A stretch of 30,617 nucleotides of DNA from contig JBAZRG010000002.1 in the NCBI GenBank assembly GCA_041663145.1, positions 1 through 30,617 of the forward strand, written 5' to 3'. The notes beneath the pieces were generated by a model, which was given only the letters and a program-made list of their open reading frames with translations, made no database searches and was not told where the DNA came from. Shown piece by piece: positions 1 to 30,617 of the stretch. Positions within the stretch are counted from its first letter, which is position 1. Every line of letters starts with the position of its first letter. Source of the stretch: Minisyncoccota bacterium (GTDB taxonomy: Bacteria > Patescibacteriota > Minisyncoccia > Phycocordibacterales > PALSA-1337). The position numbers and the translations under genes are program-made.

Positions 1-218
1 CTTGAAGTCTCAAGGAAAGTATATCAGAAGTTCCAAACACGTTTAAATTACTTGGTTGTCCACACCTTTCATGGTTGCTGAAAAGTACTTGCGGAGTCTT
101 ATTAGGGACAGGTGTGAGTTATTCGGGATTCAATACCAAGTTCGCAGATTATTCTCGGAAGAACAATAATTGTGTGTGCGGTTACTCAAATCCTCGTTAA
201 TAATGTTAAACTTAACCC

Positions 219-1142
219 ATGTCGCACAATATTCATGAGATGAAGCAACAGTTCTTGGAATATATCGAGATTGAACGTGGCCGTAGCGTAAAAACCGTTG
301 AAAATTATGATCATTATCTGTCACGATTCATCGATTTCACCAAAGCAAAGGATGTTAGTGATATTACTGAAAATGCCGTTCGTGATTTTCGGCTTTGGCT
401 CAATCGTCAATCCACAGGCAACAATCGTGCTTCGGGAGCAACTTTGAAAAAGAAGACGCAGAACTACTATCTGATTGCTTTGCGTGCGTTTCTGAAGTAT
501 TTGGCCAAACGTGGTCAAAAAACCTTATCACCAGAATATATCGAACTGGCCAAAGTTGGCGAGCGGCATCTCGATCTCATTACCTCAGATGAATTAAGAC
601 GTCTTCTGGATTCTCCAAAAGGCGATGATGTGAAATCACTCCGAGATAAAGCCATTTTAGAGCTACTTTTCTCCACTGGTTTGCGTGTTTCTGAACTCTG
701 TTCCCTTTCTAGCGATATAGATTTGAAGGCCGATGAACTATCGATTCGTGGTAAAGGTGAGAAGATCCGCGTCGTTTTCTTTTCTGATGAAGCCAAACAA
801 GCAGTTAAAAAGTATTTAGATAAAAGAACTGACGTTGACGATGCTCTCTTTATTAAAGTTGGTAGTAAAGAACAGGCTGAAAAAGGTGAAAATAGTTTGA
901 CCAGACGATCTATAGAGAGAATTGTGAAACAGTATGCTGTTCGAGCTGGAATTTCGAAAAAAGTCACTCCACACGTCATTCGCCACTGTTTTGCGACAGA
1001 TCTTCTTTCAAATGGCGCTGATCTTCGATCAGTTCAGATGTTATTGGGTCATGCCAATATAGGTACGACTCAGATATACACTCACGTGACAGACAGCGAG
1101 CTCAAGAGAGTTCATAAATTATTTCATAATAAGAAAAAATAG
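219..1142 (+). CDS. Site-specific tyrosine recombinase, XerC/XerD family
   Basis: 307 aa. N-terminal SAM-like core-binding domain. C-terminal catalytic residues in the pattern R...HxxR...Y (HVIRHCFATDLL, LLGHANIGTTQIYTHV). Family assignment follows from these motifs. Confidence 0.85.
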   Translation: MSHNIHEMKQQFLEYIEIERGRSVKTVENYDHYLSRFIDFTKAKDVSDITENAVRDFRLWLNRQSTGNNRASGATLKKKTQNYYLIALRAFLKYLAKRGQKTLSPEYIELAKVGERHLDLITSDELRRLLDSPKGDDVKSLRDKAILELLFSTGLRVSELCSLSSDIDLKADELSIRGKGEKIRVVFFSDEAKQAVKKYLDKRTDVDDALFIKVGSKEQAEKGENSLTRRSIERIVKQYAVRAGISKKVTPHVIRHCFATDLLSNGADLRSVQMLLGHANIGTTQIYTHVTDSELKRVHKLFHNKKK

Positions 1143-1143
1143 T

Positions 1144-1911
1144 ATGAAAATCATATCTTGGAATGTAAATGGGCTTCGAGCGAATGTGAAAAAAGGCGGT
1201 TTTGATTGGTTTATCAATGAATCACCGGATATATATTGTTTGCAAGAGGTCAAAGCCGAAGCCGATCAATTGGATGAAGGTATTCGTAATCCACTCGGAT
1301 ATTTCTCATATTTCGATCATTCCAAAGGTCGTAAAGGTTATAGCGGTGTGGCTGTATATTCGAAAATTAAGCCGGAAAAAGTCGAATATGGTCTAGGATT
1401 TGAAGAGTTTGATCAAGAAGGACGTTTTTTGGCTCTTTTTTATAAAGAATTTGTTTTAATAAACATTTATTTTCCGAATGGAGGTGGAGGTCCTGAACGT
1501 TTAGCTTTTAAATTGAAATATTACGATGCTTTTATGGAATATATAAACCGACACAAATCTGAAGGTCGTGAAATTATATTTTGTGGAGATGTTAATACTG
1601 CACACGAGGCAGTGGACCTGGCTCGACCTAAAGAAAATGAGAAAAATACTGGCTTTTTGCCGATCGAAAGAGCGTGGTTAGATAAAGTAGTTGAAAATGG
1701 CTATATAGACGTATTTCGCCATCTTTTTACGGATGCTAAAGATAAATATACATACTGGGATATGAAAACTTTTGCACGTGAACGCAATGTTGGTTGGAGG
1801 ATAGACTATTTTTTCGTAACTTCTGGAATTTTGAAGAAAATAGATAAAATCCAAATACTAGATCATGTATACGGATCAGATCATTGCCCTATCGAGTTAG
1901 TTTTAAAGTAA
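1144..1911 (+). CDS. xth: Exodeoxyribonuclease III (AP endonuclease, ExoIII/Xth family)
   Basis: 255 aa. MKIISWNVNGLRA N-terminus. EEP-fold motifs (LQEVK, GDVNTAHEAVD, SDHCPIELVL) typical of ExoIII. Confidence 0.9.
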   Translation: MKIISWNVNGLRANVKKGGFDWFINESPDIYCLQEVKAEADQLDEGIRNPLGYFSYFDHSKGRKGYSGVAVYSKIKPEKVEYGLGFEEFDQEGRFLALFYKEFVLINIYFPNGGGGPERLAFKLKYYDAFMEYINRHKSEGREIIFCGDVNTAHEAVDLARPKENEKNTGFLPIERAWLDKVVENGYIDVFRHLFTDAKDKYTYWDMKTFARERNVGWRIDYFFVTSGILKKIDKIQILDHVYGSDHCPIELVLK

Positions 1912-1915
1912 AAGA

Positions 1916-1965
1916 AAAATCGCTCAGTGGCGAAATTCAGAAGAAAGACGCGTGAGCGATTTTTG
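1916..1965 (+). terminator. Candidate intrinsic terminator downstream of xth: long imperfect hairpin followed by TTTTTG
   Basis: AAAATCGCTCA...TGAGCGATTTT arms (about 11 bp) around a 26-nt loop, then a T-run. Read directly from the sequence. Confidence 0.4.
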
Positions 1966-2388
1966 AAGCGTTGCCGCGAACCTACGAACCTAAAGAACAA
2001 AAGAACAATGGGTCCTGTGACCCTGCAGGTTCAAAAAAGTGGAACCTGTTTCATCCAGACCATTCCTGTCGCCTTCGAACTAAATCGAATTGCGCATATT
2101 AGGTGATAGTGAGCACTGTCCTCTTAAAGTAGCTCTCCGTTGGAGAACTTATATATTTGTGAGACAAGTTGCACTATCATTCTTCCTAGCAATGGAAGGA
2201 TGAGAAAAATTATTTTATTCGCGGATATTGCTTCACACGACACAAAGAGTGTGTGAACTACCCTGCATTTTCCAAAGAACATTTTTTTGTGAAATCTCGG
2301 TACACAAATTTTGTCTGAGATAATTTTATGTCCTATAGAAAATATTGTAAAGGACATAGCTGTGGATAACTCCACATTGGCATGTCCT

Positions 2389-3876
2389 TTATGAAACGTG
2401 GTGCTTTTCCCTTATGATTTTTAGCTCCTTTTCCTCTTCCTCCAATTTCTTTTCTTTACCACTTTCTGCAAGTTTCTTTAATTCTGCTTCCGGCAGAGCA
2501 ATTAACTCCAATGTTCGTTTGTAAAGATTTTCAACCGTATTTAATTTAGGATCTTCTAGGACTTCTTCAAGGAGAGCATTTAAAACCATACCAATTACTG
2601 GACCAGCCGGTATATTAGCGATTTCCATGATTTTCTTTCCATCAATCTTCAGCATTGTGACTGATATTGGGTCTCTCAAAGCCTCTTCGATCATTGCTTT
2701 GTATTTTCGAAGTCTATATGGGTTTTCCTTAGGTCTTCCTGTTCCTATACGATCGCTAGTGCGCAAATTCATTAGATCCCAGATGTTTTCACGTCCAACA
2801 TTTACGATCATTCTCCTAACTGCGGAAAGTGAAATCTGTTCAGTATCTGAGAAAAACATATGCCAACGTATCATTTTCACCACTTTTTCGATGATTACAC
2901 GTGAAAACTTCATTCTTTCAAGTATTTTCCGTGTTTCACGTGAACCAACTACTTCATGGCCGTAAAACGTCGGTTGATTTGTTTCATGTGAAAAACCTTT
3001 CGTATTTGGCTTGCCAATATCGTGAAATAGAGCCGCTAAACGTAGTTCTAGGGGGAAATTCTTGTCTGCGGAGTGTTGCACAGACTTGAGTAAATGCGTC
3101 CAAACGTCGTATGCATGTGCTTGAGGTTGTTTTACACCTATTCCAGATTCAAGTTCAGGTACAATATGCACCAGTAAACCAGATGATTGAAGAAGTTTTA
3201 TGCCCTCTTCAGGACTTGGAGACATTATAATCTTGGTGAATTCATCACGTACTCTCTCCATTGATACGTGTTTAATATTTGAGTTCAATGTTTTTATTGC
3301 ATCAAATGTTTCGGTGTTACATGTGAAACCTAGTTCCACTGTCAATCTGATTGCGCGCATCATCCTCAGCGCGTCCTCTGTGAACCTTAGAGATGCTTCA
3401 CCAACGGTCCTGATAGTTTTGTCCTTTATGTCAGAAAAACCGTCGTATAAGTCAATTGTGTCCTTTATAGCACCATCGGACAGACTGATAGCCATGGCGT
3501 TTATAGTAAAGTCTCGTCTTTTTAGATCGTCTTCGATTTTTTCACTAAATTTTACTTGATCTGGGTGTCTATAGTCAGAATAGCTAGATTCTGAGCGGTA
3601 TGGTGTGACTTCTACACTTTTTAGAGTCGGATCAGTCACCATTTCGTTAATAACAGCTACAGTTCCAAAGGTATTTTCATAGACGGTTTTTGGAAAAAGT
3701 GCCTGAATCTTCTCTGGAGTTGCATTTGTTGTAATATCCCAATCTTTTGGAATACGTCCAAGGAATATATCTCGAACACAACCTCCAACCAGAAATGCTT
3801 GAAAACCAGCATTTTCGAGTTTTTCGATAATGTTGACGATTTCTTGTGGAATGACGTTATTTTCGGCGATTTTCAT
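2389..3876 (-). CDS. cca: CCA-adding tRNA nucleotidyltransferase / poly(A) polymerase family with C-terminal HD domain
   Basis: 495 aa. Pol-beta nucleotidyltransferase motif (LVGGCVRDIFLG..DWDITT). HD domain (LFHDIGK). Confidence 0.85.
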   Translation of the reverse strand: MKIAENNVIPQEIVNIIEKLENAGFQAFLVGGCVRDIFLGRIPKDWDITTNATPEKIQALFPKTVYENTFGTVAVINEMVTDPTLKSVEVTPYRSESSYSDYRHPDQVKFSEKIEDDLKRRDFTINAMAISLSDGAIKDTIDLYDGFSDIKDKTIRTVGEASLRFTEDALRMMRAIRLTVELGFTCNTETFDAIKTLNSNIKHVSMERVRDEFTKIIMSPSPEEGIKLLQSSGLLVHIVPELESGIGVKQPQAHAYDVWTHLLKSVQHSADKNFPLELRLAALFHDIGKPNTKGFSHETNQPTFYGHEVVGSRETRKILERMKFSRVIIEKVVKMIRWHMFFSDTEQISLSAVRRMIVNVGRENIWDLMNLRTSDRIGTGRPKENPYRLRKYKAMIEEALRDPISVTMLKIDGKKIMEIANIPAGPVIGMVLNALLEEVLEDPKLNTVENLYKRTLELIALPEAELKKLAESGKEKKLEEEEKELKIIREKHHVS

Positions 3877-3947
3877 TTTAATATTCTACAATAATTTGGG
3901 ATTTTTTCCAAACTACGCTACAATACTCCTCGAGCTGTCCCTTGTAT

Positions 3948-4019
3948 GCGCCCGTGGTGAAATGGATATCACAACGGTCTTCGGAACCGTTATTGGGGGT
4001 TCGAGTCCCTCCGGGCGCA
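3948..4019 (+). tRNA. tRNA-Arg (anticodon TCG), no encoded CCA
   Basis: Cloverleaf folded by hand. Acceptor GCGCCCG/CGGGCGC. Anticodon stem ACGGT/ACCGT with loop CTTCGGA. T-loop TTCGAGT. Discriminator A. Confidence 0.7.
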
Positions 4020-4071
4020 CTACTTCGCTCTTCACTCGCTAAGCTCGTTCAGAGCTACGTAGTGCGAGCAC
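4020..4071 (+). repeat. Conserved tRNA-trailer hairpin element, copy 1 (CACTACTTCGC...CTACGTAGTGCGAGCAC)
   Basis: Starts immediately after the tRNA-Arg discriminator base. Outer arms CACTAC/GTAGTG. Inner stem GCTCT/AGAGC. Shares its 5' and 3' flanks with copies at 5033 and 6440. Confidence 0.6.
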
Positions 4072-4215
4072 AAAAATTAGAAATATCTTTAGTTTTGCAT
4101 TCCAGAGCGAAACACTCAGGATTTGAGAGACAAAATGATGCCAATTTTGCATCATATTTTTCACGTGAAAATTACCATTGAAAAGCGAAGTGTTGATAGT
4201 GTATAATATAGATAC

Positions 4216-4887
4216 ATGAGAAAAGATAGAGAACAAGCCAATATTATGAGAAAGTCTGGAATGAGCTATTCCGAGATCAAATCTCGACTCGGTGTTCCAC
4301 TCAGTACTCTGTCTGACTGGTTTCACACCCAGCAATGGTCAAATGATATAGCTATACAGAGTGCTGTTAGAGCAAGACAGTCGGCAGCGATCCGTCTGGT
4401 GGTTCTAAATACAGTCAGGGGAGGACGATTGAAGAAGGCTTACGAAGATGCCAAACAAGATGCTCTGGTTGACTATTCTGAGCTCCGATATCATCCATTA
4501 TTTATTTCTGGTCTGATGCTTTATTGGGCTCATGGTGACAAGACCGCGAAGAGCCGAATCTCTTTTTCTAGTATGGATCCGAGCGTAATCAAGATTTTTC
4601 GAAACTTTTTGGTGAATATATGTGGTATTCAGAATATGCGAGTCCAGATACTATTGAAATCAAATTTTGATCAGGAAACTGAAATAATGGAGTTTTGGAA
4701 GCAAAAATGTGGCTTCGTTGATGATAATTTTCTAAAAAGCATACGAATTATGAATAATAAACCAATAAATAAGCCATATTTTGGTGTTTGCAATATCATT
4801 TTGAATAGTGCATACTTGAAAAATAAAATTTTACGATGGATTCAATTGATTTCTGAAGACATTGTGAATGAAAAGTATGTTGATTGA
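4216..4887 (+). CDS. Hypothetical protein with N-terminal helix-turn-helix (resolvase/transposase-like HTH); function unknown
   Basis: 223 aa. MSYSEIKSRLGVPLSTLSDWF looks like an HTH. There is a weak LAGLIDADG-like stretch (GLMLYWAHGDK) that I cannot confirm. The gene sits between two tRNA genes. Confidence 0.45.
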   Translation: MRKDREQANIMRKSGMSYSEIKSRLGVPLSTLSDWFHTQQWSNDIAIQSAVRARQSAAIRLVVLNTVRGGRLKKAYEDAKQDALVDYSELRYHPLFISGLMLYWAHGDKTAKSRISFSSMDPSVIKIFRNFLVNICGIQNMRVQILLKSNFDQETEIMEFWKQKCGFVDDNFLKSIRIMNNKPINKPYFGVCNIILNSAYLKNKILRWIQLISEDIVNEKYVD

Positions 4888-4902
4888 AATATATAGTTAT
4901 AT

Positions 4903-4940
4903 GCGAGTATAGTTTAGGGGTTTATCATATCGGAGCAGAA
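4903..4940 (+). pseudogene. Partial duplicate of the 5' half of tRNA-Gly(GCC), a tRNA fragment
   Basis: GCGAGTATAGTTTAGGGGT...ATATCGG compared with the GCGGGTATAGTTTAGTGGTAGAACATATCG of the intact tRNA that begins about 60 nt downstream. Confidence 0.4.
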
Positions 4941-4961
4941 ATTGATTGAAAAGTTAATATT

Positions 4962-5032
4962 GCGGGTATAGTTTAGTGGTAGAACATATCGTTGCCAACG
5001 ATAAAATGGGAGTCCGATTCTCCCTACCCGCA
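4962..5032 (+). tRNA. tRNA-Gly (anticodon GCC)
   Basis: Acceptor GCGGGTA/TACCCGC. Anticodon stem TATCG/CGATA with loop TTGCCAA. T-stem GGGAG/CTCCC. Confidence 0.8.
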
Positions 5033-5074
5033 CTACTTCGCTCTCACTGCGTTCGAGCTACGTAGTGCGAGCAC
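5033..5074 (+). repeat. Conserved tRNA-trailer hairpin element, copy 2
   Basis: CACTACTTCGCTCTCACTGCGTTCGAGCTACGTAGTGCGAGCAC. Flanks are identical to copy 1. The inner stem (GCTC/GAGC) differs in sequence but remains complementary. Confidence 0.6.
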
Positions 5075-5261
5075 TAGAGTCAATTTAGTAGGCAATATTG
5101 CCATATTTGTATTGCACATTGAAGGGAATTGCGTTGAGATCACTCAATGAATGGGGGATAAAGAGTGTCCGAGATAATATGGCTAAGAATCGTGAAGTTA
5201 TTAGACAAACTGGGGATAAGTCTGTGAATTAGGTTTATAAGAGACAAAAATAATGGCTTAG

Positions 5262-5660
5262 ATGCGTAAAACCATGTCTGATTTGCATACCAGAGCAAAA
5301 GGCGTAATTGGTGAAGATGTAGCTTGTAAATACTTAATAGGTAAGGGTTTTAAGCTTGAAAAGAGAAATTATCAAAAAGCTTGGGGAGAGATAGATATAA
5401 TAGCGTTAAAGGACAATACGATTCATTTCTTTGAAGTTAAGAGCGTTACAGCTGATTTTTCGGCTTATAATAACAATCATAGACCTGAAGAAAATGTCCA
5501 TAATCTAAAAGTGAGTCATATTCGGAGAATGGTAAAAACCTATTTAGAAGAATCAAAAAGGGGAATGGAAGCTGATTTTCAATTTCATGTTCTTTGTGTT
5601 TATATGGACATGAACAAAAGGGTAGCCAGGATCCGTCTCTTGGAAAATCTCATCATTTGA
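5262..5660 (+). CDS. yraN: YraN/UPF0102-family endonuclease-like protein
   Basis: 132 aa. GEDVACKYLIGKGFKLEKRN..GEIDIIAL....FFEVKS matches the UPF0102 signature. Confidence 0.75.
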   Translation: MRKTMSDLHTRAKGVIGEDVACKYLIGKGFKLEKRNYQKAWGEIDIIALKDNTIHFFEVKSVTADFSAYNNNHRPEENVHNLKVSHIRRMVKTYLEESKRGMEADFQFHVLCVYMDMNKRVARIRLLENLII

Positions 5661-5728
5661 AGTATTGTGGTCCAATATATTTGAATAATGTGAACTTTTC
5701 AATATTTATGATACGATAGGCAAACATT

Positions 5729-5801
5729 CGGAGCGTGGTGTAACGGCTAACATGCCTCTTTTGGGAAGAGGTGACTCCGGGTTCGAATCCCGGCGCTCCG
5801 A
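5729..5801 (+). tRNA. tRNA-Pro (anticodon TGG)
   Basis: Acceptor CGGAGCG/CGCTCCG with C1-G72, as expected for bacterial tRNA-Pro. Anticodon stem CCTCT/AGAGG with loop TTTGGGA. T-arm CCGGG-TTCGAAT-CCCGG. Discriminator A. It has no trailer hairpin, unlike the other three tRNAs. Confidence 0.8.
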
Positions 5802-5854
5802 CAGGGAATAGTAGCGGTTGTGTGATTGTAGTAAATAATAAGTTATAAAGATTT

Positions 5855-6289
5855 ATGATCAAAAAAATAGTCGATTTCTTTGATAAATTTGAAGACAAAA
5901 TACGAGGTGGTCTCAGTCGCTTTCCGATTCTTTATACTCTGGTTGGTGGTATTGCAATAGTTTTATTTTGGCGTGGTGTTTGGCATACGGCGGATATTCT
6001 GCAGTCCAAGGGAGGTTGGTTGGGTTGGCTCTTCTATGAGCCTACGAATCTTGTGATCGTTGTGCTTATCCTGCTCGCGACTGGTCTGTTTGTCTCATAC
6101 TTCATTGGCGACACTATCCTTATCAGTGGGATGAAGGGTGAAAAGAAATTGGCAGAAAAGACTGAGAGGGAAGTGAAAGAAGAGGAGCAGAAGATAAAAG
6201 AACTACGTGAGACTATTGTAGCTATGAAAAAAGAAGTGGATGAGATCAAAGATATTGTGACAGAGAAGAAAGATGATCAGCAACAGTAA
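5855..6289 (+). CDS. Hypothetical membrane protein (two TM helices plus charged coiled-coil tail)
   Basis: 144 aa. Hydrophobic segments (ILYTLVGGIAIVLFW, LVIVVLILLATGLFVSYFI) are followed by a KE-rich C-terminus. Confidence 0.5.
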   Translation: MIKKIVDFFDKFEDKIRGGLSRFPILYTLVGGIAIVLFWRGVWHTADILQSKGGWLGWLFYEPTNLVIVVLILLATGLFVSYFIGDTILISGMKGEKKLAEKTEREVKEEEQKIKELRETIVAMKKEVDEIKDIVTEKKDDQQQ

Positions 6290-6368
6290 ATTGGAGAAGA
6301 CTAATAGTGAAATTTTACGACTGATTTGCTAGTATGAAAGTCATCTCAGATTATATTGATAATAAATC

Positions 6369-6439
6369 GCGGGATTAGTTAAATGGTATAATAACAGTTT
6401 TCCAAACTGTGGTCGGGAGTTCGATTCTCCCATCCCGCA
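6369..6439 (+). tRNA. tRNA-Gly (anticodon TCC)
   Basis: Acceptor GCGGGAT/ATCCCGC. Anticodon stem ACAGT/ACTGT with loop TTTCCAA. T-arm GGGAG-TTCGATT-CTCCC. Confidence 0.8.
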
Positions 6440-6492
6440 CTACTTCGCAACTCGGCTATTCGCCGAGTTGCTTCGTAGTGCAGGCACTTTTT
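6440..6492 (+). repeat. Conserved tRNA-trailer hairpin element, copy 3 (20-bp stem), followed by a T-run
   Basis: CACTACTTCGCAACTCGGC tatt GCCGAGTTGCTTCGTAGTG, with 17 of 20 positions paired, then CAGGCACTTTTTATAG. Likely also acts as an intrinsic terminator. Confidence 0.6.
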
Positions 6493-6557
6493 ATAGCGGG
6501 AAAAATCCCCGCATTATTTAGCGGGGGAATGTGGTAAAAGTGATTTTTTTTATCGAG

Positions 6558-6812
6558 TTAAATTTGAGAGCATCCTGCGGCTCTGACAGAATATTCTCGT
6601 TCAACGATTCTCCAGCGCTCGAACATTTTTGTTGTCATGTAAATTGTTCCGACCAGACTCCAGAGTAAGTTGTACTCTGTGATCAACTTGTCACCTGGCA
6701 TGTTTTCAGGGTTAAGTTGTCTCTTTTTGTGAAGTTTCCTGAATTTGTCCCATCTTGTTTTTAGTGAACTATTTCGTTTAACAATTTCTAGTTGAGTCAT
6801 GTATCCTTTCAC
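6558..6812 (-). CDS. Hypothetical small basic protein (uncertain)
   Basis: 84 aa. There is an AAAGGA Shine-Dalgarno-like sequence 3 nt before the ATG. Nothing else supports it. Confidence 0.3.
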   Translation of the reverse strand: MKGYMTQLEIVKRNSSLKTRWDKFRKLHKKRQLNPENMPGDKLITEYNLLWSLVGTIYMTTKMFERWRIVEREYSVRAAGCSQI

Positions 6813-7102
6813 AGATTTGTTCTAAATCTAAAATTACCAGCAGACTAGTATAATTGCAAGGATCATTCAGTGTCTTTGATACTCAAAGAATCTCTCTCAA
6901 AAACTTGACTTCTATAACGGGTCATGATAAGGTGTAGTCAGTTAGTATAAATTTTATAAGCATCGTCACGAATGTTTCGTGAAAATGCAACTTAACCTTC
7001 GATAGCCCTTTAAATAGCCACTAGGCACCCTCGTCGGCCGCATCTTTGATAGTTTCGGCTCCGCGGGCTAGTTAACAAGTACCATAACCATATAATTCAT
7101 CG

Positions 7103-7125
7103 GGGATCCTTCGGGATCCCTTTTT
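7103..7125 (+). terminator. Intrinsic terminator (GGGATCC-TTCG-GGATCCC + TTTTTG) with no annotated upstream + strand gene
   Basis: Perfect 7-bp stem with a TTCG tetraloop, followed by a T-run. Read directly. It is oriented for the + strand and lies inside a roughly 490-bp gap with no ORF. Confidence 0.6.
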
Positions 7126-7299
7126 GTTATAAAAAAGACTCTCGAATGAGAGTCGGGAGAAAATGATTACTATAAAGGTAGCTGTGTAGGGTACAGTGGT
7201 TTCCATAGCAACAAGTTATTTTTAGAAAGATCACTGCCTCTTCATTGTCGCAAATCTGTAAGACGTCAGTTATAATTATCATATATATAAACCGTTTTC

Positions 7300-7917
7300 A
7301 TGAAAGATCTAAATATCACCTACGACGAAATTGCAGAGAAATGGTCACAGAGCAGACCTAATGAATGGATGAAAAATAGTCTCGATAAGTTTATAGCTTT
7401 CCTAAAACCAGGAAGTTCGGTACTCGATGTTGGGTGCGGTTCTGGTGATAAATCTAAATATATGCAGGAAAGGGGAATGAATGTGACGGGGATAGACTTT
7501 TCAAGCAAGATGATAGAGATAGCGAAGCAGGATGTGCCGAATGCACACTTTGAGGTTTTAGATATAAATAATTTGAGTAAGCATGATTCAAAATATGATG
7601 CGATATTTGCTAGGGCTGTTCTACTTCATTTCCCCAAAAATCAGATAAACCGATTGTTGAATATGTTTGCGAATCATTTAAATGAAAAGGGCTACATTTA
7701 TATCGCTGTTAAAATGCAAAAAGAAAATGAAAAGGGTGAAGAGATAGTTAAAGAATTCGATTATGATCAGAATATAGAAAGATTCTTTAGTTATTTCACC
7801 TTGGAAGAATTGAAGAAATATGTCACAGACCTGAATTTAGAGATTTGTTTCGCAGATATATCCCAAGTTAAAAATGGTACTAGGAAATGGATTCAACTTA
7901 TTGTGAGGAAAAAATAG
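7300..7917 (+). CDS. Class I SAM-dependent methyltransferase
   Basis: 205 aa. Motif I VLDVGCGSGDKS. Post-I acidic residue (GIDFS). Confidence 0.8.
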   Translation: MKDLNITYDEIAEKWSQSRPNEWMKNSLDKFIAFLKPGSSVLDVGCGSGDKSKYMQERGMNVTGIDFSSKMIEIAKQDVPNAHFEVLDINNLSKHDSKYDAIFARAVLLHFPKNQINRLLNMFANHLNEKGYIYIAVKMQKENEKGEEIVKEFDYDQNIERFFSYFTLEELKKYVTDLNLEICFADISQVKNGTRKWIQLIVRKK

Positions 7918-7982
7918 TTTGGATATGCGAGGGTGGGGAATTAATCGGTAGCCACGTGTATACATGCTAAGATGATAATCAA

Positions 7983-8417
7983 ATGAAAATACTCTTTGTT
8001 TGTAGAGGAAATGTAGGAAGAAGCCAAATGGCCGAGGCGGTTTTTAAACAACTAAATAATAGGCACGAAGTTCTTTCGGCTGGCACCAAAGTCGTGAGCA
8101 AGGAAGGGGAGAATCGTCATGGACAACTCCTTAAAGATCTGTTACCTGCTGAGAATGTGATAGCAGTCCTTCAAGAAAGAGGTATTGATGTCTCGTTAAA
8201 CAAAAGAACACAGTTAGATTCCGCTTTGGTTGATTGGGCAGATAAGATCGTCGTAATGGCGGAACAAGAAACTATTCCAGATTACTTACTCAATTCACCG
8301 AAAGCTACATATTGGAAAATAATTGATCCGAAAGGAACTGCTCTTGAAGCTCATAAATTGATTCTGAATCAAATTGATGGATTGGTTAAAGAGTTTATTG
8401 AAGAAAATAATTTATAA
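7983..8417 (+). CDS. Low-molecular-weight phosphotyrosine phosphatase / ArsC(LMWP)-family protein
   Basis: 144 aa. P-loop C-X5-R (VCRGNVGRSQMAEA) at the N-terminus. Confidence 0.7.
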   Translation: MKILFVCRGNVGRSQMAEAVFKQLNNRHEVLSAGTKVVSKEGENRHGQLLKDLLPAENVIAVLQERGIDVSLNKRTQLDSALVDWADKIVVMAEQETIPDYLLNSPKATYWKIIDPKGTALEAHKLILNQIDGLVKEFIEENNL

Positions 8418-8443
8418 ATTGTAGTTGTATTGCGTCATTAGTT

Positions 8444-9580
8444 TTGTATAATCACATCATGTTATTCAACCTATTTAAGTTCTTATCTCTTAAGAAAGCT
8501 GAGAAGGATCACATTAAAAAAATCTTTGATCGGGAAAATTTTATATGTAACTCCGAGAACATAGATAACATGTTGAAGGGAAATGAGAAGGGTGTGAGAT
8601 ATGGCAATGCGGTTATGCAAAGAAATGAAAAAGGTCAGAGTGTAGAAAGATTCCTAAAAATAATGATCGATGGAAAATATAGGACTTATAAACTATTTGA
8701 GAGGCAGGTGAGGATTACCGAAGAATTGTACAAAGATGAGGGTTATACTTTTCCGAAAATGCAGGTCATAAAACACGAATTGGATACTCTTGTACCGTAT
8801 GCAATATTTGAGACTCGAAAAAGTGGTCAAAATTTTGGTTTCATGCACGATACACCAAGTTATTACGCTTCGATTTCTGAGAAAGAGATGGAAGACCTTG
8901 TGAATACTATATGTTCATTCCATTCTGCTGGATCATCTATAAATCCGAATATTTGGAAATACACACAGAAAATATCATCCGATTTAAATTATTATGAGAA
9001 ACATATAAGAAAGAATTTAAGCAAAGTCATAAAACATAAGAGAGAAAATGGAGAAATAGTCGAATCGTCAGTCGAAGCCATTTTGGCAAAATATTTTCAA
9101 GTGAAGGATGCTTTGAAGTCTGCCGAGGCAATATTGGATGTTTATTGGAAAACCGTAGATAAGACTGAGAATAGTGACATGCGATATTTAGTTCACGCCG
9201 ATATGCAGATAGACAATATCTACAAACATGAGAATGGGCCTTTTGAATTACTAGATTTTGAGTGGGTAGGGAGGTCAACAAATCCTGTGATTGCAATCAT
9301 GTATGACTATGGAAATTTGAGAGCTAGGGCTTGGTCCTCATCTCAATTTCAGACTTTACTTGATGAAGCGATGGTGCGTATTGGTACAAAATACTATAGT
9401 GATGATGCTGTCAAAGCTGGTTTAAGACTGGGAACCCTTTACTCCTCTATTATGATGACACGATTTCACCTCGATTTTGAAAATACCGTAAAAAAGGATC
9501 GAAGATCAGAAGCGGAATATCATGAAATGTATTCGAAAACAGTTGCAACTTTGAGAGAATCACTCAAATCTCATCTATAA
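8444..9580 (+). CDS. Phosphotransferase-family kinase (APH/CotS/choline-kinase-like fold)
   Basis: 378 aa. Brenner motif HADMQIDNI (HxDxxxxN) and LLDFEW (DFE/DxE). Confidence 0.65.
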   Translation: MYNHIMLFNLFKFLSLKKAEKDHIKKIFDRENFICNSENIDNMLKGNEKGVRYGNAVMQRNEKGQSVERFLKIMIDGKYRTYKLFERQVRITEELYKDEGYTFPKMQVIKHELDTLVPYAIFETRKSGQNFGFMHDTPSYYASISEKEMEDLVNTICSFHSAGSSINPNIWKYTQKISSDLNYYEKHIRKNLSKVIKHKRENGEIVESSVEAILAKYFQVKDALKSAEAILDVYWKTVDKTENSDMRYLVHADMQIDNIYKHENGPFELLDFEWVGRSTNPVIAIMYDYGNLRARAWSSSQFQTLLDEAMVRIGTKYYSDDAVKAGLRLGTLYSSIMMTRFHLDFENTVKKDRRSEAEYHEMYSKTVATLRESLKSHL

Positions 9581-9582
9581 CA

Positions 9583-9612
9583 AAAACCGCTAGGAGTAAC
9601 CCTAACGGTTTT
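9583..9612. terminator. Bidirectional intrinsic terminator between the convergent kinase and hup genes
   Basis: AAAACCGC-TAGG...CCTA-ACGGTTTT hairpin. An A-run lies on one side and a T-run on the other. Confidence 0.6.
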
Positions 9613-9634
9613 TGTGATGCGACTATTTGTGAGA

Positions 9635-9907
9635 CTATTTTACAGCATCCTTCAATGCCTTTGCGGCGCGGAACTTTGGAACCTTCATGGCTGGAACTTT
9701 GATAGCTTCGCCTGTGCGAGGATTCCTAGCTTCACGTGCTGCACGCTGTTTGACTGAGAAGATACCGAGGCCCGCGATAGATACTTCTTCACCTTTCTTC
9801 AACGAGTCGATTATGCTGTTAATAGCTGTCTCTACTGCTTGTTCGGCTTGAACTTTTGTTCCGCCGAGTACTGCGTGAACTGCGTCTACGATTCCTGCTT
9901 TGTTCAT
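9635..9907 (-). CDS. hup: HU/IHF-family DNA-binding protein
   Basis: 90 aa. MNKAGIVDAV N-terminus. Arm motif RNPRTGE..KVP. Confidence 0.9.
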   Translation of the reverse strand: MNKAGIVDAVHAVLGGTKVQAEQAVETAINSIIDSLKKGEEVSIAGLGIFSVKQRAAREARNPRTGEAIKVPAMKVPKFRAAKALKDAVK

Positions 9908-10017
9908 GGATGTTTGTTTATGCTAATAATATGGCTTTAATTATATAGTAAGCCATTTATTAAGCAATAAGGGGTTGTTGATTGACATAGAACAAGATTC
10001 GATGTCTAGAATTTTGA

Positions 10018-10269
10018 CTATGAGATGTGTTTCGACATTGCTCCGGCCATTTTCATCATGTTTATTGGATCGTTGCCGAGAACCTTTGACAGTTTTTCGT
10101 CAGGATTGATCATGCGTTTGTCCTTGGAATCCTGGAGATTGTTGGCTTTGATGTATACCCAGATCTTGGAGACAACTTCGCTTCTGGGCATAGGACCGGC
10201 TCCGACTACGGCAGCCAGTTCAGGACTGATATTCTTTGGTTTCATAAATGCTGAGTTTTCTTTTGCCAT
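10018..10269 (-). CDS. SWIB/MDM2-domain protein
   Basis: 83 aa. SPELAAVVG..PMPRSEVVSKIWVYIKANNLQD..DKR.INPDEKL matches the bacterial SWIB domain pattern. Confidence 0.7.
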   Translation of the reverse strand: MAKENSAFMKPKNISPELAAVVGAGPMPRSEVVSKIWVYIKANNLQDSKDKRMINPDEKLSKVLGNDPINMMKMAGAMSKHIS

Positions 10270-10318
10270 TGTATTGTGTTTAACGATTACTTATATGGGT
10301 TAATGATAGCACAAATGA

Positions 10319-11848
10319 CTACCTCGCAAATTCCATCGATCTGGTTTCTCGAATTACCATGACTCGAATTTCACCAGGGTATTTGAGGTCTTTTTCTATT
10401 TTGAGGGCTATGTTGCGAGCTAATTCCTTGGCTTCAACATCACCGATCTCTTCGGGTTTGACGAAGATACGGATCTCTCGGCCGGCCTGTAGAGCATAGG
10501 ATTTTTCGATTCCAGGGAAAGAATTGGCAAGAGCTTCGAGATCTCCGAGTCTCTTTAAGTAATTTTCTATATTGTCGCGACGTGCACCAGGACGAGCTCC
10601 GGAGATTGCATCTGCAGTCTGAACGATGCGTGACTCGATCGTCTCATAAGGATATTCTTCATGATGAGCTTGCATGGCTTTGACTATCTCTTCTGAAGCA
10701 CCGAACTTTTGGAGGATTCGGCGACCGATCTCGACGTGAGTTCCGGCAACTTCATGATCCAAAGCCTTACCTATATCGTGAAGAAGGGCACCTGATTTGG
10801 CAACTTGGACATTTGCACCGAGCTCTTCAGCTATCATTCCAGCAATATGAGCCATTTCAACTGAGTGTTGAAGGACATTTTGACCATAACTTGTACGGAA
10901 ATGGAGTCTTCCTAGAATGAGTAAGATCCTAGGATCCAAACCGATAATGCCACATTCGTAAGCGGCGGCCTCACCTTTTTCTTTAATGGTTTTATTTATA
11001 TCTTGTTTAGCTTTTTCTACTACCTGTTCGATCTTGGCTGGCTGAATACGTCCGTCTTTGATAAGTTCCAACAGTGCCAAACGGGCAACATGTCTTCGAA
11101 CTGGATCAAATGATGAAATTGTAATAGCGCCTGGAGTATCGTCGACCATGACTTCAACGCCGGTGATTCTTTCGAAAGCCTTGATATTACGACCTTCTTT
11201 TCCGATGATCTTACCTTTTACGTCATCGCTAGGTATTTCTACGATTGTCGACATTACATCCTGAGCGACTGATGAAGCAAGTCTCTGAATAGATATAGCC
11301 AAGATATCCATGGCCTTTTTTTCGAGTATTTCTTCACCTTGAGTCTCTAGTTTATTCATTCGGACCAAAAAGTCCTCTTCGGACTGCTTTTCGATCGATT
11401 TCATGAGTTGATCTTTCGCTTCTTCGGCAGATAACTTTGAGATCTTTTCAAGCTCTTTTTTACGATCCTCTTCGAGTTTATCGGCTTTTTCACGAATAGT
11501 CTTTATCTCGGCTACTCGAGTCTTTATAAGCTCGACTTCACGATCGAGGTCCGCTTGACGTCTATCCATGAGATCTTCACGCTTGACTAGACGGTCTTCG
11601 GTTTGTCGGATCTTTTCTTCTTTCTCTTTTACTTCTTTACGTGTACTTTCGATGGTATTGGTGGCTTTTGTTTCGGCATCGGTCGTAATCTTTTTGGCTT
11701 CTTCCTTGGCGGCAAGGAGCATCTCCTTGATCTCGAGTTCCATGGAACCTTTTTTACCGAGGGAGATTATCAATCTAAGATAATAACCGATAGCCACACC
11801 GACAACGCCAGATATGGCGAGGAATAGGGTGACTAGTTTGAGTGACAT
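10319..11848 (-). CDS. rny: Ribonuclease Y
   Basis: 509 aa. N-terminal TM helix, long coiled coil, KH domain (IGKEGRNIKAFERITGV) and HD domain (LHDIGKA). Confidence 0.9.
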   Translation of the reverse strand: MSLKLVTLFLAISGVVGVAIGYYLRLIISLGKKGSMELEIKEMLLAAKEEAKKITTDAETKATNTIESTRKEVKEKEEKIRQTEDRLVKREDLMDRRQADLDREVELIKTRVAEIKTIREKADKLEEDRKKELEKISKLSAEEAKDQLMKSIEKQSEEDFLVRMNKLETQGEEILEKKAMDILAISIQRLASSVAQDVMSTIVEIPSDDVKGKIIGKEGRNIKAFERITGVEVMVDDTPGAITISSFDPVRRHVARLALLELIKDGRIQPAKIEQVVEKAKQDINKTIKEKGEAAAYECGIIGLDPRILLILGRLHFRTSYGQNVLQHSVEMAHIAGMIAEELGANVQVAKSGALLHDIGKALDHEVAGTHVEIGRRILQKFGASEEIVKAMQAHHEEYPYETIESRIVQTADAISGARPGARRDNIENYLKRLGDLEALANSFPGIEKSYALQAGREIRIFVKPEEIGDVEAKELARNIALKIEKDLKYPGEIRVMVIRETRSMEFAR

Positions 11849-12030
11849 TGCGGAATGGACCCGCCTATTTTGAGACTATGGCGACAGTAACGTATGAGTC
11901 TGATGCTGAATTGTTAGTATCATAAGTTTGAATATCACGCGAAGTCCGTTAAAGGCGGTATCAAATTAAAAATTTAGTAACAAGGTTATCATACAATAAA
12001 TGTATGGTAAGGTGCAAGTTTCGGCTCAGC

Positions 12031-12822
12031 TTATGCTTGTGGTCGAGACCCCAACTGATTATTAAGCCTTTTTGCCTCATTCCAAGCCAGTTCATACATT
12101 TTCTTCATAGCGTCGGCTATTTCTGCACTTTCTATCATTATTCCCAGCTTTTCTTTCCAAGAGGCAATCATAACCTTGTTATCGTAGATGTTGATTTCCG
12201 GAGTAAAATAATATGTTTCAGATGGTATGAAAGCAATCTCTCTCTTTTCTTCTTTATCATGTTCTCGTCTTTCATCTCCCGCTTGTGTTTTTGGCACGAT
12301 CGCTCGAATAGAGATGTTTTTTCCTGCTCGGCGCTTATAGTAATCAGGAAAATAGTTCGGTAGAGCGTTGTGCATGTCATCGACTGTAGCGAATGCCCGG
12401 ATCGGTTCAGAGCTAGTCAGTGTATCTTCATAGACGCGCTTCAAACCTTCGGTTCCTTCATAAAATTTGATTCGAGGTCTGTTTTGGACGGCATAGACAC
12501 TCAATAGTTGGGGAATAAATTCCTGCGCTTTCTTTATGCGATTCATCGCATCATCAGCCATCTTCTGGAGATGGTCAATCAATGATTTTGGCGGTTCAGC
12601 AGAATATTCTGATTTGGGCTCCTTTCCAGATAAATTGACCACACCTATATTTATCAGCGAATCCAAAATTTCATAGCCGGTAGTACGATTGATGCCAGCT
12701 TTTCTCGATATTTGTGAAACGGTGCCTTTGCCAAGTTCCAATAGGGAAATGTAAACACTGGATTCCTTTTCACTGAATCCGAGTGCCTGCAAAGCTGTCT
12801 TGAGTTGGTTGTAATCGTTCAT
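12031..12822 (-). CDS. TrmB-family HTH transcriptional regulator
   Basis: 263 aa. N-terminal winged HTH (SVYISLLELGKGTVSQISRKAGINRTTGYEILDSLINIGVV) with a C-terminal sensor-like domain. Divergently oriented to the 12939 promoter. Confidence 0.7.
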   Translation of the reverse strand: MNDYNQLKTALQALGFSEKESSVYISLLELGKGTVSQISRKAGINRTTGYEILDSLINIGVVNLSGKEPKSEYSAEPPKSLIDHLQKMADDAMNRIKKAQEFIPQLLSVYAVQNRPRIKFYEGTEGLKRVYEDTLTSSEPIRAFATVDDMHNALPNYFPDYYKRRAGKNISIRAIVPKTQAGDERREHDKEEKREIAFIPSETYYFTPEINIYDNKVMIASWKEKLGIMIESAEIADAMKKMYELAWNEAKRLNNQLGSRPQA

Positions 12823-12938
12823 AATTGAAGTCTATAGCCGAAATCAATCTGTGTCAATAGTGACCGACAAAAAAATGACTATACTTGTAGATATATTGAT
12901 AAATATGGATATACGGATAGAATACTAGTCAAAAACGA

Positions 12939-12967
12939 TTGACAAGCAGATTTTGATGTGCTATACT
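12939..12967 (+). promoter_or_regulatory. Consensus sigma70-type promoter TTGACA-17-TATACT
   Basis: Read directly: TTGACA at 12939-12944, a 17-nt spacer, TATACT at 12962-12967. It lies about 120 nt upstream of the 13090 gene. Confidence 0.7.
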
Positions 12968-13089
12968 TTGAGTAGAACTATGAAAGATCATTGATAATCC
13001 TCTTGCAAGTAGTTACGGCCACAAGGCTTTGAAAATCGAGACTTTCTGGCTGAAACTGCACAACAATCAACCAAAACGGAAGGACTATT

Positions 13090-13437
13090 GTGAGAAAGAT
13101 TAAAGTGAATAAAGTAACGGGTGTAAGTGTGACAACATCGTACATGTGGTTCACGAATGACGAAGCCATCGAGGAATTTATGCGCGAGAAATATTTTAGA
13201 AAGGAACCTCGTTCTGATTCTTTGGGAATGGACTTTGCACCTACGTGCAACATTGACGTCTTCATCTACATCAACGACGACACCTCTGAATATCGACTAG
13301 TTATCGGTCTCTTAGATGCAGAAGTTGCCATTGATTCAGGCACCGTCAAGGGCTCACCCTTACCTTGCGATGAAGGGCATTCGCTCCGTTTGTCAGGGAC
13401 ATTCCTTGAAGACTGCGGGGTTGTTTGTGAAGACTAG
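13090..13437 (+). CDS. Hypothetical protein (GTG start, GGAAGG Shine-Dalgarno), GC-richer codon usage
   Basis: 115 aa. Good RBS 6 nt upstream. Acidic, Cys-containing C-terminus. No recognisable family. Confidence 0.5.
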   Translation: MRKIKVNKVTGVSVTTSYMWFTNDEAIEEFMREKYFRKEPRSDSLGMDFAPTCNIDVFIYINDDTSEYRLVIGLLDAEVAIDSGTVKGSPLPCDEGHSLRLSGTFLEDCGVVCED

Positions 13438-13490
13438 AGAGTCCGCAAGCAGGTTTAGAACAAGTTCGGAAGGTTCCAGCTTTAAACCTT

Positions 13491-13545
13491 CCTCTGTATC
13501 GAGATGTGTTATCTCGACTGATGATTCCGAAAGGATGAAACAGAG
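13491..13545 (+). ncRNA. Type III hammerhead-ribozyme-like motif (copy A, near-canonical)
   Basis: 5'-CCUCUGUA|UCGAGAU-GUGUU-AUCUCGA-CUGAUGA-UUCC-GAAA-GGAU-GAAAC-AGAG. Stem III is 6 bp (CUCUGU/ACAGAG) including the A15.1-U16.1 pair. Cleavage triplet GUA. Stem I is a 7-bp hairpin. CUGAUGA and GAAAC are exact. Stem II is 3 bp plus a U.U at the 10.1/11.1 position, with a GAAA loop. A GGAAGGTT/AACCTTCC hairpin lies immediately upstream. Confidence 0.6.
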
Positions 13546-13591
13546 CTCTTTAAGAAATGCTTGCAAAGTAAAAACTCAACGAAAGGAAAAT

Positions 13592-14125
13592 ATGTCAATT
13601 CTAAGCGCTATCTATCAACTCTGCCCCCATTTGGCCAACCAACGCCCATATGTTGGTGCAGGAAACACACAACTGGTCCTTACAGTAGGAGATGCATCGA
13701 TGGATGAGATGGTCAGTGTTCTAAAGAATCGATGTACAACGATGGGCGGATATAAAGATGATGTGGATTTTGTCCAACCATTTTTTAAACAGCTCCAACA
13801 GTCTCCCTGTACTGGATCGGTCAATCTTATTCGGGTTTGTGCCGATCTTGGTCCTGCGAACTCTTGGCCGAACTATTGCGGTCACGAAATAAATCGTATG
13901 GCCCGCGAGAAGGGTCTGGAGTTCTGCACATCGGAGATCGTGTGCAAACTATTCCAAGCTTGGTTACACACACCAAAAGCAAGAGATCACTTCTACGTCA
14001 GTTGCGGCGATCTCTTCTGTTTCTTCACTGATTACGGTGGGGACCGACGCCAGATAATTATCTGCAACGATTACAGCGATATTCCATTCGGTGAGGATGT
14101 GATTTATCTTGATTCTCGCAAGTAG
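13592..14125 (+). CDS. Hypothetical Cys-rich protein (11 Cys), GC-richer; flanked by the two hammerhead-like repeats
   Basis: 177 aa. ATG at 13592 preceded by AAAGGAAAA. The longer ORF starting at 13316 is rejected because its upstream extension runs through the ribozyme motif. Confidence 0.55.
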   Translation: MSILSAIYQLCPHLANQRPYVGAGNTQLVLTVGDASMDEMVSVLKNRCTTMGGYKDDVDFVQPFFKQLQQSPCTGSVNLIRVCADLGPANSWPNYCGHEINRMAREKGLEFCTSEIVCKLFQAWLHTPKARDHFYVSCGDLFCFFTDYGGDRRQIIICNDYSDIPFGEDVIYLDSRK

Positions 14126-14165
14126 GTGTCAAACAAGTTTTGGAGGGTTCATCTACAAAACCTTC

Positions 14166-14218
14166 CTCTGTAGCACGATGCGTGTCATGCCCGATGATTC
14201 CAAAAGGATGAAACAGAC
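14166..14218 (+). ncRNA. Hammerhead-like motif (copy B, degenerate: CCGAUGA core, imperfect stem I)
   Basis: About 75% identical to copy A over roughly 90 nt. Same GUA triplet, GAAAC and stem II. Stem I differs in sequence but is still self-complementary. U4 is replaced by C. Confidence 0.45.
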
Positions 14219-14246
14219 CCTATACAATCGTACAGGGTTTTAATTT
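14218..14246 (+). terminator. Intrinsic terminator (CCCTATAC-aatc-GTACAGGG + TTTTAATTT)
   Basis: Hairpin followed by a T-run, read directly. It overlaps the stop codon of the convergent ORF6N gene. Confidence 0.6.
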
Positions 14247-14785
14247 CGCCTGAATCCCATAGGTTCCTTCTTCAACACAGGCTCCTCGAGTAGTTGTTTG
14301 AGAACCTGAAACACTTTGATCATCTGCTTTCCTTGATTTTCTTGTCGATTTTCCAAATCTTCCATCTTTTTGGCCAAATCTTTATGTGTGGCTAACATCT
14401 CACGCAGTTTAATGAAGGCACGAACGATGTAGACGCTGACTGCGACAGCACGAGGACTCCTTAGAACAGCAGAAAGCATGGCAACACCATGTTCGGTAAA
14501 TGCGTAGGGAAGATAGCGACGACCACCGCGACCAGTGTTTGAGATCGCAATTTGCGATCTCAAAGATTCATATTCATTCTTGGAAATTTGAAACATGAAA
14601 TCTTGAGGAAAACGGGATAAGTTGCGCCTAACCTGTTCATTTAATCTGATTGTGCTGACACCATATAACTCTGCCAGATCGCTATCCAACATCACTTTTT
14701 GTCCGCGAATCAGATAAATCCTCCGCTCGATTACTTCCATCGGGATTATGGATATTGGCTTTGTATCTGGTGCACTTGTTTGCAT
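14240..14785 (-). CDS. ORF6N-domain (KilA-N/Rha-like) DNA-binding protein
   Basis: 181 aa. IRGQKVMLDSDLAELYGVSTIRLNEQVRRNLSRFPQDFMFQ...GGRRYLPYAFTEHGVAMLSAVL is the characteristic ORF6N pattern found in phage and mobile-element proteins. Confidence 0.8.
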   Translation of the reverse strand: MQTSAPDTKPISIIPMEVIERRIYLIRGQKVMLDSDLAELYGVSTIRLNEQVRRNLSRFPQDFMFQISKNEYESLRSQIAISNTGRGGRRYLPYAFTEHGVAMLSAVLRSPRAVAVSVYIVRAFIKLREMLATHKDLAKKMEDLENRQENQGKQMIKVFQVLKQLLEEPVLKKEPMGFRRN

Positions 14786-14910
14786 GAGTCGGATTATATC
14801 AGAAACCTCAAGTTTTCTTTACTTTTTCATCTTTCATGCTATATTCATTACACAACTATTCAATAATTTAGTCCATTACTCGCTATTACACGAAATAAAC
14901 TAAAAATATC

Positions 14911-15492
14911 ATGTTAATACCAACCGTTATAGAAAAGTCATCATTTGGCGAGAGAGCTTATGATATATATTCACGTCTCTTAAAAGAGAACATCATCTTT
15001 TTGGGTGGACCTATAGATGATCATGTTGCGAACCTCATCATTGCTCAACTCCTATTTCTCCAGTCTGAAGATCCAAAGAAGGAGATTTCACTCTATATCA
15101 ATTCTCCTGGTGGATCGGTATCTTCGACTTTGGCCATCATCGATACGATGCATCATATCAAAAATGATATCTCGACCGTCTGTGTGGGCATCGCGGCTTC
15201 TGGTGGAGCTTTGATCCTCTCCGCTGGAACAAAAGGGAAGAGAGTTGCTCTGCCAAATGCAGAAGTTATGATCCATCAGCCACTCGGAGGTGCCGAAGGT
15301 CAAGCATCGGATATTGAGATAAGCGCGAGACACATACTGAAGACTCGTGCGAGTTTGAATAAAATGTTGGCCAAGAATACCGGTCAGAGTTTGTCACGCA
15401 TCGAAAAAGATGTTGATCGAGATTTCTTTATGGATGCGGAGGAAGCAAAGAAGTATGGCATCATCGATCAGGTTACGGTTTCCAAAAAATAA
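14911..15492 (+). CDS. clpP: ATP-dependent Clp protease proteolytic subunit
   Basis: 193 aa. Catalytic Ser/His/Asp context ([13 protein letters not shown]). Confidence 0.95.
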
Positions 15493-15507
15493 TAGAGATC
15501 ACAGCTC

Positions 15508-16284
15508 ATGAGACTTCACAGATTTTTGGTTGCGGAAGATATAGGTGATAAAAAGGAAATCACGATTGATTCGAAAGAACTCGTTCATCAGATCCGTCAC
15601 GTCTTTCGTCTCCGACATGGAGATGAAATAATTATTTTCAGTGGAACAGGTTTTGATTATCATTGCAAGATTGACGAAAGCAATGAAAAGAGTAAAATTA
15701 CTGGTAACAACTCCATAATCCAACTATTAGTTACCGATAAGGTAAGAAGTCGATTTGTCCCGAAGAAGAAATTATTTCTAGCAGCCTCTTTGATCAAGAA
15801 GGATAATTTCGAATGGGTCGTAGAGAAGGCTGTCGAGCTCGGAGTCACGGATATTATTCCTATTCGAGCAGATCGAAGTGAGAAAAAATTTCTTAATAAT
15901 GACAGATTAGAAAAGATTGCAATCGAGGCGACTGAACAATCGGGTCGTGGCAATGTTCCAAAGTTGCACGAGATAATGGATCTTGTGGAAGTTGTGAAAT
16001 TCCTGCAAAAACAGGAGGCGACTATGATCGCCTTCCACACCGATGGTGGGAGTTTTGGAGATAGAAAAAAAGATTTAAAAAAGAAAAATGAAGTTGAAGA
16101 TAAAAGTGGAATAGAAAGCAAACCAATAGCAGTTTTCATAGGACCAGAAGGAGGCTGGTCTCCAAATGAGATACAGATGTTTCACGATGAAGGAGTGCCT
16201 ATCTATTGCCTCGGACCCCAGATTTTGAGGGCTGAAACGGCTATCGTCTCTGTTCTCTCTTTGGTGGTGTTTGATGATTTCTAA
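15508..16284 (+). CDS. rsmE: 16S rRNA (uracil1498-N3)-methyltransferase RsmE
   Basis: 258 aa. RsmE/SPOUT C-terminal GPEGGWS..E motif. Contains a lysine-rich insertion. Confidence 0.8.
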   Translation: MRLHRFLVAEDIGDKKEITIDSKELVHQIRHVFRLRHGDEIIIFSGTGFDYHCKIDESNEKSKITGNNSIIQLLVTDKVRSRFVPKKKLFLAASLIKKDNFEWVVEKAVELGVTDIIPIRADRSEKKFLNNDRLEKIAIEATEQSGRGNVPKLHEIMDLVEVVKFLQKQEATMIAFHTDGGSFGDRKKDLKKKNEVEDKSGIESKPIAVFIGPEGGWSPNEIQMFHDEGVPIYCLGPQILRAETAIVSVLSLVVFDDF

Positions 16285-16395
16285 TTTTCACTACTTTGTT
16301 TCACGGGGATTGGTATATAGATTATTGTGAGCAGAATTCGAAGAAGAAAAAAGAATGATGTGCGGGGGATTACCAATTAAGTAACCGAAGTGACT

Positions 16396-17481
16396 CTATT
16401 TTTCCAGGAAAGCAAATACTTTTTCGTTAGTTAGAATTGTTTCCGCATAGACTGTTGCATGATCTCTGTCGGCGTCCTTATAGTGTTTGACGATATGATT
16501 CACTTCAACCTCGATCTCTTTTGGATCTGGAGCGATTTGTTCCGCTTCAGCGATTGCATTTAGGATGAGTTGTAACTTGGCTTTCTTCTCGGCATGAGGA
16601 CGCCATTCTTTTCTTATATCTGTCAGAGTTTTCTTTGCGTGTTTGAGATAGTCATCTAGTTTGACTCCCATCTTTTCTATATCAGCTTCGAATTGAGTTT
16701 GTGTACGATTGAGTTCGCTTTCTATCATTATCTCCGGCAGAACTACGGAAGTTGCTGAGGTTAGAGCATCAGCAATTTCCAAACGTAATTTTTCTCGAGC
16801 CTCGTCTTTTTTGCTCTCGCCGATCATCTCACGGATTTTGATTTTGAAATCTTCCACATTATCAAATTCACCACCGAGTCCGCGAACGAAATCGTCATTG
16901 AATTCTGGCAAGGAATCTAGAATCATTTTTTCATGCTCTTCCGGTGTCAGTTTGTCGTGATCATGTTTGTCATGTGAGACGTGAGATTTTCGGATGCGAA
17001 GTATCGTATCCTCGACGTCCTTGTCAGTGACTTCATATGGAAGTGAATCACGTTTCTTTATTATCGTGGCGGATAGTTTTTTGTATTCAGGAAGTTTGAT
17101 CTCTGGAATGATGGCGGTCGTTGCTTTGAATTCCATGGGATTGCCTTTAGCGAGTTTAGTGACCTGTACTTGCGGTTTGCCGATAGCGTTTAGTTTGTTA
17201 TCGATGACGATAGCGACATAGGCTTTGGAAAGTGCCAGCTCAGCAATCTCTTCTAGAATAGCGGCTTCACCGACTTTGGTTATGAGAACATTTTCCGGTA
17301 CCATACCTTTTCGAAATCCATCTATTGTTATCGAATCGTTGAGATTTTTTAGCGCCTGAGGACGAAAACTCTCGTATTGATCGGTAGCTATGGAAGCGGA
17401 TATCTCTATCATTGAATTGTCGAGATTTTTTATGGCGAGATTGTCGTAAATCTTTGGTGCGTTGTTTGTTGTTTGATTCAT
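16396..17481 (-). CDS. tig: Trigger factor
   Basis: N-terminal ribosome-binding signature GFRKGMVP. The ORF track places the start at 17517 (TTG); the ATG at 17481 is more likely. Confidence 0.75.
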   Translation of the reverse strand: MNQTTNNAPKIYDNLAIKNLDNSMIEISASIATDQYESFRPQALKNLNDSITIDGFRKGMVPENVLITKVGEAAILEEIAELALSKAYVAIVIDNKLNAIGKPQVQVTKLAKGNPMEFKATTAIIPEIKLPEYKKLSATIIKKRDSLPYEVTDKDVEDTILRIRKSHVSHDKHDHDKLTPEEHEKMILDSLPEFNDDFVRGLGGEFDNVEDFKIKIREMIGESKKDEAREKLRLEIADALTSATSVVLPEIMIESELNRTQTQFEADIEKMGVKLDDYLKHAKKTLTDIRKEWRPHAEKKAKLQLILNAIAEAEQIAPDPKEIEVEVNHIVKHYKDADRDHATVYAETILTNEKVFAFLEK

Positions 17482-17574
17482 GAAAAATAGTTTACATGCA
17501 TATAGAACTTGAAGCAAGCAAAGAAAAACATGGAGAGTTTGTCCCCATGTTTTTCTTTCAAATAAGATGAATAT

Positions 17575-17937
17575 CTAGAAATTTTGCTCGTCCAGTCCAC
17601 TGGTTGATACTTCGAGATCTTGTTGTATATCCATGACTTCATCGGATGGATTGGTTACAGTCGGGACATCGGATGCAGATTCGACTTGTGAATAGGTACT
17701 ATTTTCGGAAGGAACTGATTCCTTGTTGATCTTTGAAGCTAAGAGATAAAGAGCACCTATTACGACAATAAGAACAACAACCAGAGTTACTATTACCGGA
17801 CCGACTTTACGATGGGAAGCATCGTTATTTTGTGGGGAAGTCGGTGTGACTGGATTTAAAGGGGACGGTGTTGAATAAGGTGATTGTCCAGAAGTTGGGT
17901 TTGGTGAACTTGTTGGAACTTGATAATTGTTATCCAT
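17575..17937 (-). CDS. Hypothetical Pro/Ser/Thr-rich membrane-anchored protein
   Basis: 120 aa. Low-complexity PTS-rich N-terminus followed by one TM helix. Confidence 0.4.
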   Translation of the reverse strand: MDNNYQVPTSSPNPTSGQSPYSTPSPLNPVTPTSPQNNDASHRKVGPVIVTLVVVLIVVIGALYLLASKINKESVPSENSTYSQVESASDVPTVTNPSDEVMDIQQDLEVSTSGLDEQNF

Positions 17938-17974
17938 GTTATTTTATTTGATTGATAAATTGTTAATTATTAAA

Positions 17975-18838
17975 CTAAATAGAATCTTGTGTTGAAGATG
18001 ATTGTGTCGAGGTTGTACTCGAGGCTGTTACACGAATTTTACCGTTGTCATCAGATCCTAGACCCATAGCATGAGCTATTGCTACGACTACGTCATTTAG
18101 GGCTTTTCTCGTGTCGTTCAAAGCCTTTATGACTACCGCACCGACTTGACGTGGTTTGTTGATATCTATCAGCACTTCTCCAGATGTTGTAGCCGAGGAA
18201 CTTGCGGTGACTGATGTGCTAGCTACGGTTGTTGTTGCTGAGAATGAAATCAGGGTATTTAGGGCTTTTTTCGCTTCTACAAATTTGAGATCCGCCGTGA
18301 CTAATGCTGATTTGGCCTTGGTCATATCGCGACCGGCGTCTTCAGCTTTTTCCATACGAGAAACTATGCGCTCTCTGATCTGTGTCAAATTGTTAAGTGC
18401 TCGGGTAAGCTGTTGAACCAATTGATTTTTTTGCTTTTCAAAAATATCTTTGCGGATTCTTTCCAAAAGCTTGTTTTGATTTGATCTATTGTCGTCATCA
18501 CGTGAGATTGACTTGCTGGTCGAAGCATTTAGAGTAGCTCTGGCTCGTACGGCATTGCTAGTGGTTGATTGTTTTCGGAGCAACTCGGCGCGATCTTTTA
18601 TCGATTCTTGTTTTTTTAATTCTTCTGATTTGATGGTTGACCCTGTATTATGAAGTTCGATCTCGTTGCGAAGTTTCTCACGAATAGCTGCTGATGGAAT
18701 ATTTGTTGTATTTTGGTCCAAAGATGCTCCGATTTCGACAGAAGCTTCTGTTTCTATGAGGGTCTGTGCTTTTGTTACATCGGTCGCACTAATGGCAAAT
18801 ATAGCTATAAACACCAATAATATGGATATTTTTTTCAT
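17975..18838 (-). CDS. Hypothetical secreted coiled-coil protein with Ser/Thr-rich C-terminus
   Basis: 287 aa. Signal-peptide-like N-terminus (MKKISILLVFIAIFAISA). Confidence 0.5.
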   Translation of the reverse strand: MKKISILLVFIAIFAISATDVTKAQTLIETEASVEIGASLDQNTTNIPSAAIREKLRNEIELHNTGSTIKSEELKKQESIKDRAELLRKQSTTSNAVRARATLNASTSKSISRDDDNRSNQNKLLERIRKDIFEKQKNQLVQQLTRALNNLTQIRERIVSRMEKAEDAGRDMTKAKSALVTADLKFVEAKKALNTLISFSATTTVASTSVTASSSATTSGEVLIDINKPRQVGAVVIKALNDTRKALNDVVVAIAHAMGLGSDDNGKIRVTASSTTSTQSSSTQDSI

Positions 18839-18900
18839 GTATGTTGATTGAGTCTCTAATTAGGCTGCAAAAATTGCAGTTAGGGCTATTATAGCACATA

Positions 18901-19071
18901 AGCGTAACCCCCTCGCATCCTCATTTGTCTTCCTCGAACTCTGCTCACAATATACCAACATTTTCACAAAGGATGCGCTACAGGGATTCGCGCATCCTTT
19001 GGAAAATGTACTGGTATATTATTTCGCAGATTATTCTCGGAAGACAAATAAGGATGCGAGGGGGTTACGCT
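18901..19071. repeat. MITE-like palindromic element with 33-bp terminal inverted repeats (1 mismatch) and an inner 11-bp inverted repeat
   Basis: AGCGTAACCCCCTCGCATCCTCATTTGTCTTCC ... GGAAGACAAATAAGGATGCGAGGGGGTTACGCT. The interior carries AAAGGATGCGC/GCGCATCCTTT and the 22-mer TTCGCAGATTATTCTCGGAAGA that also occurs at 141-162. Confidence 0.6.
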
Positions 19072-19113
19072 CCATACTATTCAAAGTACAGACTATGTAT
19101 GGATAGCTACATT

Positions 19114-19235
19114 TAACCCCTAGTAACATAATGTCCCTCCGAACGCCGAGGATTGTAGCCAGCGGTAGCGCCCGCGATTGAGCACAATCGCCTACTGGGC
19201 AGGCGTACGGGGGGACATTATGTTACTAGGGGTTA
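19114..19235. repeat. Perfect 21-24-bp inverted repeat enclosing a 74-nt GC-rich loop, 13 nt downstream of the hppA stop
   Basis: CCCCTAGTAACATAATGTCCC / GGGACATTATGTTACTAGGGG. The loop contains ATTGAGCACAATCGCCTACTGGG, which recurs at 23617-23639. Confidence 0.6.
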
Positions 19236-19247
19236 CTAAATAATACA

Positions 19248-21230
19248 CTAAATAATGAATGCCACTATAAGTAGAGCAACAATATTGAGGATTTTAATCA
19301 TAGGATTGATAGCAGGGCCGGCGGTATCCTTGTAAGGATCTCCGACAGTGTCTCCGGTAACGGCTGCTTTGTGAGCATCTGAACCTTTTCCTCCATGAGC
19401 ACCTTGTTCGATGTGTTTCTTTGCATTATCCCAAGCTCCACCACCTGATGTCATAGATATAGCCACGAATAGACCTGTAACGATCGAGCCAACCAAGAGT
19501 CCGCCTAGCGCTACTGGTCCCAAGATGAAACCGACTAGAATAGGGGCTAGGACAGGAATGAGAGCCGGGGCAATCATTTCTTTTATAGCTGCTGATGTAA
19601 CAATATCTACACAACGAGCATAATCTGGCTTGGCTGTGCCTTGCATTATTCCCTTGATCTCACGGAATTGGCGGCGAACTTCCTCGACGACTTTTCCAGC
19701 TGCTTTACCGACAGCTTCCATAGAGAGAGCGGCGAAATAGTAAGGAAGAAGACCACCAATGAAGAGACCGACGATGACCTTTGGATCAGAGAGACTGAAG
19801 GTTAGATTTCCGGTAAGTTCTGTGTAGGAAGCGAACAAAACTAGGGCTGCGAGTCCTGCGGAACCAATGGCATAACCTTTTGTTACGGCCTTTGTAGTAT
19901 TGCCCACGGCATCCAAAGGATCGGTAATATCACGAACTTCTTGTGGAAGATGGGCCATTTCGGCTATACCGCCGGCATTGTCAGTGATAGGACCATAAGC
20001 GTCAATAGCGACTATGATTCCAGCCATAGATAACATGGACATTGCGGCAACTGCGATACCGTAGAGACCAGCGAAATAATAAGCTGCCAATATACCAGCT
20101 ACAATAGTGATGAGTGGCCATGCGGTCGATTTCATGGATATGGCCAAACCTTGGATAATATTCGTACCATGTCCGGAAACTGAAGCCTTTGCTATGGATT
20201 TTACCGGATTGTATTTGGTTGAAGTGTAATATTCTGTGATAACAACCAGAAGGGCAGTTACGATCAAGCCGACCAATGTACAACCGAATAGATTTAATAC
20301 ACTATATGTGCCATTCATTTTCATAAGAACATTTGTTGTAGGGTAGAAAGCAATTGCTGACAGGACTCCGGCTACAGTCAGACCTTTGTACATCGATCCC
20401 ATGATATTTTGGGATTTGCCCATTTTGACGAACCAGGTACCGATGATAGAAGCAATGATAGCTATACCTCCAAGTGCTAGAGGGTAGACCAGAGCACCTT
20501 CAAACCCGACGAATAGAGTCGCGCCGAGCATCATAGCGGCGATAGTAGTGACTGCGTACGTCTCGAATAAGTCAGCGGCCATACCAGCACAATCTCCTAC
20601 GTTGTCTCCAACGTTGTCAGCAATAACGCCTGGATTTCGAGGATCATCTTCAGGAATACCAGCTTCGACTTTACCGACTAGATCCGTGCCCACGTCAGCA
20701 GCTTTGGTAAAGATTCCTCCACCTAGACGGGCAAAGACTGAGATCAAACTCGAACCAAAAGCCAGACCGATCAAAGAATTTACATCTCCTGTAATGGCAT
20801 AAAAAACTGTAACACCCAATAAAGCCAAACCGACCACGAATAGTCCCGTAACGGCTCCACCTTTGAATGCCAAGGAAAGTGCCTGGGCCAAACCATGTTT
20901 AGCGGCTTCGGCGGTTCGGATATTTGTACGAACAGAAACGTTCATACCGATATAACCGGCTAGAGCCGAGAGAACGGCACCGACTATAAAGCCTATGGCG
21001 ATTTCAATTCCTAATGCCAACCATAGTACTATGAATAATACGACAGCGATTATGGCGATTGTGCGATATTGTCTGTTCAAATACGCTTTGGCGCCGGCCT
21101 GGATGGCTGCGGCGATCTCTTTCATCTTGTCGTTACCGGAAGGTTTTTTGAGGATGGAGTTTATTAGAAATACTCCGTAAGCAATGGCTATAAGTGAGGT
21201 TATGAGAGCGAACCATATGGTCGAATTCAT
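19248..21230 (-). CDS. hppA: Membrane-bound proton/sodium-translocating pyrophosphatase
   Basis: 660 aa. Signature [25 protein letters not shown]. Many TM helices. Confidence 0.95.
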
Positions 21231-21260
21231 TTTGATTTGATTAAATGCGCCATTTATTTG

Positions 21261-22421
21261 TTATTCAGGCGCAACTTGTAATAATACTTCATCTGTTTCG
21301 GCACCATCTCCAGCAGATTTTATATCGATTTTCCATCCTGTCAATTTTGCCGCAAGTCGGACATTTTGACCGCCTTTACCAATAGCTAGAGATTGTTCAT
21401 CTTCGGTTACGGTAACGATAGCTTTGTGTTCCTTCTCATCCAATTCTAGAGAAACAACTTCGGCAGGAGATAGGGCTTCCTCGATAAATAGGGCCGGGTC
21501 TTCATTCCATTCGACAATGTCTATCTTTTCGCCCGAAAGTTCGCTAGTTACGGTCGAAACTCGCACACCACGTTGTCCGACCATCGAGCCTATAGGATCG
21601 ATATGTGAATCATGAGAGATAACGGCGATTTTTGAGCGTGAACCAGCTTCGCGGGCAATAGCCTTGATCTCGACAGTTCCCGATGCTATCTCCGGAGCTT
21701 CGATCTCGAATAAATTTGCCAAGAATTTTGGATGAGCTCTGGAAAGTTTGAGAACAATGCCTTTTGGAGTTTCTTCGACGGCAAATAGGTAAGCTCGAAT
21801 ACGATCACCCGTTTTCCATCTTTCGCTCGGTATCTGTTCCTCATAGGGAATAACACCTATTGCTCTGCCCATGTCTATATATACAGTGCCACGTTCGACA
21901 CGTTCTACTATACCAGCCACAATCTGACCTGATTTTTGGCCATATTCACTCATAACCGAGACTTTCTCGGCTTCACGAATCTTTTGGATAATGATCTGTT
22001 TGGCTGTCTGGGCGGCAATACGTCCGAAATCGGCTTTGTTTTCGAGTGGAAACACCAACTCATCGCCCAAAGCGGCATCTCTTTTGATCTTTCTGGCATC
22101 TTCTACGAGCATGTGTTGTTCCGGATTGAAACGGATCTTGATATCATCGACATTGGCTTCACGGAGTTCCTCGTGCGCCATCTCGAGATCACCTTCCATG
22201 ATGACCTGATTGCGATCGACGACTATCTTCACCTGCCAAAATTCGACAGCACCGGAGTTTTGGTCGAAAGAGGCACGAATGATCTGGCCTTTCTTTCCGT
22301 ATTCTTTCTTATAAGCGGTAGCCAGAGCCATGGCGATAGCTTCGAGAGTCTTTTCTCGCGGTATGCCACGTTCCTCTTCGAGCTGTTGCACTACTGAATT
22401 TATTACTTTCAAGTCAAACAT
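21261..22421 (-). CDS. nusA: Transcription termination/antitermination factor NusA
   Basis: 386 aa. N-terminal domain, S1 domain, two KH domains (IGKGGQNVRLA). Confidence 0.95.
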   Translation of the reverse strand: MFDLKVINSVVQQLEEERGIPREKTLEAIAMALATAYKKEYGKKGQIIRASFDQNSGAVEFWQVKIVVDRNQVIMEGDLEMAHEELREANVDDIKIRFNPEQHMLVEDARKIKRDAALGDELVFPLENKADFGRIAAQTAKQIIIQKIREAEKVSVMSEYGQKSGQIVAGIVERVERGTVYIDMGRAIGVIPYEEQIPSERWKTGDRIRAYLFAVEETPKGIVLKLSRAHPKFLANLFEIEAPEIASGTVEIKAIAREAGSRSKIAVISHDSHIDPIGSMVGQRGVRVSTVTSELSGEKIDIVEWNEDPALFIEEALSPAEVVSLELDEKEHKAIVTVTEDEQSLAIGKGGQNVRLAAKLTGWKIDIKSAGDGAETDEVLLQVAPE

Positions 22422-22653
22422 ATATTTAGTTGTTATTGATTTTTTATTAAGTTGTGACTATATCTATTGTATCTCATGGTCAATATATCATCTAGATATA
22501 ATATATCATGCGATACCCTCTAAACTAAAATGTCCGCCGGTAGGCGAACTTCTCTAGACATGATGTAGTATACACTATTTTTTGCGTTTGTAAAGTATCT
22601 AGCTATTCACCAAGCTCAATAAGTCCAATACCTTTGAATCATTACGTGGTGTG

Positions 22654-22683
22654 TTGACAAGTAGCTATTATGTGCTGTATAAT
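22654..22683 (+). promoter_or_regulatory. Consensus sigma70-type promoter TTGACA-18-TATAAT upstream of the DGR target gene
   Basis: Read directly. It lies about 135 nt upstream of the likely ATG at 22820. Confidence 0.65.
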
Positions 22684-22759
22684 TATTAAGGTAGTTCTTT
22701 GATATGCCAGTTACGTTCACCATAACAGAAAGCGTCTCAAAACTGAGGCATTTTCCGTT

Positions 22760-23506
22760 GTGGTGAACTGTAGTAACCACACATCAACAAAACAACGTAT
22801 ACGAAAGGTAATAACGATTATGAAATCGATTACACCTGGTCAGATGGAACAGTTTGCTCGTTTTGTGACAGATGCTTCCGGTCCAAGCACGAAGACGGCT
22901 CTTGAGCAGCTTCGCGACGACTGGGAATTCAGTCATGAAGGTCTTCAGCGCGCGCTCGGAAAAGGTAATCAGCTCAAATCCCGCCTTATTCCGCTTCTCA
23001 AGGCCATGATCAAGGAAATGGCGACTAATATCCAAGGATGCGTGAAGCGCATCCTTGATGGAGAAGAGATCGCCATCGCCAAAACGAGCGGAAAGGAAAA
23101 TCTCGCCCATGCCAAGGACGTTTTCACCGGTTGGGTTGATCCCGACTTCGTGAATTACGGCTGTGATGTGGAAGGGGAGCCTACCGCTCCGACACCTGTA
23201 GAGGTGTTCGAGATGGTGGAAAACGGCGACTTCGCGCGGATATTCGGTGGTTTCAATGTCAGCCTCGATCAGCTGCGTCTTTCACAGCACCAGATCAAGG
23301 CTTTCGCAAGGGATCACCGTGATAAGCTCCGCACGGAAGGATACGGGACCTTCTTCCTGTTCAAGGTTGGCGAAGAGTTCTTCGTTGCGTACGTGCACTT
23401 CTACGGCGGCGGGCGGCTCCGGGTCTACGTGCACCGCTTCTCGGACGTCAACGTCTGGGGCGCCGAGCGCCGTCATCGCGTCGTGCTCCCGAAACTGAAC
23501 CAGTAG
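22760..23506 (+). CDS. DGR variable (target) protein; VR forms the C-terminal 40 codons. The likely true start is the ATG at 22820 (228 aa).
   Basis: The C-terminus ...YVHFYGGGRLRVYVHRFSDVNVWGAERRHRVVLPKLNQ is encoded by the VR. The gene is GC-rich relative to the backbone. No signal peptide. I do not recognise the fold from the sequence. Confidence 0.75.
   Translation: MVNCSNHTSTKQRIRKVITIMKSITPGQMEQFARFVTDASGPSTKTALEQLRDDWEFSHEGLQRALGKGNQLKSRLIPLLKAMIKEMATNIQGCVKRILDGEEIAIAKTSGKENLAHAKDVFTGWVDPDFVNYGCDVEGEPTAPTPVEVFEMVENGDFARIFGGFNVSLDQLRLSQHQIKAFARDHRDKLRTEGYGTFFLFKVGEEFFVAYVHFYGGGRLRVYVHRFSDVNVWGAERRHRVVLPKLNQ
23378..23497 (+). repeat. DGR variable repeat (VR)
   Basis: 120 nt aligned with the TR at 23864-23983. 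There are 19 mismatches, and at every one the TR base is A (VR has C, G or T). All other positions are identical. AAC (Asn) codons in the TR correspond to Tyr, His, Asp, Gly and Arg codons in the VR. Confidence 0.9.
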
Positions 23507-23519
23507 GTTCACCTACTGG
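23500..23519 (+). promoter_or_regulatory. VR-proximal hairpin (CCAGTAGG-TTCA-CCTACTGG) overlapping the target stop codon
   Basis: 8-bp perfect stem with a 4-nt loop immediately 3' of the VR. Comparable to the hairpin/cruciform elements that enhance DGR retrohoming. Confidence 0.6.
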
Positions 23520-23610
23520 GTGGCACTTGCAAATTAGCCTTGAGCCTTTGGCTCTCAGTCCCTCTGATCCTTGTCAAAATTTATTTTGGCAAATCAGGGG
23601 GATTTTTTGA

Positions 23611-23639
23611 TTGAGCACAATCACCTACTGGGTTATACT
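23611..23639 (+). promoter_or_regulatory. Candidate promoter TTGAGC-17-TATACT for the TR-containing transcript
   Basis: Read directly. It is about 225 nt upstream of the TR. The -35 region is embedded in the 23-mer shared with 19177-19199. Confidence 0.45.
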
Positions 23640-23863
23640 GGAATGGCACGCATGAACGTACGGTGGCTATGGCTCCTGTGCCACGCTTGTGAAGAAATAC
23701 GTTCGGGAGTTCTGCTGGATATGTCTTGCAGAAGAGTGGATGTATTATTATCTAAACAAAAAATAATCAGTTGGTGTAGCGAACTGGAGGACTTCAAGGT
23801 CCCGAATACTATTCAATTTGTCCTGATTGGGCGGGTGGTGTACTGGATGGTCCGCTACACATT

Positions 23864-23983
23864 ATCTTCGTTGCGAACGTGAACTTCAACGACGACGGGC
23901 AGCTCAAGGTCAACGTGAACCGCTTCTCGAACGACAACGTCTGGAACGCCGAGAACCGTCATCGCATCGTGATCCCGAAACTG
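23864..23983 (+). repeat. DGR template repeat (TR)
   Basis: It carries adenines at all 19 VR-variable positions. It is translatable in the VR frame as NVNFNDDGQLKVNVNRFSNDNVWNAENRHRIVIPKL (AAC-rich). Homology to the VR ends sharply after CCGAAACTG. Confidence 0.9.
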
Positions 23984-23998
23984 CAATTTCTCTCATCA

Positions 23999-24367
23999 TT
24001 ATTTGGTGAGAGTTTTGTTGAGTGTCGATTTAGCAGACGGACTTTGAAGGCCTTTGCGCCATCCACCAAGCATCCGTCCTATTTCTTCGAGCTTTTCCGA
24101 GAGTTCTGTATATTTGTCAGTCGGCATGAGCTTGCTCTCCCATGCTAGTTGATAAAAGAATTTAAGAGTATCTACCTTCGTTATTGTTCGACCAAGCATT
24201 ACCGTTTTGGTTTCTGGTGGTAGATATATGCAAGAAAAACTAAATTCCAAAGTATCTAAGAATAAATCCTCGATCTTTTGCCCGATGCCGAGTCGTTCGA
24301 CCCTCGGAAAGTTCCTATGAATAGTTAACCAAAACTGATATGCTTCTTTTTCCTTTAAAATTACCAC
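23999..24367 (-). CDS. avd: Accessory variability determinant (Avd)-like four-helix-bundle protein
   Basis: 122 aa. C-terminal ...MPTDKYTELSEKLEEIGRMLGGWRKGL resembles the Avd and 23S-rRNA-IVS protein family pattern (bAvd ...MTPHQVETAQVLIAEVGRILGSWIA). GTG start with no obvious SD. It is encoded opposite to the TR and RT. Confidence 0.65.
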   Translation of the reverse strand: MVILKEKEAYQFWLTIHRNFPRVERLGIGQKIEDLFLDTLEFSFSCIYLPPETKTVMLGRTITKVDTLKFFYQLAWESKLMPTDKYTELSEKLEEIGRMLGGWRKGLQSPSAKSTLNKTLTK

Positions 24368-24378
24368 TGGAGAATTGC

Positions 24379-24388
24379 GGGGGGGGGG
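24379..24388. repeat. G10 homopolymer in the 41-bp divergent avd/RT intergenic region
   Basis: Ten consecutive G on the + strand (equal to C10 on the strand encoding avd), 11 nt upstream of the avd start codon and 21 nt upstream of the likely RT ATG at 24409. Confidence 0.8.
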
Positions 24389-24408
24389 TCGTTATAGTCA
24401 TTTTATTT

Positions 24409-25404
24409 ATGAAAAATAATGGGGTTTCGTACAACCATATCATATCTCTTAAAAATATCCACGAAGCGTGGCGCGAATTTGTCTCGGGCAAAAAATACAA
24501 AAAAGATGTCGCTGAATTTCTGCTCAGACTTTCGGAGAATACATATAAACTCCACACTGATCTGAAAAATAAAATATATGTTCATGGACCGTACGAAGCG
24601 TTTGCTGTTAATGATCCAAAACCGCGCAGCATCCATAAAGCAAGCGTGCGGGACCGCTTACTCCACCACGCCCTCTATCGACAACTCTACCCGTACTTTG
24701 ATCAGAAGTTTATTCATGATTCCTATTCTTGCCGTGATTTTAAGGGAACACATCGGGCATTGGACCGTTTTATGCAATTTGCCCGCAAGGTTTCGAAGAG
24801 CAATAAACGCACCTGCTGGGTGTTGAAATGTGACATACGCAAATTCTTTGCTTCAGTTGACCATTCAGTCCTCATGGCAATACTTAAAAAGCATGTCTCT
24901 GATTCTGATATTATCCGCCTTGTTGGTGGGGTAGTGGAGAGTTTTAAAAGTACTGGTCCAGGAAAGGGATTGCCGCTCGGTAATCTCACGTCACAACTCC
25001 TTGTAAATGTTTATATGAATGAGTTTGACCAATATGTAAAGCATGTCCTCAAACAGGAGTTCTATATCCGTTACGCTGATGATTTTGTGATTATGCATCA
25101 CGATCGCAAGGCTTTGCTCGAGGTATTGCCGAAGATTGAAACCTTTCTTGAATCAATTCTTAAACTACAGCTTCATCCTGATAAGGTTTCTATCGAGACA
25201 GTTTCATCCGGTGTTGATTTTCTTGGTTGGGTGCATTTTCCGACTCATCGTGTACTTAGGACAAAGACAAAGAAGAGAATGTTTACAAGAATTGAAGATT
25301 CACAAGGAAAGGAAGAAGTAGTATGTTCATATCTCGGTATGTTAAAGCATGGGAATTGCAAAAAATTGAAGTGCAGGGTCATGAAATTGACAATCACAAT
25401 CTAA
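24409..25404 (+). CDS. DGR-type reverse transcriptase
   Basis: The ORF track gives 24340, but the homologous N-terminus begins MKNNGVSYNHIISLKNIHEAW at 24409. RT motifs are present: motif 4 GLPLGNLTSQLLVNVYMNEF (the SQ form typical of DGR RTs, versus SP in group II introns) and motif 5 YIRYADDFVI. Only 331 aa, with no maturase or endonuclease domains. Confidence 0.9.
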   Translation: MKNNGVSYNHIISLKNIHEAWREFVSGKKYKKDVAEFLLRLSENTYKLHTDLKNKIYVHGPYEAFAVNDPKPRSIHKASVRDRLLHHALYRQLYPYFDQKFIHDSYSCRDFKGTHRALDRFMQFARKVSKSNKRTCWVLKCDIRKFFASVDHSVLMAILKKHVSDSDIIRLVGGVVESFKSTGPGKGLPLGNLTSQLLVNVYMNEFDQYVKHVLKQEFYIRYADDFVIMHHDRKALLEVLPKIETFLESILKLQLHPDKVSIETVSSGVDFLGWVHFPTHRVLRTKTKKRMFTRIEDSQGKEEVVCSYLGMLKHGNCKKLKCRVMKLTITI

Positions 25405-25413
25405 TTTATCGTA

Positions 25414-25567
25414 GGAGCTTGGTGAATATTGTGTATTTGCTCCTCGCAATGCGATTTGAACCCCGAACAAATTGCCCATATTAGAGTAGCTCCGTCTACT
25501 CTAATATGGTTGCAATTTGGAGTGGGTGACCTTGCGAGGAGCAAATACACAATATTCACCAAGCTCC
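25414..25567. repeat. 154-nt palindromic element: 36-bp perfect inverted-repeat arms plus an inner 14-bp inverted repeat, immediately 3' of the RT
   Basis: GGAGCTTGGTGAATATTGTGTATTTGCTCCTCGCAA ... TTGCGAGGAGCAAATACACAATATTCACCAAGCTCC. The inner repeat is CCATATTAGAGTAG/CTACTCTAATATGG. Confidence 0.7.
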
Positions 25568-25620
25568 TGTAGACTCTATGCACAGTGACTCGCGCTTGAA
25601 TTAGCGATACAATTGACTCA

Positions 25621-27369
25621 ATGTTCGTCGAAGATGCCCAGCTCTATAAATTCATACTCGACTCCGGATTGGTGACAAAGGAGGAGCTTGAGGATGCAAA
25701 AAAAGAGAGTGAAAAAACTAATAAAAGACTTGGCGATATTTTGGTTAGTGCCGGCAAGATAAATGCCGACAATCTACGTCGCATGCAAGCATATGTTCTC
25801 GGTATTCCTTTTGTCGATCTGAAAAACAAAAAGATCCCTTTTGAAACTCTGTCACAAATACCGGAACCGATCGCGAGAGGGCACAATATCGTGGCTTTCA
25901 AAAAGACCGAGGTTTCTCTCGAGGTCGCCATGCTCGACGTCAACGATCTTTCGGCTATCGATTTTATAAAGAAAAAAGTAAATCTCAAGATATTACCTCG
26001 TCTCACAGATACTGATTCGATCAAGGAGGTTCTCGTTCAATACCAAAAAAGCTTGAAGGCCGAGTTCGGAGATATCATCCAAAAAGAAACCGCGACGATG
26101 AATATGATCTCGGAAGAAAGCGGTGAAGCTATATCCGAAGCTGATTTGAAAAAGATCGCCGAAGATCTGCCGGTAGTTCGCATTGTCGATACCTTGATTA
26201 AACATGCAATATTGCAAAATGCTTCAGATATCCATATAGAGCCGATGGAGGAACAGGTATTGGTGAGATATCGCATAGACGGCTTGTTGCACGATGCCAT
26301 GGTCCTTCCAAAACAGGCAGGTCCTTCGGTCACTGCCCGTATAAAGGTCTTGTCGAATTTGAAACTTGATGAAAAACGTTTGCCACAAGACGGTCGTTTC
26401 AAAGTAGATATAAATAATGAGAAAGTTTCTTTTCGTGTATCGATATTGCCGACTTATTACGGGGAAAAGACCGTTATGCGTCTGTTACGAGAGAGCATTT
26501 CTGGTTTTACTCTAGAATATCTGACATTTCACGGTGAGAGTCTCGAACGTATTCACAAAGCACTTACAAAATCCACAGGCATGATCCTCACAACCGGTCC
26601 TACTGGATCCGGAAAGACGACGACTCTATATACGATGCTCGACATATTGAACACTCCTGATGTAAATATTTCGACTATTGAAGATCCTATCGAATATCAG
26701 ATGGCTAGAATAAATCAGACTCAGGTCAAACCAGAGATCGGTTTCTCTTTTGCTCAAGGCATACGCACACTCGTTCGTCAGGATCCGGATATTATCATGG
26801 TTGGTGAGATCCGAGACAATGAAACAGCCGCTTTGGCGGTGAATGCCGCTTTGACTGGCCACTTGGTTTTGTCGACACTCCACACAAATTCCGCCGCCGG
26901 TGCTATACCACGACTTTTGGATATGAAAGTAGAATCATTTTTGCTCGTATCTATACTAGACATCGTGATCGGTCAGCGACTGGTGCGCAGACTGACTGAA
27001 GCCAAATCACAATACAAATTGACCAAGGATGAACTGGCTGAGCTAGGTCGTCTGGTGGATTTGGAACGAGTCCTTGAAACTTTGAAGGCTGAAAAAATAG
27101 TAAAACCTAGCGATTCGTGGGAGAAGATATCTTTTTGGAAACCTGTACCGGGTGGAGATGATGATGGGTTCAAGGGTCGCATCGGTATTCACGAAGTATT
27201 GAAGATGACTCCTTCCATGAAGGATCTCATAATGAAAGATGCTAGTTCGGACGGTCTAGAAGCACAAGCTAGAAAAGAGGGAATGTTGACCATGTTAGAA
27301 GATGGGATATTCAAATGCGTTCAAGGTTTGACGACTATTGAGGAAGTTCTTCGAGTTATTTCGGAATAA
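25621..27369 (+). CDS. pilB: Type IV pilus assembly / type II secretion ATPase (GspE/PilB family)
   Basis: 582 aa. N-terminal GSPII_E_N-like domain. Walker A TGPTGSGKTTTLY. Asp and His boxes. Confidence 0.9.
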   Translation: MFVEDAQLYKFILDSGLVTKEELEDAKKESEKTNKRLGDILVSAGKINADNLRRMQAYVLGIPFVDLKNKKIPFETLSQIPEPIARGHNIVAFKKTEVSLEVAMLDVNDLSAIDFIKKKVNLKILPRLTDTDSIKEVLVQYQKSLKAEFGDIIQKETATMNMISEESGEAISEADLKKIAEDLPVVRIVDTLIKHAILQNASDIHIEPMEEQVLVRYRIDGLLHDAMVLPKQAGPSVTARIKVLSNLKLDEKRLPQDGRFKVDINNEKVSFRVSILPTYYGEKTVMRLLRESISGFTLEYLTFHGESLERIHKALTKSTGMILTTGPTGSGKTTTLYTMLDILNTPDVNISTIEDPIEYQMARINQTQVKPEIGFSFAQGIRTLVRQDPDIIMVGEIRDNETAALAVNAALTGHLVLSTLHTNSAAGAIPRLLDMKVESFLLVSILDIVIGQRLVRRLTEAKSQYKLTKDELAELGRLVDLERVLETLKAEKIVKPSDSWEKISFWKPVPGGDDDGFKGRIGIHEVLKMTPSMKDLIMKDASSDGLEAQARKEGMLTMLEDGIFKCVQGLTTIEEVLRVISE

Positions 27370-27403
27370 TATTTTTCTTTTTAAATAATCATTACACAAC
27401 GTC

Positions 27404-28624
27404 ATGCCTCATTTCACTTTCAAAGCAAAAAGACCTTCGGGCGAGATTTATAGCTCGGAAAAAGACGTGAATGATCGATACGAACTGTATAAATTGCTTC
27501 GTGAGACCGGTGATGAAGTCGTTGAATTTAAAGAAAAGAAATCAAGAGGGGGTATAAATATGGAAATATCATTGGGACGTATTACGGACCATGTCAAAAC
27601 TATTGAAAAGATAAACTTTGCCCGCAATCTAGGCTCGATGTTGCAGGCCGGACTTTCGCTATCCCGTGCTTTGCAGGTCTTGGAGCGACAGACTCGAAAC
27701 AAAAAATTCAAAAAAATCTTGGCTCAATTGATCGACGAGATCGATAAAGGTACAACATTTTCTGACGCTTTAGCTAAACATCCACGAGTATTTCCTCAAT
27801 TATTCGTCTCTATGGTCAATTCGGGAGAACAATCTGGCACATTATCCGAATCACTCAGAGTTGTCGCAACTCAAATGGACAGCAGTTATTCACTAGAGAA
27901 GCGTGTCCGTGGTGCACTCATGTATCCGGCGGTCATTGTGACGGCTATGGTTGGCATTGCGATTTTGATGTTCATATTCGTAGTACCGACTTTGATGAAG
28001 ACATTTACGGATCTCAATGTTGAATTGCCGTTTGCGACACGTCTGGTGCTCGGTATATCAAATATAATTCAAAATCAAGGTTTTTTGGTTCTGATCATAA
28101 TACTTATTATCACATCCGGATTGTACTGGTGGACGCGAAAATCAACAGGTCAAAAAATATTGCACCGTATTTTGTTGAAGTTACCGGTGATAGGCGAACT
28201 TGTTCAAGAGGTTAATACTGCCAGAACCGCTCGCACCATGTCATCACTGCTAACTTCTGGTGTCGATGTTGTAGAATCGGTAACAATAACATCGGCTGTC
28301 GTCCAAAATGTTCATTTTCGAAGAGTATTGGTTGAAGTTGCTGAATCTATAAAGAAAGGTGAATCGATGTCCAAGGTTTTTTCGGAAAATATCAATCTTT
28401 ACCCCGTATTCTTCTCTGAAATGATAAATGTTGGAGAAGAGACTGGAAAAACAGGGGAGATGCTCTTGGGAGTGGCACATTATTACGAAGATGATGTATC
28501 CCAAAGAACCAAAGACATGTCTACCATCATTGAACCGATACTGATATTAATGATCGGAGCGGCTGTAGGAGTGTTCGCTCTGTCGATGATTCAGCCAATG
28601 TATTCATTGGTAAATGTTATCTGA
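27404..28624 (+). CDS. pilC: Type IV pilus inner-membrane platform protein (GspF/PilC family)
   Basis: 406 aa. Two GspF repeats with TM segments. Its end overlaps the start of the downstream gene. Confidence 0.9.
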   Translation: MPHFTFKAKRPSGEIYSSEKDVNDRYELYKLLRETGDEVVEFKEKKSRGGINMEISLGRITDHVKTIEKINFARNLGSMLQAGLSLSRALQVLERQTRNKKFKKILAQLIDEIDKGTTFSDALAKHPRVFPQLFVSMVNSGEQSGTLSESLRVVATQMDSSYSLEKRVRGALMYPAVIVTAMVGIAILMFIFVVPTLMKTFTDLNVELPFATRLVLGISNIIQNQGFLVLIIILIITSGLYWWTRKSTGQKILHRILLKLPVIGELVQEVNTARTARTMSSLLTSGVDVVESVTITSAVVQNVHFRRVLVEVAESIKKGESMSKVFSENINLYPVFFSEMINVGEETGKTGEMLLGVAHYYEDDVSQRTKDMSTIIEPILILMIGAAVGVFALSMIQPMYSLVNVI

Positions 28625-30402
28625 TGGAATCCAATACAATGCATCCAAAAAAATCCAACGGTTTTTCTCTGGTGGAAGTTCTGGTGGGAACAGCTATTTT
28701 CCTGATAGTTGCAATATCAGCATATGGGATCTTTGCCAATGTTTTTCGCTTGGCTAATGGCAATCAGGCCAGAATGTTGGCTATACAGTTGGCAGATGAA
28801 CAATTTGAGATCGTTAGAAACATGCCATATCTATCAGTTGGTTTGACCAACGGTATTCCGCTCGGAATTTTGCCACAAAATCAGACTCTAGTACGCGGTA
28901 ACGTGACATTTGATGTCGGCATGACTATTCGTAATGTCAATTTCTCCACGACAAGCTATCAGGCCAGTAGTAAATTGGTTGAAATCACCGTAACATGCTC
29001 AACATGTCAAAATTTCAATCCGGTTACTTTAACAGGGCAAATATCTCCAGCAAATCTTCAATCAGCTGGAGATGGGGGGGCGATAGTGGTTCAGGTTTTT
29101 GATGCCAATGGTCAGCCAGTCGTCGGTGCCGAGGTGGTTATTCAAAGTGTATCTACATCCACCATTACAAATACAGATGTTACGAATAATAACGGTATTC
29201 TAAATGTTATCGGAGTGCCACCTGGAAATAATGCTTATAGAATAACTGTAAGCAAAGCTGGTTATTCGACGGAGCGAACATATTCGATCGGAGGTGCAGG
29301 CAATCCAAACCCGATAAAACCGGATGCGACGGTGCTCAATCAACAGGTTACGCAAGTCAGTTTTGCAATAGATAAATTGAGCACATTACATTTTTCCAGT
29401 GTCGGACCATTATGCAACGTTATTCCAAACGTGGAGTTTAATCTGTCTGGCGCAAAGCAAATCGGTGCGGATATTCCCAAATATTCAGAAGCTTTGTCAA
29501 CTGATACAAATGGCACATTGACTTTGAATTCCATGGAATGGGATACATATACACTTTTACCGACTGAAGCATCATATGATATTTACGGTATCAATCCTAT
29601 TAGTCCATTTGCTCTAAATCCTGACAATATACAGGAAGTTCAATTGGTCGGTATTCCTTCCTCAGGTAATAGTCTCATGGTTACGGTCGTAGACAGTGCC
29701 CTTCAATTGCCTATATCTGGAGTCGAAGTAAATCTTTCAAAAACTGGATATGATGTTACAAAGATCACTGGTCAAGGTTATATGAATCAGACTGATTGGT
29801 CAGCTGGAAGTGGGCAGATCTTATTTACTGATCCGACCAAATATTATTCTGATAATGGTCTAGTCGATACGTCAACATCGACTGGAGATATATTGTTGGA
29901 TCAGGCTTTTGGTCTATATAATATAAATTCCACAGGCACACTAGAATCTTCCACTTTTGATACAGGTACGACAAGTAATTTTTATACATTTTCTTGGAAT
30001 CCTTCCAGTCAGCCATCTTTAGCTGGAGTGGAAAGCGTGAAATTCCAATTTGCTTCAAATGACACATCGACTTCTACTAGTTGGGACTATAAAGGTCCAG
30101 ATGGTACATCGAGCTCATTCTTTACCGTACCGGGTTCATCTATAAATAATAATCAGAACGGTAAACAATTCGTCAGATACAAAGCTTATTTATCGACTGA
30201 GGTGGCAACAGTGACGCCAATGGTCTCTGATGTATCGTTTGCATATACTTCTGGTTGTATACCACCTGGACAGGTATTATTCCAGAATCTTTCTGGTACA
30301 TATACTTTGACTGTCGAAAAAGCTGGATATATCACAGTGAGTGGCAGTATAGATATCGGTTCTGATTGGCAACAAAAAAAGGTTTTACTTGAATTACAAT
30401 GA
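28624..30402 (+). CDS. Large pilin-like protein with prepilin-type N-terminal cleavage/methylation domain
   Basis: 592 aa. N-terminus ...KSNGFSLVEVLVGTAIFLIVA (G|F-x-x-x-E class III signal). Very Ser/Thr/Asn-rich C-terminal region. Confidence 0.75.
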   Translation: MESNTMHPKKSNGFSLVEVLVGTAIFLIVAISAYGIFANVFRLANGNQARMLAIQLADEQFEIVRNMPYLSVGLTNGIPLGILPQNQTLVRGNVTFDVGMTIRNVNFSTTSYQASSKLVEITVTCSTCQNFNPVTLTGQISPANLQSAGDGGAIVVQVFDANGQPVVGAEVVIQSVSTSTITNTDVTNNNGILNVIGVPPGNNAYRITVSKAGYSTERTYSIGGAGNPNPIKPDATVLNQQVTQVSFAIDKLSTLHFSSVGPLCNVIPNVEFNLSGAKQIGADIPKYSEALSTDTNGTLTLNSMEWDTYTLLPTEASYDIYGINPISPFALNPDNIQEVQLVGIPSSGNSLMVTVVDSALQLPISGVEVNLSKTGYDVTKITGQGYMNQTDWSAGSGQILFTDPTKYYSDNGLVDTSTSTGDILLDQAFGLYNINSTGTLESSTFDTGTTSNFYTFSWNPSSQPSLAGVESVKFQFASNDTSTSTSWDYKGPDGTSSSFFTVPGSSINNNQNGKQFVRYKAYLSTEVATVTPMVSDVSFAYTSGCIPPGQVLFQNLSGTYTLTVEKAGYITVSGSIDIGSDWQQKKVLLELQ

Positions 30403-30617
30403 TGAATAAATCCATTTATAACAAAGGTATGACTCTAGTCGAAATATTGGTTGCCATAGCGATTTTTCTTGTTGTCCTTGGAGCTTTGATGTTATTTTTT
30501 AAGAATATTTTCTCATACAGGACAGTTATTTCTGGTTCTTATGAGACTACTCAGCAGGCCCAAGCTATCTTGAAAACAATGTTGACCGAGATAAGACAGA
30601 TGTCACCTGGAGCCAAT
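30399..30617 (+). CDS. Type IV pilin/pseudopilin-like protein, 3'-truncated by the window end
   Basis: MMNKSIYNKGMTLVEILVAIAIFLVV prepilin N-terminal motif. Its start overlaps the stop of the upstream gene. Confidence 0.6.
   Translation, partial: MMNKSIYNKGMTLVEILVAIAIFLVVLGALMLFFKNIFSYRTVISGSYETTQQAQAILKTMLTEIRQMSPGAN

Follow-up and report, generated by a model that had tools for sequence, protein, structure and literature searches.

The window analysed here, that is, the whole stretch of 30,617 nt, contains a gene for a 177-aa protein (gene2) that lies between two direct repeats, which raises the question of what these repeats are and what they do to the transcript that carries them. The repeats are ~103 nt long each and are spaced 673-674 nt apart, with ~80% identity overall and 72-96% by block in the pairwise alignment; the bracketing of the gene, as proposed in an earlier note on this DNA, is thus borne out. 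Each repeat consists of a hairpin first and a type III hammerhead second (Table 1). Copies A and B lie on the same strand, one on each side of gene2, with a promoter-like site ahead of the set and a terminator-like hairpin after it. The promoter-like site is the best match of its kind in the region and, judging from its sequence, probably drives gene1-gene2.

Table 1. Features of the hammerhead-bearing locus (positions in the window).
Feature	Position	Strand	Evidence
TrmB-family transcription regulator gene, divergent from the ribozyme-bearing operon	12031..12822	-	Pfam PF01978, E = 3.5e-16
Promoter-like site, TTGACA-17-TATACT with TG extension	12939..12967	+	11/12 consensus positions; consensus match only
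gene1, 115 aa	13090..13437	+	
Direct repeat A, a 3'-UTR module (hairpin + hammerhead)	13444..13546	+	Repeat families D1-D3, pairwise alignment
Hairpin P0-A, GGAAGGUU / AACCUUCC, flush against stem III	13468..13492	+	Region fold
Hammerhead A, type III	13492..13546	+	RF00008, R1, minimum-free-energy fold
Leader motif GCUCUUUAAG, variant of the GUUCUUU(R)AA family motif	13545..13554	+	
gene2, 177 aa; Shine-Dalgarno-like GAAAGGAAAA ahead at 13581-13590	13592..14125	+	
Direct repeat B, overlapping the final codons of gene2	14117..14220	+	Repeat families, pairwise and junction alignments
Hairpin P0-B, GGAGGGUU / AACCUUCC, one G.U	14142..14166	+	Region fold, junction alignment A8
Hammerhead B, predicted to be attenuated or vestigial	14166..14219	+	R1 50.2 bits, E 5.8e-14
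Terminator-like hairpin and U-tract, common to the convergent ORF6N gene	14217..14246	+	Region fold, scan, sequence reading

Copy A reads CCUCUGUA, UCGAGAU-GUGUU-AUCUCGA, CUGAUGA, U-UCC-GAAA-GGA-U and GAAAC AGAG, which is the full order of hammerhead elements as first described. Its catalytic core is complete (CUGAUGA, GAAA, the A13540-U13497 pair and A13498 as H17), and the type III topology, with stems I and II capped and stem III open, is recovered by RF00008, by R1 and by the fold. R1, a covariance model trained on 97 relatives but on neither copy A nor copy B, gives copy A 67.3 bits (E 1.4e-19) and has no match in the 30.6-kb window beyond these two copies. The minimum-free-energy fold of copy A is the hammerhead (-16.2 kcal/mol, z = -2.85), and that of a 106-nt context is without stem III. 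The predicted cleavage site in copy A lies between A13498 and U13499, in agreement with the cut after A13498 suggested before. The G10.1-C11.1 closing pair of stem II is absent in both window copies, which carry U.U instead. This U.U had been listed as the deviation of copy A; it is present, but it is a recurrent natural variant in the family and not an anomaly. Among 104 sequences, positions 10.1/11.1 are G-C in 66, G-U in 5 and other combinations in 33 (about a third noncanonical), and a natural U10.1-U11.1 hammerhead variant has been reported to be active (PMC3088659). A near-identical relative of copy A is found in locus L119 and an identical one in L120.

In the comparison with Rfam, which the earlier note had recommended, RF00008 aligns copy A from end to end (35.2 bits; E = 1e-5 for the 901 nt searched). 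This is below the gathering score of 48.5 bits, and the same search gave no hit for copy B. Canonical relatives fall under the RF00008 gathering score too (46.9 and 37.3 bits in L001), and at the gathering threshold Rfam has zero hammerhead matches in 15 related loci. Since the whole subclass fails Rfam gathering, canonical copies included, the poor covariance-model score that had been named beforehand as an argument against the ribozymes does not apply. Hammerheads that are abundant in CPR genomes are thus missed by standard Rfam annotation: all of the subclass lies just under the gathering threshold, and it is this threshold and not the motif that sets the limit.

The relatives of the two copies show how far the structure is maintained. 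In the alignment of 104 relatives, 90.7% of the pair cells are paired, as against 31-50% with the partners slid; double compensatory changes occupy 330 cells, and 13 of the 17 stem pairs have changes in both partners. Shuffled alignments give a covariation score of 0.168, compared with 0.529 for the real one, a value reached in 0 of 500 shuffles. Across 148 copies, C3, G5, A6, G8 and GAAA are essentially invariant, the core exceptions being A9U in one L046 copy and a degenerate GAAA in one L004 copy. Position N7 varies in 7 cases, and the other variation falls at H17, at 10.1/11.1 and in the loops. G is never found at H17, which is C in 91 copies, U in 32 and A in 25. At homologous loci, hammerheads occur at the same junctions with stem II as GUCC/GGAC, GCUC/GAGC or GUCG/CGAC and stem I as GCGAAG/CUUCGC, and one copy has an additional A-U pair in stem III. 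The type III hammerhead motifs claimed for both sides of gene2 are therefore confirmed by family covariation, by the relatives-only covariance model and by the same placement in homologous loci. On these sequence grounds, copies A and B are genuine type III hammerhead RNAs, of which A is intact and B is mutated, and the reading that they flank gene2 and would process the polycistronic transcript is supported. The family was gathered with a seed pattern biased toward stem I, which bears on lineage enrichment.

Copy B has the core CCGAUGA (U4C) with the remaining core residues intact and a stem III of 5 bp, and is aligned by R1 over its full length. Its stem I, GCACGAU/GUCAUGC, had been regarded as completely different in sequence from that of copy A but self-complementary. 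Compensatory changes are indeed seen; however, just two pairs differ, and one C.A mismatch is present. The U4C change was taken to make copy B probably inactive. The change is there, but loss of activity is not automatic, because C4 occurs in 9 of the 148 family members and 7 of these are otherwise perfect hammerheads. A U4C viroid variant is still infectious despite considerably lower in vitro activity (cited in Perreault et al., PMC3088659). In L120 (1510-1563), the counterpart of copy B is intact and lies ahead of a gene: its core is CUGAUGA, and its stem I is fully paired, with GUCGUGC where copy B has GUCAUGC. Because this 80% identical relative has an intact ribozyme preceding a gene, copy B is probably attenuated or vestigial, and "weak or vestigial" is a fair description in view of the stem I mismatch and of the position at the operon end with no gene behind it. 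Copy B is most likely a weakened remnant of a longer cassette array. Its nominal cut would fall between 14172 and 14173; cleavage there, if real, would strip the terminator hairpin, with no obvious benefit.

The surroundings of the two copies differ in part from the first description. An intrinsic terminator had been placed after copy B, and a hairpin (14217-14238) followed by UUUUAAUUU is found 3' of this copy; however, one A.C mismatch interrupts it on the + strand, and only on the - strand is it called by the scan. The supposed GC-rich island disappears on inspection, since 13001-14500 has 44-45% GC and the 500-nt bins of the window range from 32 to 57%. Similarly, gene2 had been called Cys-rich, but only 2 of its cysteines are conserved across the 7-member protein family. 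Gene2 is conserved at the protein level. For gene1, only two close homologues were found, and a comparison with the gene that comes first in the syntenic locus L001 revealed no homology. Neither gene1 nor gene2 has a significant match in Pfam, PHROGs or PADLOC that would indicate a function, and a profile search of 1.84 billion proteins added just three distant relatives. The locus adjoins RNase Y and the TrmB-family regulator gene, and this chromosomal position is conserved and common to many Paceibacterota loci. With part of the window's ORFs annotated, the adjacent ORF6N/anti-repressor-like gene was the only phage or mobile gene identified at the locus.

The upstream hairpin described as common to both copies is found at each of them. 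In the family, such a hairpin ends exactly at the first position of the ribozyme in 73 of ~103 cases, and the upstream minimum free energy is <= -8 kcal/mol in 53% of family cases versus 22% of controls. Meanwhile, a leader-type motif follows <=25 nt downstream in 81 of 144 family members, and a gene2 homologue without a ribozyme likewise carries a GUUCUUU-type motif in its 5'UTR. Pairing of the leader motif with loop II/stem II or with the loop of the upstream hairpin was rejected, as inspection revealed no joint change. A long-range closing helix (GCAAGCA 13445-13451 / UGCUUGC 13559-13565) can be drawn in the window but is not a family feature, with a flank duplex energy of -13.96 kcal/mol versus -13.1 kcal/mol in mismatched controls (143 members). 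The idea that the 5'UTR of gene1 (~13040-13075) holds one more hammerhead, in decayed form, was likewise discarded: R1 with filters off gave no match there, and the alignment with the first hammerhead of L001 was unconvincing.

The hammerhead subclass, in the set gathered by the stem I-biased seed, is almost confined to genomes of Patescibacteria, together with some viral contigs. When the family consensus was compared by BLAST with 50,697 GenBank phage records, there was no match, and the literature searched held nothing relevant that links hammerheads to CPR, Patescibacteria, Saccharibacteria or Parcubacteria. In many CPR loci, 3-6 hammerheads form same-strand arrays between small ORFs, and in 27 of 28 related loci the nearest hammerhead has a TrmB-family homologue on its upstream side. 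What the computation shows is the family membership with its covariation, the conserved placement, the arrays in relatives and the TrmB link. Cargo genes differ between syntenic loci, and junction modules reassort among close relatives. One cassette is exactly duplicated in L044; the junctions of the duplication lie inside an 18-nt shared DNA stretch (GAAACAGAAGTTCTTTAA), suggesting unequal crossing-over in DNA and not an RNA intermediate. C4 and U4 copies are mixed within arrays, as in L088 (C4, U4, C4, U4) and also in L001, L065 and L053, and large stem II insertions occur in L112, L047, L046, L049 and L111.

Taken as a whole, the best explanation, to which we assign a probability of roughly 0.8, is that hairpin and hammerhead modules in the operon spacers cut the transcript into single-gene mRNAs. 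In the proposed mechanism, a composite element of a hairpin (P0) and a type III hammerhead would occupy the spacers of a small operon that comprises gene1 and gene2 behind a promoter at ~12939. Hammerhead A would fold during transcription of the operon and cut itself at the predicted site. The gene1 mRNA would then end with a 2',3'-cyclic phosphate a few nt past the P0 hairpin, which may shield it from 3' exonucleases, and the gene2 mRNA would begin with a 5'-OH flush with the base of the stem I hairpin and may be shielded from 5'-end-dependent RNases. One transcript would yield two mRNAs, each stabilised and translated separately. For the window locus, we infer the cleavage, where the transcripts begin and end, and that the end hairpins act as stabilisers. 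Where an organism has RNase J, a 5'-OH end can target the RNA for degradation instead of protecting it, as in the glmS precedent; if so, the direction of the effect on gene2 would not be fixed.

It is also conceivable, though unlikely, that cleavage mainly lowers or tunes the downstream gene. Either the 5'-OH product would be broken down or cleavage would occur under certain conditions only, and slow C4 variants would set the ratio of cleaved to uncleaved RNA at each junction. Such a role fits the recurrence of C4 in otherwise perfect hammerheads beside U4 copies of the same arrays and the large stem II insertions of several members, which could sense something; moreover, Perreault et al. propose regulation for the slower phage variants (PMC3088659). 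However, most copies have canonical cores of the fast type, the hairpins at the two ends, flush on the 5' side and conserved on the 3' side, have the look of protective elements, and the window copies are without a recognisable ligand-binding element. The geometry, with direct repeats, type III hammerheads and 674 nt between the cut sites, would further fit a circular RNA or a retrozyme-like mobile cassette: both cuts would free a 674-nt RNA (13499-14172), whose ligated ends would rebuild an intact hammerhead A because both copies share the 5' strand CCUCUGUA, and circles or DNA copies could move cassettes between arrays. The reassorted junction modules, the exact cassette duplication in L044 and the varying cargo could be viewed in the same way. 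Nevertheless, this origin is very improbable, as the junctions of the L044 duplication are those of unequal crossing-over in DNA, copy B carries mutations, and between the copies lies a normal protein-coding gene that has its own Shine-Dalgarno sequence. Neither a reverse transcriptase nor LTR-like repeats or target-site duplications were observed, and a search by Perreault et al. for circular or spliced RNAs arising from tandem hammerheads of bacteria was negative (PMC3088659). Finally, a generic intergenic repeat, namely a structural or recombination element whose hammerhead likeness is incidental or detached from catalysis, is hardly credible: the repeats do serve as recombination substrates, copy B has accumulated defects, and the gene2 homologue of L118 has its own promoter and no ribozyme, but 148 copies keep the catalytic residues essentially invariant with covariation in all three stems and a cleavage position that is never G, and a DNA repeat or plain hairpin would not keep such a pattern.

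The preferred reading, in which the modules cut the transcript into single-gene mRNAs, explains two unannotated repeats of the window and predicts exact RNA ends. In reduced CPR genomes, the ribozyme arrays are located downstream of a TrmB-family gene and around small genes that lack Pfam matches (10 of the 10 cargo ORFs tested from other arrays). If cleavage is true, it would be a simple protein-independent route to stable single-gene mRNAs in minimal cells, and the arrays would flag a hypervariable accessory locus in organisms with largely unknown host-interaction genes. A wider proposal, which we regard as doubtful, is that Patescibacteria possess, lineage-wide, previously undescribed TrmB-headed operons at conserved spots, whose small genes are split by hairpin-hammerhead modules. 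The ribozymes would punctuate the transcript like mitochondrial tRNAs and double as junctions for cassette duplication, swap and loss, with exchange via ribozyme-released (circular) RNA as the extreme form.

Compared with known systems, the window element shares with the type III hammerhead (RF00008, clan CL00010) the three-way junction with loop-capped stems I and II and an open stem III, the CUGAUGA...GAAA core, A15.1-U16.1, a non-G cleavage site and a GNRA-like loop II. In contrast to RF00008, the CPR subclass scores below the gathering threshold, frequently has the 10.1/11.1 mismatch, shows a highly conserved stem I and loop (YGAGAU-GYGU-RUCUCR), and has a hairpin fused 5' of stem III and the GUUCUUU leader motif on the 3' side. 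By analogy only, the arrays resemble integron cassette arrays in their small, same-strand and mostly unknown ORFs, structured repeats of ~60-100 nt and variable cargo; however, they are without integrase or attC, the repeats are ribozymes, and the shuffling resembles ordinary homologous recombination. In the RiboJ-type insulator, a satellite-RNA hammerhead is combined with a hairpin, and cleavage in the 5' UTR leaves a defined 5'-OH end and a terminal hairpin, by which the gene is uncoupled from its upstream context. The window element differs in that it is natural and arrayed, and its extra hairpin is on the 5' side, so that it would be kept by the upstream RNA. Retrozymes and viroid-like circular RNAs likewise carry their type III hammerheads within direct repeats, with about 600-1000 nt from one cut site to the next, but the interior in the window is a 177-aa bacterial ORF with a Shine-Dalgarno sequence, the repeats are ~103 nt and not LTR-like, retroelement features are lacking, and the downstream copy is mutated. 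Gene-flanking hammerheads as such are already known from prophages (Perreault 2011), with tandem copies in Clostridium scindens, Azorhizobium caulinodans and Agrobacterium tumefaciens ardA, and in vitro such tandem copies cut native polycistronic RNAs of ~2 kb (Perreault et al. 2011, PMC3088659). The likeness includes several same-strand copies that bracket single genes or short blocks of varying identity, U10.1-U11.1 and slow core variants, and the proposed role of turning a long transcript into gene-length mRNAs. In contrast to the prophage examples, the host of the window element is a Paceibacterota (CPR) chromosome, with a conserved RNase Y - TrmB site and no recognised prophage, and a regulator gene of the TrmB family stands at the head of the CPR arrays.

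The two direct repeats that the earlier note had placed on either side of the 177-aa gene (gene2) were recovered by repeat search and pairwise alignment, with a spacing of 673-674 nt and an identity of 72-96% by block, about 80% overall. Three parts are common to both: a short 3'-UTR module starting CGCAAG, an 8-bp hairpin and a hammerhead-like sequence (copy A in repeat A, copy B in repeat B), in which the complete type III hammerhead element order follows directly 3' of the hairpin. Gene1, the 115-aa ORF upstream, has two close homologues only, and relatives of the gene2 protein are few (a handful). The gene2 frame is open upstream through copy A, giving a 269-aa ORF (window 13316-14125, +). 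At the related locus L119, a gene-caller product of 228 aa (976-1662) spans the ribozyme, a gene call that is likely an annotation artefact. The ORF6N gene contains a perfect 13-nt inverted repeat (14538-14564). For its protein, matches were obtained to PDC-S05, a PADLOC candidate defence family (E = 5.6e-60), and to anti-repressor families of PHROG.

Features of the hammerhead locus and its surroundings in the window
Feature	Position	Strand	Remark
RNase Y gene	10319-11848	minus	
TrmB-family regulator gene	12031-12822	minus	divergent from operon
Best promoter-like site of the region	12939-12967		
Gene1, 115-aa ORF	13090-13437		upstream of gene2
Direct repeat A	13444-13546		repeat search and pairwise alignment
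8-bp hairpin of repeat A	13468-13492		GGAAGGUU/AACCUUCC
Gene2, 177-aa ORF	13592-14125		between repeats; GAAAGGAAAA in front
Direct repeat B	14117-14220		repeat search and pairwise alignment
8-bp hairpin of repeat B	14142-14166		GGAGGGUU/AACCUUCC
Hairpin and U-tract	14217-14246		
ORF6N gene	14240-14785	minus	convergent with operon

At gathering thresholds, Rfam reported four tRNAs and nothing else in the whole window; the tRNA genes lie on the + strand over ~2.5 kb (3948-4019, 4962-5032, 5729-5801 and 6369-6439). In the Rfam check proposed in the earlier note, at permissive settings (901 nt searched), RF00008 (type III hammerhead) aligned end to end with copy A (13491-13546, 35.2 bits, E = 1e-5), a score below gathering, and copy B was not reported even then. 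Folded alone, copy A adopts the hammerhead at its energy minimum (-16.2 kcal/mol, z = -2.85), and the minimum-free-energy structure of copy B is not a hammerhead. A covariance model (R1) trained on 97 relatives, with both window copies excluded, gave 67.3 bits for copy A (E 1.4e-19) and 50.2 bits for copy B (E 5.8e-14), and its scans of the window, including those with filters off, returned no other candidate. At loci with gene2 homologues, hammerheads occupy the same junctions with different helices: L001 has a canonical hammerhead before its first gene (stem II GUCC/GGAC) and a second copy, CCGAUGA, between its two genes (stem II GUCG/CGAC), L003 a canonical one with stem II GCUC/GAGC, and L004 a degenerate copy followed by a canonical one whose stem I is GCGAAG/CUUCGC and whose stem III is longer by one A-U pair. 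We regard this comparative evidence as decisive for the predicted hammerhead identity; with the R1 scores and the covariation of the family, it bears out the earlier assignment, and we assign both repeats to the type III hammerhead class. Copy A appears to possess all sequence requirements for activity, and its cleavage is predicted.

A search pattern derived from the shared stem I and core retrieved 36 contigs of IMG/VR and 77 stretches of GTDB species genomes, and 104 distinct sequences were aligned for covariation analysis. In this alignment, 90.7% of the hammerhead pair cells are paired, compared with 31-50% when the 3' partners are slid; 330 cells are changed on both sides, versus 87 in shuffles, and the covariation score of 0.529 (0.168 in shuffles) was reached by 0 of 500 shuffles. 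Among 148 model hits, 91 have C at the cleavage site, 32 have U, 25 have A and none has G, and position 7 varies in seven (six C, one A). Meanwhile, C3, G5, A6, G8 and GAAA are essentially invariant, the core exceptions being one A9U copy (L046) and one degenerate GAAA (L004). Judged from these sequences, variation in the family sits at places where hammerhead biochemistry would permit it. The U.U at 10.1/11.1, the pair closing stem II, had been listed as a deviation of copy A; because about a third of the family lacks a canonical pair here, the U.U of the window copies is a normal family variant. Natural U10.1-U11.1 hammerheads exist, and a U.U mismatch supports more activity than any other mismatch (Perreault et al., PMC3088659). 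In some relatives, insertions of 15-40 nt lengthen stem II into an additional hairpin (L112 7296-7385 and 6178-6267; L047 1079-1158 and 531-599; L046 2536-2617; L049 2323-2397; L111 4800-4869), and these could be regulated or elaborated variants.

Copy B had been considered probably inactive. It does read CCGAUGA (U4C), and in addition its stem I contains a C.A mismatch and its stem III has 5 bp. U4C alone need not be disqualifying. Among the conserved core positions of the family, no change other than C4 recurs. In the pattern set, with position 4 left free, U occurs 86 times, C six times and A or G never, and nine of the 148 family members have C4, seven of them otherwise perfect (63-73 bits); the imperfect two are copy B and L004:648. 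The C4 copies of L065 and L072 and both of L088 have stem III sequences in common and differ in stems I and II by compensatory changes. These changes, and the recurrence of otherwise perfect C4 copies, suggest that C4 is compatible with function. A U4C viroid variant is much slower in vitro, yet still infectious (cited by Perreault et al., PMC3088659). C4 and U4 hammerheads stand side by side in the arrays of L001 (4458, 4898), L065 (273, 870) and L053 (774, 5379), and alternate in that of L088 (1148, 2379, 3660, 5098). In L120/L121, which are 80% identical to the window locus, the counterpart of copy B lies between gene1 and gene2 and has a fully paired stem I (GCACGAU/GUCGUGC) and a canonical CUGAUGA, and a sequence identical to copy A lies between gene2 and a third gene. 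In L119 (92% identical), a hairpin and terminator come after gene2, without a ribozyme. Copy B has nothing but a terminator behind it and differs from its intact counterpart by two point defects, and it is likeliest what remains of a longer array, in attenuated or decaying form.

The genome matches are nearly all from Patescibacteria (CPR), namely Paceibacterota, Saccharibacteria, Parcubacteria, Taylor-, Lloyd-, Vogel-, Wildermuth-, Woese-, Komeili- and Peregrinibacteria; as the search pattern had been taken from a CPR element, this taxonomy shows the home of the subclass, not a CPR enrichment of hammerheads in general. A few matching bins are labelled Gammaproteobacteria or plain "bacterium", and a Thermodesulfovibrio match was rejected as a chance match. 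At many loci, small ORFs are separated by hammerheads arrayed on the same strand, with six copies each in L042 and L117 and four each in L088, L046 and L047; ten of ten such ORFs tested had no Pfam match. In L088, a DUF805b RNA motif (RF02914, 5265-5299, 50.8 bits, above gathering) lies ~110 nt after the hammerhead at 5098-5151 and directly before the next ORF. At gathering, RF00008 reported no hammerhead in 15 loci (L001, L003, L004, L009, L029, L042, L059, L069, L077, L081, L088, L117, L022, L065, L072). A fully canonical relative reaches 46.9 bits against the threshold of 48.5, and such sub-threshold scores probably explain why the subclass is unannotated. Among the papers covered by a literature search, none was found to link hammerheads with CPR taxa.

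The upstream hairpin is a family feature: 53% of the 40-nt segments upstream of family hammerheads have a folding energy of -8 kcal/mol or lower, compared with 22% of controls, and the hairpin ends exactly at the ribozyme start in 73 of ~103 cases. A GUUCUUU(R)AA-like motif is found downstream of 81 of 144 family copies (13545-13554 in the window) and also occurs in the 5'UTR of a ribozyme-free gene2 homologue with its own promoter (L118 960-975); no consistent pairing partner for it was found. TrmB-family homologues occur in ~29 CPR loci. In 27 of 28 scorable loci (L001, L041-L104) the gene lies upstream of the closest hammerhead as read on the ribozyme strand, 16 times divergent, mostly 300-860 nt away, and 11 times co-directional. 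It looks like the head of ribozyme-punctuated operons. RNase Y is also found near arrays in nine loci, full-length (56-85% identity) and within a few kb in eight (L044, L054, L056, L068, L069, L096, L105, L118) and as a short fragment in L101, suggesting that in Paceibacterota RNase Y, TrmB and array mark a conserved place on the chromosome whose cargo varies.

When aligned, the window, L119 and L120 junctions form a mosaic of three modules: a 5' module (3' UTR, hairpin and CCUCUGUA) remains with the upstream gene, while stem I type (A or B) and leader type (short or long) reassort among junctions. In L044 (reverse strand 5228-6877), a hammerhead-bounded cassette is duplicated exactly and in tandem (834 bp, offset 816), with a shared 18-nt GAAACAGAAGTTCTTTAA at the junctions, the signature of a DNA-level unequal crossing-over between copies of the ribozyme. 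This duplication, and the unrelated first genes of the window and the syntenic L001, argue that the ribozyme repeats also serve as cassette-turnover junctions, and the pattern points to ordinary DNA recombination over an RNA intermediate. The unrelated cassette genes gene2 and gene3 resemble each other in their last codons (..RKQERQ / ..RNHERQ) and have a common 3'-UTR module, ACGGCAGTAGGTCTGCCAAA plus a GGAG...CUCC hairpin (L120 2755-2810; L001 5480-5530; L119 1655-1715; L118 1556-1620; window 14117-14140), so a nucleotide-level module seems to overlap the ends of coding regions.

We put at about 80% the probability that self-cleavage splits the gene1-gene2 transcript into two end-protected, uncoupled mRNAs. 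The transcript would cut itself at 13498/13499; the gene1 mRNA would retain the upstream hairpin (P0) a few nt from its 2',3'-cyclic-phosphate end, and the gene2 mRNA would begin with a 5'-OH directly at the stem I base, the remaining ribozyme acting as a structured 5' cap. With these two structures both ends would be protected, and gene1 would be uncoupled from gene2. That cleavage tunes or destabilises downstream expression is rather unlikely, and release of a 674-nt RNA that circularises in a retrozyme-like manner is quite improbable. Generic repeats with an incidental hammerhead likeness are more improbable still, being contradicted by the covariation and core conservation. The overall interpretation in the earlier note, gene-flanking hammerheads that process a transcript, is supported with corrections, the processing itself being a prediction from sequence. 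What the analysis adds is the context, an unannotated CPR-wide subclass that forms arrays around small genes without assigned function, each headed by a TrmB-family gene. Type III hammerheads flanking genes are an already known kind, of which the window pair is another example. For tandem prophage hammerheads the same processing role has been proposed and partly shown in vitro (Perreault et al., PMC3088659), and the role proposed for the window pair matches it.

Follow-up and report, generated by a model that had tools for sequence, protein, structure and literature searches.

A diversity-generating retroelement of a kind common in Candidate Phyla Radiation bacteria, with a predicted structured RNA leader and a length-variable homopolymer run at avd

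Diversity-generating retroelements (DGRs) from bacteria of the Candidate Phyla Radiation (CPR) were reportedly treated by Paul et al. in Nat Microbiol in 2017. Among the systems closest to the locus considered here are the CPR DGRs of the B3 architecture, TR-(avd)-RT, which makes up 90% of the CPR DGR set (Wu et al. 2018, NAR 46:11, PMC5758913), together with DGR clade 2 (Roux et al. 2021, PMC8144416). These two papers give no fold to such targets, which are sorted into UVR classes, and make no mention of an RNA leader 5' of the template repeat (TR) or of a homopolymer run at avd, the gene of the accessory variability determinant. Also among the closest known systems are the DGR variable proteins of the C-type lectin (CLec)/FGE type, namely TvpA (2Y3C), Mtd, TaqVP and the archaeal AvpA. 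The DGR of phage BPP-1, which is arranged mtd-avd-TR-brt, shares with the present locus the A-specific flow from TR to the variable repeat (VR), the Avd partner and a reverse transcriptase (RT) with the same motifs.

The window analyzed here, a stretch of 30,617 nucleotides from a Minisyncoccota bacterium, contains a DGR of a kind already known to be common in CPR bacteria (Table 1). The locus is very probably a chromosomal DGR of the CPR-specific B3 architecture, with target, TR and RT on the plus strand and avd on the minus strand. The gene order, the strands, the single adjacent target with a C-terminal VR, the Patescibacteria host and the chromosomal location are all those of the CPR B3 DGRs, from which no architectural difference is apparent. 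The initial annotation had described a complete DGR, and this description holds: the mismatches are A-specific, the RT is nearest to that of BPP-1 (bRT), an Avd is present, 48 like loci exist and VRs differ between near-clonal relatives.

Table 1. Coordinates of the features of the DGR locus in the window.
Feature	Position	Strand	Details
Target gene promoter	22654-22683	+	TTGACA-18-TATAAT; 12/12 consensus match
Target 5' leader hairpin	22715-22768	+	25-nt arms, 80% complementary (inverted repeat I2)
Target (variable protein) gene	22820-23506	+	228 aa
Variable repeat (VR)	23378-23497	+	encodes target residues 187-226 of 228
Post-VR hairpin	23500-23519		8 bp, 4-nt loop; CCAGTAGG-ttca-CCTACTGG; includes target stop TAG 23504-23506
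Target intrinsic terminator	23560-23608	+	CCCTCTGAT ... ATCAGGGGG, then T run; read from sequence
TR-RNA promoter	23611-23639	+	TTGAGC-17-TATACT; promoter scan
Structured RNA leader 5' of TR	23643-23863	+	~220 nt; RNAalifold, 48 loci
Leader helix P1	23661-67/23672-78	+	
Leader helix P2	23692-704/23738-50	+	
Leader helix P3	23710-20/23723-33	+	
Leader helix P4	23774-85/23849-60	+	12 bp, ends 3 nt before TR
Leader helix P5	23789-92/23799-802	+	
Leader helix P6	23816-20/23832-36	+	
Template repeat (TR)	23864-23983	+	32 A, 9 AAC codons in VR frame
Stem-loop 3' of TR	23990-24016	+	9-bp stem, 5-nt loop, then UUUU; 6 nt after TR
avd	23999-24367	-	122 aa from GTG 24367
Homopolymer run	24379-24388		G10 on plus strand, C10 on avd strand
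Upstream ATG of avd	24399-24401	-	10 nt upstream of C run, 7 nt from RT start codon
DGR reverse transcriptase	24409-25404	+	331 aa, ATG 24409; LGNLTSQ motif, YADD catalytic box

In an ungapped comparison (offset 486), VR and TR are mismatched at 19 of 120 positions and, as first noticed, the TR base at all 19 is A, with 8 G, 6 C and 5 T in the VR; the remaining 13 of the 32 TR adenines are unaltered. A repeat search delimits the pair as 23379-23497 and 23865-23983, and the first mismatch (23378/23864) directly borders on unrelated flanks and is perhaps not part of the repeat, which leaves 18 secure mismatches (18/18 at A without the boundary position). The chance that 19 random mismatches in 120 positions all fall on A is C(32,19)/C(120,19) = 6e-14. 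The AAC-rich character of the TR in the VR frame is likewise borne out, and every mismatch affects the first or second base of a codon in the target ORF. When translated, TR and VR differ at 16 residues (187, 191, 193, 195, 196, 197, 199, 201, 203, 205, 209, 210, 214, 217, 221 and 223). Following the last A mismatch, an identical, GC-containing and IMH-like segment of 11 nt (CCCGAAACTG) precedes the divergence of the two repeats, and a segment of only about this length is a difference from BPP-1. No second VR was found on either strand of the window. Across loci, the TR is better conserved than the VR.

By its sequence, the RT belongs with the DGR RTs. It matches RVT_1 of Pfam (1.9e-26) and phrog_1423 (3.5e-108), and among PDB entries it is closest to bRT of phage BPP-1 (8ub7; E 1.8e-40, versus 9e-22 for the best group II RT), with which it shares 32% identity over 304 aa (E 1e-47). 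The motif 4 sequence GNLTSQ of the initial annotation is present within LGNLTSQ, which aligns to IGSLTSQ of bRT and fits the motif-4 signature [I/L]GxxxSQ. The protein collection records this RT as a 354-aa mechanical ORF, and exact look-ups of the shorter RT protein gave no match there. An ordinary partial gene duplication beside a group II intron, retron or defence RT, its A bias owed to chance or to a mutational artefact, could draw on the sub-threshold matches of the NCBIfam group II, retron and DRT models to the RT and on the many DRT models listed by PADLOC, but such matches reflect the shared RT fold only. The scores of these NCBIfam models are far under their cutoffs (TIGR04416, 149 versus 300; retron, 60 versus 235), Rfam finds no group II or retron RNA, Avd is present, and the all-A pattern, improbable as it is by chance, recurs in 48 loci. 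This explanation, to which we assign a negligible probability, is effectively refuted, and the RT is taken here as DGR-type. The 122-aa Avd-like protein also stands, through matches to bAvd of Pfam (PF22296; 7e-11, 43 bits, above the cutoff of 40), to phrog_3206, "Avd protein of DGR" (1.3e-14), and, below the cutoff of 80, to DivGenRetAVD of NCBIfam (NF033474; 4.5e-16, 59 bits). Its strand required correction: avd lies on the opposite (minus) strand, where it runs toward the TR RNA and away from the RT.

The same layout, with mismatches at A only, recurs in about 50 related loci. Most of the 48 loci from different species that have this layout show 9-24 A-mismatches and 0-3 others, the exceptions being one locus with a single A-mismatch and two with 5-7 others. 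Of the related loci, three belong to the RIFCSP groundwater genomes, which are behind the groundwater metagenomic study that mainly supplied the CPR set of Wu et al. The VR heterogeneity at TR adenines that the initial annotation named as a check is found among relatives of the same family: in a set of nine near-clonal contigs with identity of at least 99.3% and one and the same TR, the VR occurs as three alleles with 13 variable positions, 11 of which are at TR-A. Similarly, protein clusters P0078 and P0035 include members that differ from one another at VR positions and nowhere else.

The target protein is matched at 100% identity by a protein annotated as "hypothetical protein" in a Candidatus Paceibacterota MAG. 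At its N-terminus the target has a three-helix domain (residues ~6-69), which is followed by an alpha/beta C-domain (~70-228). AlphaFold predicts the whole protein with a pLDDT of 91.6 and the C-domain with 95.4. The variable residues alternate along two predicted beta strands and continue into the loop after them. Entropy across the family is 2.48 bits at TR-A codons versus 1.43 bits at other C-domain columns. On the predicted model, about 16 to 20 surface residues of this small uncharacterized protein would be rewritten by the DGR. The protein has no match in Pfam, NCBIfam, PHROG or PADLOC and no sequence relative found in the PDB. Its family counts at least 2,556 clusters at 50% identity, without annotation, and the larger relatives contain no informative fused domain, with two carrying an HNH_3 insert. 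The small predicted C-terminal domain probably has a highly diverged C-type-lectin-like fold and would at best be a remote variant of CLec. That the variable domain is a truly new DGR scaffold, a beta-hairpin display fold unrelated to C-type lectins, seems to us somewhat unlikely. The searches that bear on this question gave no CLec sequence signature (FGE-sulfatase, DUF1566 or Mtd-like) by Pfam and NCBIfam, a probability of 0.05 and no sequence similarity in a profile comparison with Mtd, and, in a profile search of 1.84 billion proteins, close family members only among the matches listed and no Pfam CLec link. Read by eye, the sequence contains no obvious signal peptide, membrane segment or N-terminal hydrophobic segment, and so an intracellular role is possible. 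This 228-aa protein without evident export signal differs from the target of BPP-1, which is a phage tail fibre.

The elements flanking the target are conserved to different degrees. Position 22654, at which the stretch singled out by the initial annotation starts, is the -35 box of the target promoter. An equivalent promoter, TTGACT-18-TATTAT, lies at the same relative position in the related locus L001, which in the place of the leader hairpin has a hairpin of different sequence (4901-4950). The target terminator is kept in relatives with compensatory stem changes. The 8-bp hairpin reported after the VR is indeed present, beginning 2 nt past the end of VR/TR homology, and resembles BPP-1 in being a GC-containing 8-bp/4-nt hairpin just after the VR, but it sits in an insertion of ~22 nt (AACCAGTAGGTTCACCTACTGGGT) that is carried by 0/11 relatives whose VR 3' flank was compared. 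Thus, the hairpin is not among the conserved elements of this DGR lineage. Its right arm is repeated at 23621-23633 (direct repeat D3). Inverted repeats after the IMH are limited to 34% of DGRs (Wu et al. 2018, PMC5758913). The high GC content formerly ascribed to the entire locus is confined to the target (55%), VR (67%) and TR (55%), whereas avd (40.1%) and the RT (40.5%) match the backbone (window mean 41.1%), and it is therefore weak evidence for horizontal transfer. Better evidence is the cassette of L001, which is 71% identical and situated in a different genomic neighbourhood.

Between the target and the TR lies a region whose structure is visible by comparison. A TATA(A/C)T-like -10 box is found at the place of the TR-RNA promoter in 48/48 loci, often extended as TGnTATAAT. 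Across these loci, the whole structure of 61 pairs (leader helices, a TR-internal helix and the terminator) has 94.6% of cells paired, versus 41-53% with the partners slid, changes on both sides in 48 of the 61 pairs, and a covariation score of 0.565 versus at most 0.147; 0/500 shuffles reached the observed values. The support for the structure is comparative only, as the single-sequence fold of the TR RNA is no better than that of shuffles (z = -0.76). No Rfam family matches, and positions 23500-24450 are blank even at E <=1. The stem-loop 3' of the TR overlaps the avd stop codon (23999-24001, minus strand), and its equivalents in relatives have stems of 8-10 bp with compensatory changes. An Avd-binding stem-loop is known just 3' of the TR, where it commonly has 9 bp (Handa et al., 10.1101/2023.10.23.563531). 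Accordingly placed, the stem-loop here is a candidate Avd-binding stem-loop and/or TR RNA terminator.

The stem-loop directly 3' of the TR and the duplex beside the TR 5' end are both likenesses to BPP-1, but the arrangement around them differs. Here, avd is on the other strand downstream of the TR, and the region 3' of the TR is consequently antisense avd; because of this, the B3 architecture cannot carry a BPP-1-like Sp. The structured RNA instead occupies ~220 nt 5' of the TR, whereas that of BPP-1 is the 140-nt Sp 3' of the TR. Likewise, the covarying helix P4 near the TR 5' end is formed by two strands that are both upstream of the TR, whereas the cPRT-Stop duplex of BPP-1 pairs an upstream with a downstream (Sp) strand. 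No primer strand or priming site was identified in the TR RNA. Pairing of the TR 3' end with the leader segment GTTCGGGA was considered as a primer duplex and rejected, as it shows no covariation and lies inside P2/P3. If the RNA ends at the U run, then the primer strand, Stop strand, thumb ring and RT-binding stem, all of which in BPP-1 are located 3' of the Avd-binding stem-loop, would be missing or supplied by the leader.

These elements can be arranged into a proposed mechanism. Transcription from the TR-RNA promoter would give an RNA of ~370 nt, comprising the 220-nt leader, the 120-nt TR and the 9-bp stem-loop with its U run. This RNA would be bound by an RT-Avd complex, the post-TR stem-loop matching the Avd-binding stem-loop of the Bordetella phage in position and size, and its TR would be copied into cDNA with misincorporation opposite adenines. 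P4 is placed such that it could stop polymerization, as does the cPRT-Stop duplex in BPP-1. Guided by homology, the cDNA would then take the place of the final 120 nt of the target gene. Up to 20 codons, mostly Asn AAC, would be recoded in this way (16 differ now), and, alternating as they do along two neighbouring beta strands and into the next loop, they would create a hypervariable binding face.

Poly-G/C tracts in genes of Neisseria and Bordetella are phase-variable contingency loci. As in such loci and other slippage-prone homopolymers, a start codon is separated from the body of a gene, here avd, by a G/C run (8-12 nt in this family), and the length of the run differs between near-clonal contigs of the family, in this case in three populations. 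The G10 run of the window is identical in an independent Logan assembly, and the run is G8-12 in 53 related loci. With C10 as assembled, avd is in the +1 frame relative to the upstream ATG, the translation of which is MTITTPPPQFSSGNFKGKRSISVLVNYS followed by a stop; C9 would put avd in frame. The ATG is open into the run in 52/53 loci, versus 31% expected in shuffles, and both in-frame and out-of-frame run states are found among the loci. In about half of the loci a possible avd start codon also follows the run. In ~21/53 loci, though not in the window, the C run is directly followed by a hairpin that could act as a frameshift stimulator. A scan of metagenome DNA with a window-specific pattern across the G run gave no matches. 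A TATAGT box after the G run was considered as the -10 element of an RT promoter, but the simpler reading is that it represents, in reverse complement, the conserved ATGACTATA start on the avd strand. A full-text literature search found nothing linking such a homopolymer run to a DGR. Transcriptional slippage at homopolymers has been described (Baranov et al. 2005, PMC1088944).

The out-of-frame ATG is one of several observations in keeping with a relic, in which the VR was diversified in the past and the cassette is now inactive or mostly silent, for example with Avd not made from its proper start. This strain has no VR variant on record, its target protein cluster having a single member and the sole other assembly being identical, and the VRs of the near-clonal pairs L091/L093 and L086/L092 are identical as well. 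Yet every ORF is intact, the YADD and GxxxSQ motifs of the RT are present, Avd could be translated from the in-frame GTG at 24367, conservation of the TR and cis elements equals that in relatives with VR turnover, and minor alleles would be hidden by consensus assemblies; a relic appears unlikely. Under the reading of the run as a switch, avd would start at the ATG upstream of the C8-12 run, and the length of the run, or slippage of RNA polymerase or the ribosome on it, would set whether Avd is made. We put forward only tentatively, as possible rather than probable, that in this CPR DGR lineage a hypermutable switch gates diversification and the Sp scaffold of BPP-1 has been relocated to the ~220-nt leader 5' of the TR, the 3' side being taken up by antisense avd.

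The DGR itself is an ordinary example of a system abundant in CPR genomes, and its value lies in its family, of which the structured RNA leader and the length-variable C/G run at the avd start are apparently undescribed features. From the comparative data comes an RNA model of the B3 architecture that is concrete enough to be tested. The target family, being large and unannotated with a confidently predicted variable domain that is at best a remote CLec variant, is a good candidate for structure determination, by which it could be tested if all DGR scaffolds are CLec. If the switch reading is true, target hypermutation would be confined to a subpopulation or switched on at a low rate, and the avd of the window would be in a "one C too many" state. 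The length-polymorphic run between a conserved ATG and avd suggests that targeted hypermutation in these bacteria may be under stochastic on/off control.

The locus is a genuine and complete diversity-generating retroelement (DGR), as the initial annotation had recognised from the sequence alone. Offset 486 nt from each other, the variable repeat (VR) and template repeat (TR) align without gaps. Nineteen positions differ, each of them an A in the TR and a G, C or T in the VR. The claim that the two repeats differ only at TR adenines is thus upheld when mismatches are tabulated by TR base, and the probability that 19 randomly placed mismatches among 120 positions would hit A alone is ~6e-14. 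Eighteen of these are secure, since the first (23378/23864) adjoins unrelated flanks, and a repeat search places the repeat start at 23379. The other 13 of the 32 TR adenines are unchanged in the VR. All of the mismatches fall on codon position 1 or 2 of the target ORF, and the TR, described earlier as rich in AAC codons, holds nine of them. No further copy of the repeat was found on either strand of the window, with A mismatches allowed for. At position 23490/23976, within the TR motif CCG-A-AACT (TR CCGAAACTG, VR CCGCAACTG), the VR has C opposite the TR A in 11 of the 12 loci compared, which encodes Gln and gives the conserved ending PQL, while the VR of the window retains A (Lys). This represents either a fixed difference between IMH and IMH*, the 3'-end VR/TR pair, or strong selection for Gln.

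Coordinates of features in and around the DGR cassette
Feature	Position	Strand	Remarks
Four tRNA genes	3948-6440		Arg-TCG, Gly-GCC, Pro-TGG, Gly-TCC; short ORFs interspersed
Membrane H+-pyrophosphatase and NusA	19248-22421	minus	One side of cassette
Target promoter	22654-22683		Perfect sigma-70-type
Target gene	22820-23506	plus	228 aa
VR	23378-23497		
Terminator	23560-23608		After post-VR hairpin
Leader RNA	23643-23863		~220 nt, conserved, up to TR; covariation, 48 loci
TR	23864-23983		
avd	23999-24367	minus	122 aa
RT ORF	24409-25404	plus	Starts at ATG; RVT_1 match
Perfect 37-nt inverted repeat	25413-25449 / 25532-25568		82-nt spacer with its own 14-bp palindrome, 25476-25509
Type IV pilus block	25621-30402		Other side of cassette; PilB-like ATPase, PilC-like platform protein, pilin-like protein

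When the reverse transcriptase (RT) is compared with all solved structures, bRT from Bordetella phage BPP-1 ranks first at E 1.8e-40, and the best group II RT reaches 9e-22. Aligned directly with bRT over 304 residues, the protein is 32% identical; its LGNLTSQ stands opposite IGSLTSQ and its YADD box opposite YMDD, in keeping with the DGR motif GNLTSQ first read in this protein. A grouping with group II intron or retron RTs, the named counter-case, is not supported, as group II, retron and defence RT models all scored far under their curated cutoffs; nor was any intron or retron RNA matched in Rfam. The proposed Avd-like protein scores above cutoff against the Pfam bAvd family and also matches the PHROG ‘Avd protein of DGR’, but falls below the cutoff of the NCBIfam DGR Avd model, and its ORF lies on the minus strand. 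The resulting layout of target(+), TR(+), avd(-) and RT(+) is that of architecture B3, which, as Wu et al. 2018 (PMC5758913) report, makes up 90% of their CPR DGR set and is found almost nowhere else. The window DGR falls in this known CPR class.

A hypothetical protein from a Candidatus Paceibacterota MAG is 100% identical to the target. The target's family has at least 126 members in a 90% clustered collection and forms at least 2,556 clusters at 50% identity. Relatives occur in GTDB species-representative genomes, on 102 stretches that with few exceptions are labelled Patescibacteria. The same layout recurs in 48 fetched loci, whose TR/VR pairs have 9-24 A-mismatches and 0-3 others in most cases, the exceptions being one pair with a single A-mismatch and two with 5-7 non-A mismatches. 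Many homologues of the target C-domain stand without avd or RT within 4 kb (loci L008, L010, L017, L020 and others). Additionally, two relatives of the target (P0104, P0208) carry an HNH_3 endonuclease domain as an insertion or a fusion, and in two others (P0176, P0177) the domain is present in three tandem copies.

Diversification is visible within this family. Member proteins of clusters P0078 and P0035 differ at VR positions only, and nine contigs at least 99.3% identical to one another, with identical TRs, carry three VR alleles in which 11 of the 13 differing positions lie at TR adenines. For the copy in the window, TR/VR divergence is the sole sign of diversification, as its protein cluster has a single member and the only other assembly, from SRR18595301, is identical. 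Cluster P0079 holds a shorter version of the domain, in proteins of 169 aa, whose VR-equivalent segment is invariant across ~29 members on many contigs; therefore, non-diversified paralogues exist too. One member carries the label Chthoniobacterales, which may denote mis-binning or a host outside the CPR.

The locus as a whole had been described as GC-richer than its backbone. This is so for the target (55%), VR (67%) and TR (55%) only, and not for avd and RT, which at 40% match a backbone of 41%. Better evidence for mobility is the changed neighbourhood of a related cassette from another genome, L001, which is 71% identical to window positions 22759-25285 and lies beside queuosine synthesis and sigma-70 genes instead of the NusA and type IV pilus genes found here. 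The pilin-like protein of the pilus block has 592 aa, an N-terminal methylation motif and Ig-like or CarboxypepD_reg domains. The 37-nt inverted repeat begins 9 nt past the RT stop, outside the cassette homology common to relatives, and an independent Logan contig stops within the left arm. The repeat may be a MITE-like element, or may serve as a large terminator. A 14-mer, TATTCACCAAGCTC, forms a direct repeat flanking the whole cassette (22604-22617 and 25553-25566), the right copy lying within the inverted repeat, and its reverse complement occurs at 25415-25428. This pair could be an insertion footprint, an att-like core or a product of chance.

The target itself has no match in Pfam, NCBIfam, PHROG, PADLOC or PDB sequences. 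AlphaFold, supplied with the family alignment, returned a pLDDT of 91.6 for the whole protein and of 95.4, with a pTM of 0.92, for residues 70-228. In the predicted structure the VR takes in two successive beta strands, then a turn, a loop that includes a short helix, and the last strand; conserved hydrophobic residues alternate with the changed residues 191/193/195 and 199/201/203/205. On this model the C-domain probably represents a very divergent C-type lectin (CLec)-like fold; the expectation of Roux et al. (PMC8144416) agrees with such a reading. Profile comparison of the target found no similarity to Mtd, the variable protein of BPP-1, and no signal peptide or hydrophobic segment was seen when the sequence was read by eye.

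The 8-bp hairpin noted 3' of the VR is present in the window but was not found in the relatives compared at this site. It is part of a ~22-nt insertion, which also supplies the target stop codon and is missing from all 11 relatives compared, where CCGCAACTG joins GCACTTGCAAATTAG. The 13-mer TCACCTACTGGGT occurs both in this insertion (23509-23521) and just upstream of the -10 box of the TR-RNA (23621-23633); related loci L004 and L007 have only the copy near the -10 box. A TATA(A/C)T box, often with TGn before it, stands straight after the terminator in 48/48 loci.

RNAalifold, applied to these 48 loci, gave a structure of 61 pairs comprising six leader helices (P1-P6), a TR-internal helix and a post-TR stem. 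Across the structure as a whole, pairing holds in 94.6% of cells, compared with 41-53% with slid partners; changes on both sides occur in 48 of the 61 pairs, and the observed scores were reached by no shuffle. Strong covariation supports the six leader helices. The leader matches no Rfam family, the RT-1 to RT-19 motifs of Weinberg et al. included, and no mention of it was found in the DGR literature examined. Six nt 3' of the TR begins a 9-bp stem closed by a 5-nt loop and followed by a U run; the stems of relatives measure 8-10 bp. By analogy, this stem-loop appears to fit the Avd-binding element, a stem-loop just 3' of the TR that is commonly 9 bp (Handa et al., 10.1101/2023.10.23.563531). 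The same study describes a duplex adjoining the TR 5' end as the stop for cDNA synthesis. Helix P4, of 12 bp and ending 3 nt 5' of the TR, is a candidate counterpart of this stop duplex, a match qualified by the upstream position of both its strands.

A G run separates avd from RT in 53 loci, with lengths of 8 (7 loci), 9 (10), 10 (25), 11 (9) and 12 (2); that of the window is 10 G (24379-24388). On the avd strand, an ATG at most 45 nt upstream, with its frame open into the run, is present in 52/53 loci, against 31% expected in shuffles. This frame is that of avd in 12 loci and one of the other two in 12 and 28 loci, and no canonical in-frame avd start exists anywhere in 12/40 loci. In the window the upstream ATG lies at 24401 (minus strand) and its C10 frame reads MTITTPPPQFSSGNFKGKRSISVLVNYS and then stops; C9 would carry that frame into avd, and the GTG at 24367 could provide an independent Avd start. 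Among near-clonal contigs, G10 versus G11 accounts for one of the two differences across 6.8 kb, and G8 (in frame) versus G9 (not in frame) for one of three in ~7 kb. G9, G10 and G11 are all found in the population with VR turnover. The run may switch Avd by phase variation or slippage; homopolymer assembly error is also possible. No paper returned by a full-text literature search linked DGRs to homopolymers or phase variation. One contig, L096, differs from L097-L103 of the same population (at least 99.3% identical) by four clustered substitutions (L096 1644-1656) beside the C run, which create a GGAG-ATG avd start downstream of it. Such a start would bypass any run-length dependence of avd. 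Interest in this locus comes from the scaffold of the target, which is uncharacterised, from its leader RNA and from the homopolymer at avd.

Follow-up and report, generated by a model that had tools for sequence, protein, structure and literature searches.

A hypervariable repeat tract in avd as a candidate phase-variation switch for the DGRs of CPR bacteria

We have found a simple-sequence repeat within the coding sequence of avd in the DGRs of CPR bacteria. The tract has a fixed position and a hypervariable length, and the reading frames that result fall in each of the three phases, while the avd body is kept intact. Slipped-strand phase variation that gates DGR activity is our best reading of this tract and is probably the correct one, given the comparative sequence data. 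No report of an avd repeat tract or of phase variation in DGRs was found in the literature that could be searched.

The locus lies in the window, by which we mean the whole 30.6-kb stretch of DNA that was analyzed, and its features are collected in Table 1. The TR (template repeat) and VR (variable repeat) differ at 18 positions, all 18 of which are TR adenines (9 changed to G, 5 to C and 4 to T), and the VR ends 9 nt before the stop codon of the target gene. The target ORF had no family match in a profile search; a sigma-70-like promoter (perfect match) lies upstream of it at 22654-22683. The RT ORF matched RVT_1 (1.9e-26); its LGNLTSQ motif is at residue 190 and its YADD motif at residue 222, the (I/L/V)GxxxSQ motif being diagnostic of a DGR-type RT. 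Alignments of RT relatives begin at residues 1-8. The locus was recognized as a DGR by its adenine-specific TR/VR pair, its DGR-type RT, and a VR at the 3' end of the target gene together with an inverted repeat. This inverted repeat, the 8-bp hairpin adjoining the VR, sits where one follows the IMH in other DGRs, and its putative role is taken from passages of Wu et al. 2018 (PMC5758913). Exact-protein look-ups with the 122-aa Avd and 331-aa RT of the window gave no match. A 13-nt direct repeat, TCACCTACTGGGT (23509/23621), was dropped as a feature of the locus because it is not conserved in 97 relatives.

Table 1. Positions of the DGR features in the window
Feature	Position	Strand	Description
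DGR target gene	22760-23506	+	248-aa ORF; VR at 3' end
VR (variable repeat)	23379-23497	+	119 nt; repeat partner of TR
8-bp hairpin	23500-23519	none	CCAGTAGG-ttca-CCTACTGG; adjoins VR 3' end
Promoter-like site for TR RNA	23611-23639	+	TTGAGC-17-TATACT
Conserved structured RNA domain	23659-23860	+	Directly 5' of TR; 7 helices, 52 pairs
TR (template repeat)	23865-23983	+	119 nt; repeat partner of VR
Stem-loop after TR	23990-24016	+	CTCTCATCA-ttatt-TGGTGAGAG plus TTTT; 7 nt past TR; encloses avd stop
avd body	23999-24367	-	Four-helix-bundle Avd family; intact, severed from start codon in this assembly
avd 5' coding extension	24368-24401	-	ATG 24401-24399, MTITT, tract, RNSP
Simple-sequence repeat	24379-24388	none	G10 on plus strand, C10 on avd strand; candidate slipped-strand frameshift switch
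DGR RT	24409-25404	+	331 aa; ATG 24409; divergent from avd

The original prediction had placed the TR and RT on the plus strand, an Avd-like ORF on the minus strand and a G10 run between the two genes, and all of its coordinates were confirmed. The minus-strand ORF at 23999-24367 (GTG start) is a genuine Avd as proposed: it matched Pfam bAvd PF22296 with 43 bits, above the cut-off of 40, and NCBIfam DivGenRetAVD with E = 4.5e-16 and 59 bits, which is under the equivalog cut-off of 80 for that model. No plus-strand ORF of the locus matched an Avd profile, in agreement with the prediction, and the plus-strand ORFs at 23571-23882 and 23879-24148, considered as alternative Avds, had no family match. 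Among CPR bacteria 167 avd homologs were found, and PF22296 was present in 120/120 among the matches listed. A PDB sequence search with the Avd family profile returned chance matches only and did not reach bAvd, CPR Avd and the bAvd of Bordetella phage BPP-1 being too diverged for such a search to link.

The arrangement had been thought unusual, which it is not. The RT is divergent from avd in 130/130 relatives, and architecture B3, TR-(avd)-RT, makes up 90% of the CPR DGR set of Wu et al. 2018 (NAR 46:11; PMC5758913), as given in their passages on architecture. Judged from its gene order the locus is a B3 DGR, the normal and already-described CPR layout: like the B3 CPR cassettes in those passages, it has a target gene with VR, a TR, a reverse-strand avd and an RT in the same order and orientation. 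The host group is also that of the B3 cassettes, the closest matches being MAGs of Paceibacterota and other Patescibacteria. The passages of PMC5758913 on architecture, orientation and inverted repeats contain no avd repeat tract, 5' TR RNA structure or post-TR hairpin. The lone mention of a frameshift in that paper is in a figure legend on TR-VR alignments.

With the BPP-1 DGR (avd-TR-brt) the locus has in common adenine-specific TR-to-VR transfer, an (I/L/V)GxxxSQ RT and a bAvd-family protein, and it has a stem-loop directly 3' of the TR, in the place taken in BPP-1 by the stem-loop that binds Avd. In BPP-1, however, avd is co-oriented, whereas here it is antisense; BPP-1 has a 140-nt structured priming spacer 3' of the TR, whereas the conserved structured domain of the present locus is found on the 5' side of the TR; and the avd described here, unlike that of BPP-1, carries a frameshifting repeat.

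The start codon of avd decides whether the tract is coding. The original prediction took the GTG at 24367 as the start and described a 41-nt divergent intergenic gap holding the G10 run. The distance from this GTG to the RT ATG is indeed 41 nt and the run lies within it, but the gap is not intergenic, since the C10 tract makes up codons 5-8 of avd. From a minus-strand ATG at 24401-24399, translation across the tract gives MTITTPPP, and homologs have an N-terminal extension in frame with the Avd body, reading MTIKSPPQRSPVVILK, MTITPPPPRSSPVVILK and MTTPPRSSPVIILK. The avd start is therefore best placed at ATG 24401, which leaves 7 nt between the start codons of the two divergent genes and makes the tract coding sequence; the stop codon lies 15 nt past the TR end. 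As for the GTG, it encodes a conserved valine and occurs equally often in in-frame (ON), out-of-frame (OFF) and repeat-free loci.

If avd did begin at GTG 24367, the repeat would fall in a 5' UTR or shared divergent promoter, and its length would tune transcription or translation of avd and/or the RT. Promoter-spacer repeats tune expression in this way in Neisseria or Bordetella. The NCBI annotation is indeed a 122-aa GTG-start protein, this form covers positions 4-104 of the 104 in the Avd profile, a TATAGT hexamer lies at 24393-24398 between the tract and the RT ATG, and a GTG or TTG is present close to the body start in about half of the loci. However, in 19 of 22 relatives that have no repeat an in-frame ATG is retained some 8 codons upstream, and where relatives are in frame, the sequence through the tract codes for a conserved N-terminal peptide. 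The conservation of the GTG as a Val codon regardless of frame state also argues against its use as a start, as does the finding that about half of the OFF loci are without any start-like codon near the body start; internal start codons are not enriched in OFF loci (38/76 versus 15/37 in ON loci, p = 0.42). Finally, the distance from repeat to RT start (median 22 nt, range 4-56 nt) and the repeat length (7-26 nt) are a misfit with a fixed promoter spacer. The tract was rejected as an RT promoter spacer on account of this variability, and toggling of the RT, which had been proposed together with that of avd, finds no support. We consider a non-coding tract distinctly unlikely. Automated gene calling gets avd wrong in roughly two thirds of these elements, with truncated 66-aa or GTG-start products as the result. 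GTG 24367 does follow the tract in frame, and a 122-aa Avd spanning nearly the whole profile could in principle be made.

The tract is the sole G/C run of at least 8 nt in the window. Its length is also 10 in an independent Logan assembly with 100% identity over 2944 nt, and is thus not assembler-specific. At C10 the 5' extension and the body are out of frame by one base, and the ATG-frame product is MTITTPPPQFSSGNFKGKRSISVLVNYS, with a stop after 28 aa. At C9 the ATG-frame product is MTITTPPRNSPVVILKEKEAYQ..., 133 aa, and at C12 it has 134 aa; the N-terminus of these C9 and C12 forms agrees with that of in-frame homologs. Lengths C9 and C12 are therefore in frame, and C8, C10 and C11 are out.

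Runs of C7-C14 were present at the avd 5' site in 105 of 135 analyzable loci (C7 in 8, C8 in 12, C9 in 32, C10 in 33, C11 in 12, C12 in 6, and C13 and C14 in 1 each). In 8 further loci a dinucleotide repeat of CT, CA or AG takes the place of the C-run, such as (CA)10 in L076, (AG)13 in L056, and (CT)11 in L081, the closest metagenome relative of the window (88% aa). The remaining 22 are repeat-free. Across 768 kb of loci, 97 of the 103 G/C runs of at least 8 nt lie at the avd 5' site, 2 more runs at this site being left out of the count on technical grounds, and the repeat starts a median of 16 nt past the ATG. No such run was carried by 30 phage DGRs with co-oriented avd and RT (0/30). What is kept at the avd 5' site is repetitiveness and not sequence.

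In 105/105 loci it is the RT/TR strand that carries the run as G, and the RT start follows at a median distance of 22 nt. This would suit a cis element on the RT strand, be it a piece of the DGR RNA, a piece of the RT leader, or a site at which RT-Avd binds or primes; its overlap with the 5' end of avd would then be incidental. Such an element is hard to reconcile with the CT, CA and AG repeats that replace the run in close relatives, or with its complete absence from 22 functional-looking relatives. The TR RNA moreover apparently ends at a terminator-like hairpin about 360 nt upstream, and the tolerance of a broken avd frame in two thirds of loci would be left unexplained. We regard a cis element as highly improbable.

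An in-frame upstream ATG was found in 37 of 113 repeat loci, which is one third (binomial p = 1.0), compared with 19 of 22 repeat-free loci (Fisher p = 5e-6). One third in frame is also the expectation without frame constraint, for example where slippage in transcription or translation rescues any length. The in-frame fraction varies with run length modulo 3 (19/38, 12/42 and 4/25; p = 0.014), and C9 and C12 are the lengths most often paired with an in-frame ATG. The offset amounts to one extra nt in 43 loci and two extra nt in 42. The avd body ORF is intact in 74 of 76 OFF loci, with a median of 115 aa.

Tract length also differs between otherwise identical or nearly identical sequences, a comparison made between assemblies and not within one clone. 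L086 and L088 are identical over 2364 nt save for C10 versus C11, L109 and L110 are identical over 3327 nt save for C14 versus C12, and L095 and L135 differ by one mismatch and C12 versus C11. A group with identical or near-identical tract flanks has C11, C11, C8, C10 and C9, and a second such group has C7, C8, C8 and C9. The window's own nearest relatives have C10, C11, C9, C11, C7, C9 and (CT)11, with both ON and OFF states present. Long G/C homopolymers are somewhat error-prone in short-read assemblies, and single lengths may be off by one.

This proneness to error, together with the broken frame in this assembly, is what speaks for an assembly or sequencing artefact, as the original prediction had allowed, or for avd as a decaying pseudogene in this genome. 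The tract nevertheless recurs in more than 100 independent assemblies (105, from many studies), its length of 10 is reproduced in the Logan assembly, the avd body has stayed open in all but two of the OFF loci, and the TR, VR and RT are intact. Either form of this explanation is scarcely credible. The avd tract has three features of a contingency gene: a 5' repeat within the ORF, length polymorphism, and frame shifts with the rest of the gene intact. Comparative data strongly support the prediction that the homopolymer toggles avd through slipped-strand length change.

A tract in the coding sequence could also act by recoding. RNA polymerase slippage or ribosomal frameshifting at CCC-C/poly-proline codons would then give some in-frame Avd at any length, and the tract would be a constitutive attenuator that keeps Avd low. 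Runs of at least 9 identical bases are classic slippage sites, and the tract is of this type; moreover, all three frames are tolerated in nature, and a covarying 7-10-bp hairpin that resembles frameshift stimulators directly follows the tract in about 30 loci. This hairpin, however, belongs to one subclade, and neither the window nor its near relatives have it (z = +0.5); we rejected it as a part of the core mechanism because of this confinement. Recoding also sits poorly with the lack of a consistent direction in the shift needed, with the CT, CA and AG repeats of 8 loci, which are poor slippage sites for polymerase or ribosome, and with the pairing of C9 and C12 with in-frame ATGs. We judge recoding to be unlikely.

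Under phase variation, replication slippage would alter the length of the C-run in avd codons 5-8. Run lengths of 9 or 12 would put ATG 24401 in frame with the body and give a 133- or 134-aa Avd, and with the C10 found here translation would end after 28 aa, making the consensus state of this genome Avd-OFF. The out-of-frame state would presumably yield no functional Avd, and switching would be reversible within a population. In the Bordetella phage DGR, cDNA synthesis needs Avd together with the RT, and the need for Avd is known from that DGR only. The tract can be seen as a mutagenesis switch on the strength of this phage model, with Avd presumed to be required in the present clade as well. 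It would then be a stochastic, heritable and reversible switch, by which adenine mutagenesis of the target gene would be turned on in a subpopulation and then off again.

Differences between near-identical contigs are consistent with such a switch. Where alleles are ON, the VR holds 10 of 11 differences between L128 and L129 and 16 of 25 between L103 and L104. In OFF/OFF contig pairs the VR differences number 0, 0, 0, 1 and 0. Zero VR differences were also found in three pairs in which one or both alleles are ON, two of these being mixed ON/OFF pairs. In these very few contig pairs, the pattern is suggestive of VR differences piling up where alleles are ON.

The avd tract resembles the poly-G/C contingency loci of Campylobacter jejuni, Neisseria and Haemophilus (PMC4965091, PMC8355987) in being a 7-14-nt run close to where an ORF begins, within a genome that is AT-rich, with a length that is polymorphic between otherwise identical sequences and sets the frame. 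Known contingency loci mostly govern surface structures, restriction-modification enzymes and regulators of host-associated pathogens, whereas the gene that would be gated here encodes a cofactor of targeted mutagenesis machinery, and its hosts are CPR bacteria with a free-living or episymbiotic life. In phasevarions and repeat-inactivated mismatch-repair genes, a stochastic switch acts over a second layer of variation and not on a structural gene directly. Switches of that kind affect the whole genome, through the methylome or the global mutation rate; what the avd switch would gate, by contrast, is hypermutation within one region of 119 nt.

Judged from conservation across relatives, the TR RNA seems to form a unit of its own, made up of a promoter, a 5' domain of about 200 nt that covaries, the TR, and a terminator-like hairpin. 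The -10 box of the promoter-like site is kept, a TATAAT-like hexamer occurring at the aligned position in 33 of 36 relatives. RNAalifold on 46 diverse loci gave compensatory change in 43 of the 52 pairs of the 5' domain; 93.3% of cells were paired, versus 73.3% in shuffles and 40-52% in slid controls, and double-change cells numbered 554 versus 183.5 in shuffles. The stem-loop after the TR has a 9-bp stem plus TTTTGTTG, a GC-rich hairpin followed by a U-tract as in intrinsic terminators. Stems of 7-12 bp are found at this place in 95 of 98 relatives (mean z -3.2), with a T-rich tail in 91 of 98. Double-change cells numbered 86 versus 22.8, and 97.8% of cells were paired, a percentage biased towards structure by an arm-anchored alignment with arms trimmed by detected hairpin. 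We predict a terminator-like role for the stem-loop, equivalence to the stem-loop that Avd binds in BPP-1, or both. That a TR-RT transcript extends antisense across the whole of avd, as first envisaged, is doubtful given this conserved, covarying stem-loop and T-run directly after the TR. An adenine-biased TR adjoins the avd stop codon in 98 of 132 relatives, mostly within 25 nt. The TR-flanking RNA matched no Rfam family at the gathering threshold or at E <=1, and no description of a 5' structured TR RNA was found in Rfam or in the literature that could be searched.

It is about an even chance that CPR DGRs in general are two-tier variation machines, in which a heritable and reversible repeat gate in avd, setting which cells carry out targeted adenine mutagenesis at all, is combined with a self-contained template RNA of about 390 nt, with its structure 5' of the TR and thus permuted relative to Bordetella phage. 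In most lineages the gate would be a C-run; in others, CT, CA or AG repeats would have replaced it independently.

CPR bacteria are the largest natural reservoir of DGRs, and random recoding of a working protein is costly. To our knowledge, the regulation of DGR mutagenesis is largely unknown and no dedicated switch has been described. The proposed switch is directly testable in existing metagenome reads, since the tract and the VR haplotype are at most about 1 kb apart on the same molecule. For reconstitution of a CPR DGR, we advise the in-frame 133-aa Avd and the TR RNA unit of about 390 nt, not the TR-to-RT spacer. If our reading is true, a contingency repeat in avd would be a simple regulatory answer for CPR DGRs: most cells would hold the target protein fixed, and a stochastic minority would explore variants, with the state inherited.

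The window carries a complete diversity-generating retroelement (DGR) in what appears to be an ordinary chromosomal context. Its variable repeat (VR), template repeat (TR), reverse transcriptase (RT) gene, minus-strand ORF and G10 tract were all re-found at the coordinates of the original prediction, and all 18 of the 18 TR-VR mismatches lie at TR adenines. The minus-strand ORF, proposed to encode the accessory protein Avd, passed the Pfam bAvd threshold; it matched NCBIfam DivGenRetAVD at 4.5e-16 and 59 bits, below the model cut-off of 80, and its product is identical to an NCBI protein from a Candidatus Paceibacterota MAG. As had been predicted, family searches of the window ORFs found no Avd on the plus strand. 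The DGR target protein had no Pfam or NCBIfam match. By-eye inspection of translations from ORFs near the DGR pointed to H+-pyrophosphatase-like, NusA-like and type IV pilus/secretion ATPase-like products.

Positions of DGR components and neighboring features in the window
Feature	Position	Strand	Description
Four tRNA genes	3948-6439	+	among short ORFs
Sigma-70 consensus match	22654-22683	+	12/12 (TTGACA-18-TATAAT), ~75 nt 5' of target-gene ORF
VR	23379-23497		119-nt repeat of TR
Direct repeat TCACCTACTGGGT, copy 1	23509-23521		exact, 13 nt; 3' arm of post-VR hairpin
TR-RNA promoter and domain region (+ strand)	23611-23864		
Direct repeat TCACCTACTGGGT, copy 2	23621-23633		within TR-RNA promoter spacer
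-10 box TATACT	23634-23639	+	TR-RNA promoter
Structured RNA domain	23659-23860	+	~200 nt, directly 5' of TR; 7 helices, 52 pairs
TR	23865-23983		119-nt repeat of VR
Stem-loop and T-run	23990-24016	+	CTCYC...GRGAG + UUUU; 7 nt 3' of TR; encloses avd stop codon
Avd-like ORF	23999-24367	-	Pfam bAvd 43 bits (threshold 40)
G10 tract	24379-24388		only G/C run >=8 in the 30.6-kb window
Upstream avd ATG	24401-24399	-	reads MTITTPPP through tract
RT ORF	24409 (ATG)-25404	+	RVT_1 match 1.9e-26; LGNLTSQ and YADD
Inverted repeat, 37 nt	25413-25568		perfect, 82-nt spacer, just 3' of RT stop
Inverted repeat, 14 nt	25476-25509		perfect, inside spacer of 37-nt repeat

The antisense avd had been regarded as unusual, but this layout is ordinary for the lineage and already known; Wu et al. 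2018 (PMC5758913) describe it as architecture B3, TR-(avd)-RT, in which avd is reverse-oriented. For comparison, an Avd alignment or the Avd protein served as query to fetch loci, 80 of them from species-representative genomes and 64 from metagenomes; the named sources were all Patescibacteria/CPR MAGs or unclassified bins. Every one of the 130 loci that had sufficient flank places RT directly upstream of avd, on the other strand. An adenine-biased TR adjoins the avd stop in 98/132 loci, mostly at most 25 nt away, and in these the VR follows ~440-490 nt further along. The 30 outgroup loci come from phages with distant Avd homologs and have the canonical co-oriented avd-then-RT order.

The tract had been placed in an intergenic gap and the avd start at a GTG, and neither placement held. 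Many Avd homologs are extended at the N-terminus, for example by MTIKSPPQRSPVVILKQKEAYQ, and in the window the frame from the upstream ATG runs through the tract, is then out of frame with the Avd body and stops after 28 codons. When the tract length alone was altered in silico, C9 yielded MTITTPPRNSPVVILKEKEAYQ... (133-aa Avd) and C12 a 134-aa Avd; with C8, C10 or C11 the frame is lost. Two close relatives from Logan assemblies are called in frame (P0127, MTITPPPPRSSPVVILK..., 134 aa; P0124, MTTPPRSSPVIILK..., 131 aa), confirming the tract as avd coding sequence. A role for the tract as non-coding sequence or promoter spacer is disfavoured. With avd starting at this ATG, only 7 nt separate its start codon from that of RT. 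The median over all loci is 6.5 nt for this gap and 16 nt for the distance from the avd ATG to the beginning of the repeat. The GTG is a conserved valine codon, equally frequent in in-frame, out-of-frame and repeat-free loci. In other close-relative Logan contigs only a 66-aa C-terminal avd fragment is called, since the gene caller lost the start. Out-of-frame alleles (the P0001 Avd cluster) have split or truncated calls, either 66-aa internal-Met fragments or a 122-aa GTG-start product, and the Avd-family N-terminus is therefore systematically misplaced in public annotations.

At the tract position, 105 of 135 analysable loci carry C7-C14 on the avd strand (C7 in 8 loci, C8 in 12, C9 in 32, C10 in 33, C11 in 12, C12 in 6, C13 in 1 and C14 in 1), eight carry a dinucleotide repeat, and 22 carry no repeat. 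The dinucleotide repeats are (CT)11 in L081, the closest metagenome relative of the window (88% protein identity), (CT)7, (CT)8, (AG)13, (CA)10, (AC)5 and (CA)4 in other loci, and a marginal (GT)4 in L124. Among 103 G/C runs of at least 8 nt in the 768 kb of fetched DNA, 97 are at the avd site, as are two more in loci left out for technical reasons. Because unrelated repeats replace the C-run, selection appears to act on repetitiveness itself rather than on proline codons or an opposite-strand G-rich motif; a G-run acting as a cis element is disfavoured. One locus without an avd repeat (L023) has a G11 at 3400-3410 inside the RT ORF, with two frames split between AKGGGG and LKGLPIGN. It is one of only four G/C runs of at least 8 nt off the avd site in the 768 kb, and may mark another place for the same type of switch, or have arisen by chance or in assembly.

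Near-identical loci differ in the tract. In L086 and L088, filter fractions from a single groundwater well, one tract C is the only difference over 2364 nt, two tract Cs are the sole difference between L109 and L110 over 3327 nt, and L095 and L135 are one mismatch and one C apart. Groups with identical or near-identical tract flanks carry C11, C11, C8, C10 and C9, or C7, C8, C8 and C9. Such comparisons are direct evidence, at the level of assembled contigs, for a hypermutable tract. Among relatives at 82-100% nucleotide identity to the window, the upstream ATG is in frame with the Avd body (ON) in L146 (C11) and L147 (C9), and out of frame (OFF) in the window and L145 (C10), L148 (C11), L149 (C7), L001 (C9) and L081. 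A Logan contig 100% identical to the window over 2944 nt has the same G10.

Upstream of the repeat, one third of the loci that carry one (37/113, binomial p = 1.0) have an in-frame ATG, vs 19/22 repeat-free loci (Fisher p = 5e-6). The out-of-frame loci have one extra base (43) or two (42), and the in-frame fraction by run length modulo 3 is 19/38, 12/42 and 4/25 (p = 0.014). The avd body is intact in 74/76 out-of-frame loci, and internal start codons are not enriched in them (38/76 vs 15/37, p = 0.42); avd is therefore maintained despite a usually broken consensus frame. An assembly artefact or an avd pseudogene is disfavoured.

The original prediction that a TR-RT transcript would run antisense through avd is opposed by signs of a discrete TR RNA, namely a post-TR stem-loop with a T-run, a covarying 5' domain and a conserved promoter. 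The stem-loop is kept in ~95/98 loci; its base is an invariant CU...AG and its inner stem covaries, at 97.8% pairing and with 86 double-change cells vs 22.8 in shuffles (arms trimmed by the detected hairpin). The ~220 nt 5' of the TR (23640-23864) are as conserved as the TR. When 46 diverse CPR loci were aligned by sequence alone (MAFFT), the domain showed compensatory changes at 43/52 pairs, 93.3% pairing vs 73.3% in shuffles and 40-52% in slid controls, and 554 double-change cells vs 183.5 in shuffles; a TATAAT-like -10 box lies just 5' of it in 33/36 sequences. Together these features suggest that the TR RNA is a ~390-nt unit of promoter, structured 5' domain, TR and terminator-like hairpin. 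The TR-flanking RNA had no Rfam match, and the TCACCTACTGGGT direct repeat is not conserved among 97 relatives. In the Bordetella phage BPP-1, a structured spacer 3' of the TR contains the priming adenosine, and Avd binds a stem-loop right after the TR (bioRxiv 10.1101/2023.10.23.563531). The CPR structured domain is instead 5' of the TR, whereas the CPR post-TR hairpin occupies the place of the BPP-1 Avd-binding stem-loop and, by analogy, may be its counterpart, a terminator, or both.

Near-identical contigs (~99.3-99.7% over 3.3 kb) differ almost solely within the VR, with 10/11 differences there in L128/L129 (both in frame) and 16/25 in L103/L104 (in frame), which at sequence level indicates that these CPR DGRs are active in nature. 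Five OFF/OFF near-identical pairs have 0, 0, 0, 1 and 0 VR differences; none occur in three pairs that include one or more ON alleles (two mixed ON/OFF). A link between avd state and VR diversification is suggestive only, the contig pairs being few.

The proposal that slippage at the homopolymer toggles avd gained support from a site-specific repeat, its length variation among near-identical loci and the spread of frames. Slipped-strand phase variation of Avd is the most economical reading, and one we hold with moderate confidence; transcriptional or ribosomal slippage at the tract may also act, perhaps alongside DNA switching. About 30 loci belonging to one subclade (L013, L027-L032, L043, L048, L099-L104 and others) have a 7-10-bp hairpin that begins immediately after the C-run, lies within the first ~25 nt on the avd strand and spans Avd N-terminal codons; its arms show compensatory variants (GAGAAGCAC/GTGCTTCTC, GAGAATTACC/GGTAATTCTC, GAGTACC/GGTACTC), and it is absent from the window.

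We found no earlier report of a contingency-type repeat in avd in the searched literature, which covered CPR DGR papers incompletely. Judged from sequence, the tract is a genuine contingency-type repeat, conserved across a large clade within the gene for a DGR cofactor. Slipped-strand changes of its length would make Avd translation phase-variable. PMC6602519, summarising Handa et al., gives the RT-Avd complex and DGR RNA as necessary and sufficient for cDNA synthesis in the Bordetella phage. Because BPP-type cDNA synthesis needs this complex, Avd loss should silence mutagenesis, and would leave TR, VR and RT untouched. The new aspect is SSR phase variation, a known principle, applied to a DGR.
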